Below are positions 1-43,626 of a stretch of DNA of 43,626 nucleotides, one piece after another; the first letter of the stretch is position 1, and each line of letters opens with the position of its first letter. Below the pieces are notes generated by a model. The model was not told the origin of the DNA and did not search any database. It saw only the letters and a program-made list of their open reading frames with translations. A program made the translations under genes and the position numbers. Location of the stretch: positions 1 through 43,626 of IMG/VR virus record IMGVR_UViG_3300050133_000045; one strand, written 5' to 3'. The DNA comes from a virus.

Positions 1-337
1 CTCGCAAATAATCCTGAAACACTCCAACATACATTTCGGGCCGCTTAGTCAAAAATAAATATCTATGTTGCGGGTTCTCACTCATTACGTCAAAGGTTTG
101 CTTAATCCATTCGTCTTTCCAATCCGCAATATCGCTCATACTGTCCATAAAAATAGTCTGTGGTTTTTTGCTGTAGAGAGATTTCAAGCGGTCTGGAAAG
201 AATTGCGGATCCTCAAAGCACGGCACCCACCCGAAGCGTGTGTTCATCTTTTTTGCGTAACAAAATGGGCAACCATAAGTGCAACCGACAACCGGATTTA
301 AGGACGCTGAGCACCAGTCTATCTTTGTTTTATTCAT
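1..337 (-). CDS. DUF5131 / phage Gp37-Gp68 family protein, N-terminal part (gene wraps the contig junction and continues at 43275..43588)
   Basis: ATG at 337..335 follows a GGAGGAGAA RBS. My translation MNKTKIDWCSASLNPVVGCTYGCPFCYAKKMNTRFGW... has the Cys cluster typical of this family. It runs off position 1 in frame as ...KRPEMYVGVFQDYLR, which matches the start of track ORF 43275..43622. 337+314 nt = 651 nt, divisible by 3. Confidence 0.8.
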   Translation of the reverse strand, partial: MNKTKIDWCSASLNPVVGCTYGCPFCYAKKMNTRFGWVPCFEDPQFFPDRLKSLYSKKPQTIFMDSMSDIADWKDEWIKQTFDVMSENPQHRYLFLTKRPEMYVGVFQDYLR

Positions 338-358
338 GTTTTCTCCTCCCGGGCGGGA

Positions 359-667
359 TTAGCCGCCCATAGCGTTTGATTTAAGCCTGTGTTTAATTTC
401 GGAACAAGTGTAAACGTGTGGTACAAGTGCCATTTCAGGCTTTTTAAAAGTCTCTTTTCCGTCATATATTTTACAGTTGAGTAATATTTCATGGCGCTTG
501 ACCGCCGTCAAATGACCTGTGCCACGCTCAATTATTACTGGCTCCATATCACACGGGCACCAACTATTATTCACCTTGACCCACTTCAAGGCATTGCCAC
601 ACAAGGGGCAACAGTCCCAGTCCTCACGCCTCCGGTACAGTTTCCATATCGTCGATTGAGAAAGCAT
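359..667 (-). CDS. small Cys-rich (zinc-finger-like) hypothetical protein, 102 aa
   Basis: Internal ATG at 667 follows a GGGAGGAAG RBS. The sequence MLSQSTIWKLYRRREDWDCCPLCGNALKWVKVNNSWCPCD has clustered Cys. The longer track ORF (359..814) would overlap the exonuclease gene by about 190 nt. Confidence 0.55.
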   Translation of the reverse strand: MLSQSTIWKLYRRREDWDCCPLCGNALKWVKVNNSWCPCDMEPVIIERGTGHLTAVKRHEILLNCKIYDGKETFKKPEMALVPHVYTCSEIKHRLKSNAMGG

Positions 668-1532
668 AATCTTCCTCCCGTGTGTCTTTAAATTCGGGGT
701 CGAGTTTGTAATAAGGAATAATAGACTTAATCTTTTTAGTCGCTCGGCAGTAGTCGCAGAGGCCGCAACGGTGGGGCAAAACCTCGTGATTTTTAATTCT
801 GACAATGCGCACAATATTCTGCTTTATCTGTTCGAGTTCATAATCAAAGCGGGCCCGATGATTTACAAGAAGAATTTCTTTGTCGGGGTAATCCTGCTTT
901 GAAATACAAATAAGGATAAACTTTGCATCAGTCTCAGACCCTGAAAATTGGCGCTCAATCTCGCAATAGATAGCAGCCCTCATAACATAGCCATAAGTCT
1001 CTACAAAGGTCTCGCGGGTCTTTGTAATGGGGTTATACTTCATCTCCTGAATGTTCGCGCATGTCTTGTAATCAACGATAATTCGCTTGTCGGATATGTA
1101 CTTGTCAAGCTTGACTTTCCACGGTATTCCCCAAACTGTTCCAGTCATAAAAATTTCGTTGTCGCCGGGCATGTCGATAAAATTCTTCATTATCTCGTCG
1201 CCCTCAGCAACTTTTATCATCTTGTCGGCCTTTTCGTAAGGCGCATATTTGCCATTGATAACCATGTTACCGAGTTTGTCCTTTTTGGTTTTATAGATTG
1301 CGTCGGCATGTTCTTGGCAGAATTTTTCATGAGCTTCCGGCCCCTCAAAATATGAGTGAAAATAGTTTCCGACTAAAAACGCCTCGCAATCTTCATCCGT
1401 CCAACGCTTGTCTATTTTTGCAAGGGCCTTTGCTTCGCACTCCCGAAAAGCCTGATACTGCGAGCAACTTAAATAAGCCCTGTCCGCATCAGCCGTATAA
1501 TAGTTGTCCTGAGTTAAAACAAACTTGCTCAT
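624..1532 (-). CDS. PD-(D/E)XK exonuclease, Cas4/RecB-like (recombination partner of RecT)
   Basis: 302-aa ORF with a D-x-K type motif (IIVDYKT) and a C-terminal Cys cluster CGLCDYC. The start overlaps the recT stop, suggesting translational coupling, and the gene sits next to recT. Confidence 0.75.
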   Translation of the reverse strand: MSKFVLTQDNYYTADADRAYLSCSQYQAFRECEAKALAKIDKRWTDEDCEAFLVGNYFHSYFEGPEAHEKFCQEHADAIYKTKKDKLGNMVINGKYAPYEKADKMIKVAEGDEIMKNFIDMPGDNEIFMTGTVWGIPWKVKLDKYISDKRIIVDYKTCANIQEMKYNPITKTRETFVETYGYVMRAAIYCEIERQFSGSETDAKFILICISKQDYPDKEILLVNHRARFDYELEQIKQNIVRIVRIKNHEVLPHRCGLCDYCRATKKIKSIIPYYKLDPEFKDTREEDYAFSIDDMETVPEA

Positions 1533-2362
1533 TTCTTATTGCCCAAAAATCCGTTGATTTCATCCAATGCGTCGGTATCTGCACCGGAAGTCACGATAGT
1601 CCCATCAGCGCGGCCAAAAGCAATGTCTACCTTAACAAATCCGTCTTTTATGGCGTTATAGAGATTGCGCAGCTTTACAATATCTTTCGGAGCAAGTTTG
1701 TCCCACTCCTTACCGACCTTTTCAGACAGTTCCTTTTCAGTTATCCATTCTGCAAAGCCTTGGAATGCTTTGAGCATTTTGACTTTATTTGCCTCCATGT
1801 CCTCCGGCTTAGTCTGCTGTTCAAGTGTTTTTTCGCAAGCCTCAACTGCTTCGTCTATGATGTCGCCAGGAATAAGTGCAAGGATTGAGGCTCTTTTGCG
1901 GCGGGCCCCCTGATTAGCGACCATCTCGTAAATATCGCGGGGGTCTGAAAGCCAGTAGCCACCTTTTTTCGTATTGCGGAAATGACTGACCTCAAAGGTT
2001 TTTTCATCTGACGTGTTGCTTTCCAAATCCCATGCAAACGCCTTGACCGTGCTCTTTTCCTTAGTCTGTTCAAGTTCCATCACACCGGAAATGAAATTCC
2101 CCCAATGCCGGGCAATAACTTCTGCAAGCCGGATAGACGGACCCTTGACCTCGCTGTCACCGCGTGGAAAGCTATATGTAGCTTCCTCAGCAAGTTTGAC
2201 GCGCTCACATTCGGCTAAAATCTTTTGGCGGGCGAACGCTTCATCACGTGGAAATTTCTTTGAGATAATAATTTTTGCCTGTACTTCTGAAATGGCCCTG
2301 CTTTCCTCAACCTTGCCGATCTGTGTACTTTCGCCTGAGTTTGCTGTTAATTCGTTGCTCAT
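1529..2362 (-). CDS. recT: RecT-family single-strand annealing protein
   Basis: 277-aa ORF with a GGGAGA RBS. The N-terminal region ...AISEVQAKIIISKKFPRDE...ECERVKLAEEATYSFPRGDSEVKGPSIRLAEVIARHWGN... matches the RecT family pattern as I recall it. Confidence 0.85.
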   Translation of the reverse strand: MSNELTANSGESTQIGKVEESRAISEVQAKIIISKKFPRDEAFARQKILAECERVKLAEEATYSFPRGDSEVKGPSIRLAEVIARHWGNFISGVMELEQTKEKSTVKAFAWDLESNTSDEKTFEVSHFRNTKKGGYWLSDPRDIYEMVANQGARRKRASILALIPGDIIDEAVEACEKTLEQQTKPEDMEANKVKMLKAFQGFAEWITEKELSEKVGKEWDKLAPKDIVKLRNLYNAIKDGFVKVDIAFGRADGTIVTSGADTDALDEINGFLGNKK

Positions 2363-2374
2363 AATTTTTCTCCC

Positions 2375-2629
2375 TTAATTTAATTTTTTTAAATCTTCGC
2401 GGTAGAATAAATGTATTTGGCTGCCGTGACTTACCCTTATATATTGACGATCAAATCCTATTACATATCCAAATTTATCAACATGGTCAGCATACGGCCA
2501 CTCACTCATAAACGGATTAGTGATTTCCACCTTATCGCCTATGTAAAATCCGTATAGGCATTTAGGCTCTTTGGGCATCTTGCTTTCGTAGGTGGATTGC
2601 GCACGGTCAAAGCCCACAACGTCAGACAT
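2375..2629 (-). CDS. hypothetical protein, 84 aa
   Basis: ATG at 2629 overlaps the stop of the upstream gene by 8 nt. The longer 147-aa track version would overlap that gene by about 200 nt. Confidence 0.5.
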   Translation of the reverse strand: MSDVVGFDRAQSTYESKMPKEPKCLYGFYIGDKVEITNPFMSEWPYADHVDKFGYVIGFDRQYIRVSHGSQIHLFYREDLKKLN

Positions 2630-2924
2630 TTTCAACCGCCTTGTCTTTCCATTCAGCGTAGAGGGATTCGAGATAGGCAATGCACTCATCGCAGACTTTT
2701 TCTGAGTCATCGTCACTATAATTAATGCAATAGTTCTGATCGGTGGGCGCATAAGGTTTCCACCCCTGCGCATAAACCCTAATTCCAACGGTTGATATAT
2801 GCCCATTTTGCTCAACAAAGATAGTGGGTTTATCGCCCGTATAATCCCGCTGTGTTTTTGTCGGATTTAAGAGCAAAGCCAACTCCATAATCCTCAAAAT
2901 CTTTTTCCTTATAGCATCAGTCAT
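2622..2924 (-). CDS. hypothetical protein, 100 aa
   Basis: ORF with an AAAGGGGAAG RBS and non-repetitive composition, inside the co-oriented early operon. Confidence 0.6.
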   Translation of the reverse strand: MTDAIRKKILRIMELALLLNPTKTQRDYTGDKPTIFVEQNGHISTVGIRVYAQGWKPYAPTDQNYCINYSDDDSEKVCDECIAYLESLYAEWKDKAVENV

Positions 2925-3106
2925 TTTGCTTCCCCTTTACATTTTTAATTTTTAGGCTTAAAATATAAACAGATATTTTCTTATGCGCCGTATGAGCCTT
3001 TGCAGGACTTGTGCGGCTTTGCTTTTGGGGTTTTGGATTATGTAGCCGCTAAAAGATAGCGCTGTAAATGGCACTCCAAACATTAGCAGGATGCGGACGA
3101 CTGCGG

Positions 3107-3430
3107 TTAGCATGGCTTACACTCCAATTCCCCCAGTGCCGCCCCAATCTCTATCTCACGCTTTATGTAGCCGCTTAATGCGTCCGACCCTTGAAAGCCC
3201 ATCGCTTCACCCATACGCCGATTAACCTGAACCTTATTGAGTTGCTCTTTCAGTTCACGGATTATTACTTGAACCGATCGCCCTGATATGTAACGGCTAT
3301 TATCAGAGGTTAAGTGTGGGTATTTTGCAGGGTCGTCAGGTTCAAACTTTTCCTCAAAATCATTGTCGTCGGGCTCTTCGGACTGCGCGGTGAAAGTTTT
3401 GTTGAAGCGCCCACCTATTTTTTCAAACAT
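3107..3430 (-). CDS. hypothetical protein, 107 aa (acidic N-terminus)
   Basis: The ORF start overlaps the stop of the YopX-like gene (TAATG). Confidence 0.6.
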   Translation of the reverse strand: MFEKIGGRFNKTFTAQSEEPDDNDFEEKFEPDDPAKYPHLTSDNSRYISGRSVQVIIRELKEQLNKVQVNRRMGEAMGFQGSDALSGYIKREIEIGAALGELECKPC

Positions 3431-3858
3431 TACTGCACCTCCTTTAAAAGTTCGGGGTTATCGTGAATATTTCCGATCAACTTAGCTCTAAATTCCCATT
3501 CAGATGCCGGAATCCCATTGCTTGATCGCGGGCCCTTATAAGATATCCAATCAGTATCCCAACACCCGCAAGGCCCATTCCACTTAACCTTTACTATTCT
3601 GTCGCCAGCGTCTAATATATCCCCCTCATAAATCTCCTTGCCGTTCTTGTCGAGCAGGCCTATAAACTCTCCGACAGTGGAGGGGTCAACTTCAATCAAT
3701 ACATCGTTTAAAAGTGTTGTGCTTCCAAAATGCGATAAATCACAGATAAACGTCCTACCGGTGCTAAGTTCTCTTACTAAATCTCCGAACGCCCAATCAA
3801 ATTCCTCAATTCCTGTATTACTATCCTTGATTTTACCTCTGGACTTGATCTCTTTCAT
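3430..3858 (-). CDS. YopX-family phage protein
   Basis: ATG at 3858 follows a GAGAGGAGGAAG RBS. The sequence ...VGEFIGLLDKNGKEIYEGDIL...GNIHDNPELL matches the YopX domain end as I recall it. Confidence 0.7.
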   Translation of the reverse strand: MKEIKSRGKIKDSNTGIEEFDWAFGDLVRELSTGRTFICDLSHFGSTTLLNDVLIEVDPSTVGEFIGLLDKNGKEIYEGDILDAGDRIVKVKWNGPCGCWDTDWISYKGPRSSNGIPASEWEFRAKLIGNIHDNPELLKEVQ

Positions 3859-4058
3859 ACTTCCTCCTCTCTCGCCGCCGACATCCCGCCACAAACCACA
3901 AGATGAAAATTTCTTGTGCGTCTGCGCTCACGTTTTGTTTCAGCGTTGGATTTCATGGCTGCCTGAAACTCTGGCGAACGGCTTGCCTTGACTTCTCCAG
4001 CATGTTTGCCTTTTGACCCCGACCATAGACTATTGATAAAATCAAACCAGTTAAACAT
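3855..4058 (-). CDS. hypothetical small basic protein
   Basis: ORF with ATG at 4058 (or GTG at 4067) and a weak GAAAGG RBS. Its stop overlaps the next start (ATGA). The composition is only marginally protein-like. Confidence 0.3.
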   Translation of the reverse strand: MFNWFDFINSLWSGSKGKHAGEVKASRSPEFQAAMKSNAETKRERRRTRNFHLVVCGGMSAAREEEV

Positions 4059-4093
4059 TTTAATCACGGCCTTTCAATAATTTACTGCTTGTC

Positions 4094-4297
4094 CTATACC
4101 ATCCTGACCGGTAATAAATCCTGTGCTGACATGTATGCCTCAAAGCGGGTGCGGATGATAACATACCTGTATCTGTTCTTGCACGGTATTGCCTCTCCAA
4201 ATGGGTATAACCGTTCTTTCAAGGCCATTTGCAGGGTCTGAAAGTCAATCCCCATCTGTTCGGCCGCGTCCTTTACATTAATGAGCGGATCCATCAC
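4094..4297 (-). CDS. small helix-turn-helix DNA-binding protein (Xis/MerR-like)
   Basis: 67 aa. INVKDAAEQMGIDFQTLQMALKE looks like an HTH. The start overlaps the antirepressor stop. Confidence 0.5.
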   Translation of the reverse strand: MMDPLINVKDAAEQMGIDFQTLQMALKERLYPFGEAIPCKNRYRYVIIRTRFEAYMSAQDLLPVRMV

Positions 4298-5022
4298 ATC
4301 GCCTGCAAACTTTCGCCCAAAAATTTATTGATAAGATATTGCTGACCTTTACCGGTCACTTTTGTTGTTTTGCTGATTGTTGTGAAACCGCTCGAATGAT
4401 TTATAATGATTTCTTTTATTTCAAAAAGTTTCAATTCCATTGCTCTTTGCGTCGGGGCGTTATGATCTGTGCCAAAGCGTGAAATAAGATAACCGTTTGA
4501 CCGCAACCACTCGAATAAACGCTTTTCCCCGATTTCAACGCCGTTTTGCCGAATGATTTTTGCGAGTTCTCCGATTAAAATTGATGTTTTGGAAGTAGAC
4601 ACCGAATCAGCAAATAAAACTTTGGGCTTGTCCTGCTCGATTATGCTTGAAAGATGGTGAATTTTTTGGTCGGCCATTTGTAGAGCTCTTGCCATTAATG
4701 CCTCAGGACTGTTCCACTGTTTTTCAAGGTCGATAAAAAATTTACGGGCGATACTTCCCTTTTCGGATTTTTGAAGCATTGCCAATTCCTTTGCCATGTC
4801 AACGGTAATTTCGTAATCCTGCGCGTCGTGTGATGCTCCGGCAGATGTTAGGATTTTTGTACTAAGTTCTCGGTAATCCTCGTCTGCCATAAATCCATAA
4901 TCCTTGTATTTGTCAAACCATTTTGTGAATTGATCGTATGGCCTTTCAAGGTATTCCCACAATTCGCGAGCCGACGCAGTTGGCCTTTCGTTGTCATAAT
5001 TTACTTTGATTAAACTTTCCAT
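4294..5022 (-). CDS. phage antirepressor (AntA/ANT-type N-terminal domain plus KilA-C-type C-terminal domain)
   Basis: 242 aa. The N-terminus ...ASARELWEYLE...FTKWF... and the C-terminus ...LIGELAKIIRQNGVEIGEKRLFEWLRSNGYL... match the antirepressor family pattern as I recall it. Confidence 0.8.
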   Translation of the reverse strand: MESLIKVNYDNERPTASARELWEYLERPYDQFTKWFDKYKDYGFMADEDYRELSTKILTSAGASHDAQDYEITVDMAKELAMLQKSEKGSIARKFFIDLEKQWNSPEALMARALQMADQKIHHLSSIIEQDKPKVLFADSVSTSKTSILIGELAKIIRQNGVEIGEKRLFEWLRSNGYLISRFGTDHNAPTQRAMELKLFEIKEIIINHSSGFTTISKTTKVTGKGQQYLINKFLGESLQAM

Positions 5023-5075
5023 TGCTTTTTTCTTCTTTCCGTGCTATAGTTAGCACATAAACTTTCCATTGACTT

Positions 5076-5099
5076 GCACCGTTAGCGCGGTGCTTTTTT
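5076..5099 (+). terminator. intrinsic terminator-like hairpin in the antirepressor leader region
   Basis: GCACCG-ttagcg-CGGTGC is followed by TTTTTT on the plus strand. Confidence 0.5.
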
Positions 5100-5153
5100 C
5101 TTGTCTTTTCCGCCCATTAGTTGTAATATAGTGGCGAAAGGAGGTGAGCATAT

Positions 5154-5390
5154 ATGGGCGAAGAATTATTTAATGTAGCAGAAATTTATGAAAGTTCCGA
5201 TTATGCCGAAATTAATGAATACCTAAAATCAGGGTGGGTTCTCATAGCATCAAATCAAGCCACGGACTCCGAAAGTAGCTGTACCTTATATACGGTAGGT
5301 TGGAAAACCACTTTTGAAAACATGGAATCTGAAATCAAGCACCCAAAATATCAAGCAAAAACCGGGTGGGAAGACATGCCACGGCTTTAG
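5154..5390 (+). CDS. hypothetical protein, 78 aa, antisense-embedded in the early-left operon
   Basis: Strong RBS AAAGGAGGTGA. Its own promoter-like TTGTCT(5101)-17-TAATAT(5124) lies upstream. Confidence 0.6.
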   Translation: MGEELFNVAEIYESSDYAEINEYLKSGWVLIASNQATDSESSCTLYTVGWKTTFENMESEIKHPKYQAKTGWEDMPRL

Positions 5391-5557
5391 TCCACTCTTC
5401 CTAAAGAAAACAGAATCTCGCTACTGTTTGGCTGGGGAGTAATCCCTATGCAAATCCAACCGCCATTTAAAATTAAATTTGAAGCTTCGTTTGCATCTTT
5501 TGTTTCACGCACTTCCTTTACGAGAGGGAGTGCGTTGTTTTGTAACTTTGCATTCAT
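5387..5557 (-). CDS. hypothetical protein, 56 aa (below the ORF-track cutoff)
   Basis: ATG at 5557 follows an AGGAAAGGAGG RBS. Translation: MNAKLQNNALPLVKEVRETKDANEASNLILNGGWICIGITPQPNSSEILFSLGRVD. It shares a D..E....L..GW..I....SS..L...G pattern with the convergent 78-aa ORF. Confidence 0.45.
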   Translation of the reverse strand: MNAKLQNNALPLVKEVRETKDANEASNLILNGGWICIGITPQPNSSEILFSLGRVD

Positions 5558-5644
5558 CTTTTTCGCCTCCTTTCCTAATTGCTGCTATGTATGGTTAGAC
5601 GCTGGTGGATGCGGAACCTCCATCTAAGTCACGTATCAAGTGAC

Positions 5645-5842
5645 TTATTTAGCAAAAAAAATTGCCATTGGGTCGCTAATTGCAAGTATCTCAATTAGCT
5701 TTTCAATCTCATTGGATCCGAGAACTCCTCGCTTAAGCTTAAGGCTCAATGTTTTTGGCGTAATCCCTAAGGCTTCTGCGATTTTTTCTTGTGTGTAACC
5801 CTTGGCTATAATTTTGCCTTTAAGTTCATTTACAGCTATCAC
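5645..5842 (-). CDS. Cro-like XRE-family HTH regulator
   Basis: 65 aa with a GTG start at 5842 after a GGAGGTGA RBS. HTH: YTQEKIAEALGITPKTLSLKL. It is divergent from the CI-like gene. Confidence 0.8.
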   Translation of the reverse strand: MIAVNELKGKIIAKGYTQEKIAEALGITPKTLSLKLKRGVLGSNEIEKLIEILAISDPMAIFFAK

Positions 5843-5992
5843 TTTATCACCTCCGTGTCACCTGTTATGTAACATACTATCACCGAATATATCACCTGTC
5901 AAGTGATTATTTCTATTTTATGAGAAATAATTGTTGCATATTAAGTAATATATGTTATAATAAAAATATTAAAATTTAAGAGGTGTAATGAA
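5843..5992. promoter_or_regulatory. lysis-lysogeny switch: back-to-back divergent promoters with operator-like repeats
   Basis: Minus-strand promoter TTGACA (5902..5897)-17-TAGTAT (5879..5874). Plus-strand promoter TTGCAT (5934..5939)-16-TGtTATAAT (5956..5961). Palindrome ATCAC-ctgtcaa-GTGAT at 5891..5907 covers the minus -35. There are four TCACC half-sites (starting about 5847, 5858, 5881, 5892). Confidence 0.7.
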
Positions 5993-6358
5993 ATGACGCT
6001 TAGACAAAATATTTACGCTAAAAGAAAAGCGTTAAATATGACATTAGAAGAAGTGGCACAAAAAATAGACACAAGCAAACAAACCATCCAAAGATACGAA
6101 AGCGGAGCTATCGGAAATATCCCATCAGATAAAATTGAAAAATTAGCAAAAGTATTTGAATGCTCTCCATCTGATCTCATGGGTTGGGATAACGGTTTAG
6201 ACACAAAAAAACAGCCCCAAGAAAATCTCGAAGCTGATGAAAAAGAACTTATTGGATGTTATAAATTATGTAGTAGCGAAGATAGAGAAGAGCTATTAAT
6301 GCTTGCAAGGTATAAGGCTATAAAAAACACGACCGCGGCGGGAGAAATGGAGGCATAA
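5993..6358 (+). CDS. CI-like XRE-family HTH repressor
   Basis: 121 aa. HTH: MTLEEVAQKIDTSKQTIQRYESG. It is the first gene of the plus-strand lysogeny operon that ends with the integrase. Confidence 0.8.
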   Translation: MTLRQNIYAKRKALNMTLEEVAQKIDTSKQTIQRYESGAIGNIPSDKIEKLAKVFECSPSDLMGWDNGLDTKKQPQENLEADEKELIGCYKLCSSEDREELLMLARYKAIKNTTAAGEMEA

Positions 6359-6419
6359 TTATAGATTTATTTGCGTATTTCCGAAAGGGTAATATATAGA
6401 AGGAAGTGTAAAAACAATT

Positions 6420-6857
6420 ATGTTGTTAATTGAAATTGGATTTGCAATTTTAGGGTTTATTGTTGGCATGGCGGGTATTTCTCAAAACCTATATATTTTA
6501 TTCTATGGGAAACCTTTAACGCTTGAATTATCTCAATATAATTTAATTAACAGTAGTGATATTTTAAAAGGTTATAGAAAAACGCTTATTGTCTGGATTA
6601 CTATATTTTTAATGGCTACATTATGCCTGTATATTTTCGGTGGCTTATATGAAAAAATTGGATATTCAGTAGGGTTATTTATGGTACTGTGTAATGGAAT
6701 TCATGGATGTACACGAAGTCAAGTACATTTGAAATCCTTTTTGGTGGCGAGAAATATTTGCCTGAAACAAGATATTGATGATACTGCAAAAGAATTAATC
6801 TTACATAATAGTTCTTTTGCTAAGAATGTTTTATTAAATAATGATCGCCTCATATGA
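6420..6857 (+). CDS. integral membrane protein (about 3 TM), unknown function
   Basis: 145 aa with three hydrophobic segments, located between repressor and integrase. Confidence 0.6.
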   Translation: MLLIEIGFAILGFIVGMAGISQNLYILFYGKPLTLELSQYNLINSSDILKGYRKTLIVWITIFLMATLCLYIFGGLYEKIGYSVGLFMVLCNGIHGCTRSQVHLKSFLVARNICLKQDIDDTAKELILHNSSFAKNVLLNNDRLI

Positions 6858-7114
6858 AAAAAACATTATCAGTATTTCTAATCTGTTGCGTTATTTTTAT
6901 TGGTACTTCCTGCGGCACAAAACACATTACGGCCACAACTATCGTCTATTGGGTACCGAACGGTACGGTATACCATATTGATAAAGACTGCTCCACATTA
7001 AGCAGGTCAAGAACTATATTAAGCGGCACGCCCTCACAAGCCAAAACAAAAGGCAAAAGCCGATTGTGCGAAGTGTGCGGCAATGGGGATATAGACGATA
7101 CAAATAAAGGGTGA
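6854..7114 (+). CDS. small lipoprotein with a C-terminal C..L...CxxC motif
   Basis: Signal peptide plus lipobox (FIGTSC). The start overlaps the upstream stop (ATGA). C-terminal sequence: VYHIDKDCSTLSRS...GKSRLCEVCG. Confidence 0.65.
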   Translation: MKKTLSVFLICCVIFIGTSCGTKHITATTIVYWVPNGTVYHIDKDCSTLSRSRTILSGTPSQAKTKGKSRLCEVCGNGDIDDTNKG

Positions 7115-7119
7115 TATAA

Positions 7120-7407
7120 ATGTTAAAAGAGCAGAAAATGTTAAAAAGAATTAAAGCGTTAATTGAATTAAAGGAAACCGGCATTATAGATGAAACTGAA
7201 TTTGAAAAGAGAAAAAGAGATATACTAGATGAAAAATCATCTTGGGAAAAGTTTTGGGCAGACGGCGGTGAACTGGAAGAAATTTTTGGTAGAGACGAAA
7301 AAACAACTGACAAGAAAGATGATACATCTCTTATAATTGGCGTTGTTATTATCTCTGTTTTTTGTTTGCTTATTATTTTTGCAATACTATTTAATACTGT
7401 AAAATAA
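7120..7407 (+). CDS. SHOCT-like motif protein with a C-terminal TM anchor
   Basis: RIKALIELKETGIIDETEFEKRKRDIL resembles the SHOCT motif. C-terminal hydrophobic segment: LIIGVVIISVFCLLIIFAILF. RBS AAGGGTGA. Confidence 0.55.
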   Translation: MLKEQKMLKRIKALIELKETGIIDETEFEKRKRDILDEKSSWEKFWADGGELEEIFGRDEKTTDKKDDTSLIIGVVIISVFCLLIIFAILFNTVK

Positions 7408-7421
7408 AAGGTCGTGATACC

Positions 7422-8438
7422 ATGCGAAAGCAAATAAAGCGGGAGAATGGGACAGGCTCTGTATATAAGCGTTCTGACCTGCATAACCGCCCGTGGATAG
7501 CTGTAACGCCGGAAAGGGATAATGTACCGGCTCAAATTATAGGCCACTATGCAACCGCGCAGGAGGCTAAGGACGCACTTGAAGATTACCGCCGCAATCC
7601 CACAACGAAATTAAATATCACTTTAAAAGAATTGTATGAGGAATGGAAAACAATAGCTTATAGAAATATCTCAAAACAGACACAAGATAACTATAATGCG
7701 TGTTGGCAAAAACTCACGACATTATATGATAATAAGTTTAGGGAGTTGAGAACCGGACAGATGCAAAAAATTATTGACCTATACTCTCACATGTCAAGCA
7801 GCACTCTCCAAAAGACAAAATCTTTGTTGACACAACTTTTTGACTATGCCTCTGAAAATGATATTGTAAATAAAAATTACGCTTCATTTATAACCCTGCC
7901 AAAAACCATAAAAATAAAAAAAGACTGCTTCACCGAATTGGAATTATCCAAAATCGAGAAAGCAGTCGTTCCTTATGCGGATGTTATATTAATGATGTGC
8001 TATACAGGTTTTAGGGTGAGCGAATTTTTGGAACTTACACCGTTCAACTACAGCCGAGAGAATAACGCCCTCACAGGTGGCAAAAAGACCGAGGCGGGAA
8101 AGAATAGGGTTGTGCCCGTTCATCCCAAAATAGAACGGATTCTAATGGGCTGGCTGGCACGTGGAGGGCAAACAATAGTATGCGATGAGAACGGAAAAGA
8201 AATGTCTGCCAATCATTTTAGATTGAAATGTTATTATCCGGCTTTGGCCTTAATCGGAGTGAGAAAATTGACCCCTCATGCAACACGTCACACTTTCGCA
8301 ACCAGACTTTCAGCAGGCGGGGCAAGGATGGAAGATATACAAGCACTCGCGGGGCATGAAAACTATGACGAAACCGCAAATACTTATATTCATCAAAACA
8401 TTGACACACTAAGAGCAGCTATTTTAAAATTATCTTAA
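7422..8438 (+). CDS. int: tyrosine recombinase (phage integrase) with an AP2-like N-terminal arm-binding domain
   Basis: 338 aa. Catalytic region: ...TGFRVSE...HATRHTFATRL...LAGHENYDETANTYIH (R..H-x-x-R..Y). N-terminus GSVYKRSD...WIAV...GHYATAQEAKDAL resembles the integrase AP2-type domain. Confidence 0.9.
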   Translation: MRKQIKRENGTGSVYKRSDLHNRPWIAVTPERDNVPAQIIGHYATAQEAKDALEDYRRNPTTKLNITLKELYEEWKTIAYRNISKQTQDNYNACWQKLTTLYDNKFRELRTGQMQKIIDLYSHMSSSTLQKTKSLLTQLFDYASENDIVNKNYASFITLPKTIKIKKDCFTELELSKIEKAVVPYADVILMMCYTGFRVSEFLELTPFNYSRENNALTGGKKTEAGKNRVVPVHPKIERILMGWLARGGQTIVCDENGKEMSANHFRLKCYYPALALIGVRKLTPHATRHTFATRLSAGGARMEDIQALAGHENYDETANTYIHQNIDTLRAAILKLS

Positions 8439-8443
8439 AATTC

Positions 8444-8670
8444 GTTACTACGGGGTTACTACAGAGTACCCGAAAAACCGCGTAGGTAGGACATTGTTGC
8501 TTGAAACAATATCAAAACTAACTTAACAAAACCCTTATCAATCAGGCCAAAAATAATAGCTTGCAGGTGGCTTATCTAAGCCGTTTGTAGGCTATTATTA
8601 TTTTTATATGATTGTCTTAAATTAGAGCGGGTTTGAACCAATTAGAGAGCGGTTACTACGGGGTTACTAC
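8444..8670 (+). repeat. attP region: two perfect 19-bp direct repeats GTTACTACGGGGTTACTAC (putative integrase arm-type sites)
   Basis: Copies at 8444..8462 and 8652..8670, each a tandem of GTTACTAC. Between them lie the inverted repeats ATTGTT-N6-AACAAT (8493..8510) and AATAATAGC...GCTATTATT (8552..8599). Confidence 0.6.
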
Positions 8671-8695
8671 GGATTTTTCATTATTCTACAAAATA

Positions 8696-8724
8696 TTGTT
8701 ATATAGAATATTTTATGCTATAAT
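8696..8724 (+). promoter_or_regulatory. sigma70-like promoter for the small hydrophobic ORF
   Basis: TTGTTA (8696..8701)-17 nt-TATAAT (8719..8724), with TGc extended -10. Confidence 0.55.
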
Positions 8725-8818
8725 TTGCATGCGGTAGGAATTGCATGGATGACTTCTAAACATTATATGACGGCTGATTGTTGCACGGCCTGAATACGAT
8801 GTGAAAGGAGGAAAGGGT

Positions 8819-8974
8819 ATGCAAGAAGCTATGTTTTACATAGTGGTTCTTATTGTTTGCTATTCGGTGTTTGTTGAAGAGACTGTAAAGTTTAGAAACA
8901 GCACACGTAAACAAAAAGAAAGAACGACAGCCCCCAACAAGACCTGTCGTTCCATCCGCAGAAGAAGGGGTTAA
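8819..8974 (+). CDS. 51-aa hydrophobic/basic peptide (type I toxin-like or small membrane moron; below the ORF-track cutoff)
   Basis: RBS AAAGGAGGAAAGGG then ATG. Translation: MQEAMFYIVVLIVCYSVFVEETVKFRNSTRKQKERTTAPNKTCRSIRRRRG. The stop is embedded in a terminator hairpin. Confidence 0.5.
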   Translation: MQEAMFYIVVLIVCYSVFVEETVKFRNSTRKQKERTTAPNKTCRSIRRRRG

Positions 8975-8988
8975 TCCCCTTCTTTTTT
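8964..8988 (+). terminator. intrinsic terminator
   Basis: GAAGGGG-ttaat-CCCCTTC is followed by TTTTTT. Confidence 0.75.
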
Positions 8989-9147
8989 AATTGTCATGCC
9001 TTAGTATGCTTATATACTATATCCCTTTAGCTAAATTGTCAATAGAAAAAGCATAAATATTTAGGGCTGAATTTTAAATGCTTTTAAAATATCTCTTTAC
9101 AAATAAAAACATTGTATTATACTGTAATGGAGAAAGAGGGAAATTTT

Positions 9148-9861
9148 ATGAACAAGAAAATATTAATAGCTGCCGGAGCTATAGTAATTTCGTCCGCTAT
9201 CGGTTTAACGATCGCAATGAGAGCGTCAGGCGCGACCGCAACAGTAAGCAAACCGACATACGCGATAAACGAAGTATTAGATACATCAAGTGTTTCGAGT
9301 GAAGTGTCGAGCGCAGTGTCTTCAGCCGTTTCGTCGGCGGTGTCAAGTGAGACGTCATCTTCTTCCTCGTCTGCTGATGTGATTGATAATACGGATGTAC
9401 GTAACGCGGCGCTTGACGCAGAGAACACGAGACATCAGAACGTCTTGAATGATATTGATAATCAGTATGCCCCGCAGAACACGGACTTACAAAACAAAGT
9501 CGATGTGTTTAAAGCAGAGAACGCAAGAGATACAACGGCTGAAATAGCAAAATTACAAAGCGATTACGATACGGCTAAACTCAATTATCACAATTATTTA
9601 GTGTATCATCAGATTTCATATCCTCGTAGCAACTGCGGATTTGATGAATTTGAGTTTTCTGGTTTCAACAGTATGAATACCGCGCAGTATTTATTAACAA
9701 CTCAGACTCCCATTCTTGAACAGTTAAAATTAGATTATGGCACAATGCAGAGTGATATTTCGTCTTTGTCATATGCAAATTCCTTGAAAACTGTTGAAGT
9801 GTCAAACGAGAATTCGTACCATTTAGGAAAGACAACTTCGATTTATACGTTTTTGCCTTAA
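9148..9861 (+). CDS. secreted or membrane-anchored protein with a Ser-rich low-complexity tract (moron)
   Basis: ATG at 9148 follows a GGAGAAAGAGGG RBS. N-terminal signal/anchor MNKKILIAAGAIVISSAIGLTIA. Ser-rich tract SSVSSEVSSAVSSAVSSAVSSETSSSSSS. Promoter-like TTTACA (9096)-16-TATACT (9118). Confidence 0.65.
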   Translation: MNKKILIAAGAIVISSAIGLTIAMRASGATATVSKPTYAINEVLDTSSVSSEVSSAVSSAVSSAVSSETSSSSSSADVIDNTDVRNAALDAENTRHQNVLNDIDNQYAPQNTDLQNKVDVFKAENARDTTAEIAKLQSDYDTAKLNYHNYLVYHQISYPRSNCGFDEFEFSGFNSMNTAQYLLTTQTPILEQLKLDYGTMQSDISSLSYANSLKTVEVSNENSYHLGKTTSIYTFLP

Positions 9862-9876
9862 AAATAAGTAGCACAA

Positions 9877-9901
9877 AGCCCCCAATTAAGGGGGCTTTTC
9901 T
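9877..9901. terminator. bidirectional intrinsic terminator between convergent genes
   Basis: AGCCCCC-aattaa-GGGGGCT, flanked by an A-run upstream and a T-run downstream. Confidence 0.75.
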
Positions 9902-10339
9902 TTATCCCTGCGCTACTGCGGCCACTTTATTACTCGGAGGCAGGAACAGCCCTACTGTCAGGTCAATAACCGAACTTATAACTTTCGCCTCGGCATCTGT
10001 CGGGGCAATATTTAACTTTGCCAATCCCCATGATACGGCTGTAGTTGCAAATGCTTTCCGACTGCCCGTAGTGAGCTGCCCATTCTTCCACGCCGTCTCT
10101 GCCATTGTGACGGCATCCCCTAAAAGCCTTGTAATTGATATCGCTTTTGATTTATACGGCTCGGGCAGTTTGTTTTCTATGTACCCGACGACTGGCACAA
10201 GCAAAGGTGAAAGAGTATCAATCTCCTTGACCACGTTGTCAATATTGCCCGCTTTTTTAGAGCCTTTGAAATAGCCTATCGCGTAAACTAACACGACCAC
10301 AATAACTGTGACTGCGCCGATGATTAAATAAGCATACAT
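9902..10339 (-). CDS. putative holin (N-terminal TM, LL-H-like architecture)
   Basis: 145 aa. N-terminal TM YAYLIIGAVTVIVVVLVYAI. It is the last gene of the lysis cassette, with an AAAGGAGGAAG RBS. Confidence 0.55.
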   Translation of the reverse strand: MYAYLIIGAVTVIVVVLVYAIGYFKGSKKAGNIDNVVKEIDTLSPLLVPVVGYIENKLPEPYKSKAISITRLLGDAVTMAETAWKNGQLTTGSRKAFATTAVSWGLAKLNIAPTDAEAKVISSVIDLTVGLFLPPSNKVAAVAQG

Positions 10340-10368
10340 TTATTTCTTCCTCCTTTAAATTTTATTTT

Positions 10369-10734
10369 TTAGCGTAAAACTGCCATAGTTGCCAATATAC
10401 CGCATGCCGTAGTCAAAATTGCTATAATTGCTGCCACTGCCCAAGACGGGCGACCTTTTGATATTTCGTTAAGCTGGGTAAATATCTCTTTAAATGTCGT
10501 GTCTAACTTGTCCATTCTTTTGCCGATTTCAACCTCAAAACTCGTCTGCTGATTTTTGATCGTGACCATTTCGGCTTTTAGCAATGCAATGTCAAGACAA
10601 ATTGTGTTGTTTTCTTTTGCCATTACCGCGGCGGCTGCTGATGCCGCTTCTGCTACAGCTTTCGCCGCCGCCGTGGCTGCAGATACAATAATATTAGCAG
10701 TGATCTGCTCCTGTGTGCCATTTTCCGGCTCCAT
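10369..10734 (-). CDS. XhlA-like lysis-associated membrane protein
   Basis: 121 aa with a coiled-coil middle and a C-terminal TM (WAVAAIIAILTTACGILATMAVL), located between endolysin and holin. Confidence 0.5.
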   Translation of the reverse strand: MEPENGTQEQITANIIVSAATAAAKAVAEAASAAAAVMAKENNTICLDIALLKAEMVTIKNQQTSFEVEIGKRMDKLDTTFKEIFTQLNEISKGRPSWAVAAIIAILTTACGILATMAVLR

Positions 10735-10746
10735 ATGCCATTCCCC

Positions 10747-11772
10747 CTATCCGATTAATTTTGTCCATGATAGATTTCCAAATAGGCCATCAACTGCAAG
10801 ACCGTTTGAAGATTGAAATGTTTTTGCTGCGGAGAGTGTTAGAACTCCGAATATACCATCAATTTTAAGCCCAAAACGATATTGTAAATATCTGACTGCT
10901 ACCCCTGTAGAGCCTTGTTTAATCAAAGGTTTACTAACAATGGCCTGATACGCCGCTTCGCACTGCGGCCCCCATGCGCCATCTTGACCAATTCCGGCGA
11001 TCTGCTCAAACTTTGTGACTGCCGAGCGGGTAATGGGGCCGAATATGCCGTCCGTGGTGAGAGAGGTTATTCTAAGCCGGTTTATCTTCTGCTGTACGAC
11101 TAATGTGTAGGGGTCTCCTGCGGGTTTAGGGGCAGGAGGTGTAACTATCACAGGCGCTGGGGTCGGGGCTTGTACGGGTGTTGTGGGGGTCTGTACAGCC
11201 AAGACGGATGATGTAAAAACATTAAGGTCAGGGTTCTCCTGATGCTGCCAACCTATCCAGTTAGAAAAGTGTTTCACGTCTGCTGGTTCCGGCACTCCGT
11301 AATGTGCTATCCATAAGGGATAATCAGAAACTGTGTCGTCGTAATAACCGTCAATGAATGAGGGATTTGCGTATTGCATTGCCCCGCCTTTTGCGACCTT
11401 GACTGCATTGAGAAACTGTTTGGCCTTTGCCATGATATCAGGGGGAACCGTAGCGTTGTTGGTTTTGTCGATTTCAACGTCAAGAGTGGGCAGATAGTCA
11501 AAACTATATGGTGCAATAGCCTCTAAGAAGTCTTTAATCTGCTCGTTAATGTCGGTTTTAAAACTGAAATAGTGATAGAAACCGATATGTAGCCCTGCCG
11601 CCTTTGCACCCTTAACATTAGTGTCAAGCGCAGGGTCAATATAATCGACTCCTTGCGTTGCCTTGATGATAACGCCGTCATACCCCTGAGACTTGAGAGC
11701 CGCGAAGTCTAAGTTTTCATCATGATGTGAAATATCCCTGATTTTGAGATTTGCCGTGTTGTTGCTTTTCAA
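10747..11772 (-). CDS. endolysin: GH25 muramidase plus two PG_binding_1-type domains
   Basis: TTG start at 11772 after an AAGGAGG RBS. GH25 motif DISHHDENLDFAALKSQGYDGVIIKATQG...GFYHYF, then a Pro/Thr linker. Two ...DGIFGP.T..A+..FQ... repeats follow. Confidence 0.85.
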   Translation of the reverse strand: MKSNNTANLKIRDISHHDENLDFAALKSQGYDGVIIKATQGVDYIDPALDTNVKGAKAAGLHIGFYHYFSFKTDINEQIKDFLEAIAPYSFDYLPTLDVEIDKTNNATVPPDIMAKAKQFLNAVKVAKGGAMQYANPSFIDGYYDDTVSDYPLWIAHYGVPEPADVKHFSNWIGWQHQENPDLNVFTSSVLAVQTPTTPVQAPTPAPVIVTPPAPKPAGDPYTLVVQQKINRLRITSLTTDGIFGPITRSAVTKFEQIAGIGQDGAWGPQCEAAYQAIVSKPLIKQGSTGVAVRYLQYRFGLKIDGIFGVLTLSAAKTFQSSNGLAVDGLFGNLSWTKLIG

Positions 11773-11784
11773 TAAAATTCCTCC

Positions 11785-14700
11785 TTATGGTTGTAATCCG
11801 TATTTTGCTAATTCTGCTGATAAAGTTTGCTGCGCTTGTGGCGATAATGAGGCAAAAAGCTTTTGACGGTTTGTTGCGCTCATTCCCTCATACTTTGAAA
11901 CAACATCTGAATACTGTTGAGATTTGAGACTATTTTGAGCATCTGTAATAGTTGATTTTGCTTGACTTGCCGTTATGCCGAATTTCTGCTCAAGTTGGAC
12001 TGCTCCGATATTTCCACCTTTCTGCAATACCGCACCGGCGTATTGTTTTGCTGCCGTTGAGTTTGCCGTGGCTGCAGTTTTAAATGCCCCTATCTTATTT
12101 GTGATATCCTGCGCCGCCCTTGTTTTCGGATTTACGCTGTTTATGATAGTGTTCAACCAGTTCCCAGCATAAGCCTTTTGAGGATTTGCGAATACGCCTG
12201 CTTTCTGCGTCTGATCTGCTGAGTAACTGCCTAATCCTGTGCCGATAAGAGCCGCACCTAAAGGAGTTTTAGCGGCGTTTCTGTCCTTTGCATAATTCAA
12301 AAGGCCTGTCGCGCCAAAAGGCAGTGGCAACATATTCTGACCGGCAAAACTTGCCACGTTTCCAGTTGTTTTCAATAGATTGCCTTTAGCATCTGTCAGA
12401 CTTCTTCCGTAGTAGTCCTTGTTTGAAGCAATCCCTAAAATAGTTCTTGAGGGAGCATTTAATTTGCTTAAAGCAAATTGAGGGATGCCCTGCGAGCCGC
12501 TTTTGGTAATATCGCCTGTAAGAGTGGCAACATCTTTCATTGCTCCTGAAAGCGGTGTAATATAGGTATTGGGAGCCATTTCGACATTCAATTCATGCCC
12601 TTTGGGGTTTTGCCATGTGCCATGACCTGTAAAGGCGTAATTCAGACCCTCCAACATGGCCGCACCAAGCGCAACATTTCTTACCCAAAACGCTCTGGCC
12701 ATTGAAGCACCGGGGGAATGGTTTAAGGGATTTAGTGCCTGCCTTAACAAATCAGCATTTGAAGTAGTCCAATCGGGGGCAAGCATTGTCATTTTCATGA
12801 CACCAAGCAACTGGCGTGGTATTCTTAAACTCTTCCAATTTAAACCGCCGTAGTTCCCGTTGATTTCACGGTTGATACTTCTCTTAGCCATTGTTATTTC
12901 ATAGTCTGTCGCATTGGGGTTTTTGCCTAACCACTCCGCAACGTCTGTTGCATACGCATTACCTTTTAAAAAGGTTTGAGTTACTTCAAATAACGCTTGG
13001 TTGTTCGCGTTCGATAGTTGAGCAACCTGTTTTAATCCCGGGAGTTCTCCGGCTTTATCGAGCAACTTTCCCGCAGGCGAAAGCGAATCCTTATTTAATT
13101 TCATTAAAGTATCAACATTGCCTTGAATTTGGGAATACATGCCGCCATTTTTAATGGAATCTTCAATGTTTGCCTGCCATTCGGGGCTTTTCATAAATTC
13201 AACAATATGCGGTAATTTTGCTACAAGGTCTGTGAGTGATGAAAAGTCCCCGTTATTTACTGCCGCAATACCAAGATTTTTATAATGGAATAATGAAAGT
13301 CCGAGGTTGACAGCTTTAATTTTAGATGCTATATCAGTCCACGTTTTACCTCCGTACCCTTTCCCGTAATCGGGGTTTAATATCGGGTCAAGGGCGTTTG
13401 CAAGTTTAATAGGAAGTTGAATTTTAAGCCCGTCCTGCGTTTTGCCTATCTCTTTAAATCCATCAAATACTCGATTGTTGGCAGTAGCAATGTTTTCTTT
13501 AACCATGTTGTTAAGTACACCCTGCGTGGCATTAGCATGAGCCTGATCGTTGCCTGTTTTTTCAACAAGATTTGCAATGTCAAGTGTTTTAGGATTTTCA
13601 CCGTGCATGACCGCCGTGGCATAGTCCTTATAAACTCGTTCAGCGGAATTATTTATGCCCGTACCTCCCCCATTCTTAAGAGTTATACGGCTTTGAAGCG
13701 CCGTTTGACGGTTTGCTTCAAGATTTGCATCATTAATACTGCTTATATCCGGTTGGTTATAATCATGGACAAGATATTTATCAACTGTTCCGTCAATAGT
13801 ATGACGTGCCTTTGAGAGTGCGCCGACCTGAGTGGTAAAGTCTGTTGCGTTATTTGCGGCCTCTTTAGCGTTCCCGCTTAAATTCTGCGCGTTTGTAAGC
13901 AACTGGCGCATAGTTGTTTTTGTGCCGTCAACTTCAAGAGGACGGTCAAGATTTTTGATATTTTGAGGTATGCGTTCATTTAAAACCTTAAGTGATGCCT
14001 GAGTGTCTTTAATGTTTTTCATATTGGTCTTATACTCAACCGACATTTTGGGCGCTTTCGCCGTATCGCTGTTTTTTAACCGGTTTATAAGGTTCTCCCC
14101 ATCGGTAATAAAAGCATCTTTGCCTTGCAATCTGTCGTTGATTTCCTGCGGTGTAAGTTCTGCGGCAACTGTAGCCGCTTGCCTGTCCTCGACATTGTTC
14201 ACGTTGCCCCTGATATTATCCGCAAGTTTATTAGTTCTGGATCTGTTTAAGTTTTCCTCGTTTACTGCCGTGTCGATTATGCCCTGTGTGTTTGCGCTTC
14301 TATTGACATAATTGCCAAGTTTGCTTGAAGTATCAGTGGGACGGGTTTCTTTTGACAAATCCATACCACTGTCATAAACGTATTGCTTAGTCGGTGCCGC
14401 TTTTATCGGTTCGTGATTTATTAATTCCCCTGTATCATTAAAAGAGAGTTTGGGACGGACTGAGGTTGTGCTTTCGCCAAGTTTAGGCGGTAATAACCTG
14501 TACGCATTGGCAACGGCTTTATTCTCGGTTTGCTGTGCCGCACTGTTGCTGATTGCTCTGCCTATAGCCGGAATTCCGAAGGAAAATGCGACATTTCCGG
14601 CGGTCTGCAAGGCTAAATTTTTAACAATCTGACTTTTTGTTTCCCCCGCATCGATGCCGTTGTTTATAGTCCCTGGAGTTTGCAAAGCGGTGTTGAATAA

Positions 14701-15309
14701 TGTATTTGTCACGCCTTGCCTAACAATAGGATTGCTGATTACTTTTGCTATGGGTGCGGCCTCGGATAATGCCTTTGCTACACCACCGGTAAGAGCCATC
14801 TGACCGATTAGTCCTGTTGCGCCGCCTATATTGCCAGGCGTAAATATACCCGTCTTGCTCGTATCGTTTATGCCAAACTTGCCGTTTTGAGCATTTTCAA
14901 ATTGTGTGCGGCGTGCGGCATTTTCGCTATCCATCCATTGAGTAGGAATGTAATTAAATAGTTGGTCAGCCACCCCCTGCGCAAAAGCTTCTGCTGGGTG
15001 TTTCTCATAATAAGCAACATCTGACTGATTAGCCCATTTTGAAGTGTCAACGGGCTTAAAACCTTTGGAAACCTTACCTATTGTTACTCTCGGAGTGGTA
15101 ACCTGCTGTTGCTGTTTCGCAAGTACATCTGATTGCTGTTTAGCAATCGCAGTCTGCTGTTGATAAGCCACCCGCTGTTTTGCCACATATGAGTTAAGGG
15201 CATCTGTTGCGTTCATGCGCGCAGAAGTTACTGGAGATAAAGCCTTATTTTGCGGCAAAGCGCCGTTTTGCTTTGACATGTATGAATTTAATGCGTCAAC
15301 TGCGTTCAT
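11785..15309 (-). CDS. large virion protein, 1174 aa (candidate internal/ejection or tail-associated protein)
   Basis: Long uninterrupted ORF at the distal end of the structural module. It has Gly-rich hydrophobic stretches (GNIGGATGLIGQMALTGGVAKAL). The N-terminal 14-aa motif is duplicated (MNAVDALNSYMSKQ / MNATDALNSYVAKQ). Confidence 0.5.
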   Translation of the reverse strand: MNAVDALNSYMSKQNGALPQNKALSPVTSARMNATDALNSYVAKQRVAYQQQTAIAKQQSDVLAKQQQQVTTPRVTIGKVSKGFKPVDTSKWANQSDVAYYEKHPAEAFAQGVADQLFNYIPTQWMDSENAARRTQFENAQNGKFGINDTSKTGIFTPGNIGGATGLIGQMALTGGVAKALSEAAPIAKVISNPIVRQGVTNTLFNTALQTPGTINNGIDAGETKSQIVKNLALQTAGNVAFSFGIPAIGRAISNSAAQQTENKAVANAYRLLPPKLGESTTSVRPKLSFNDTGELINHEPIKAAPTKQYVYDSGMDLSKETRPTDTSSKLGNYVNRSANTQGIIDTAVNEENLNRSRTNKLADNIRGNVNNVEDRQAATVAAELTPQEINDRLQGKDAFITDGENLINRLKNSDTAKAPKMSVEYKTNMKNIKDTQASLKVLNERIPQNIKNLDRPLEVDGTKTTMRQLLTNAQNLSGNAKEAANNATDFTTQVGALSKARHTIDGTVDKYLVHDYNQPDISSINDANLEANRQTALQSRITLKNGGGTGINNSAERVYKDYATAVMHGENPKTLDIANLVEKTGNDQAHANATQGVLNNMVKENIATANNRVFDGFKEIGKTQDGLKIQLPIKLANALDPILNPDYGKGYGGKTWTDIASKIKAVNLGLSLFHYKNLGIAAVNNGDFSSLTDLVAKLPHIVEFMKSPEWQANIEDSIKNGGMYSQIQGNVDTLMKLNKDSLSPAGKLLDKAGELPGLKQVAQLSNANNQALFEVTQTFLKGNAYATDVAEWLGKNPNATDYEITMAKRSINREINGNYGGLNWKSLRIPRQLLGVMKMTMLAPDWTTSNADLLRQALNPLNHSPGASMARAFWVRNVALGAAMLEGLNYAFTGHGTWQNPKGHELNVEMAPNTYITPLSGAMKDVATLTGDITKSGSQGIPQFALSKLNAPSRTILGIASNKDYYGRSLTDAKGNLLKTTGNVASFAGQNMLPLPFGATGLLNYAKDRNAAKTPLGAALIGTGLGSYSADQTQKAGVFANPQKAYAGNWLNTIINSVNPKTRAAQDITNKIGAFKTAATANSTAAKQYAGAVLQKGGNIGAVQLEQKFGITASQAKSTITDAQNSLKSQQYSDVVSKYEGMSATNRQKLFASLSPQAQQTLSAELAKYGLQP

Positions 15310-15313
15310 TTAA

Positions 15314-16378
15314 TCACCACCCGACAGATGCGTTTGGCGCGTTTGTTGAGTGATTTGAAAGCAAATTTTTTGCTGGTTGTGCTTGTGCCTTATTTGCTGC
15401 CGCCTGCGCTGCTGCCTGCGTAGTGTACCATCCATTAGTCTTACTCGCTTTATACCCAGCCGTTGAATAAGCGGAGTCATGAGCGGTTACGGTGCCGTTA
15501 GCGTTAGCCTGATACATGGTATGACTGGTATACCCGTTGTTAAGAGCGTTGGCGTAATCCGCAAGATTTGAGGTTGTATAGGCATTCCCGTTTTTGTCAA
15601 GCAAAACTTGATTATAAGAAATCCCACCCAATATAGCGTTTGCCGCTGCCGGGTCATTAGCGTATTGAGAACTTATATTCTGCATAAGGGGAAGCGGGTT
15701 ATTTGTTTTAAGTTGTCCGTTTGCCTGGAATTGTGTAATGGCCGTATTGATTTGAGGATTGGTTGATACTGCGGGAGTGGGAGTGCCACCCGAACCACTA
15801 TGATTGATCTCTGCCACAATCTGAGCGTTCTGCAACTCCGCCGCCTTTTCCTGCGCCGCCACCTGAGCCGCGTATTCCGCGCCCTGTTCTGTAGCAACAT
15901 TTTTCAACCTATCCTGATTATTTCCCGAAATCGCAGACCCGAGGTTGGTCATGCCCTGATCGTTTGTCTGATTTATGGCATTCAATATTGTCTGCAAGGC
16001 ATTGTTTTTACTCGTATCGGTAGAGGCATCCGCGGCCTGTTGTGCGTTGCCTACCAGAAGCTGATCTTCCTGCGCCATGCCGCCGTTATCTCCCCTATTG
16101 GCAGCCGCCTCCTGAACGTTTCTAAGAGCAAGAGCGGCCTGAGTAGCGTGGCTGTTATAGTCCGGCTGGTACTGCGCGGGTACAGCGGCCTGCTGAGTGC
16201 TGTAGGCGTTCAGACTGTCGCTTATTTTCTGTTTGAGCTGATTTAAAGTGTCCTGTAACCCACTACTGGCTTGCTGATTGATGGAATTGACCCCTGCGGA
16301 TGCGTTAGGGTCTACGTAATAATTCGGAGTGTACTGATTGATTGCTGAATTGATTGCATTTAAAGCCTGCTGAGCCAT
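15314..16378 (-). CDS. Q/N/A-rich virion-associated protein, 354 aa
   Basis: ORF with a GGAGG RBS, strongly Gln/Asn/Ala-biased. The N-terminus MAQQALNAINSAINQ resembles the motif at the start of the 1174-aa protein. Confidence 0.5.
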   Translation of the reverse strand: MAQQALNAINSAINQYTPNYYVDPNASAGVNSINQQASSGLQDTLNQLKQKISDSLNAYSTQQAAVPAQYQPDYNSHATQAALALRNVQEAAANRGDNGGMAQEDQLLVGNAQQAADASTDTSKNNALQTILNAINQTNDQGMTNLGSAISGNNQDRLKNVATEQGAEYAAQVAAQEKAAELQNAQIVAEINHSGSGGTPTPAVSTNPQINTAITQFQANGQLKTNNPLPLMQNISSQYANDPAAANAILGGISYNQVLLDKNGNAYTTSNLADYANALNNGYTSHTMYQANANGTVTAHDSAYSTAGYKASKTNGWYTTQAAAQAAANKAQAQPAKNLLSNHSTNAPNASVGW

Positions 16379-16390
16379 GTTAAGACCTCC

Positions 16391-17278
16391 TTATAAATAA
16401 TCACAGATAGCGCGTAAAATCATATTTTCCTGTCCATTTGAATAATATAAACCCGTAACCGCTCCCGTTTCATACATTGCATTTAAGTAATAAATTGTTT
16501 TTGACGCTAAATTAACCAATTTTTCCTTATAAACCGAACCTGAAATTTGGATTGAATTTGAATACCCAGCAATTTTACCCGCGAAAGAAGCATCTCCATT
16601 TGATGCGGACGTGGATAAACTCACGTCTCCAATAATAGTAGTTGCTGTGTTTGATGTGATTGTTAGACAAACTGAAAATGTCAGTTTCCACGCGCCTATC
16701 GGAACTGTATATTGCAGACTTCCAACATTAAGCCATGCACCGGCTGATAAGCCAGTTGATTGGCTTCTGGAAGTAGCATCTGTCAATATTACAGACCATT
16801 TTAAAGGATCGAGAGGGAAACCGAATGGTGCTTTTGCATTGCTGTAATAAACACCCGATATTGCCGCATTTGTCAAAGTATAATCGGTGCCGCCGTAGAG
16901 AGTTATTGTACTCGATGTGATAGCGGTCACAATAAAATACTTGGCTGTTGTGTTGGTGAGCATTATCTTCATGCCAACCGATATAAACGGTGTCAAGTCT
17001 GCCGAGGTTGTGACGGTGAATGTAGGCGAATCAGCGGTGGCGTAGGTAAGCGTTTGAGTTATTAACGTCCACCCTCCGGCAAGCATCGAACCTGAATATG
17101 CGAAATCCGCGCCTACCGTGTTCCCACCGCCTAACAAAGTGCTGTTTATGTAATTTCCCAATTCCGAACTCGGAACTTCCATCTGCGCCCTCATAGCCGC
17201 ACTGTTCGGCGGTATATCAGGGAAACTTGAAACATTGGCAAAACCACCGCTTGCGGAGGCAAAAGGTGTAACACTCAT
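16391..17278 (-). CDS. putative tail fiber / receptor-binding protein, 295 aa
   Basis: Ser/Thr/Gly-rich composition of predicted beta type, positioned after the large tail protein. Confidence 0.4.
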   Translation of the reverse strand: MSVTPFASASGGFANVSSFPDIPPNSAAMRAQMEVPSSELGNYINSTLLGGGNTVGADFAYSGSMLAGGWTLITQTLTYATADSPTFTVTTSADLTPFISVGMKIMLTNTTAKYFIVTAITSSTITLYGGTDYTLTNAAISGVYYSNAKAPFGFPLDPLKWSVILTDATSRSQSTGLSAGAWLNVGSLQYTVPIGAWKLTFSVCLTITSNTATTIIGDVSLSTSASNGDASFAGKIAGYSNSIQISGSVYKEKLVNLASKTIYYLNAMYETGAVTGLYYSNGQENMILRAICDYL

Positions 17279-17281
17279 AAT

Positions 17282-19939
17282 TTATCCCTTCCTGTCTATC
17301 TGATCGATAGACACATTCATGCGTAAATCTGATATATTCATGTCCTGCCCTGCCACGTTGTTTGAAAATTCGATAGCATAATACTTTATATTTTTTCTGC
17401 GGCAACGGCGGTAAAATGACTGGATTGCAGGGGCAACACCCCAAAAGAGATTAGACCATGTAAGGGTTGACCATGAGAAAGATGGATTTATTGTGATCGG
17501 TTTGGAGTCTGCCGAACCGTTCGGGTCTCGGTCGCTATAATGTGTAATTCCTATTGTGGAGGCTGTGTCTGACCTTGCGGAAATCCACTCTTCAATAACC
17601 GTTTTTCTCATTTCGGGTGAGCCAAAGTTACGGTCTGCGAGTTTCCAAGAGGCGTTTATTGGCTTTGCGGTTGTGTAGGATTGAATATAGGTAATCTCAC
17701 TCACAGGCACTACCGTCGCCGGAGCAGCATCAAAATTCTGCACAAAAATATTACCGTTTTGATATGCAATCAGATTGCCACTTGTCGCAACTGCTGAACC
17801 GTTTATTTTGCCTGTTACACCATCCCATGTGAAACGGCCTGATGCTCCGATTGTTCCGGTAATGGCGAGCAAAGACTGCTTGTATTGTTCCCACGCCGTG
17901 AAACCGTTTTGTTCGAGTTGAATATTTGAAAATGTTGCTGCGTCACCCGAACTGCCTGCTTCGTTTCCATAAAGTAGAATATTTACGATACCATTTGCCG
18001 GAACTGCAAATCTAAAACTACCGTTGAGTAACGACCTGTTGGCAGGAGTAGATTGATAAATGTCATTTGTTATGGTACTGTCCATTATTCTGATTCCACC
18101 GCCATCTGAACCAGTACGAGTTGAGGAATAAGAAATAAAATGCATTTTATTTGGAATTAAATTTAGTTTATAAATGGCATAACCTCGGGAGGCGGTTGAT
18201 GTAACGGTTATATTGTTTCCTGCTTGTGAAACAGTGGCTGTGACTAATTGGGTAGGGGGTATTGCGGGGTTAAAGATATTTTTGCCTGTGCTTTTAAATT
18301 GAGGGCTGAGGATATTGCCCGATGCAGAGCCGTTAAAAGCGAGTTGCAAGGCTGAACCGTCTATAAAACTAATCGGAGTTGAATTGGTATCAGAGGTGCC
18401 TGTTTTAAAGGATGACGCACTATTGTTGAGCATAGAAACAGTTGGTACGTTTGATACGTCTGCGAAAGACTCTTCAAAATGCACTATGCGGCCGATGGCA
18501 TTATCCCCAAAGTAAAGGTCACGCCCGTCATACATATAGCAGGAAATAGGCAAGTCTTTTAAGAACCACCACGACAGAGCCTTTTGAGCTGCTTCATAGT
18601 CGGAAGCGTTCTGATAAGGCGTGAGGCCGTAGTCCCAATAGTAAACATGGTTATTCACGGTAAGCCAATAACCGCGGTTAAACTCGATTGCGATAGCGTT
18701 TGTGAGGCTAACCTCCTGCAAAAGCCCGCTTGCCCTCTGGTTTCCGTTTATGTTTCGGCTAATGGGCTTAAGGTCAATGTTCAGGGCAACATAGTTTGTA
18801 TAGACAAGCGTATAAACTCCACCATAGGTATTGCAGAACACAAGACGGTCATTTATAAGCCGGATTGTTCCCGGGCAATCGCAACCAACTGCTGCATTGA
18901 TATTTGCAACCGTCAAAACCGGTTTCCCTGTTGTACTGTCGTAAGAATAGGTCGCACCATAAACTGAACGGCCTTTAAATATACATAAGGTGGCGTATTG
19001 CAACCCAAAACCTGTGATTGCATCATCAGAGGTACCGATAAGATTGTATTGAGAAATTGGAATGTATTCAGGTTGCGATACATTGGAAAAGTAATATTTT
19101 TGTGTTCCATTCGCTCCAAAGAATATATAGCTGTTATTTAGACCGCCAAAAGCAGTGATTTGTGTACAGTTTAAGATTTCATTTATGGTGGGCTGATTTG
19201 TTACATAATACTGAATTACAACATTTTCTTTGCCGCCGCCTGTCGGTGGGATTGAACCTGATAAAAATGTGACAGTTCCCGTAACCCTATTTACTGTGAA
19301 ATTTGTTCCCTCAACTTTGTTAAAGGTCACCCCATCATCAAAACTTGCCGTAACCGCAGTAGCATCAAGGTTTTGACTTCCCAAGGTATAGACGGTGCTT
19401 GTCCCATCCCCGACGAAGCCGTTCTGTATACCTGAACCTATGCGGTTATAATCTTGCCCTCCGGGGGCTGCAACTCCGGCAGGAGTACACATTATTTTAG
19501 TCTTAGGAACGAAAGGCACTACCGCCGACGCAGTTGTCCCGTCATATTTGATGTACTGCGCACCGTTCAAATAATATAAATACCCCGCAAACTTTAAGAA
19601 TGTACCTTTGTTCGCCGTTAGTCCCGAATAAATCTGTGCTGCTACATTCGTACCTGTATCAAAGGCAAACATCTTCGTACCGCTTGTAAACACAAATTTA
19701 CCCATGAATTTAAGCGGATAAGCTGATAATATCGGCGTACCTATTGCAGTATTCAGATTTTTTGTTCCCCAGCGCTTGCCTAAAATTCGGCTGTTGTACC
19801 ATATGTTTATCGTTTTGGGGCTTTGATTATCGGCACAGTTCCAAGGTAAATCTTCATAATTTGCTCCGCCACTGAGTGCCGACAGTTTCCATTCAAAAGG
19901 AGCGACGTCTTTTGACGTGGGCAAGTTCGCCATTATCAA
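17282..19939 (-). CDS. large tail protein, 885 aa (possible nozzle / tubular-B-like)
   Basis: Long ORF with repeated beta-strand-like YY/G motifs. The function is assigned from size and position only. Confidence 0.4.
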   Translation of the reverse strand: MIMANLPTSKDVAPFEWKLSALSGGANYEDLPWNCADNQSPKTINIWYNSRILGKRWGTKNLNTAIGTPILSAYPLKFMGKFVFTSGTKMFAFDTGTNVAAQIYSGLTANKGTFLKFAGYLYYLNGAQYIKYDGTTASAVVPFVPKTKIMCTPAGVAAPGGQDYNRIGSGIQNGFVGDGTSTVYTLGSQNLDATAVTASFDDGVTFNKVEGTNFTVNRVTGTVTFLSGSIPPTGGGKENVVIQYYVTNQPTINEILNCTQITAFGGLNNSYIFFGANGTQKYYFSNVSQPEYIPISQYNLIGTSDDAITGFGLQYATLCIFKGRSVYGATYSYDSTTGKPVLTVANINAAVGCDCPGTIRLINDRLVFCNTYGGVYTLVYTNYVALNIDLKPISRNINGNQRASGLLQEVSLTNAIAIEFNRGYWLTVNNHVYYWDYGLTPYQNASDYEAAQKALSWWFLKDLPISCYMYDGRDLYFGDNAIGRIVHFEESFADVSNVPTVSMLNNSASSFKTGTSDTNSTPISFIDGSALQLAFNGSASGNILSPQFKSTGKNIFNPAIPPTQLVTATVSQAGNNITVTSTASRGYAIYKLNLIPNKMHFISYSSTRTGSDGGGIRIMDSTITNDIYQSTPANRSLLNGSFRFAVPANGIVNILLYGNEAGSSGDAATFSNIQLEQNGFTAWEQYKQSLLAITGTIGASGRFTWDGVTGKINGSAVATSGNLIAYQNGNIFVQNFDAAPATVVPVSEITYIQSYTTAKPINASWKLADRNFGSPEMRKTVIEEWISARSDTASTIGITHYSDRDPNGSADSKPITINPSFSWSTLTWSNLFWGVAPAIQSFYRRCRRKNIKYYAIEFSNNVAGQDMNISDLRMNVSIDQIDRKG

Positions 19940-19954
19940 AGTTAACCGCCTCCT

Positions 19955-20935
19955 TTAAAAAAATATGTGTGGTCTTGAGCCGTTGAAAAATGTGTTTTGC
20001 ACCATATTGGGCGCGTTCGCTGTTTTCGTATCGAGATTGGCAAGCATGTTCTGATAGATTGTAAATAGTTCAACCGAGACATTCCGCTTTCCCTGCTCAT
20101 TTGACAGAAGCCGAGAAGCAACAAAATACGGATAGCACTCCTGCGCGTCCGGTGTGTTTTCGAGCGTATAGTCTATCGACGTACTCGCCGTTATGTCTAC
20201 AGGAAACGCCGCGTATTCAACCGAATATTCGCCCACATCAAACCAGTTAATCGCTATGATATTCCGCTGTTCCCAACGGATATCCGGGGAAAGCCGATAA
20301 GACTGGTCGTTGTTTTTTTGACCCTTTAATACCACTTTGTTAAGTTGAAAGAAATCTATCGGCATCGTGTAAAGAACGTAACGCTGATATGCCGGTATTC
20401 GGTCAACTGAAGAAAATGCATAATTATACAGTGCAATATTTCGGACGTTGTAGGCGAATGAACCGCTGAAACGGATACGTATGCTGTCAAGTACGTTCTG
20501 CGCCACTATGAAGCCTTTGTAGGCGGTAAACTGCCCTGCGTCTAATGTATTGCTTATCGTGGTCAGAACCGTCCACACGTTGTTTACGGGGTCTGTACAC
20601 TCTTCTATGTAGGCCGTCGCCACATCGTCAACCTCAAAGTAATAAGCAAGCGAACCCGTGGCCTGATAAGTGAGATCCACCCCTTGAATACGTTGAACCA
20701 AGTCGAATTGATGCTTTGGACTTTGTAATTGGTTAGCCGGTTTGTCGTGGCTGATTTTATAAGCCTTTATAATCTTTTTTTGCTGTGCAACTTGTTTCTG
20801 AGCCGTGTCAAACAGAAACGGCATTTTTAAGATATAGTCCATTTGGTTACTGTCGGTCGGTGACATGATGTCACCTTGATTGGAATAGGAGTCAATCAGA
20901 ACGAGTGCTTTATTTATACCGTCCTGTAATGTCAT
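19955..20935 (-). CDS. virion structural protein, 326 aa (possible adaptor / tubular-A-like)
   Basis: ATG at 20935, positioned between the head genes and the large tail protein. Confidence 0.4.
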   Translation of the reverse strand: MTLQDGINKALVLIDSYSNQGDIMSPTDSNQMDYILKMPFLFDTAQKQVAQQKKIIKAYKISHDKPANQLQSPKHQFDLVQRIQGVDLTYQATGSLAYYFEVDDVATAYIEECTDPVNNVWTVLTTISNTLDAGQFTAYKGFIVAQNVLDSIRIRFSGSFAYNVRNIALYNYAFSSVDRIPAYQRYVLYTMPIDFFQLNKVVLKGQKNNDQSYRLSPDIRWEQRNIIAINWFDVGEYSVEYAAFPVDITASTSIDYTLENTPDAQECYPYFVASRLLSNEQGKRNVSVELFTIYQNMLANLDTKTANAPNMVQNTFFNGSRPHIFF

Positions 20936-20950
20936 GCCGTTTCACTTCCT

Positions 20951-21247
20951 TTACACAAGGTCTGCGGTAAGAATATTAGCCGTAGAACCTGTTGAATTTG
21001 ACACAACCGAAAGGTTGACCGCCGTAAGCATGAACGGCATTGTGGTGTTTGCGGGTATCAAAAATCCGTTTGTTGGTGAAGCATCTGCTCCGCTTAAATC
21101 GGAATATTTTTCTGCGATATATACCGGTTGTGCGCCTGTATTTGAGACTGCGAACGCCAAACCGCCAAGGGCAATCGTCTGCGATGTTGCGTTAAGGGTT
21201 AAAGGGATATTTTTTTTCATTGCGGGGGGTAAAGTAGACTGATACAT
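20951..21247 (-). CDS. small virion-module protein, 98 aa
   Basis: ATG at 21247 follows an AAAAGGAGGAAA RBS. The longer track ORF start (21316) would run through the hairpin element and the upstream gene. Confidence 0.55.
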   Translation of the reverse strand: MYQSTLPPAMKKNIPLTLNATSQTIALGGLAFAVSNTGAQPVYIAEKYSDLSGADASPTNGFLIPANTTMPFMLTAVNLSVVSNSTGSTANILTADLV

Positions 21248-21267
21248 ATATTTCCTCCTTTTAAAAG

Positions 21268-21296
21268 AGAGGGCGGTTATTAAGCCGCCCTGTTTA
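21268..21296 (-). repeat. 29-bp hairpin element, copy 1 (identical to 21778..21806)
   Basis: AGAGGGCGGTTATTAAGCCGCCCTGTTTA. The minus strand forms an AGGGCGG / CCGCCCT 7-bp stem, immediately after a stop codon and before the next RBS. Confidence 0.8.
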
Positions 21297-21758
21297 TTAC
21301 ACCCACTCAAGGACAACTGTCACGGTGCCTCCGGCGTATGAAGTCGCCGCACCGGAGCCAAGCTTAATTCCTATGCTGTCGCCTGCCGCAAGGTTAGTTG
21401 AGGTTGAAGCAGCAACGCCGTTCTGCACGACGGGAACATTCGCCGTTGATGTAAGGTCAAAACCTGCAGTCAAAAGGTTTGTGCCTGAACCAGGTGCGGT
21501 TCCAGACGCTACCTTTTCAATCTGCATCGTTCCGGCCTGACCTGCGACCGTGACATGACGCTCGTAAACGCTGACAACCCTGCAAGGGTACGGTGCGGTA
21601 AACAATATTTGCGGGATTGAGGCAGCAGCAAGCCCGCCCTGACCTATGTCGAAACGAGAGCCAGGTATAAGTTTCTCCATGCCAAGGCCGCCCTGACCGT
21701 TTATGTCGACACAAATTCCATGGTCGAAGTTTGTCATTGCCTGTGTAAGTTTAGGCAT
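21297..21758 (-). CDS. head-module protein, 153 aa (possible decoration/cement protein)
   Basis: RBS AAAGGAGGA. The composition is Gly/Ala/Thr-rich. The gene is flanked on both sides by the identical hairpin element. Confidence 0.5.
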   Translation of the reverse strand: MPKLTQAMTNFDHGICVDINGQGGLGMEKLIPGSRFDIGQGGLAAASIPQILFTAPYPCRVVSVYERHVTVAGQAGTMQIEKVASGTAPGSGTNLLTAGFDLTSTANVPVVQNGVAASTSTNLAAGDSIGIKLGSGAATSYAGGTVTVVLEWV

Positions 21759-21777
21759 TTAAAATCCTCCTTTAGGT

Positions 21778-21806
21778 AGAGGGCGGTTATTAAGCCGCCC
21801 TGTTTA
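21778..21806 (-). repeat. 29-bp hairpin element, copy 2
   Basis: Identical 29-mer, directly after the major capsid stop codon. Confidence 0.8.
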
Positions 21807-21807
21807 A

Positions 21808-22704
21808 TTAACCCTGATATCCGTATATTGCGCGGGCATCTGACCATCCCATGCAATAATCCATGTAGCCGACATATTTTGTGATGAGCAAGCCACTGGC
21901 GGGGTCTTTTGCCACCATTGGGGATGTGATCTCAACCATTTTGACGTATTCCGGCAAGAGCATGGAGTCGGCAACCGCCCACTGTTTTGCAGAAAAACCC
22001 TTGATGACGGTGTACTTATTTCCAGCAACGGGATTTGCGCCATTTTCGGCGCTCTCCGGCAAGAGTTTGGCGTTCTCTCCGAATAACTCTTTGGCTTTTG
22101 GCTCGTATTCCGGAGAAATTAGAACAAGGTCATAGTTGCAGTCGAAGTCAAGGCCGTCAAAGGTCTTGAAACGCTGTGCCGCCGTCTGCGCTGCTGTGAC
22201 ATTCGCCACCGAAAGCGTACCGCTGCCGACGTTGCTGAAAGTGGGAGCGGTGGCCTCGTTGTTTATGGGGTGGGAGGCCGAGAAAAGGGGCTGACCGTCC
22301 GCACCCGCAAAAGCAGGGTTGAAACCATTTGCGAACAGGTTGTAGAAGTCCCTGATCTGTGTCATTGCGAGAGAATCGGCCATGCGGTTACCGGCCTTTG
22401 CAGCCTCGCCGGACTGGTCGACTTTTACGTACTTATAGGACAGGGAGAATGACGCGGCCTTTTCTTTCGGCGTGTAAATAGTCTTAAATCCGCGCTTCTG
22501 GTTGAGTTCAGTTATGACCGTACCGTCGTAATCGGGAACATATCCGAGACCGCCAATGCCCTCGTCAGCGTACTGATTGGAGGTTTTGAGAGCCTGATAC
22601 CCGATAGTGGACTTTATGAGTTCTGTGCGCTTGTCAAGGCGGTCATTGAACCTTTTGAGGACGAGAGGAAATGTATCGTCGCCCCAGGTATAAATGTCTA
22701 ACAT
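21808..22704 (-). CDS. major capsid protein (HK97-fold type inferred)
   Basis: 298 aa, downstream of scaffold, with an AAAGGATGA RBS. Size, position and composition are typical. No search was run. Confidence 0.7.
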   Translation of the reverse strand: MLDIYTWGDDTFPLVLKRFNDRLDKRTELIKSTIGYQALKTSNQYADEGIGGLGYVPDYDGTVITELNQKRGFKTIYTPKEKAASFSLSYKYVKVDQSGEAAKAGNRMADSLAMTQIRDFYNLFANGFNPAFAGADGQPLFSASHPINNEATAPTFSNVGSGTLSVANVTAAQTAAQRFKTFDGLDFDCNYDLVLISPEYEPKAKELFGENAKLLPESAENGANPVAGNKYTVIKGFSAKQWAVADSMLLPEYVKMVEITSPMVAKDPASGLLITKYVGYMDYCMGWSDARAIYGYQG

Positions 22705-22723
22705 TATTTAATCATCCTTTCTT

Positions 22724-23371
22724 TTAGTTGGAGAACGAGTGAAGTTTTGAAATGACAAGAACCTTGTTGTTATCAAGGTCATGCCCAACAACTTCAATCG
22801 CTGTTCCGCTGGTTGCCGCCCACACAAGCCCTGTCGCGTCTGTAGCGGTCGCAGTTGCGCCCACCTTATTAATGGCAGGGAAGAACAGGCCAACGTCTCC
22901 TACGGCCGTGTTGCCGGGGAATACACCGGTTAGGGTGTTGGTTGCGGTTGCGGTAAGGGGAATAACCGCACCTGGCACATAAGTTCCGGTTGCGCCGGCT
23001 GCTTTGGAAACGATTTTCAACTTGCCGCCCTTGCCAGCGTTGGCAGTGGTGTTCAGGAGACCCACGGTGTCCGTCCAAACAGTGGCAGACGGGGAGGCTG
23101 AAACAACTGTGCTGATCGGGTCGGTCTTGAACACCGCGGTCGTAGAGCAATAAACCTCAATCCGCACTATTCCGTCGTTTGCAACTTTTCCTTGAGTCGC
23201 AACGCCGGTGTAGGGGGTTGTGTAGTCTGAACCTCCGGGGACAATGTAACCATCTGTAAAGCGTACAAGTTCGCCCTTTAAAATCGCCTGAGAATTGAGA
23301 ACGTCGAACACTTTCACGACAGGATATAACGAGCCGGAAAGGTCATATGCATAATCAAACATGAAATTCAT
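22724..23371 (-). CDS. head-module protein, 215 aa (unknown; start may be the second ATG at 23362)
   Basis: ORF between the scaffold and capsid genes with beta-rich composition. Confidence 0.5.
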   Translation of the reverse strand: MNFMFDYAYDLSGSLYPVVKVFDVLNSQAILKGELVRFTDGYIVPGGSDYTTPYTGVATQGKVANDGIVRIEVYCSTTAVFKTDPISTVVSASPSATVWTDTVGLLNTTANAGKGGKLKIVSKAAGATGTYVPGAVIPLTATATNTLTGVFPGNTAVGDVGLFFPAINKVGATATATDATGLVWAATSGTAIEVVGHDLDNNKVLVISKLHSFSN

Positions 23372-23375
23372 CCTT

Positions 23376-24116
23376 TCAATTTTTGTGGCCGGGCAACTGA
23401 TGAAGCGCCTCGGCGTATTCTTTTAGGGGCATGCCATTTTCCTTTGCAAGCGACTGCTGATCGGATGTGAGGCCGTAGGTGCCGGTATCGAGTTTCCCTG
23501 ACCCGCTGCCTGTCGAACGTGAGGCTTTTGAATTGGCCTTTGTCAAGCCCTCTTCATACGCCTTGCCTTTGAGTTTCAAAAACTTCTCAACAAGCGTTTT
23601 AATCGCGACGTTGACTTTGCCACCGATATAATCAAGGAAATCCTCGTCTTTCGCCAGTTGGTCAACAACCTCTGCACCGTATTCGTCGCATGCTTCTGTG
23701 TAAGAATCTGCGGCGGCTTTATCGGTTGTTGCTTTAGCCTCGCTTGCCTTTACCGCGTCCTCTTTTGCTTTTTGGGCAGAAGCGTCCTTTTGTTTAATCT
23801 CCGCCATTTCAGCTTTTAACTGTTTAATCTCAGCTATTAGTTCGGGTGACGTTCCCGTTAAAGATGCCTCTGCTTTTGCTGAGTCAATTTCCACCTGTTT
23901 TTCTTGCTTGGCCTTTTGCTGTTTAAAAGTCTCGGCCTGAACCCTTAGAACCGCTTTGATCTCGGCAGGCGTACCCGTGTAATCAAAGTCTTTGAGTAGA
24001 TCAACTATCTCGTTTTTGTCCTGAACGCCGTCACGTGCCAACCGTTCGGATATAACGCGGTTTACTTCTGCCTGCTCCTGCTCGTTGAATGTCACTTTGC
24101 CTGTTTCGTCTACCAT
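23376..24116 (-). CDS. scaffolding protein
   Basis: 246 aa with Lys/Glu/Ala-rich coiled-coil composition (KQLKAEMAEIKQKDASAQKAKEDAVKASEAKA), immediately upstream of the capsid genes. RBS GGAAGGAGA. Confidence 0.7.
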   Translation of the reverse strand: MVDETGKVTFNEQEQAEVNRVISERLARDGVQDKNEIVDLLKDFDYTGTPAEIKAVLRVQAETFKQQKAKQEKQVEIDSAKAEASLTGTSPELIAEIKQLKAEMAEIKQKDASAQKAKEDAVKASEAKATTDKAAADSYTEACDEYGAEVVDQLAKDEDFLDYIGGKVNVAIKTLVEKFLKLKGKAYEEGLTKANSKASRSTGSGSGKLDTGTYGLTSDQQSLAKENGMPLKEYAEALHQLPGHKN

Positions 24117-24191
24117 AAAAATCTCCTTCCGTGTTTAACGACCCGTCGGTCATAAATTCCACGTCTTTCCGTGTGGCCGTTGCCCTAAGAC

Positions 24192-24229
24192 AAAATAAAA
24201 AGAGACCACTTCATTTCTGAAACGGCCTC
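24192..24229 (-). terminator. strong intrinsic terminator between the packaging/portal block and the scaffold/capsid block
   Basis: The minus strand has GAGGCCGTTTCA-GAAA-TGAAGTGGTCTC, a 12-bp stem including G-U pairs with a GAAA tetraloop. It is followed by TTTTTATTTT. Confidence 0.75.
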
Positions 24230-24238
24230 TAATGGGCT

Positions 24239-24448
24239 CTAAATCATTATCTTGTTATGTAGCCCGCATTTGGGACACGCTATGTCAATATACCCTTGCT
24301 GAAGATCTTTGAATTCTGTATCCTTTGAGCAAAACTGCTGATATATTCCTAAAAGCCTATTACATTTACATCGGTACTCATTTTTTTGATTGGGTCTTAC
24401 ATGAAAAAATACCTCTTTTGAAAGAATTTGCACTCTCTCACCCCTCAA
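24239..24448 (-). CDS. Com-like zinc-ribbon protein
   Basis: ...EYRCKCNRLLG...YIDIACPKCGLHNKIMI resembles Mu Com (RC..CN.LL....I.CP.C). The start is non-ATG: TTG at 24448, or GTG at 24433 after GGGGTGAGAGA. Confidence 0.5.
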   Translation of the reverse strand: MRGERVQILSKEVFFHVRPNQKNEYRCKCNRLLGIYQQFCSKDTEFKDLQQGYIDIACPKCGLHNKIMI

Positions 24449-24680
24449 ACGTATTTACAGGTGTTTCGTTTCGTGCCTGCTCAACATTGAATTGCGCACA
24501 CGGAACCTGCATCCCGAGGTTGTTATTGTTGGTGCATCCGAGTATCGCCACGTTGACTATACTCGTGCCATCAGTACCGACTTGCAGACCACCTTTAAGC
24601 ACATGCAGGGGTAATCCGCAGGCCGAGCATACAGGCTCTTGTGGGGTAGCGGCTTGCGTGGTGCTTTCATCGTCTGTCAT
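24438..24680 (-). CDS. hypothetical protein, 80 aa
   Basis: RBS GGAGGT. The start overlaps the upstream stop. Confidence 0.5.
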   Translation of the reverse strand: MTDDESTTQAATPQEPVCSACGLPLHVLKGGLQVGTDGTSIVNVAILGCTNNNNLGMQVPCAQFNVEQARNETPVNTFEG

Positions 24681-24868
24681 TTCTTACCTCCGTGCATTGC
24701 TTCAAGAATTATGGCGAGATTTTTTTGCTTGTTAAGCGTAGGGTTTTTGGTTTTCTTTTTGAGAAAGGACTTTTTGATTGTGCCTTTGGCCGTGACTTGC
24801 CCTGCGGCTTTGGCTTTGGCGGTGAGTGCCCCAGGTCTTTTTATCGCTCCTGCTATCCAATTAGCCAT
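24677..24868 (-). CDS. small basic protein, 63 aa
   Basis: ATG at 24868 follows an AAAGGAGG RBS and overlaps the portal stop by 8 nt. Sequence begins MANWIAGAIKRPGALTAKAKAAG... Confidence 0.55.
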   Translation of the reverse strand: MANWIAGAIKRPGALTAKAKAAGQVTAKGTIKKSFLKKKTKNPTLNKQKNLAIILEAMHGGKK

Positions 24869-27059
24869 TCTGAGAACCTCCTTTAAGCATTTCTTCAAGT
24901 ATTTCGGGGTGTTGCTGTAAATGTTGCAATTCCTCCGGCTTAAGGTGAACATGTGCATTGCTAAGAATATCATTGAGTTCCTGTGCAATCTGTGGGTCTA
25001 TCTGCTGCATCTGCGGTTGTCCCTGCGGAGGTTGAGGGTTAGTAACATTCACAGGGTCGGTAACTATGCCGCTTGTGGGAGCTCCTCCTTGCAATTGCGC
25101 CCATGGCACGTTCTGGCTGTCTGCCGCAGGCGGTGTCTGCAACTGTAAACCGACTTTGGCAGCCTCTTGAACTTTGCCTTCTGGCGGCAAGTCCTTGAAC
25201 GCCATTGTAACTTTCGGAATACCAACAGGCATATTCTTGAAGTAGCTTTCAATATAGTCCTTGATTTCCCTACGTGTCGGCAAGTTCATGAGATCAATCC
25301 ACGCCTCAACCAGTTTGTAATTCTCCAAATTGATAGGTGTTTGCATCAACTGCTGAAGCATCTGGACTGTGAACGCTTTAGATTTTGTGAGACTGTCACT
25401 TGCCGTGACATAAGCGTCAACACGTGGGAAATAGGTTTCGATTTGCGGGTTTTTTTCATCCCCTACGTTTTTCTTATTTGCAAGGTTGTCTGAACTGTAA
25501 TGAAATATGATAGGCCCGGTGTTGGGGTCAAGGTTTTTGGGCATCGGTGGAATTGGCTGACCCGCTTGTTTAGCTTCGTTTACTTTCATCTGGTAATCCT
25601 GAGAGAATTTTTGTTTCAATCCCCCATCGGTGGCATTGATGAATATTAGACGGTTATCGTCGTAAAATTCAAGTGCTGACCAATCAACCAACTCGTAAAG
25701 TCTTTCAAAACCCGATATGCGGTCTGCTTTTTTAATATCCTTACGGCTGTCAGCCCTCTCATTGAGTTGGGCTATGCCCGAAGCGGTTACTACTCTGTTT
25801 GGTTCAACGCCCATTGAAGTATCAAAGTTTCCAATTGTCTTTTCAATTTGACTTTGCAGGAATGTGATTGAACCTTCACGGCTTGCGACTGCGTTCAGAC
25901 CTCCAACACGCTTAATCCCACCCGATCTGTTCTGCTTGGCGTGAATGATTGCGCCGGGGGCGTTGTTGAGTGTTTCTCCATCTGCAAGCGCGCCCTCTTC
26001 GACTATAACCATGTCGTTTGAGGTGTAAGCCGCATTCACAAGGCCATACGCCATTTCTCTGTCTGCTGCATCTGTGAGATCAATTATGCTTTCGAGTTCG
26101 GACTTGTCCCAAAAATTATTCTCGTCAAGGATTTTCCCGTATTTCACGAATGGGAACAGTTTACATTGAACGTGGGTCTTGTCCCAATATCGGGGAATAA
26201 ATCTGATTTCCTGAGAATTTATAAGAATTGAACACGCAATATCTCCGTTATCATCTTTATACCAAAATTCTGTAATCTGCACCGTGTCGTCGCGAAAATC
26301 TTGAACGTGACTATTGTAAATTCGGGTGTCGGAATAATTGTAATCTCCGCCAAAATCATCAATCATCATTCCGAGTTTTTTGAGATCATCGGAATAAACA
26401 CGGGCGGCTAATCTTTTATGTAACCGATAAACGTAGAACACATATTCAGCGTCTGAAAGGTCATGAGCCGCAGGATCGGGGAAAATGTTTGAGGGGTCGA
26501 CATCTTTTATTACAATATCGCCCTGTTTCCCATCGGGAGAAACAATATACCAATCCCAGTACACTTTCCAAAACGCATCTCCGAGTTTATTTAATCGGCG
26601 CTCGTTCTGCGTGTTCTTATTTTCAATTTTGTTACGTTCAAGAATATATTTAACTACATATTCTCTCTGTTTTGCGCGGTAACTGTCAAGGTCATCATCC
26701 CTCCCGTTGAATTCAAAGTCCGGCACATCGGGTATAATCATAGCCTCAACGTGCATGAAAGGATCTTGAACACAAGCGGGGATGAATGGTATATCATTCT
26801 TTTTGTTTGATTCCGCAATTGATAACATTGTGTCGTGTTTGCCGTTGTAATAATTATCATATTTTTTCCACTTCGCCACCCACGGCAGACGCTCCATCCG
26901 CGCATAATCGTAAAGATATAAAGCAGTTGCCTCACGATTTTCGGAGGTAAAGAAGTTATAAAGTACTGATTTGTCAATGTTTACGCCCTGTTTAACAGCG
27001 GCGGTTACACGCTTTGCAATCTTTACGATTTTATTTTGCTTTTTAGGCTCTGCCATCAA
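24861..27059 (-). CDS. portal protein
   Basis: 732-aa ORF immediately downstream of terL, with overlapping stop and start. The call rests on position and size. Confidence 0.7.
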   Translation of the reverse strand: MMAEPKKQNKIVKIAKRVTAAVKQGVNIDKSVLYNFFTSENREATALYLYDYARMERLPWVAKWKKYDNYYNGKHDTMLSIAESNKKNDIPFIPACVQDPFMHVEAMIIPDVPDFEFNGRDDDLDSYRAKQREYVVKYILERNKIENKNTQNERRLNKLGDAFWKVYWDWYIVSPDGKQGDIVIKDVDPSNIFPDPAAHDLSDAEYVFYVYRLHKRLAARVYSDDLKKLGMMIDDFGGDYNYSDTRIYNSHVQDFRDDTVQITEFWYKDDNGDIACSILINSQEIRFIPRYWDKTHVQCKLFPFVKYGKILDENNFWDKSELESIIDLTDAADREMAYGLVNAAYTSNDMVIVEEGALADGETLNNAPGAIIHAKQNRSGGIKRVGGLNAVASREGSITFLQSQIEKTIGNFDTSMGVEPNRVVTASGIAQLNERADSRKDIKKADRISGFERLYELVDWSALEFYDDNRLIFINATDGGLKQKFSQDYQMKVNEAKQAGQPIPPMPKNLDPNTGPIIFHYSSDNLANKKNVGDEKNPQIETYFPRVDAYVTASDSLTKSKAFTVQMLQQLMQTPINLENYKLVEAWIDLMNLPTRREIKDYIESYFKNMPVGIPKVTMAFKDLPPEGKVQEAAKVGLQLQTPPAADSQNVPWAQLQGGAPTSGIVTDPVNVTNPQPPQGQPQMQQIDPQIAQELNDILSNAHVHLKPEELQHLQQHPEILEEMLKGGSQNG

Positions 27060-28579
27060 ATCACCACTTCCTCTTTAGGCCTTAACCTGTCGATTAATTT
27101 ACCTGTCTGATATATGGGGTCTACCTTGACCGTGAAGGACTGCTGATTGCGTATGTAGTAAGTTATACCCATCGACATTATGCAGTCATCATGCTCGTTG
27201 TCTGCGGCTTCTGGACGGCCCTTTTCATTTCGGATAAAAGTAAGCATTTCATTTAAGGTGTCAAGGTCGTTAAACTGATTTATGTTGTCGCGGACTTCCT
27301 CAACGAGAATTGCGATTATCTGAGGCCGAGTTTTCTTGTTTGTCTGAAACCCGTATGACTTCATGGGTTTATGGGTGTAGTTGTCCTCGGTTTCTCGCGT
27401 ATAAAGATTTGGATATTCAAGGCGTTCCAGTTCTTTTTGCGGATGTGTGGAGAAGTTTGTTTCCAGCCCTATCAAGGCTTTATTAAAATACATCCCTAAA
27501 CAATAAGTCTGTTTAGCGTACAAATCCTCGTCGAACTGCTGCCTCAACGCAACAACTTGATTGCCCGTGGTATTGTCTATAACCTGGTTGACAAAGAAGT
27601 CAGAACCCTCGCCCGAAGTATCGCCGCCAAGAACATACGGATAACCTTTTTTAACATCCTCATAAATCTTGACGCAGCCTGTCCGGTTTTCTACAAACTG
27701 TATAGAACTGTTAATTATGCGTTCCCGCACGTCTAACTCGTATTCAAAGTAACCTTGAAGTAAAGGCTTTTTGATTTGAAGAATACGCTCACTGATTTTC
27801 TGCTTATCAAAGATTGACGAACCATAAACGCCCCAATTCCCGAGGCAGTAGACATCGTAATAATAAGGGTCGGTATCTTTAAAGGCTTCAAGTGTTAATT
27901 TATCCTCGTCAGATAAAAATTTATTATCGTGATAAGTCGAACGGCAAATAGTGCAATACGCCTTGACAGCCCTGCCCTCGATCATTGCTTCCGAGTAAAG
28001 ATAGGTATTAGTTTTATCTCCGTTTGATTTATCGTAGAATTTCTTCTTCAGCCAATGCGTTATATTAACAGGATTGAAAGAAACAACAATTTGCTTGCTG
28101 CTTCTGCCGCCTCTAAGACGGACATCCAACTGGTCAAAATCGTATTCGCTGATCTGATTTGCTTCCTCTACCCATACATCTGTTAATTCACCGTTCGGAA
28201 ATGTTGTAGACTTTAAATTTTCAACATCATCAAGCCCTCGGAATATAATCTGATTGCCATTTTTCAAACAGGTAATTACATGGTCGCCCTCGTTGATTTT
28301 AAAGAAAGATTTTGATTGCCAACTGTTCATAATCTGCTTAAAAAGGTTAAAAGTTGTGGTCGTGTTATCTTTTGCCACCTGACGAACTACCATCAAATTC
28401 ATAGGTTTTTCGTTCATAATGCGCAATATGTAACGCTGAACTATAAAATGTGACTTCCCCGACGAGGCTCCCCCAAACAGTACCAAATACCTACTCTTAT
28501 TTTCCAACAACGGTTTATAAATATTGTTGAAGTTATTACTCTTAATAACTATGTTTGGAGCTTGAGCGGCTTGCATCAT
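27056..28579 (-). CDS. terL: terminase large subunit (PBSX/XtmB-like)
   Basis: 507 aa. Walker A: LVLFGGASSGKSHF. A C-terminal nuclease-like acidic motif is present (...GLETN..., ...NEHDDCIMS...). Confidence 0.9.
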   Translation of the reverse strand: MMQAAQAPNIVIKSNNFNNIYKPLLENKSRYLVLFGGASSGKSHFIVQRYILRIMNEKPMNLMVVRQVAKDNTTTTFNLFKQIMNSWQSKSFFKINEGDHVITCLKNGNQIIFRGLDDVENLKSTTFPNGELTDVWVEEANQISEYDFDQLDVRLRGGRSSKQIVVSFNPVNITHWLKKKFYDKSNGDKTNTYLYSEAMIEGRAVKAYCTICRSTYHDNKFLSDEDKLTLEAFKDTDPYYYDVYCLGNWGVYGSSIFDKQKISERILQIKKPLLQGYFEYELDVRERIINSSIQFVENRTGCVKIYEDVKKGYPYVLGGDTSGEGSDFFVNQVIDNTTGNQVVALRQQFDEDLYAKQTYCLGMYFNKALIGLETNFSTHPQKELERLEYPNLYTRETEDNYTHKPMKSYGFQTNKKTRPQIIAILVEEVRDNINQFNDLDTLNEMLTFIRNEKGRPEAADNEHDDCIMSMGITYYIRNQQSFTVKVDPIYQTGKLIDRLRPKEEVVI

Positions 28580-28680
28580 TTCACATCCTCTACCCCTAAG
28601 GGTTGGCAGTTTGCTCTAAGGCGAAAGATCTCTGCCAAACTTGCCTAAATTAGCGTGGTATGCCTCACGCGGATTTACAA

Positions 28681-28755
28681 TGGCTGAGAAGATAGGACTT
28701 GAACCTATAACCCCCAGAGTAACAATCTGGAGCTCTACCGTTGCGCTACTTCTCA
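28681..28755 (-). tRNA. tRNA-Asn (anticodon GTT), CCA encoded
   Basis: Hand-folded cloverleaf: TGAGAAG/CTTCTCA acceptor, D arm GCGC-AACGGTA-GAGC (one mismatch), anticodon arm CCAGA-TTGTTAC-TCTGG. Variable GGGTT, T arm ATAGG-TTCAAGT-CCTAT, discriminator G, CCA. Confidence 0.8.
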
Positions 28756-28787
28756 AAATAAAAAGGGTACAGCCGAAGCCATACCCC
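28756..28787 (-). terminator. hairpin plus T-tract (terminator or processing element) abutting the tRNA 5' end
   Basis: The minus strand has GGGTATGGC-TTCG-GCTGTACCC, a 9-bp stem with a UUCG loop. It is followed by TTTTTATTT. Confidence 0.6.
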
Positions 28788-28864
28788 ACTTACCGCATAT
28801 AGCGGTTTGATTGTGGAGGCTCCGTGTTCGGGAGCAGGCCACTTGAATATTAAATTGTGTTGCA

Positions 28865-29104
28865 TCATTTTTTTGTTTTTATTGATCTTCTTCTCAAATA
28901 TCCATGAAAGAATAGTTTGCAAGGGATTTTATGATTCGTTCCAAAATCATAAATAAACCCGTTGGATATCCATAAAAAGTGCGGAATTTTAGTCCACAGC
29001 AAATGGCGCTTTTCAATTTTGACGTTAGGATTTTTAATTTTAGCTTTAATGGCTTCAAACAGACAATTTGAATAAAAGTAATCACTCAGCACTTCTTCTG
29101 CCAT
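28865..29104 (-). CDS. hypothetical protein, 79 aa
   Basis: ORF with an AAGGGTAAAA RBS, located between the two tRNA-type genes. Confidence 0.5.
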   Translation of the reverse strand: MAEEVLSDYFYSNCLFEAIKAKIKNPNVKIEKRHLLWTKIPHFLWISNGFIYDFGTNHKIPCKLFFHGYLRRRSIKTKK

Positions 29105-29132
29105 ATTTATTTTACCCTTATCTATAAAATAA

Positions 29133-29246
29133 ACATGTGGGCAAGGATCGAACTTGCATATAGGAACACCACTATCCGCGACGAGTCGAACGTCTTTTCG
29201 GTGTGATTCCTCACCACTCCGGCGCTACCAATTACGCCACCACATG
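29133..29246 (-). ncRNA. 114-nt tRNA-like RNA with a non-canonical 63-nt anticodon region
   Basis: Acceptor CATGTGG/CCACATG, U8, D arm GCGT-AATTGGTA-GCGC, T arm GCAAG-TTCGATC-CTTGC, discriminator U, no CCA. The segment between the D and T arms is about 40 nt too long for a tRNA. Confidence 0.55.
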
Positions 29247-29263
29247 CGTATTTACTTGACTTG

Positions 29264-29458
29264 TTACCACTTAGAATTTATACACTCATTTTTAAGCCAT
29301 TCAATAACGTCAAACTCTGATAAATTATTGAACATTTCTTTAAATTCTCGGCACTCTTTCCTGTTATGACTAGGGTATTTGATTAGCATAAGCGTATCTT
29401 GTGCATCACCGAGTGAACCAAAATAATGTTCATAATTTGTCTCTCCTGGTGTTTTCAT
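29264..29458 (-). CDS. hypothetical protein, 64 aa
   Basis: RBS CAAGGAGGAAAA. The start overlaps the upstream stop (ATGA). Confidence 0.55.
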   Translation of the reverse strand: MKTPGETNYEHYFGSLGDAQDTLMLIKYPSHNRKECREFKEMFNNLSEFDVIEWLKNECINSKW

Positions 29459-29748
29459 TTTTCCTCCTTGAATATGTCGGGGTTGTCCTTGATGAATGCG
29501 TAAATAGCAGATTCCAACCTCGCTGTTCCATCTTCATCTATTTCCAAATGGTGCACAAATGAAAGCTGATGTATAACCTCATGGATAAAAGTGGACTCTT
29601 GAAGCTGATTTGAAATCGTTGAGTCGATTAAAATACTCTGACGGTTTCCGGAACTTGAACCTAACGCATCGTTATCCCTACAAAGAGTATCTGACGATGA
29701 CACATCATATATCAGACCGCCTATTTTTACTTTATCGGGTATGTTCAT
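29455..29748 (-). CDS. HExxH-motif protein, 97 aa (putative small metallopeptidase-like)
   Basis: ATG at 29748 follows a GGAGAA RBS. The sequence contains ...QESTFIHEVIHQLSFVHHLE... (HEVIH). Confidence 0.5.
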   Translation of the reverse strand: MNIPDKVKIGGLIYDVSSSDTLCRDNDALGSSSGNRQSILIDSTISNQLQESTFIHEVIHQLSFVHHLEIDEDGTARLESAIYAFIKDNPDIFKEEK

Positions 29749-29834
29749 ATATTCTCCAATCACTGTTTTTGAGATTTTAAAATTTGAAATGAGTTTTGAA
29801 TATTGATGCGGAAGTGTTTGGAAAAAGCGAAGGA

Positions 29835-29999
29835 CTATTTTATAGAATATATTATGTACCCGAGGAAATGCAACGGATGTGCAATGATGTATCTCATCCA
29901 GACACGCCACCGGCCTTTACAACGTATTGCGTAAACTGTTTGAGGAAATACTTTAGCAAGTTCTTCGGATGTGATATACCCATGTGTTGAGTACTCCAT
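29835..29999 (-). CDS. 54-aa HTH-like protein (Xis/AlpA-like; below the ORF-track cutoff)
   Basis: ATG at 29999 with a weak AAAGGGAA RBS. Translation: MEYSTHGYITSEELAKVFPQTVYAIRCKGRWRVWMRY... Confidence 0.35.
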   Translation of the reverse strand: MEYSTHGYITSEELAKVFPQTVYAIRCKGRWRVWMRYIIAHPLHFLGYIIYSIK

Positions 30000-30376
30000 G
30001 TCGAACATTCCCTTTCATTGGAAATTTGCAAAAACTAAAATGTAATATGTATTATGTGGACTATAATTAGTATTCGTTCGTCCTCGGTTTCCTTGCCCGG
30101 GGGCCTGATTGGTACGCCTGCGCCATCTCCATTGATGTGTTGCCATCAGTCTGTCTTGCCTCTATCAACCGATACATGGCAACTATTAATTACATAACAT
30201 GCATAGACAGGAGGGTTGCAATAGGTGGCAATATGCAAGTTACTTGTTATCTTATCAACCTGTACTATACAAAAGACTTGTTATGTATAATACACATTGG
30301 CTTAGGTAAGCCATCTATGACACTTGCAAGAATTTTGTTGATATATAAGGGCTTAAATCCGTGTACTGCGGACTGT

Positions 30377-30877
30377 CTATGCATCATCTTTGCTTGGCTC
30401 TTGCATATCATCAGAGGCATCTATAGTAATTGTGCCTTGTACTTGCATGTCTATCTTATCGGTGAGGAGACCATAACGTCTGGCGAGTAACTCCGCTGCT
30501 TTGACCTTATCACGAGCTGGTACACGCTTGGTGACGGTCTTTGCAGTGCTCTTGCCCTCACCTATACCCACCACAATAACAGCGTCCTCGTCCTCTGTAT
30601 CCCTCACGACGCTTGTTAAATAGCGCATTACCTCGTCTGCATCGGCTATTTTGCTATCACTGATAGATTTGAGACGGCTCTCTATATACGCATGGAGATA
30701 AATGTCTTTGAGCATTTTATTTGCTATAACTCCAGCTGTATGCGCGCTATATCCGCATTTAATCGCCGCTTGTGTAGCGTTGAGGTCTGGCTCTGCTAAA
30801 TATGTATCTGCAAACATCTGTTGCTTAACTGTGAGGTTATTATCGTTACGATGTAACTGCCCTGCTATCCTTGCCAT
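30377..30877 (-). CDS. terS: terminase small subunit (Terminase_2-like)
   Basis: 166 aa. LTVKQQMFADTYLAEPDLNATQAAIKCGYSAHTAGVIANKML matches the terS HTH signature. RBS GAGGAG. Confidence 0.85.
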   Translation of the reverse strand: MARIAGQLHRNDNNLTVKQQMFADTYLAEPDLNATQAAIKCGYSAHTAGVIANKMLKDIYLHAYIESRLKSISDSKIADADEVMRYLTSVVRDTEDEDAVIVVGIGEGKSTAKTVTKRVPARDKVKAAELLARRYGLLTDKIDMQVQGTITIDASDDMQEPSKDDA

Positions 30878-30891
30878 ACTCTCTCAGCTCC

Positions 30892-31518
30892 TCAATCTAT
30901 CTCACAATTATCATACGTGCCAGTATGCTTTGGTCTATCATCATATGTCAGTGTCCCGACTGCATCCTCAATAAATCCTCTAATATTAATCAGGCTGCCT
31001 GCAGGTGCGTCATGCATCCAATCTATGGCGTAGAGTGCAAATACTCTCGGTGTTATGCCTGCCTTGACGATCTGTCTTATCCCACGCTTAATCGACGTTA
31101 TCGGCTCACTCGGCATCAACCTATACATGCTCATATATTGATGTAACTCATCAAGGCATTGCTTGACCTGAGTGTTAATGATAAGGCTTGTATTGTTATT
31201 AGTGTGTAAAAATGACCCACTATTAATATTATCGGGGTTGTCGCTGACATCATAATCATATGCGGTCTTACCGTCTCGGCGTTGCTGGTCTCTGCGCTGA
31301 GCATATCCTGCATTGATTAACTCGTTGAGATATATCTGCGCTGTTTTGCGTGTGCATCCAAACCGCTTGGCTATCTGTGTAGCATATACATGCCAGCCGC
31401 TCGGTCTACTCATTAGATACGTTAATGCGGCCAACGCGTTGCTGCTCAGGTGCGCATCATTGATAGCCTGGTTGATTATCTGCGTATATGGTTGATCTGT
31501 GCCGCTCTTAACTATCAC
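30892..31518 (-). CDS. winged-helix DNA-binding protein (HTH_36-like), possible late regulator
   Basis: GTG start after a GAGGTGA RBS. Motif: LSSNALAALTYLMSRPSGWHVYATQIAKRFGCTRKTAQIYLNELINAGY. Confidence 0.55.
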   Translation of the reverse strand: MIVKSGTDQPYTQIINQAINDAHLSSNALAALTYLMSRPSGWHVYATQIAKRFGCTRKTAQIYLNELINAGYAQRRDQQRRDGKTAYDYDVSDNPDNINSGSFLHTNNNTSLIINTQVKQCLDELHQYMSMYRLMPSEPITSIKRGIRQIVKAGITPRVFALYAIDWMHDAPAGSLINIRGFIEDAVGTLTYDDRPKHTGTYDNCEID

Positions 31519-31777
31519 GTCATCACCTCAATACAACTCTCCGTTTATTATTAAATTATCTTATATACTAATTGTATCGTACGTAAGCGTTACACGCAAC
31601 ATAAATTATGTACGGCAACCCTAATTATTAACATAATATCGTCACAAACCCTGTATCTATGCGGGTTTCACAATTTTGTCCGATTGCGTTATATGCAACA
31701 CCACAATAAATATTTCACAACAATAATGAATATCTTTGTGCAATCATACAAAGTTATCAATTATTATCAATTGCCTA

Positions 31778-31806
31778 TTGCATTGTTTGCGGTGCAGTGA
31801 TAGTAT
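31778..31806 (+). promoter_or_regulatory. promoter of the plus-strand island
   Basis: TTGCAT-17-TAGTAT. Upstream lie a tandem TTATCAATT-a-TTATCAATT (31754..31772) and an inverted repeat CTTTGT-N8-ACAAAG (starting about 31734). Confidence 0.5.
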
Positions 31807-31837
31807 AAGTGCATCAACAAAAAAGGAGGTCAACACA

Positions 31838-32278
31838 ATGATAATCGCAATGGATAACGCACCGGCAAACGACAAAATCGAAGAGTTATTATGGACGATT
31901 GATGCAGTGCCAGAGGGACATCGCACATGGGACAGCGACATTATCGGCTATCATATCACAACAGTTGATAACATCAATAATATCAAGCAAAACGGTATAA
32001 AAGCTAATGCATCGCAACAAAAATATGCTCGCCCCGAATGCACATACATTTTTTTGGACAATGAGTTAAGTGATAAAAACATACCTGTCTTATTAGGCAA
32101 TGTTGATCAATTTGCAATTGTGTCTATTAAAATACCTAAAGAGGATATAACAAAATTACGTTTTGACGGATTATACAATATCAGTTTTAACTTTGCCTAT
32201 GGCGCAGCAATGTATTTTGATGACATCCCAACAGACTACATTACCGGCATAAAAATCTATGACAATAAGGAGGATTAA
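31838..32278 (+). CDS. hypothetical protein, 146 aa, with a YHIT..DN...I...G motif (possible ART/Tpt1-like fold)
   Basis: ATG at 31838 follows an AAAAGGAGG RBS. The sequence contains IIGYHITTVDNINNIKQNGIKAN....ECTYIFLDN. Confidence 0.5.
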   Translation: MIIAMDNAPANDKIEELLWTIDAVPEGHRTWDSDIIGYHITTVDNINNIKQNGIKANASQQKYARPECTYIFLDNELSDKNIPVLLGNVDQFAIVSIKIPKEDITKLRFDGLYNISFNFAYGAAMYFDDIPTDYITGIKIYDNKED

Positions 32279-32280
32279 CA

Positions 32281-32535
32281 ATGCGTAACTATTGCACTCA
32301 AAATAACGGAGATTGCTCCAGCTGCTCACTCGTTAATTATGGCCGAGATTGTCACAACAGCAGTATTATGATGGGGCTGAGAGAGTGGGCGGCTGAGACC
32401 GGCCACAGCGATACATCAGCGCGATCACTCATTAGGCGCGGTAAATTACCGCAAGCCATTATGCCAGGGACGGAATGGCTGGTGCCAGAGGGTACAGAGT
32501 GGCCGGAGGATAGGCGATATAAAAATGGGCAATAA
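32281..32535 (+). CDS. small Cys-rich plus HTH-like protein, 84 aa
   Basis: Starts 3 nt after the upstream stop. N-terminal C..NNGDCSSCSLVNYGRDC, C-terminal ...TSARSLIRRGKLPQAIMPGTEWLVP. Confidence 0.5.
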   Translation: MRNYCTQNNGDCSSCSLVNYGRDCHNSSIMMGLREWAAETGHSDTSARSLIRRGKLPQAIMPGTEWLVPEGTEWPEDRRYKNGQ

Positions 32536-32995
32536 TCAAAACAATATCATTGGCAAGCGCTTTGGCCGTCTGGTCGTTAAGGCAAAAACAACCCAATACA
32601 GCGGTAAAAATATAATCTATGAGTGCCTATGCGATTGCGGCAAAACTCATTATACGACAGCAAGCAGCTTAACAAGCGGCAAGGTTATAAGTTGCGGATG
32701 CTACAAAAACGAGTTATTTGATGTAACTAAGTTGCGTGGCAACGCAGGGTTTGCAGATGGCACATGTGTATCAATGCTGACAAGCAGTAATATATCTAAA
32801 CGCAATACATCAGGGACACGCGGAGTGGCATTTGACAAGTCTCGTAATCTTTGGATGGCTCAGATATATTTTAAAGGCAAGCGCTATTACCTCGGCAGAT
32901 ATGGCAATATCATTGATGCTGTAAAAGCGCGAAAGGTCGCAGAGGATGATATATTTGACGAGTTTTTGGAGCAACATAAAAAGGCCTCCGAATAA
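32525..32995 (+). CDS. AP2-domain DNA-binding protein (HNH-less homing-endonuclease-associated type)
   Basis: GKRFGRLVV...YECLCDCGK...SCGC N-terminal module. C-terminal GTRGVAFDKSRNLWMAQIYFKGKRYYLGRYGNIIDAVKARKVAE looks like an AP2 fold. Confidence 0.65.
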   Translation: MGNNQNNIIGKRFGRLVVKAKTTQYSGKNIIYECLCDCGKTHYTTASSLTSGKVISCGCYKNELFDVTKLRGNAGFADGTCVSMLTSSNISKRNTSGTRGVAFDKSRNLWMAQIYFKGKRYYLGRYGNIIDAVKARKVAEDDIFDEFLEQHKKASE

Positions 32996-33014
32996 TCGGG
33001 GGTCTTTACTTTTG
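32983..33014 (+). terminator. terminator-like hairpin ending the plus-strand island
   Basis: GGCCTCCG-aataat-CGGGGGTC (8 bp including two G-U pairs) is followed by TTTACTTTT. Confidence 0.45.
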
Positions 33015-33035
33015 GGCATAAAAAGAGGTCGTCCA

Positions 33036-33212
33036 TCACTGGGCGGCCTTTAAACATTCTGCACATTTTAGCACATGCATATCATCATCAATGTCCAAAT
33101 CTTTTTTAAATGCTGTGCACATACTCCGATCTCCGTCAAAGCAACAGCACCAATTATCAAAATATATGTCCGAGCATAGTGTGCCGTCCGGGATGTCAAC
33201 GCACAATTTCAT
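33036..33212 (-). CDS. 58-aa Cys-rich acidic peptide (below the ORF-track cutoff)
   Basis: ATG at 33212 overlaps the RHH gene stop (AATGA). Translation: MKLCVDIPDGTLCSDIYFDNWCCCFDGDRSMCTAFKKDLDIDDDMHVLKCAECLKAAQ (8 Cys). Confidence 0.5.
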   Translation of the reverse strand: MKLCVDIPDGTLCSDIYFDNWCCCFDGDRSMCTAFKKDLDIDDDMHVLKCAECLKAAQ

Positions 33213-33472
33213 TCCTTTCCATCCCCTTTCAGCCTCAGCTTTTTAATTGCCTCTTGCACCTCTTCGGACTTATATGGAGAGTTAACTTTACGCCCTTGTA
33301 GATTGCATATACGCTCGTCAATAGCTTTAATGATAAAAGTATTAAGACTCTCATCTGTGGCCTTTGCGGCGGCTTCTATCTCGGCCTTGTGGCCTATTGG
33401 GACGAATGGATATAATCGCTCATATGTTTTGTGATTGAATTTATTGTTGGCTCTTGTTCTCGCCGTTCCCAC
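33209..33472 (-). CDS. ribbon-helix-helix (Arc/CopG-like) DNA-binding protein
   Basis: ...NHKTYERLYPFVPIGHKAEIEAAAKATDESLNTFIIKAIDERI is an RHH-type pattern. The start is probably GTG at 33472 after a GAGGTGA RBS. The track ATG at 33487 lies upstream of the predicted transcription start. Confidence 0.6.
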   Translation of the reverse strand: MGTARTRANNKFNHKTYERLYPFVPIGHKAEIEAAAKATDESLNTFIIKAIDERICNLQGRKVNSPYKSEEVQEAIKKLRLKGDGKE

Positions 33473-33489
33473 AAAATCACCTCTCATCC

Positions 33490-33617
33490 ATTATATAGCA
33501 ACCGATACCATTACGCAATTGTATAAACTGCATAAATGTACTTGCGTAACTTTGTGCATGTTTTTTGAAACAAGGGCATTTTGCCCCCTTGCATGTACTC
33601 ACGCAATGGTATATATT
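33490..33617. promoter_or_regulatory. divergent promoter pair with repeated operator-like motifs
   Basis: Minus strand: TTGCGT (33518..33513)-17-TATAAT (33495..33490). Plus strand: TTGCAT (33589..33594)-17-TATATT (33612..33617). Near-repeats ATGTACTTGCGTAA (33536..33549) and ATGTACTCACGCAA (33593..33606). Confidence 0.6.
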
Positions 33618-33657
33618 TAAATCACACCGAAAAACGAATTGAAAGAAGGATTTAAAA

Positions 33658-33831
33658 ATGGTTAAGTCAGAAAGAATTGCCATGAACACAATATGGGGGT
33701 ATCTCCGTGACCATCAAGACACGCCCGAAAAGAAAGCCTTGTTTGAACTTGTATCAAGAACCATCAAATCGGATAGAGAACGGCGCAGAAAGCGCGAAAG
33801 CGTAAAAAGTAAAACAAAGCCTCCGCAATAG
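33658..33831 (+). CDS. 57-aa basic protein (below the ORF-track cutoff)
   Basis: RBS GAAAGAAGGA. Translation: MVKSERIAMNTIWGYLRDHQDTPEKKALFELVSRTIKSDRERRRKRESVKSKTKPPQ. Confidence 0.4.
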   Translation: MVKSERIAMNTIWGYLRDHQDTPEKKALFELVSRTIKSDRERRRKRESVKSKTKPPQ

Positions 33832-33912
33832 CGGCGGCCAAGCAAATACCGGCTAATAGCCCGAACAGCCGATTCGGGCCCACGCAAAATAAAATTGAAA
33901 GAGGGCTTGGAA

Positions 33913-34107
33913 ATGTATACAGAGCGCAAAAGCAAAGTTGAATTACTCCACGAACAATATGGTTGGCCTTTAAAGATTAAGGCAAGAGGATACACCGCAT
34001 ATCTGGTTGACATACAGCCGTTAGTTGAAGGCAGAGTTGCTCCTATATATCGGTTCCCTGGCGGCGATAGTTTGGTTGATAAATGCGAAATGGTATCAGC
34101 AGATTAG
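33913..34107 (+). CDS. hypothetical protein, 64 aa
   Basis: ATG at 33913 follows AGAGGG. The track start at 33895 is a TTG. Confidence 0.4.
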   Translation: MYTERKSKVELLHEQYGWPLKIKARGYTAYLVDIQPLVEGRVAPIYRFPGGDSLVDKCEMVSAD

Positions 34108-34167
34108 CCGCTCCACAGTCCCGAGCATTGGCCCTATTCCATCCCAAAATTTAAGGAGGCGTGAAAG

Positions 34168-34371
34168 ATGGTTTTACATAGAATGCTATGCGGTGGGCCT
34201 GCATACATAGAAATAGAGATCGTAAACGAAACGGCAACACATCGAGTAATTGATAATGGTGGAAAATCTCATACTACGTGGTCAATGCTTTGTGCTCATA
34301 CAAATTTTCAATCCAAACGCGCCATGTTGACATATTGCAAAGAGCACAGATATCAGACAATTCCAGATTAA
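34168..34371 (+). CDS. hypothetical protein, 67 aa
   Basis: RBS AAGGAGG, followed by the terminator at 34406. Confidence 0.5.
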   Translation: MVLHRMLCGGPAYIEIEIVNETATHRVIDNGGKSHTTWSMLCAHTNFQSKRAMLTYCKEHRYQTIPD

Positions 34372-34405
34372 TCAGCGTACCGGCGCTCAATCCGGCGAAA
34401 GGATT

Positions 34406-34431
34406 AGCCCCTCAGATCGAGGGGCTTTTTG
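34406..34431 (+). terminator. intrinsic terminator
   Basis: AGCCCCTC-agatc-GAGGGGCT is followed by TTTTT. Confidence 0.75.
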
Positions 34432-34716
34432 CTATCCTTTATTATATCTCCAAATAATTTGTTGCACCGCCGAGCGGCTGACATTTAGCGCATGGCATAT
34501 TTCAAGGTATGATGCACTTTCGTTGTGCATTTTTATAATCTTTTTGTTACGCTCGGCTTTTAACTCTTTGACTGTTGACTTGTGCAGTTTAATCTGCCGT
34601 ACTGGCTTGTGCTTGAGCTCGTACGCCATTATGTAAGCGTTAAGGTCAATCTGCTCGACGTGCCACTTTCGCCCCGTCCAGCGCATACCACATAGGGCAT
34701 GGACTAAAGCACACAT
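34432..34716 (-). CDS. small HTH protein (start uncertain)
   Basis: C-terminal ASYLEICHALNVSRSAVQQIIWRY is HTH-like. No clear RBS precedes any of the candidate starts. Confidence 0.45.
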   Translation of the reverse strand: MCALVHALCGMRWTGRKWHVEQIDLNAYIMAYELKHKPVRQIKLHKSTVKELKAERNKKIIKMHNESASYLEICHALNVSRSAVQQIIWRYNKG

Positions 34717-34749
34717 TTCAATTGGTGTTTTTCTGTTTTCGTTCGTTTT

Positions 34750-35076
34750 TCAGCCCTCCTCTATCTCTAATATTTCAAGTCCCAATTTTTCGGCAAATAT
34801 CCGCTCATGTAGGCAACCTTTTGATTTTCGCCAATTTTCACACAATATTATTCCGTCGCAGGCCATCAGCAGGCAACCGCATTTCTCCGTGGCAACGGGT
34901 TCCGGCGTGTTGGGCGGGATTGTCAGGAGCGGATTGATATAATGTATTCCCATCCTGTCGAGTTTCCGCCCAGCAATGTGAGCAAGTGACCTGTTGATGT
35001 CTGGACTACCATATGTATGGAAGGGGTGCGCAAGATAATAAAGCTTGTCCTTAGATGGTTCGTGGCTTAGTTTCAT
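34750..35076 (-). CDS. DUF4406 / nucleoside 2-deoxyribosyltransferase-like protein
   Basis: ATG at 35076 follows a GGAGGG RBS and overlaps the upstream stop. The pattern ...YYLAHPF...LLMACDGIILCENWRKSKGCLHE...A..LG+ is typical of this family as I recall it. Confidence 0.5.
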   Translation of the reverse strand: MKLSHEPSKDKLYYLAHPFHTYGSPDINRSLAHIAGRKLDRMGIHYINPLLTIPPNTPEPVATEKCGCLLMACDGIILCENWRKSKGCLHERIFAEKLGLEILEIEEG

Positions 35077-36110
35077 TGCGCCCTCCACTGCTTGTAATCA
35101 TCTGCAATAGCCACGTAAAACGGTATAAACTGCGGTATGATTTTTTGTATAAACCCACGCTCGTCAACGTCAATATCTATTATCCATCCGCCCATGTGAG
35201 CTGCTAAACCCTTGCCACGCATAAATGGAGTTTGAGCGCAGAATGTACCGGTTTGAAAACAATGAATATTGCGATAAAATATATACTCGGCCTTGTGGTA
35301 ATGCCCGATTGCTAAGATGTTGCTTTTCTCGCCTCCGGCCATTGCGTCCATGATTTTTTGAGGTTTGTAGCTTATTGCGTATGCAGAGCCGTCCCACGGG
35401 TGGCGTAGCTCCAACAAACAATTCGGCGTGAGCTTTACGATTGCGCAGTCCTGCCCCAAGTACTTCATGTCTGGGCGGCGGTCTGCTATTGTCAGCCCTA
35501 TATTGTAGCCGCATCTTTTGATAATGCTTGAATCGTGGTTGCCTATGATAAAGTGCGTTTTTATGCCGTCTATTTTTGGGTACACTCGGCATATCTCTTT
35601 TACATGGTCGTCGGCGCCCTGCGTGTAACACTCATACTGATGCCCCGGCCGCATCTGCTCACCCTCATCTATGTCGCCTGTGTGGTAAACGTGCGCTATT
35701 CCCTGCCGTTTGCACTCGTCATAAAATTGGTGCAGATATGTAAGTTGCGTGAATTTGCTGTTGATGTGAGTGTCGCCCATCAGCCCGAAGCGGATTTTCA
35801 GATTTCCTTTCCAAACTGCGCTATGTTCTGTCGGCTCAAAATTCTGCACAACTTCAATTTTGACTGGCTTTTCTATAGGTTTTTCACTTGTGCTAATTTC
35901 AACTTCCGTCTTTTCATCCCTCGCTTTCTTATTCCGTTCTGCTCGGGCCCTATTGCTGGCTCCGGTTATATTTCTGTATTTTGCGCGCCATTGTTCGGGA
36001 GTTAGCATTATCCCGTTGTATATGTTCATATCATAAGAAACTTGTTTCCAATCACGAGGACTATGCAAATTTGCTGTTTTTATTAATTCGTTTTTAATAT
36101 CCTCAGTCAT
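35073..36110 (-). CDS. calcineurin-like metallophosphoesterase
   Basis: Motifs GLMGDTH, HTGDIDEG, IIGNHD, AIGHYH. Confidence 0.8.
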   Translation of the reverse strand: MTEDIKNELIKTANLHSPRDWKQVSYDMNIYNGIMLTPEQWRAKYRNITGASNRARAERNKKARDEKTEVEISTSEKPIEKPVKIEVVQNFEPTEHSAVWKGNLKIRFGLMGDTHINSKFTQLTYLHQFYDECKRQGIAHVYHTGDIDEGEQMRPGHQYECYTQGADDHVKEICRVYPKIDGIKTHFIIGNHDSSIIKRCGYNIGLTIADRRPDMKYLGQDCAIVKLTPNCLLELRHPWDGSAYAISYKPQKIMDAMAGGEKSNILAIGHYHKAEYIFYRNIHCFQTGTFCAQTPFMRGKGLAAHMGGWIIDIDVDERGFIQKIIPQFIPFYVAIADDYKQWRAQ

Positions 36111-36271
36111 CCTCTCACCACCGTTTCTAAACTTCCGCCGTTATCCAGTATGTCCGTAACCTTTTCAAGGTCTCTGTGAGCCTCCCTAAGCGACGCGGTG
36201 TTGTACGACGCCAGCGCAATATCTACTGCGCCATATGCCTCATTGATTAGCTCTCGCACGGTTTTAGGCAT
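36107..36271 (-). CDS. hypothetical protein, 54 aa (below the ORF-track cutoff)
   Basis: ATG at 36271 follows a GGAGGT RBS. Both ends overlap neighbouring genes (ATGA at 36107..36110). Confidence 0.45.
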   Translation of the reverse strand: MPKTVRELINEAYGAVDIALASYNTASLREAHRDLEKVTDILDNGGSLETVVRG

Positions 36272-36647
36272 TTTTAATTACCTCCGGCGGCGTGGGAAGT
36301 GGGAGCCACGCGATAATTTTAGTGTGCTTATTGAGCTCCCAAAACCAGCCATCACGTGCCCATTCACTATTATATAAATACATTTCGCCAACAAAATCCC
36401 CATCTGTCGCAATTACCCGCTCCCCATATTCCGGCAGCTCTTTCTCCGCGTCCCTCCACCTCAACTGATCAAGGGCGGTGAGGATAAATTCTGAGAAATC
36501 TTTTTGAGTTTTCATATCAGGTTTCAAAATTTCTGTTAAGCTGTCATTAAGAGCATCGCCGGTTGGGATACCTTTTAAAACCTTGTCGGCTGTCAGAACC
36601 ATATTCTCAAGCATTTCTCTCGCCTTTTCCGCTGTCATTTCACTCAT
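36264..36647 (-). CDS. DUF551-domain protein
   Basis: C-terminal ...WRDAEKELPEYGERVIATDG....IIAWLPLPTPP matches the DUF551 pattern. Confidence 0.65.
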   Translation of the reverse strand: MSEMTAEKAREMLENMVLTADKVLKGIPTGDALNDSLTEILKPDMKTQKDFSEFILTALDQLRWRDAEKELPEYGERVIATDGDFVGEMYLYNSEWARDGWFWELNKHTKIIAWLPLPTPPEVIKNA

Positions 36648-36891
36648 GGCTATATCCCTCCGACCTCTTAATTAATTTTGAAATGCTGCGGATGCTATTC
36701 CCCGGTACGGTATGATTTATTACTCCAAAACGGATAAAGTCTATTGTTCTTTTTTCAATCGTGCCATTTGTTACTGCTTGACAATCCTTGTCAAAAAGAA
36801 TGATGAACTGTGATTTATCAGACTTTATAAAATTTGCTATGTACTCAACGCCTGCCAACAATAGCGATTTGAAAACTTCAATTTCACTCAT
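36640..36891 (-). CDS. hypothetical protein, 83 aa
   Basis: ATG at 36891 overlaps the upstream stop by 8 nt. Confidence 0.5.
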   Translation of the reverse strand: MSEIEVFKSLLLAGVEYIANFIKSDKSQFIILFDKDCQAVTNGTIEKRTIDFIRFGVINHTVPGNSIRSISKLIKRSEGYSHE

Positions 36892-37717
36892 TTCCCTTGC
36901 CCCTTTCCAGCGCATCGCGGGCAGTTTTAAGGTCAAAATACAAATTGCCAATTTCATGCCATGAACTATCAGCTGTAATATTGTAAAGAATTCTCACGGG
37001 GTTTTCTGGATAAATTAAGTAACTTATAAAATGCGTAGTACAAACCTTTTCGATATATTTGTTTTCTTTTTTAGAGTAGTAATCTCTAATCAGATAAACA
37101 TGTTGGTCTCGTTGAGCGGGCAACTCAATAAACGTGGGCTTGTCCTCCTGTGGTGCGCTGTGTGCGGGGTTAATCTCAATACGGATATCATCCACCGTCT
37201 GCCCTAAAGCCCGCATGTAAGCCAACGCAACGCCTTTAATGGGGTCAAAGATATCTGAGGGGGAACATGTTGCAACGCCTTTACGAAGTCCTGCGAGATA
37301 TACGGTTGTTTTGTTGCCCTCAACCCTCATGCCTTTGATGATGGTGTCTTTGGCAGGCTCTATGTAGGGTTCGAAGTCGAAGGCGGCGAAATTATCTCCG
37401 CCCAAAAAAGCATCAAAATCGAATTTACTCACTTTTTCCCCGTCCTTTCGTTCGCCGTCCATTTTTACGCCGCAGGGACAATACCAATCATCAGGGGTCG
37501 GAGTGTCCATATCAATATCTACCGGGCAAGGTATTTCGTGGTGATAAATGCACTCCCCACACCTCACAATATCCACATGATTTCTGACTATCTCGGCGGC
37601 GGTCAATATCGCTTCCATCTGCTTTAACGTGATTTTAATCGGCTTATCCTGCGTGCAAGGCCAATTGATGCTATAAATTTCTTTTGCGCACTCTGCCTGT
37701 TGCATTTTATTTTCCAT
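36884..37717 (-). CDS. hypothetical protein, 277 aa, with a Cys cluster
   Basis: ATG at 37717 follows an AAAGGAGA RBS. Cys cluster: RCGECIYHHEIPCP...WYCPCG. Confidence 0.6.
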   Translation of the reverse strand: MENKMQQAECAKEIYSINWPCTQDKPIKITLKQMEAILTAAEIVRNHVDIVRCGECIYHHEIPCPVDIDMDTPTPDDWYCPCGVKMDGERKDGEKVSKFDFDAFLGGDNFAAFDFEPYIEPAKDTIIKGMRVEGNKTTVYLAGLRKGVATCSPSDIFDPIKGVALAYMRALGQTVDDIRIEINPAHSAPQEDKPTFIELPAQRDQHVYLIRDYYSKKENKYIEKVCTTHFISYLIYPENPVRILYNITADSSWHEIGNLYFDLKTARDALERGKGNE

Positions 37718-37734
37718 TATTCTGCTATCTCCTT

Positions 37735-37902
37735 TCAAAGTTGTTTCCCGCATTTTACGCAAACCCAAATTGTATCTCTGCATAGTGCCACAAACCCCAA
37801 AGGATTAGTTTTTCTATCAATCGGTCTTTCAAATTCTCTTGGCTCGTGTTTACAAAATAATTGCGCTATGGGATTTTTAATTCTAACTTTCATTACTTGC
37901 AT
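37735..37902 (-). CDS. small zinc-ribbon-like protein (start 37902 or 37893)
   Basis: AAGGAGGGGG RBS. The sequence contains CKH....VCVKCGK. Confidence 0.45.
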   Translation of the reverse strand: MQVMKVRIKNPIAQLFCKHEPREFERPIDRKTNPLGFVALCRDTIWVCVKCGKQL

Positions 37903-38419
37903 CCCCCTCCTTGCTGTTGATGGCGGAGCGGGCACGGTGGATGAAATAATCCGGTTTCGGGTTACAATATGAAATTTTTCTGATATATACACACGCTAAA
38001 TCCAACGCCTTTGTGAGGGTGGCGTTGTCCTCCTGCAGGGCAACAATTCCCTCATCTTTCTCTTCCCATTTTTTAGAAACTGCAAGGTCAAACCGATGGA
38101 AAATGTCTTTTCGAGCGGCGACTTCCGATTTTAACTCGGCGTTTTCCTGCTCCAGCTTTTTATAATTCTCGTAGGTTGTGTCATTGGCAAGTTTAAGGGA
38201 GTGATTATAATCCTTGAGTGTGGTGAGCTCTTTTTTCATAGTCTCATATCCTGTTTTTGAGCCATCCAATAAATCAGATTTAAGAGCGGTGTTCTCCTCC
38301 TGCAGGGCGGCGATCTGCTCCAACAAGTAAGCAATGTCCGCCCAATCATCGCAATGCTCAAATGAAAATGGCTTATTCTTTTCCGCTCTCTCGCGGATTT
38401 CTTTAATTTTTTCTATCAT
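37883..38419 (-). CDS. coiled-coil protein, 178 aa
   Basis: Heptad-rich sequence (LEQIAALQEENTALKSDL..., LEQENAELKSEVAARK). Confidence 0.6.
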   Translation of the reverse strand: MIEKIKEIRERAEKNKPFSFEHCDDWADIAYLLEQIAALQEENTALKSDLLDGSKTGYETMKKELTTLKDYNHSLKLANDTTYENYKKLEQENAELKSEVAARKDIFHRFDLAVSKKWEEKDEGIVALQEDNATLTKALDLACVYIRKISYCNPKPDYFIHRARSAINSKEGDASNES

Positions 38420-38700
38420 TCTGCTTTGGCCTCCTTCTCGTTTTGAATACCCAGCACAATATACTTTTTATCAGGTTCTGCGCCCCATTTGACATGTCCT
38501 GTTCCAATATGTGGAATAACTGTACGTTCAATCATGGGGCTATCTAATCTGTACCCGTTCCTAAATTTCACACGAACACGGAGTTCAAAATATTTTTCAA
38601 ACCGGCTTGTGTAATATGGCGTAATATCTCTGTATTCCTCGCGCTTTTCACCCGACACAATCATATCAAACCATTTCTTTTTAATCGGCAGAGTTAGCAT
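38416..38700 (-). CDS. ASCH-domain protein
   Basis: LPIKKKWFDMIVSGEKREEYRD is the typical ASCH N-terminus. Confidence 0.65.
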   Translation of the reverse strand: MLTLPIKKKWFDMIVSGEKREEYRDITPYYTSRFEKYFELRVRVKFRNGYRLDSPMIERTVIPHIGTGHVKWGAEPDKKYIVLGIQNEKEAKAE

Positions 38701-39043
38701 TTCGCCCTCCTAAAAATTCTTCAATCTCAACCGTTATACACGGCCCATCATAAAATTTGTGCCTGATCTCCCCCACGTAATGGCGGCTGTCGTCCTTGAT
38801 CAGATAGCCCTTTAAACAATCCTCAATCATTTTGGCTATGTAAGCGTGATTAGAGCAATCAAGCCCATCGTTCCAGTAAAAAGTGATAGACACTGGATTT
38901 AAAAACATCTGTACTGGTATTTTCTGCTTCATCAGTTCGCTTTTTATCAGCCAGTGCCAATAGTCCTTATCTTCCTTTCGCTGTGCCCAATGTTTCCCGG
39001 CATAAATTGCGTTTAATCCAAATCGTCGGCAAAACTTAGCCAT
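38681..39043 (-). CDS. RusA-like Holliday-junction resolvase (tentative)
   Basis: 120 aa. ...GLDCSNHAYIAKMIEDCLKGYLIKDDSRHYV resembles the RusA D.DN..K...D.L.......DD core but with DCSN. Confidence 0.4.
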   Translation of the reverse strand: MAKFCRRFGLNAIYAGKHWAQRKEDKDYWHWLIKSELMKQKIPVQMFLNPVSITFYWNDGLDCSNHAYIAKMIEDCLKGYLIKDDSRHYVGEIRHKFYDGPCITVEIEEFLGGRNANSAD

Positions 39044-39069
39044 CTGATTTTTTGGGGGATAAGGTATTA

Positions 39070-39204
39070 CTATCTGTATAATTTTTCAGCCCTCCTTTGC
39101 TTCATCTTGAAAACAGGTCTAAAATGATCGTCACCACCCATGCACTCATTGCATTCATAGCATGGTTTGGCTTCTTTCAAAGCGCAAAATTCACATTTTT
39201 TCAT
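39070..39204 (-). CDS. 44-aa Cys-rich peptide (very tentative)
   Basis: ATG follows a GAGGATGA RBS. Translation: MKKCEFCALKEAKPCYECNECMGGDDHF... Confidence 0.25.
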   Translation of the reverse strand: MKKCEFCALKEAKPCYECNECMGGDDHFRPVFKMKQRRAEKLYR

Positions 39205-39219
39205 TATTCATCCTCTTCT

Positions 39220-39307
39220 CTGCCCCTGTGGGGCGCTGTACGCTCTATTAATATTAAATCGTCTAGTATCATGCTTTTAGGGTTCTCGCTCACCCACGGT
39301 CACGCTA
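39220..39307 (-). repeat. intergenic element, copy A (hairpin GCCCC-aca-GGGGC plus 14-mer CCACGGTCACGCTA)
   Basis: Shares CTGCCC..TGTGGG(G)CGCT, TTTTAGGG and the exact 14-mer with copy B. Confidence 0.7.
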
Positions 39308-39312
39308 CACGC

Positions 39313-39603
39313 TCACACAGGCATATTCTCTTTGATGTTTGACAAGAGTGCTTCAAAATTCTTTTCAATCATGTTGAACATGCCAACCGCTTCCATAAGC
39401 GTGTATGTGCTTTCTTGTACTTTACGGCGCTGCATAATCGTTACCGCTCCCTGCATGGCATTTTTTAAAGATCCATAATACCCGATAGGAGAAAACACCT
39501 GTTTGGTTTCCTCACTGTCTTTAATTTTCTGCTCTTTCATCTCGCCTAAAGTAAACTGGCGGTCATCTGCGTCTATTACATAGTTATCAAATAGCTCTAT
39601 CAT
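39313..39603 (-). CDS. hypothetical protein, 96 aa
   Basis: ORF flanked on both sides by the repeated intergenic element. Confidence 0.6.
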   Translation of the reverse strand: MIELFDNYVIDADDRQFTLGEMKEQKIKDSEETKQVFSPIGYYGSLKNAMQGAVTIMQRRKVQESTYTLMEAVGMFNMIEKNFEALLSNIKENMPV

Positions 39604-39618
39604 TGTATAACTTCTTTC

Positions 39619-39696
39619 TGCCCATGCTGTGGGCGCTTAAATTTTAGGGGAGTAGTTTGTCGCTATTTGCTCTCTAGCTCGTCCACGGTCACGCTA
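39619..39696 (-). repeat. intergenic element, copy B
   Basis: CTGCCCATGCTGTGGGCGCT at 39619..39638 and CCACGGTCACGCTA at 39683..39696. Confidence 0.7.
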
Positions 39697-39711
39697 GCGG
39701 GTTATACGGGG

Positions 39712-40320
39712 TTATTTGTTCGCCTCGTAGAATGCTTGGGCAAAGCCTGGGGGAGTTATGGCTCTGCGCGTCTGCCTATCATAAATTCCAAAGAATTCAG
39801 GATGTATATCTTTGCTGTGCAGCATTGAAAATTTAACCATTCCCTCCGGCTTGTCTTTTACGGTCGTCTGTGGAATGTTAAACTTTCCCCACAATGCCGT
39901 ATGCTTTTGATATGGATGTCCATATTGCCAGGGGTCAAACTCAAACTTAGGGGCTTTCATCCAGCGTTTTAAAAGTCCATTCGCAGGGTTTTCTATCGCG
40001 TAAAATTTAGGCTGACAAGTTAAGACAATTCTGCAGCAAGCTGAACATATCTCTAACCCTGTTAAAAAATTGTGGCTGTAATTTCCCTTGCCGTGAAAAT
40101 GTTTTGCTATGCTGAATTCATTGCAAGGCGTGGCGGCTAATATGCCATATACATCGTTTGGCGGTATGTAGAGTCTCACATCATCATCTGGGAGGGTCAC
40201 TATTCGCACATCATATCCGGCATCCTTGTAGGGTTTACTCCATGAGCCGGTCCCTCCGCATAAGTCCAGAATGATTTTATTTGAGTTATCCGTTGTCCTC
40301 ACCTCTCTAGTTCTCCGCAA
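39712..40320 (-). CDS. compact DNA (cytosine-5) methyltransferase-like protein, 202 aa
   Basis: Motif I-like LDLCGGTGSW, motif IV-like ATPCNEFS (PC), motif VI-like AIENPANG (ENx), C-terminal RRAITPPGFAQAF. TTG start at 40320; an in-frame GTG lies 18 nt downstream. Confidence 0.55.
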   Translation of the reverse strand: MRRTREVRTTDNSNKIILDLCGGTGSWSKPYKDAGYDVRIVTLPDDDVRLYIPPNDVYGILAATPCNEFSIAKHFHGKGNYSHNFLTGLEICSACCRIVLTCQPKFYAIENPANGLLKRWMKAPKFEFDPWQYGHPYQKHTALWGKFNIPQTTVKDKPEGMVKFSMLHSKDIHPEFFGIYDRQTRRAITPPGFAQAFYEANK

Positions 40321-40323
40321 TCC

Positions 40324-40491
40324 TCATATCCCCAGCACCTCACAAAGCTTTTTAATATTCCGCTCGTATTCTTTGTCGGTCAGGTTTAAGAGACACAGCC
40401 TAAACCGATATTGAGTGTAATTTTTGTAATCGCCCTTGATACCGTTTAGGCGGGCATCTTCGAGGATGTAGGCGGAGTTTTCAACTGTCAT
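40324..40491 (-). CDS. hypothetical protein, 55 aa
   Basis: ATG at 40491 overlaps the helicase stop by 11 nt. A GAGGAGG lies upstream. Confidence 0.4.
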   Translation of the reverse strand: MTVENSAYILEDARLNGIKGDYKNYTQYRFRLCLLNLTDKEYERNIKKLCEVLGI

Positions 40492-41740
40492 ATCGCGTTT
40501 CAACCTCCTCAAAGCGCTGCACCGCGCCCCTAAAATACATTTCAATCATTCCTGTTTCACCGTCTTTGTTTTTGTCAATCAGCAGTTGGGTTTGTTCCGG
40601 CGTATAGTCTTTTGACTTTTCGTAAACATAAGGGCGAAAAATCATAAAAATGTAATCGGAATCTTCCTCAATATTTCCGCTCTCTTTCAAGTCCGACATT
40701 CTCGGCGGCTTCGGTTTGCCGCTTTTATCTGCTTGCCTCGACACTTGTGATAAAAGCATGATGTGACAATTATTTTTCTTCGCCAGCCACTTAAATTCAG
40801 CTGTTAAAAAGTTAATCCGTTCCCTTGTGTCTTTCATTTTTTCGACAGTTCTGACACGCTGGATAAAATCGACAACAACCAAATCGGGCTTTAACTCATA
40901 AATCCTGCGTGAGATTTCCTCAATTGTATAAATGTCGCCAAACAGATAAAGTTGCTTTTTGCCATAGAGATCAGAGACGCTTTGAGATATTTTCTGCTGC
41001 TGCTTTTTGTCAAGATATTTATTCTTTATGCTGTCATACGGAATTGAGAGCAAAGAAGAAAACATCCTGTTGTAAATCTGCTCTTTCGACATTTCAAGGC
41101 TGAAAAATGCAATGCGGTTTTTTGTCTTGATCTGATTTTCAACGACATTTATTGCTATTGCTGTTTTACCTGTGGACGGCGGAGCTCCCCAACATGAGAT
41201 GCCGCCTTTTAATAGACCGCCTGTTTTATCATCAATGTGTTTATACCCCGTCCATATCCTTGTGTCGCGGTCAAGTGGCTTATAAATCGTGTCTATGTAA
41301 CTGATCAGGGTCTGTTTCCTGTCCTCTTCAACATCCTTTGAGGTTCCACCCCGCTCACCCTCAATAATTTTTTCAACTGCCGGAATTAGAGCATCAGCCT
41401 CCATGTCACAAAAAAGGACGTCCTGAAGCTTTCCGGTAATTCTTCGCTGCTGGCTTTTCGCCCTGACAATCTCGGCATACGCTTTTGTATTAGCCAACGT
41501 GGGCACCATCTGTGCGAGCTGCAAAAGATAATCCTTGTCGGTTTTCAATCTTTCGAGCAGTGTCACAAAATCAATCGGTTTTCCCTGCTTGTGCATTTCA
41601 ACCATTGCCGCAAAAGTGGCCTGATGCTCTGGCAGATAAAAATCGCTTTCGGTCAGCATACTGACGAGCGGGATGCTCTCTGACGGCTCTATAAGCATGG
41701 CACCTAAAACCGACTGTTCAGCCTCAATCGAATATGTCAT
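40481..41740 (-). CDS. dnaB: replicative DNA helicase (DnaB family)
   Basis: N-terminal IEAEQSVLGAMLIEP. Walker A: GAPPSTGKTAIAINV. Also ...LSLEMS... and later helicase motifs. Confidence 0.9.
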   Translation of the reverse strand: MTYSIEAEQSVLGAMLIEPSESIPLVSMLTESDFYLPEHQATFAAMVEMHKQGKPIDFVTLLERLKTDKDYLLQLAQMVPTLANTKAYAEIVRAKSQQRRITGKLQDVLFCDMEADALIPAVEKIIEGERGGTSKDVEEDRKQTLISYIDTIYKPLDRDTRIWTGYKHIDDKTGGLLKGGISCWGAPPSTGKTAIAINVVENQIKTKNRIAFFSLEMSKEQIYNRMFSSLLSIPYDSIKNKYLDKKQQQKISQSVSDLYGKKQLYLFGDIYTIEEISRRIYELKPDLVVVDFIQRVRTVEKMKDTRERINFLTAEFKWLAKKNNCHIMLLSQVSRQADKSGKPKPPRMSDLKESGNIEEDSDYIFMIFRPYVYEKSKDYTPEQTQLLIDKNKDGETGMIEMYFRGAVQRFEEVETRYDS

Positions 41741-42402
41741 AATTTATCCATCCCCTCATATCCCCAGCCGGTAGACTTAATTTTTTCTGTTTCTTCATCC
41801 TGCCACCGCTTGCCGTTTAGCCATGTTGCCGGATAAGGTATGAACTTTCCATTTTCCTCTAACCATTGTGAGGATTGTTTTTGAGCTTCAACCGCAGAAA
41901 TAATCTCTTGTAAAAGCTCCTCCGACATTTTTAATTTCTTAAATGCCTTTTCGGCATCACCCTTGCTTTTCTTTTTTGGGTATGCACTCCAAAAGCGGTC
42001 AAAAAGCGCAATACTTATCTTATCTTCTATTCTCTTCTCTTCTATTCTCTTAGGCGGTATGCATACCGTATTACTACCGTAGTCATCCGGTAGTCTTGGA
42101 AATACACTTGAAGTTACCTTATTTATGGTCTGATATTTAGGAAAATTAGGGAGATAATAATAGGCCTGTTCATCAACTGTGTACAAGACTATGAGTTTTA
42201 ATCCGCCTAAGTGGGCTAACATTTTATCAAAATCGGGAGATCGCAAGTCGTCGTATGGAAATACTAAGGACTTCAACAGCTTCGGATTGGCTCGACCGTA
42301 TCCCTCATCATCAGAGTTTGAAATTAATCCCATAAATAAGTATCTTTCTTGAATAGTACATTCGCCTAATTTTTCATCCGTCCAAAATGACGGGTCTATC
42401 AT
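41737..42402 (-). CDS. phage replication initiation / replisome organiser protein
   Basis: N-terminal IDPSFWTDEKLGECTIQERYLFMGLISNSDDEGY. C-terminal FWSAYPKKKSKGDAEKAFKKL...IPYPATWLNGKRWQDE. Both patterns are common in phage replication proteins upstream of dnaB. Confidence 0.65.
   Translation of the reverse strand: MIDPSFWTDEKLGECTIQERYLFMGLISNSDDEGYGRANPKLLKSLVFPYDDLRSPDFDKMLAHLGGLKLIVLYTVDEQAYYYLPNFPKYQTINKVTSSVFPRLPDDYGSNTVCIPPKRIEEKRIEDKISIALFDRFWSAYPKKKSKGDAEKAFKKLKMSEELLQEIISAVEAQKQSSQWLEENGKFIPYPATWLNGKRWQDEETEKIKSTGWGYEGMDKL
42023..42051. repeat. tandem 14-bp direct repeat TCTTCTATTCTCTT x2 inside the replication gene (candidate origin iterons)
   Basis: Copies at 42023..42036 and 42038..42051. 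They encode the KRIEEKRIEDK peptide repeat. Confidence 0.5.
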
Positions 42403-42586
42403 GCGTTTTCTTGCCGTAGTTGTTCACCCCCATCCAGTTTGAAATAAATTCTAAAATAGCCACTCGAGCATTTCTATAATTCCTTAGGGAAGTGTCTTTT
42501 TTTATAAATTCTTGAAAAACTGTAGCCCGACAAATTACAGAGGATTTGTATTTTGTCTCTGTAATCATCTTCACGGTCTTTGCCAA
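42374..42586 (-). CDS. hypothetical protein (start uncertain: TTG 42586 or ATG 42568)
   Basis: The ORF overlaps the replication gene start by 29 nt and has a weak RBS. Confidence 0.3.
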   Translation of the reverse strand: MAKTVKMITETKYKSSVICRATVFQEFIKKDTSLRNYRNARVAILEFISNWMGVNNYGKKTHDRPVILDG

Positions 42587-42726
42587 AAAAAAGTCGATAT
42601 TTTACGCTTTGCTGAGTTTAAATCCTTCCTGTCGCATGGGCGGTCGTAAAGCTTATTTTGCAATGTAATACACTTTTCAAACTCATTTAAAAATTCATCA
42701 CAGCTTAATTCATAGCCATATTTCAT
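42571..42726 (-). CDS. hypothetical protein, 51 aa
   Basis: ATG at 42726 follows a GGGGGA RBS. Confidence 0.4.
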   Translation of the reverse strand: MKYGYELSCDEFLNEFEKCITLQNKLYDRPCDRKDLNSAKRKISTFFWQRP

Positions 42727-42768
42727 AATTTTTATCCCCCATTCCTCCACCAAAATATACGGATTGTA

Positions 42769-43263
42769 TTATTTATGCTTGTTGCGGTAGGCAGTCCACG
42801 TTTTTCCGTAATCTTTTGCATCCAATGAGCCTTCATAGTCACTTCCAGAAAACTCAAACAGCCAACTATAACCAACGTGTTGAAATTCTCCAACAAACAA
42901 AAGCCAATTTGTAAAATCAGGATGAAGTAAATTTTCAACCCAAATTGGTTCACCACCAAGTTTCTTTAATTCTTCAAGCGTCAAAGGCTCGTTCTGCTCG
43001 CTCGTCAAAAACTGAATTTGTGTTTCAAATGGTTGAGGCATTGCAAGCCCCGTATACTTCCCGAACGTCTGCATTAAAGACCACATCTGATCTCTGTACC
43101 ATCCGTCTTTATCAAGTTTTAATTCAAACATTCCGAGTTTTCCCTCAACGTGTTTGTTTAGTTCGTCATGTTGATGCTTTAATATACGGATGCCAAACGT
43201 CGTAAGTTTGACCCTAACATATTTGTTTATATCAAATTCTATTGCCTTTTCAATCTCGTTCAT
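42769..43263 (-). CDS. hypothetical protein, 164 aa
   Basis: ATG at 43263 follows a GAAAGGAG RBS. The longer track ORF overlaps the DUF5131 gene. Confidence 0.6.
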   Translation of the reverse strand: MNEIEKAIEFDINKYVRVKLTTFGIRILKHQHDELNKHVEGKLGMFELKLDKDGWYRDQMWSLMQTFGKYTGLAMPQPFETQIQFLTSEQNEPLTLEELKKLGGEPIWVENLLHPDFTNWLLFVGEFQHVGYSWLFEFSGSDYEGSLDAKDYGKTWTAYRNKHK

Positions 43264-43274
43264 GTTTACTCCTT

Positions 43275-43626
43275 TCACCATGGAAACTCTTGTATAAGTG
43301 GCTCGCCCCAAATATCTTTTAAACTGCTTTTCATAAAAATTGGAATGTGTGAAATTTTGCACTGACAGACAATATCCTGCACCCACTCACGTTTTGGGAT
43401 TATCTTGTCTTTACGGTTGCCTGTTTCTGCTCCGATGATAACCCAACCCGTTCCAAACAAATTGAAATCTGAATCTGGATTTCTTAACAATGGTTCTATG
43501 CTTAGAAAATGATGAGGAACTGCCCATGCATATTCATTTCTCATCCCTGTTGGAAGACTTTGACCAAACCACCAATTGTGCATATCTTCTCGCAAATAAT
43601 CCTGAAACACTCCAACATACATTTCG
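43275..43626 (-). CDS. DUF5131 / Gp37-Gp68 family protein, C-terminal part (joins 1..337 across the junction; 43589..43626 duplicates 1..38)
   Basis: The reading frame is open to the window end, and the protein continues the N-terminal part seen at 1..337. Confidence 0.8.
   Translation of the reverse strand, partial: EMYVGVFQDYLREDMHNWWFGQSLPTGMRNEYAWAVPHHFLSIEPLLRNPDSDFNLFGTGWVIIGAETGNRKDKIIPKREWVQDIVCQCKISHIPIFMKSSLKDIWGEPLIQEFPW

What the first reader, a model, noticed from the sequence alone, without database searches (positions are those of the whole stretch)
29133..29246. 114-nt tRNA-like RNA with canonical acceptor, D and T arms but an anticodon region that fits no tRNA model
On the minus strand I can hand-fold most of a cloverleaf:
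- 7-bp acceptor stem CATGTGG/CCACATG.
- U8.
- D arm GCGT-AATTGGTA-GCGC.
- T arm GCAAG-TTCGATC-CTTGC.
- Discriminator U, no encoded CCA.

Between position 26 and the T stem there are 63 nt where a class I tRNA has about 22 and a class II tRNA at most about 40. That segment contains:
- A GTGA-GGAA-TCAC hairpin with a GNRA loop.
- A GACG-TTCGACT-CGTC hairpin with a 7-nt loop, which would read CGA but has C at position 37.
- The 7-mer AGTGGTG repeated directly at both edges.

The flanks GGAGT...GTTCC could pair as an anticodon stem. No register gives a 7-nt loop with U33. The insert is far too short for a group I intron, and I see no hammerhead core.

Possible readings:
- An intron- or insert-bearing tRNA.
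- A tRNA mimic, for example a decoy for host anticodon nucleases or tRNA-modifying enzymes.
- A tRNA gene disrupted by a small insertion with a 7-bp target duplication.
Basis: partly seen in the sequence, partly recalled or inferred. Interest (0 to 1): 0.7.

Follow-up and report, generated by a model that had tools for sequence, protein, structure and literature searches.

The report
Phage tRNA look-alike with swapped body
The 114-base sequence is a real tRNA-shaped gene in a temperate phage that cannot decode a codon, and related phages carry the same tRNA ends around quite different structured middles, so it belongs to an undescribed small family of tRNA look-alike RNAs whose function is still unknown.

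Summary
Window 29246..29133 (minus strand) has a 7-bp acceptor stem, U8, and D and T arms with canonical loops. Between them lie 63 nt that fit no tRNA model. Rfam finds nothing here. ARAGORN calls it only with the intron option, and its answers are inconsistent.

At the same place in 10 related phage contigs, the leader, acceptor stem, D-stem start and last three T-stem pairs recur. The bodies are unalignable and range from 68 to 148 nt. Their D-like and T-like stems keep pairing through compensatory changes, and one acceptor pair also covaries. Interior shuffles give both hairpins in under 1% of cases.

No relative has an ordinary tRNA at this site. None of the bodies has a usable anticodon loop. 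An encoded G-1 pairs with C73 (U73 in the window), which is the tRNA-His signature. Removing 41 nt from the window copy gives a cloverleaf that ARAGORN calls tRNA-His(GUG), but that stem is disfavoured in the full RNA.

Best reading, inferred rather than shown: a non-decoding, tRNA-derived RNA cut out by RNase P and RNase Z, like plant t-elements or mascRNA. A decoy, a scaffold and a pseudogene remain open. New variant of a known kind; interest 0.6.

The parts
29247..29257 (-). Leader AAGTAAATACG, ending in G-1 (29247), which pairs with position 73
   Evidence: Identical in L007, L014, L015, L056, L057, L058; AGTAAATACG in L009; AAGTAAATTCG in L082/L083. In several loci AAG TAA is the Lys codon plus stop codon of the upstream ORF.
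29240..29246 (-). Acceptor stem, 5' strand CATGTGG
   Evidence: pair probability 0.98-1.0. Pair 1:72 is U:A instead of C:G in L082/L083.
29222..29239 (-). U8, G9 and the D arm GCGT-AATTGGTA-GCGC
   Evidence: The D stem covaries across variants: GCG/CGC, GUG/CAC, ACA/UGU. The 5' part of the D arm aligns with variants B, B', E and G.
29216..29220 (-). GGAGT, which would be the 5' strand of an anticodon stem
   Evidence: Pairs with GTTCC only through two G-U pairs. Probability about 0 in the ensemble, and forcing it costs +5 kcal/mol.
29175..29215 (-). 41-nt extra segment (element positions 32-72). It holds the GGAA-capped hairpin (29214-29203) and the T-loop-like hairpin GACG-TTCGACT-CGTC (29194-29180).
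   Evidence: Deleting it gives a 75-nt cloverleaf that ARAGORN calls tRNA-His(gtg). The first hairpin resembles the GUGUGA-GAAA-UCACAC arm of variant G. AAAAGACG...CGGATAG is shared with variant B.
29195..29208 (-). AATCACACCGAAAA, a 14-mer also present on the + strand at 33620-33633
   Evidence: 4 of 500 shuffles reach a 14-nt match.
29163..29174 (-). TAGTGGT + GTTCC. Counted back from the T stem these are positions 32-43, with GTG (29172-29170) in the anticodon register.
   Evidence: Sequence; ARAGORN on the 41-nt deletion.
29141..29162 (-). Variable loop TATAT and T arm GCAAG-TTCGATC-CTTGC
   Evidence: In the T-like stems of the family, 25 of 27 cells beyond the shared GCA/UGC are standard pairs, and pair 4 occurs as AU, GC and UA.
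29133..29140 (-). Acceptor stem 3' strand CCACATG and discriminator T (C in all relatives)
29122..29132 (-). U-rich trailer TTATTTTATAG; no CCA encoded
   Evidence: Conserved as CTTATTTTATA in the relatives, and repeated after further small modules in L014, L082 and L083.
28865..29104 (-). 79-aa ORF starting 28 nt after the element. In L007, L015 and L057 a drum RNA occupies this position.
   Evidence: No Pfam or PHROG match.
28756..28861 (-). Conserved non-coding block ending in an intrinsic terminator (28787-28764)
   Evidence: one hairpin changes with compensation in L015.
28681..28755 (-). Ordinary tRNA-Asn(GUU)

Best explanation
The element is a tRNA-derived, tRNA-shaped RNA gene that no longer decodes. 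It belongs to a small, undescribed family found between the packaging genes of temperate phages, probably phages of gut Clostridia.

The family keeps four things: a tRNA-His-type acceptor end (encoded G-1 paired with position 73, seven further pairs, no CCA, U-rich trailer), the U8-G9 linker, a D-like hairpin, and a hairpin that stacks on the 3' acceptor strand. The anticodon and variable region is replaced by a lineage-specific structured body. In the window that body is two to three extra hairpins.

Proposed mechanism. The RNA is transcribed with its neighbours. Its acceptor/T-type minihelix is recognised by host RNase P at the 5' side and RNase Z at the 3' side, and CCA is then added. Excision does two things:
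- It creates the 3' end of the upstream message and the 5' end of the downstream RNA (the ORF79 mRNA here, drum RNA in relatives).
- It releases a stable tRNA look-alike of about 115 nt.

What is shown: the sequence features, the family, the covariation, and the lack of any decoding loop.

What is inferred: transcription, processing, CCA addition, and any role of the released RNA.
For: **tRNA top half is intact in the window copy.**

**Same ends, different bodies.** Found in L007, L009-11, L014/L081, L015, L056, L057, L058, L082 and L083.

**The stems are under selection as RNA:**
- D-like stems occur as GCG/CGC, GUG/CAC and ACA/UGU.
- T-like pair 4 occurs as AU, GC and UA; pair 5 as GC, UA and CG.
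- 25 of 27 T-stem cells beyond the shared GCA/UGC pair, against 0.53 when strands from different variants are cross-matched.
- Acceptor pair 1:72 changes from C:G to U:A in L082/L083.
- Both hairpins appear in at most 0.7% of interior shuffles.

**No variant has a conserved anticodon loop.** Only the window copy is tRNA-like enough for ARAGORN to call it.

**The conserved parts match the minimal substrate** of RNase P, RNase Z and the CCA-adding enzyme, namely acceptor stem plus T-type hairpin (established knowledge; see t-elements in PMC1920247 and mascRNA in PMC8457004).

**Position fits a processing role.** The element is co-directional with its neighbours. A ribosome-binding site and ORF, or a drum RNA, starts 14-30 nt after position 73 in every locus.

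**The window copy is kept intact.** It is 100% identical in two other assemblies, one with a different terminase type.
Against: - There are no expression or end-mapping data.
- T-like stems vary from 5 to 8 bp, and T-like loops from 7 to 16 nt. This fits poorly with the 12-bp ruler used by RNase P and RNase Z.
- Only the window copy has the G18G19 and UUCGA elbow.
- A processing signal needs pairing, not sequence. Yet the acceptor stem is almost invariant in sequence. This hints at a sequence-specific reader, or at recombination that homogenises the ends.
- Six of the ten relatives were retrieved with exact-end patterns, so the constancy of the ends is partly built in. The four retrieved independently of the ends are L007 and L009 through TerL, and L082 and L083 through the downstream block.
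- Single-sequence folding energies are not significantly low.
- An intrinsic terminator lies between the element and terL, so the transcription unit is unclear.
Confidence: 0.45

Rival explanations
1. The released RNA itself is the point. It would be a trans-acting tRNA mimic in which the constant tRNA-His-type end supplies stability and a handle (HisRS, CCA enzyme, EF-Tu or a defence protein). The exchangeable body would be the effector: a decoy, sponge or aptamer, possibly charged with histidine.
For: - G-1:C73 is the main HisRS identity element (PMC4357726, PMC3064791). It is kept in all relatives, including L082/L083 where the next pair has changed.
- The acceptor stem is conserved in sequence, not just in pairing.
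- Bodies are well-formed hairpin sets rather than junk.
- Variants C1 and C2 share a 32-nt identical core between diverged flanks.
- The window body carries a 14-nt copy of the start of an early-gene leader.
- Bodies differ between near-identical phages: TerL is 97% identical between the window and L007. This pattern is expected under diversifying selection.
Against: - The window copy has U73, a weaker HisRS determinant.
- No complementary target was found for any body. The only long match is same-sense, and it is significant only at about 0.01 before multiple testing.
- No partner protein is consistently linked. Homologues of the small HExxH protein occur without the element.
- Nothing shows charging or binding.
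Confidence: 0.22
2. It is a decaying phage tRNA gene, originally tRNA-His, sitting in a recombination hot spot. The ends look conserved because they serve as crossover linkers between modules, and the bodies are scars without function.
For: - The phages are strongly mosaic here. Gene-boundary linkers recur: AAG TAA at ORF ends, DNPDIFKEE* plus AAGGAGG, and repeated CTTATTTTATA.
- Assemblies break at the neighbouring joint.
- The window copy has a GUG remnant in the anticodon register and a 7-nt direct repeat.
- Variant H (L082) no longer folds as a cloverleaf.
Against: - Compensatory changes keep the D-like and T-like stems paired in unalignable bodies.
- Whole hairpins are replaced by other hairpins at the same place, as in E versus G.
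- The window copy is identical in three assemblies and two phage backgrounds.
Confidence: 0.15
3. It is chiefly a transcription terminator or module-junction element: a stop codon, then a long closing stem, then a U-rich tract, with a tRNA-like insert in the loop.
For: - The closing stem is followed by CTTATTTTATA in all loci.
- The same trailer follows small plain hairpins in L014, L082 and L083.
- A bodyless look-alike, GTAAATCCGCGTGAGGCATACCACGCTAATTTAGG, lies after tRNA-Asn.
Against: - A 60-130-nt branched loop is a poor terminator.
- The look-alike match (13 of 16) is expected by chance about 0.3 times per window (my estimate).
- This reading does not explain the conserved D-like and T-like hairpins or the canonical D and T loops of the window copy.
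Confidence: 0.1
4. It is a working tRNA-His whose 41-nt insert is removed after transcription by an unknown splicing route.
For: Removing positions 32-72 gives a 75-nt cloverleaf with G-1, anticodon GUG, G37, a 5-nt variable loop and canonical D and T arms. ARAGORN calls it tRNA-His.
Against: - The spliced loop would have A33 instead of U33, and the stem two G-U pairs.
- The stem is not populated in the precursor.
- No group I, ribozyme or other intron signature was found, and by inspection no bulge-helix-bulge motif.
- No RNA ligase or endonuclease gene was found among the window proteins scanned.
- No relative has a spliceable tRNA.
Confidence: 0.05

Closest known systems
Plant mitochondrial t-elements and the mascRNA module of MALAT1 (tRNA-like processing signals; PMC1920247, PMC8457004)
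   Same: A non-decoding tRNA-like fold embedded in a longer transcript. The acceptor stem plus T-type hairpin is the conserved part. These modules are thought or shown to be cut by RNase P and RNase Z, which defines the ends of neighbouring RNAs and releases a small tRNA look-alike.
   Different: Those are eukaryotic or organellar. Here the element is in a phage, carries a tRNA-His-type G-1, and has a body exchanged between relatives. Processing was not tested here.
Bacterial and phage tRNA-His
   Same: Encoded G-1 opposite position 73, giving an 8-bp acceptor stem. The window copy has GUG and G37 in register when counted back from the T stem, and canonical D and T arms.
   Different: There is no continuous anticodon arm. 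The window copy has A33 and U73. Relatives have no GUG loop at all. The Rfam tRNA model and default ARAGORN do not recognise it.
C4 antisense RNA of phages P1/P7 and CI RNA of satellite P4 (Rfam C4 family; from my own knowledge, and listed as RNase P substrates in PMC4919922)
   Same: Small phage RNAs with a tRNA-like end, matured by RNase P, whose variable loops set specificity between related phages.
   Different: No Rfam match. No antisense target was found in the window. The hosts and the genome position differ.
Bacterial Y RNA-like YrlA (PMC4201824)
   Same: A non-coding RNA with a tRNA-mimicking module (acceptor-like stem, T and D arms), also found in phages.
   Different: In YrlA the RNA ends lie at the Ro-binding stem, opposite the tRNA-like module. 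Here the ends are the acceptor stem. There is no Rfam hit, and no Ro/Rsr gene was found among the proteins scanned.
Viral tRNA-like structures that accept histidine or valine (plant RNA viruses; PMC7749636)
   Same: Mimicry of the tRNA top half without decoding. Charging depends on acceptor-end identity elements.
   Different: Those are 3' ends of RNA genomes built with pseudoknots. This is a discrete gene in a DNA phage with a true acceptor helix.
Engineered tRNA scaffolds for RNA expression (from my own knowledge; see also aptamer-tagged tRNAs, PMC7590224)
   Same: The anticodon region is replaced by a foreign structured RNA, while the acceptor, D and T arms supply processing and stability.
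   Different: Those are man-made. A natural equivalent has not, to my knowledge, been described.

Membership tests
Canonical tRNA (Rfam RF00005) | 7-bp acceptor stem, U8, D arm with G18G19, T arm with UUCRA loop | tested here: met
   Sequence; pair probabilities 0.94-1.0.
Canonical tRNA (Rfam RF00005) | 5-bp anticodon stem with a 7-nt loop, U33 and a purine at 37, at the right distance from the D and T arms | tested here: not met
   63 nt lie between position 26 and the T stem. No register works, and GGAGU/GUUCC is not populated.
Canonical tRNA (Rfam RF00005) | Reaches the family model's score | tested here: not met
   No tRNA hit at this site at gathering threshold, or at E<=10 on a 500-nt slice. 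ARAGORN with default settings is silent.
Intron-bearing tRNA (bacterial group I type) | Group I intron core in the anticodon loop | tested here: not met
   No Rfam intron or ribozyme hit. The extra segment is 41 nt.
Intron-bearing tRNA (archaeal bulge-helix-bulge type) | Two 3-nt bulges separated by a 4-bp helix at the exon-intron borders | tested here: inconclusive
   None seen by hand at the 31/32 and 72/73 borders. No dedicated tool was run. The surroundings point to a bacterial host.
tRNA-His | Encoded G-1 pairing with C73 | tested here: met
   G-1:C73 in all relatives; G-1:U73 wobble in the window copy.
tRNA-His | Anticodon GUG in a normal loop | tested here: not met
   GUG is in register only after removing 41 nt, and even then position 33 is A. 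It is absent in the relatives.
tRNA-His | Charged by HisRS | not testable with these tools
   Needs an aminoacylation assay.
t-element / mascRNA-like processing module | Non-decoding fold with an acceptor stem stacked on a T-type hairpin inside a longer transcript | tested here: met
   The element is co-directional with its neighbours.
t-element / mascRNA-like processing module | Cleaved by RNase P and RNase Z; CCA added | not testable with these tools
   Needs end mapping or in vitro cleavage.
C4 / CI antisense RNA | Match to the family model, and loops complementary to a target in the same genome | tested here: not met
   No Rfam hit. The longest match in the window is same-sense, and no antisense match exceeds 11 nt.
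tmRNA, YrlA, known self-cleaving ribozymes | Match to the family model | tested here: not met
   ARAGORN tmRNA search and Rfam at E<=10 gave nothing at the site. The same holds for the variants in L007, L015, L056 and L058.

The most novel reading that the evidence does not exclude
These phages maintain a pool of natural 'tRNA-scaffold' RNAs. A constant tRNA-His-type acceptor end is processed, CCA-tailed and perhaps histidylated by host enzymes. It carries interchangeable structured bodies that are swapped between phages by recombination at the constant ends. Each body would act as a decoy or sponge against a different host or rival-phage factor.
Probability: 0.2. Interest if true: 0.85.

Novelty: new variant of a known kind. 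Interest (0 to 1): 0.6.

Why it matters
Phage tRNA genes are usually read as codon-usage helpers or, more recently, as replacements for tRNAs cut by host defences. This is a tRNA-derived gene that has plainly given up decoding, yet it keeps its tRNA ends and its arm pairings under selection while the middle is exchanged between close relatives.

If the ends are a processing and stability handle, this would be a bacterial-virus counterpart of t-elements and mascRNA, and a natural version of the tRNA scaffold used in biotechnology.

If the G-1:C73 end is charged, it would be a DNA-phage RNA that accepts histidine without an anticodon.

Either way, standard annotation (tRNA finders, Rfam) misses it. 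It sits in a dense, unannotated island of structured RNAs next to the still-unexplained drum RNA, and so offers a way into that island.

Tried and rejected
**Searches that found nothing**
- Megablast and blastn of the region, and of the 41-nt-deleted sequence, against 50,697 phage records gave only tRNA-Asn matches or nothing.
- Patterns built on the window body found nothing in IMG/VR.
- A drum-based pattern found only loci already held.

**Neighbour proteins as a route to more loci**
- ORF79 homologues lie in other contexts without the element.
- Homologues of the small HExxH protein (phrog_1233) lie between portal and scaffold genes without the element, so it is not a partner.

**Readings rejected**
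- Protein-coding reading. The ATG inside CATGTGG opens frames of 6 to 70 codons that differ between variants and lack a ribosome-binding site.
- Simple excision of the insert plus one 7-nt repeat. It leaves a 13-nt arm.
- Unique intron solution. ARAGORN gives more than 30 anticodons over the deletion series.
- Antisense target search. There is no convincing complementary site. The one long match is same-sense. Cross-matches of the other bodies are at chance level.
- Sigma-70 promoter at the leader. None is conserved.
- Leader-trailer pairing beyond the acceptor stem. It is possible (5 A-U pairs after a C-U mismatch), but it is broken without compensation in L058, L082 and L083.

**Window proteins.** No reverse transcriptase, RNA ligase or synthetase-like gene was found among 30 window proteins scanned.

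Full report
**1. What is there**

Read on the minus strand, window 29246..29133 is:

CAUGUGG U G GCGU-AAUUGGUA-GCGC C GGAGU [41 nt] UAGUGGU GUUCC UAUAU GCAAG-UUCGAUC-CUUGC CCACAUG U.

In the thermodynamic ensemble the acceptor, D and T stems have pair probabilities of 0.94-1.0, and the inner GACG/CGUC hairpin has 0.88. The flanking GGAGU/GUUCC stem is not populated, and forcing it costs about 5 kcal/mol. The total folding energy is not unusual (z = -1.36).

Standard detectors miss the element:
- ARAGORN in default mode finds only the neighbouring tRNA-Asn(GUU) at 28755..28681.
- Rfam finds only that tRNA at gathering threshold.
- Rfam finds nothing at the site even at E<=10 on a 500-nt slice: no tRNA, tmRNA, ribozyme or intron.

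**2. Genome context**

The window is a temperate tailed phage. It encodes:
- a tyrosine integrase (7422-8438);
- a Cro/CI-type repressor and an antirepressor;
- a DnaB-type helicase and replication initiators;
- a small terminase (30377-30877);
- a large terminase (27056-28579);
- a portal protein.

The element lies between the two terminase genes and points the same way as its neighbours. It is followed by a 79-aa ORF, a conserved non-coding block ending in an intrinsic terminator (28787-28764), and tRNA-Asn.

The named relatives of the terminase and of a small neighbouring protein come from Clostridia. I take the host to be of that kind, without proof.

**3. The intron and insertion readings**

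- With the intron option, ARAGORN proposes tRNA-Ser(CGA) with a 26-nt intron at 31/32, an A.G mismatch and an unstructured 21-nt variable arm. With slightly different flanks it proposes tRNA-Arg(UCG) with a 24-nt intron.
- I deleted every segment of 15-59 nt within the middle region, giving 1215 constructs. ARAGORN called 227 of them, with more than 30 different anticodons. So the strong outer arms carry almost any middle over its threshold.
- One solution stands apart. Counting back from the T stem, with a 5-nt variable loop and a 3' stem GUUCC, the anticodon register reads G34 U35 G36 G37. Removing 41 nt (positions 32-72) gives a 75-nt class-I cloverleaf that ARAGORN calls tRNA-His(GUG).
- The base before position 1 is G, and it faces position 73. 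This is the tRNA-His hallmark and the main identity element for HisRS (PMC4357726, PMC3064791). In bacteria G-1 is encoded in the genome (PMC3061083).

I take this as reasonable evidence that the window copy descends, at least in its 3' half and its ends, from a tRNA-His gene.

It is not evidence of splicing:
- The loop would have A33.
- The stem would have two G-U pairs and is not formed in the precursor.
- No intron family matches.
- No relative has anything spliceable.

The 7-nt direct repeat is real. However, its copies are offset by 4 nt in the tRNA register, and removing the insert plus one copy leaves only 13 nt.

**4. Relatives**

A contig with a 97% identical terminase (L007) has the same flanks and the same first 13 and last 10 bases of the element, but an unalignable 95-nt interior.

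I then collected further loci in four ways:
- patterns built on the ends, which found L014, L015, L056, L057 and L058;
- protein-based retrieval, which found L007 and L009-L011;
- exact look-ups, which found L079 and L080 with the window variant, and L081;
- a scan based on the downstream conserved block, which found L082 and L083.

This gives ten kinds of body between essentially the same ends: A (the window), B, B', C1/C2, D, E, F, G and H, from 68 to 148 nt.

Shared features:
- leader (A)AGTAAAT(A/T)CG, ending in G-1;
- (C/T)ATGTGG, then TG;
- a D-like hairpin;
- a final hairpin whose base is GCA/UGC and which abuts CCACAT(G/A);
- C73 (T in the window);
- trailer TTAYTTTA.

D, E, F and G fold as plain cloverleaves. 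B, B' and A have extra hairpins. H is the least regular. None has a conserved anticodon loop, and none matches an Rfam family. Even with lowered thresholds, ARAGORN calls only A and, spuriously, B'.

**5. Is the fold selected?**

Yes, as far as so few sequences can show.

| Stem | Evidence |
|---|---|
| D-like | Occurs as GCG/CGC, GUG/CAC and ACA/UGU, plus a shifted CAGGU/ACCUG |
| T-like | Beyond the shared GCA/UGC, 25 of 27 cells are standard pairs |
| T-like, control | 0.53 paired when the 5' strand of one variant is matched to the 3' strand of another |
| T-like pair 4 | AU, GC, UA |
| T-like pair 5 | GC, UA, CG |
| Acceptor pair 1:72 | U:A in L082/L083 in place of C:G, with G-1:C73 kept |

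With the ends fixed and the interior shuffled, a T-like hairpin flush with the acceptor strand plus a D-like hairpin appear together in at most 0.7% of minimum-energy folds. They appear together in 6 of 8 real variants.

E and G are clear homologues in which the whole middle hairpin has been replaced by a different hairpin. A's first extra hairpin resembles G's middle hairpin. A's AAAAGACG...CGGAUAG is shared with B, so A is itself a mosaic.

Caveats:
- Six relatives were found with exact-end patterns, so the constancy of the ends is partly built in. Of the loci found independently of the ends, L007 and L009 have the standard ends. L082 and L083 have the compensated variant.
- The sample is small and comes from few studies.

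**6. How it probably works**

The conserved parts are the acceptor helix, a hairpin stacked on its 3' strand, no encoded CCA and a U-rich trailer. This is the minimal substrate of RNase P, RNase Z and the CCA-adding enzyme (established knowledge).

Non-decoding tRNA-like folds used in just this way are known as t-elements in plant mitochondria (PMC1920247) and as the mascRNA module of MALAT1 (PMC8457004).

In every locus, a ribosome-binding site and ORF, or a drum RNA (RF02958), starts 14-30 nt after position 73. Excision would therefore give the downstream RNA a defined 5' end.

I therefore favour a tRNA-derived processing and stability module that also releases a stable tRNA look-alike (confidence 0.45).

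Points against:
- The T-like stems vary from 5 to 8 bp and the loops from 7 to 16 nt. This fits the 12-bp ruler of these enzymes poorly.
- The acceptor stem is conserved in sequence, which a processing signal does not need.
- A terminator lies between the element and terL.
- Nothing about expression is known.

**7. Rivals**

(a) *The released RNA is the effector.* The constant tRNA-His-type end would be a handle and the exchangeable bodies decoys or sponges, perhaps histidylated. This fits the sequence-level conservation of G-1:C73 and the acceptor stem, the well-formed bodies, the 32-nt identical core shared by C1 and C2, and different bodies in near-identical phages. However, the window copy has U73, and no target or partner was found (0.22).

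(b) *A decaying tRNA-His gene in a recombination hot spot.* These phages do reuse short linkers at module joints, and assemblies break next door. But compensatory changes, hairpin-for-hairpin replacement, and the 100% identity of A in three assemblies and two phage backgrounds argue for constraint (0.15).

(c) *A terminator or junction element with a tRNA-like loop* (0.10).

(d) *A spliced tRNA-His* (0.05).

**8. Comparison with what is known**

The element fails the membership tests for tRNA, intron-bearing tRNA, tmRNA, YrlA, C4/CI RNA and the known ribozymes. It shares with tRNA-His the G-1:N73 end and a GUG remnant. It works most like t-elements and mascRNA, if the inferred processing is real.

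I found no description of a phage RNA family with constant tRNA ends and exchangeable bodies in the literature searches. That is absence of evidence in an incomplete library.

I rate it a new variant of a known kind (tRNA-like non-coding RNAs), with interest 0.6. It is real, missed by standard tools, structurally constrained and oddly modular. But it is rare in the collections searched, its function is unproven, and the ordinary explanation (a tRNA remnant reused as a processing site) is quite possible.

Noticed in passing
L007 4398-4502; L015 8089-8193; L057 4414-4518: A drum RNA (Rfam RF02958, function unknown) starts 14 nt after the element in three relatives. The window and L014 have a 79-aa ORF at that position instead.
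   Followed up: partly
window 28756-28861 (-), terminator 28764-28787: A non-coding block of about 110 nt, conserved at 92-97% in otherwise unrelated phages. It has two hairpins and an intrinsic terminator and lies just upstream of tRNA-Asn. One hairpin changes with full compensation in L015 (CUCC/GGAG to UCUC/GAGA), and the second is swapped in L014. No Rfam match.
   Followed up: partly
window 33620-33633 (+) and 29195-29208 (-): The 14-mer AATCACACCGAAAA of the element's body recurs, in the same RNA sense, at the start of the leader of the + strand ORF 33658-33831. That ORF sits in a divergent early regulatory region with repeated TTGCGT..ATGCAA-type operators. Four of 500 shuffles reach a match this long. 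A similar AATCACACCACAAAACGA precedes another small ORF in L015 (about 4320-4340).
   Followed up: partly
L014 1053-1110; L082 about 3785-3735 (-); L083 5052-5110: A small extra hairpin module sits between two copies of CTTATTTTATA. Its stem sequences differ in all three loci but always pair.
   Followed up: no
L057 about 4640-4840; L058 about 2160-1960 (-); L083 about 5320-5510; L082 about 3730-3650 (-): A further conserved non-coding stretch of 200-300 nt (…CTGCCTGTCGTCTGGCGACTAACAAATTGACGACTTG…) lies between the element and the terminator block. With it the region becomes a 0.5-1 kb island of structured RNAs without ORFs.
   Followed up: no
window about 28640-28679 (-); L007 4893-4935; L079 about 2690-2730: After tRNA-Asn (or after an ORF in relatives) lies a bodyless look-alike of the element's ends: (AA)GTAAATCCGCGTGAGGCATACCACGCTAATTTAGG. 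It has a similar leader, a 5-bp hairpin and a U-rich trailer. The 13/16 identity is not significant on its own.
   Followed up: partly
window 29455-29748 (-); L007 3136-3447; L015 7347-7637; L057 3680-3982: A small protein of about 97-103 aa with an HExxH motif (MNIPDKVKIG…DNPDIFKE, phrog_1233) lies upstream of the element in four loci. Its last codons plus AAGGAGG recur as a linker at other gene ends. Its homologues elsewhere lack the element.
   Followed up: yes
L079 2499-2912; L084, L085, L086 starts: Assemblies from the samples that hold the window variant break at the terminator/tRNA-Asn joint. L079 joins the same element to a different terminase type. This points to population-level mosaicism at this joint.
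   Followed up: partly
L056 1655-1860: A second structured non-coding stretch begins with GCATGTGGGGGCAGCG, which resembles the element's 5' end, and ends in a strong terminator. There is also a weak sub-threshold abiF RNA hit at 1591-1627 (E = 0.03).
   Followed up: no
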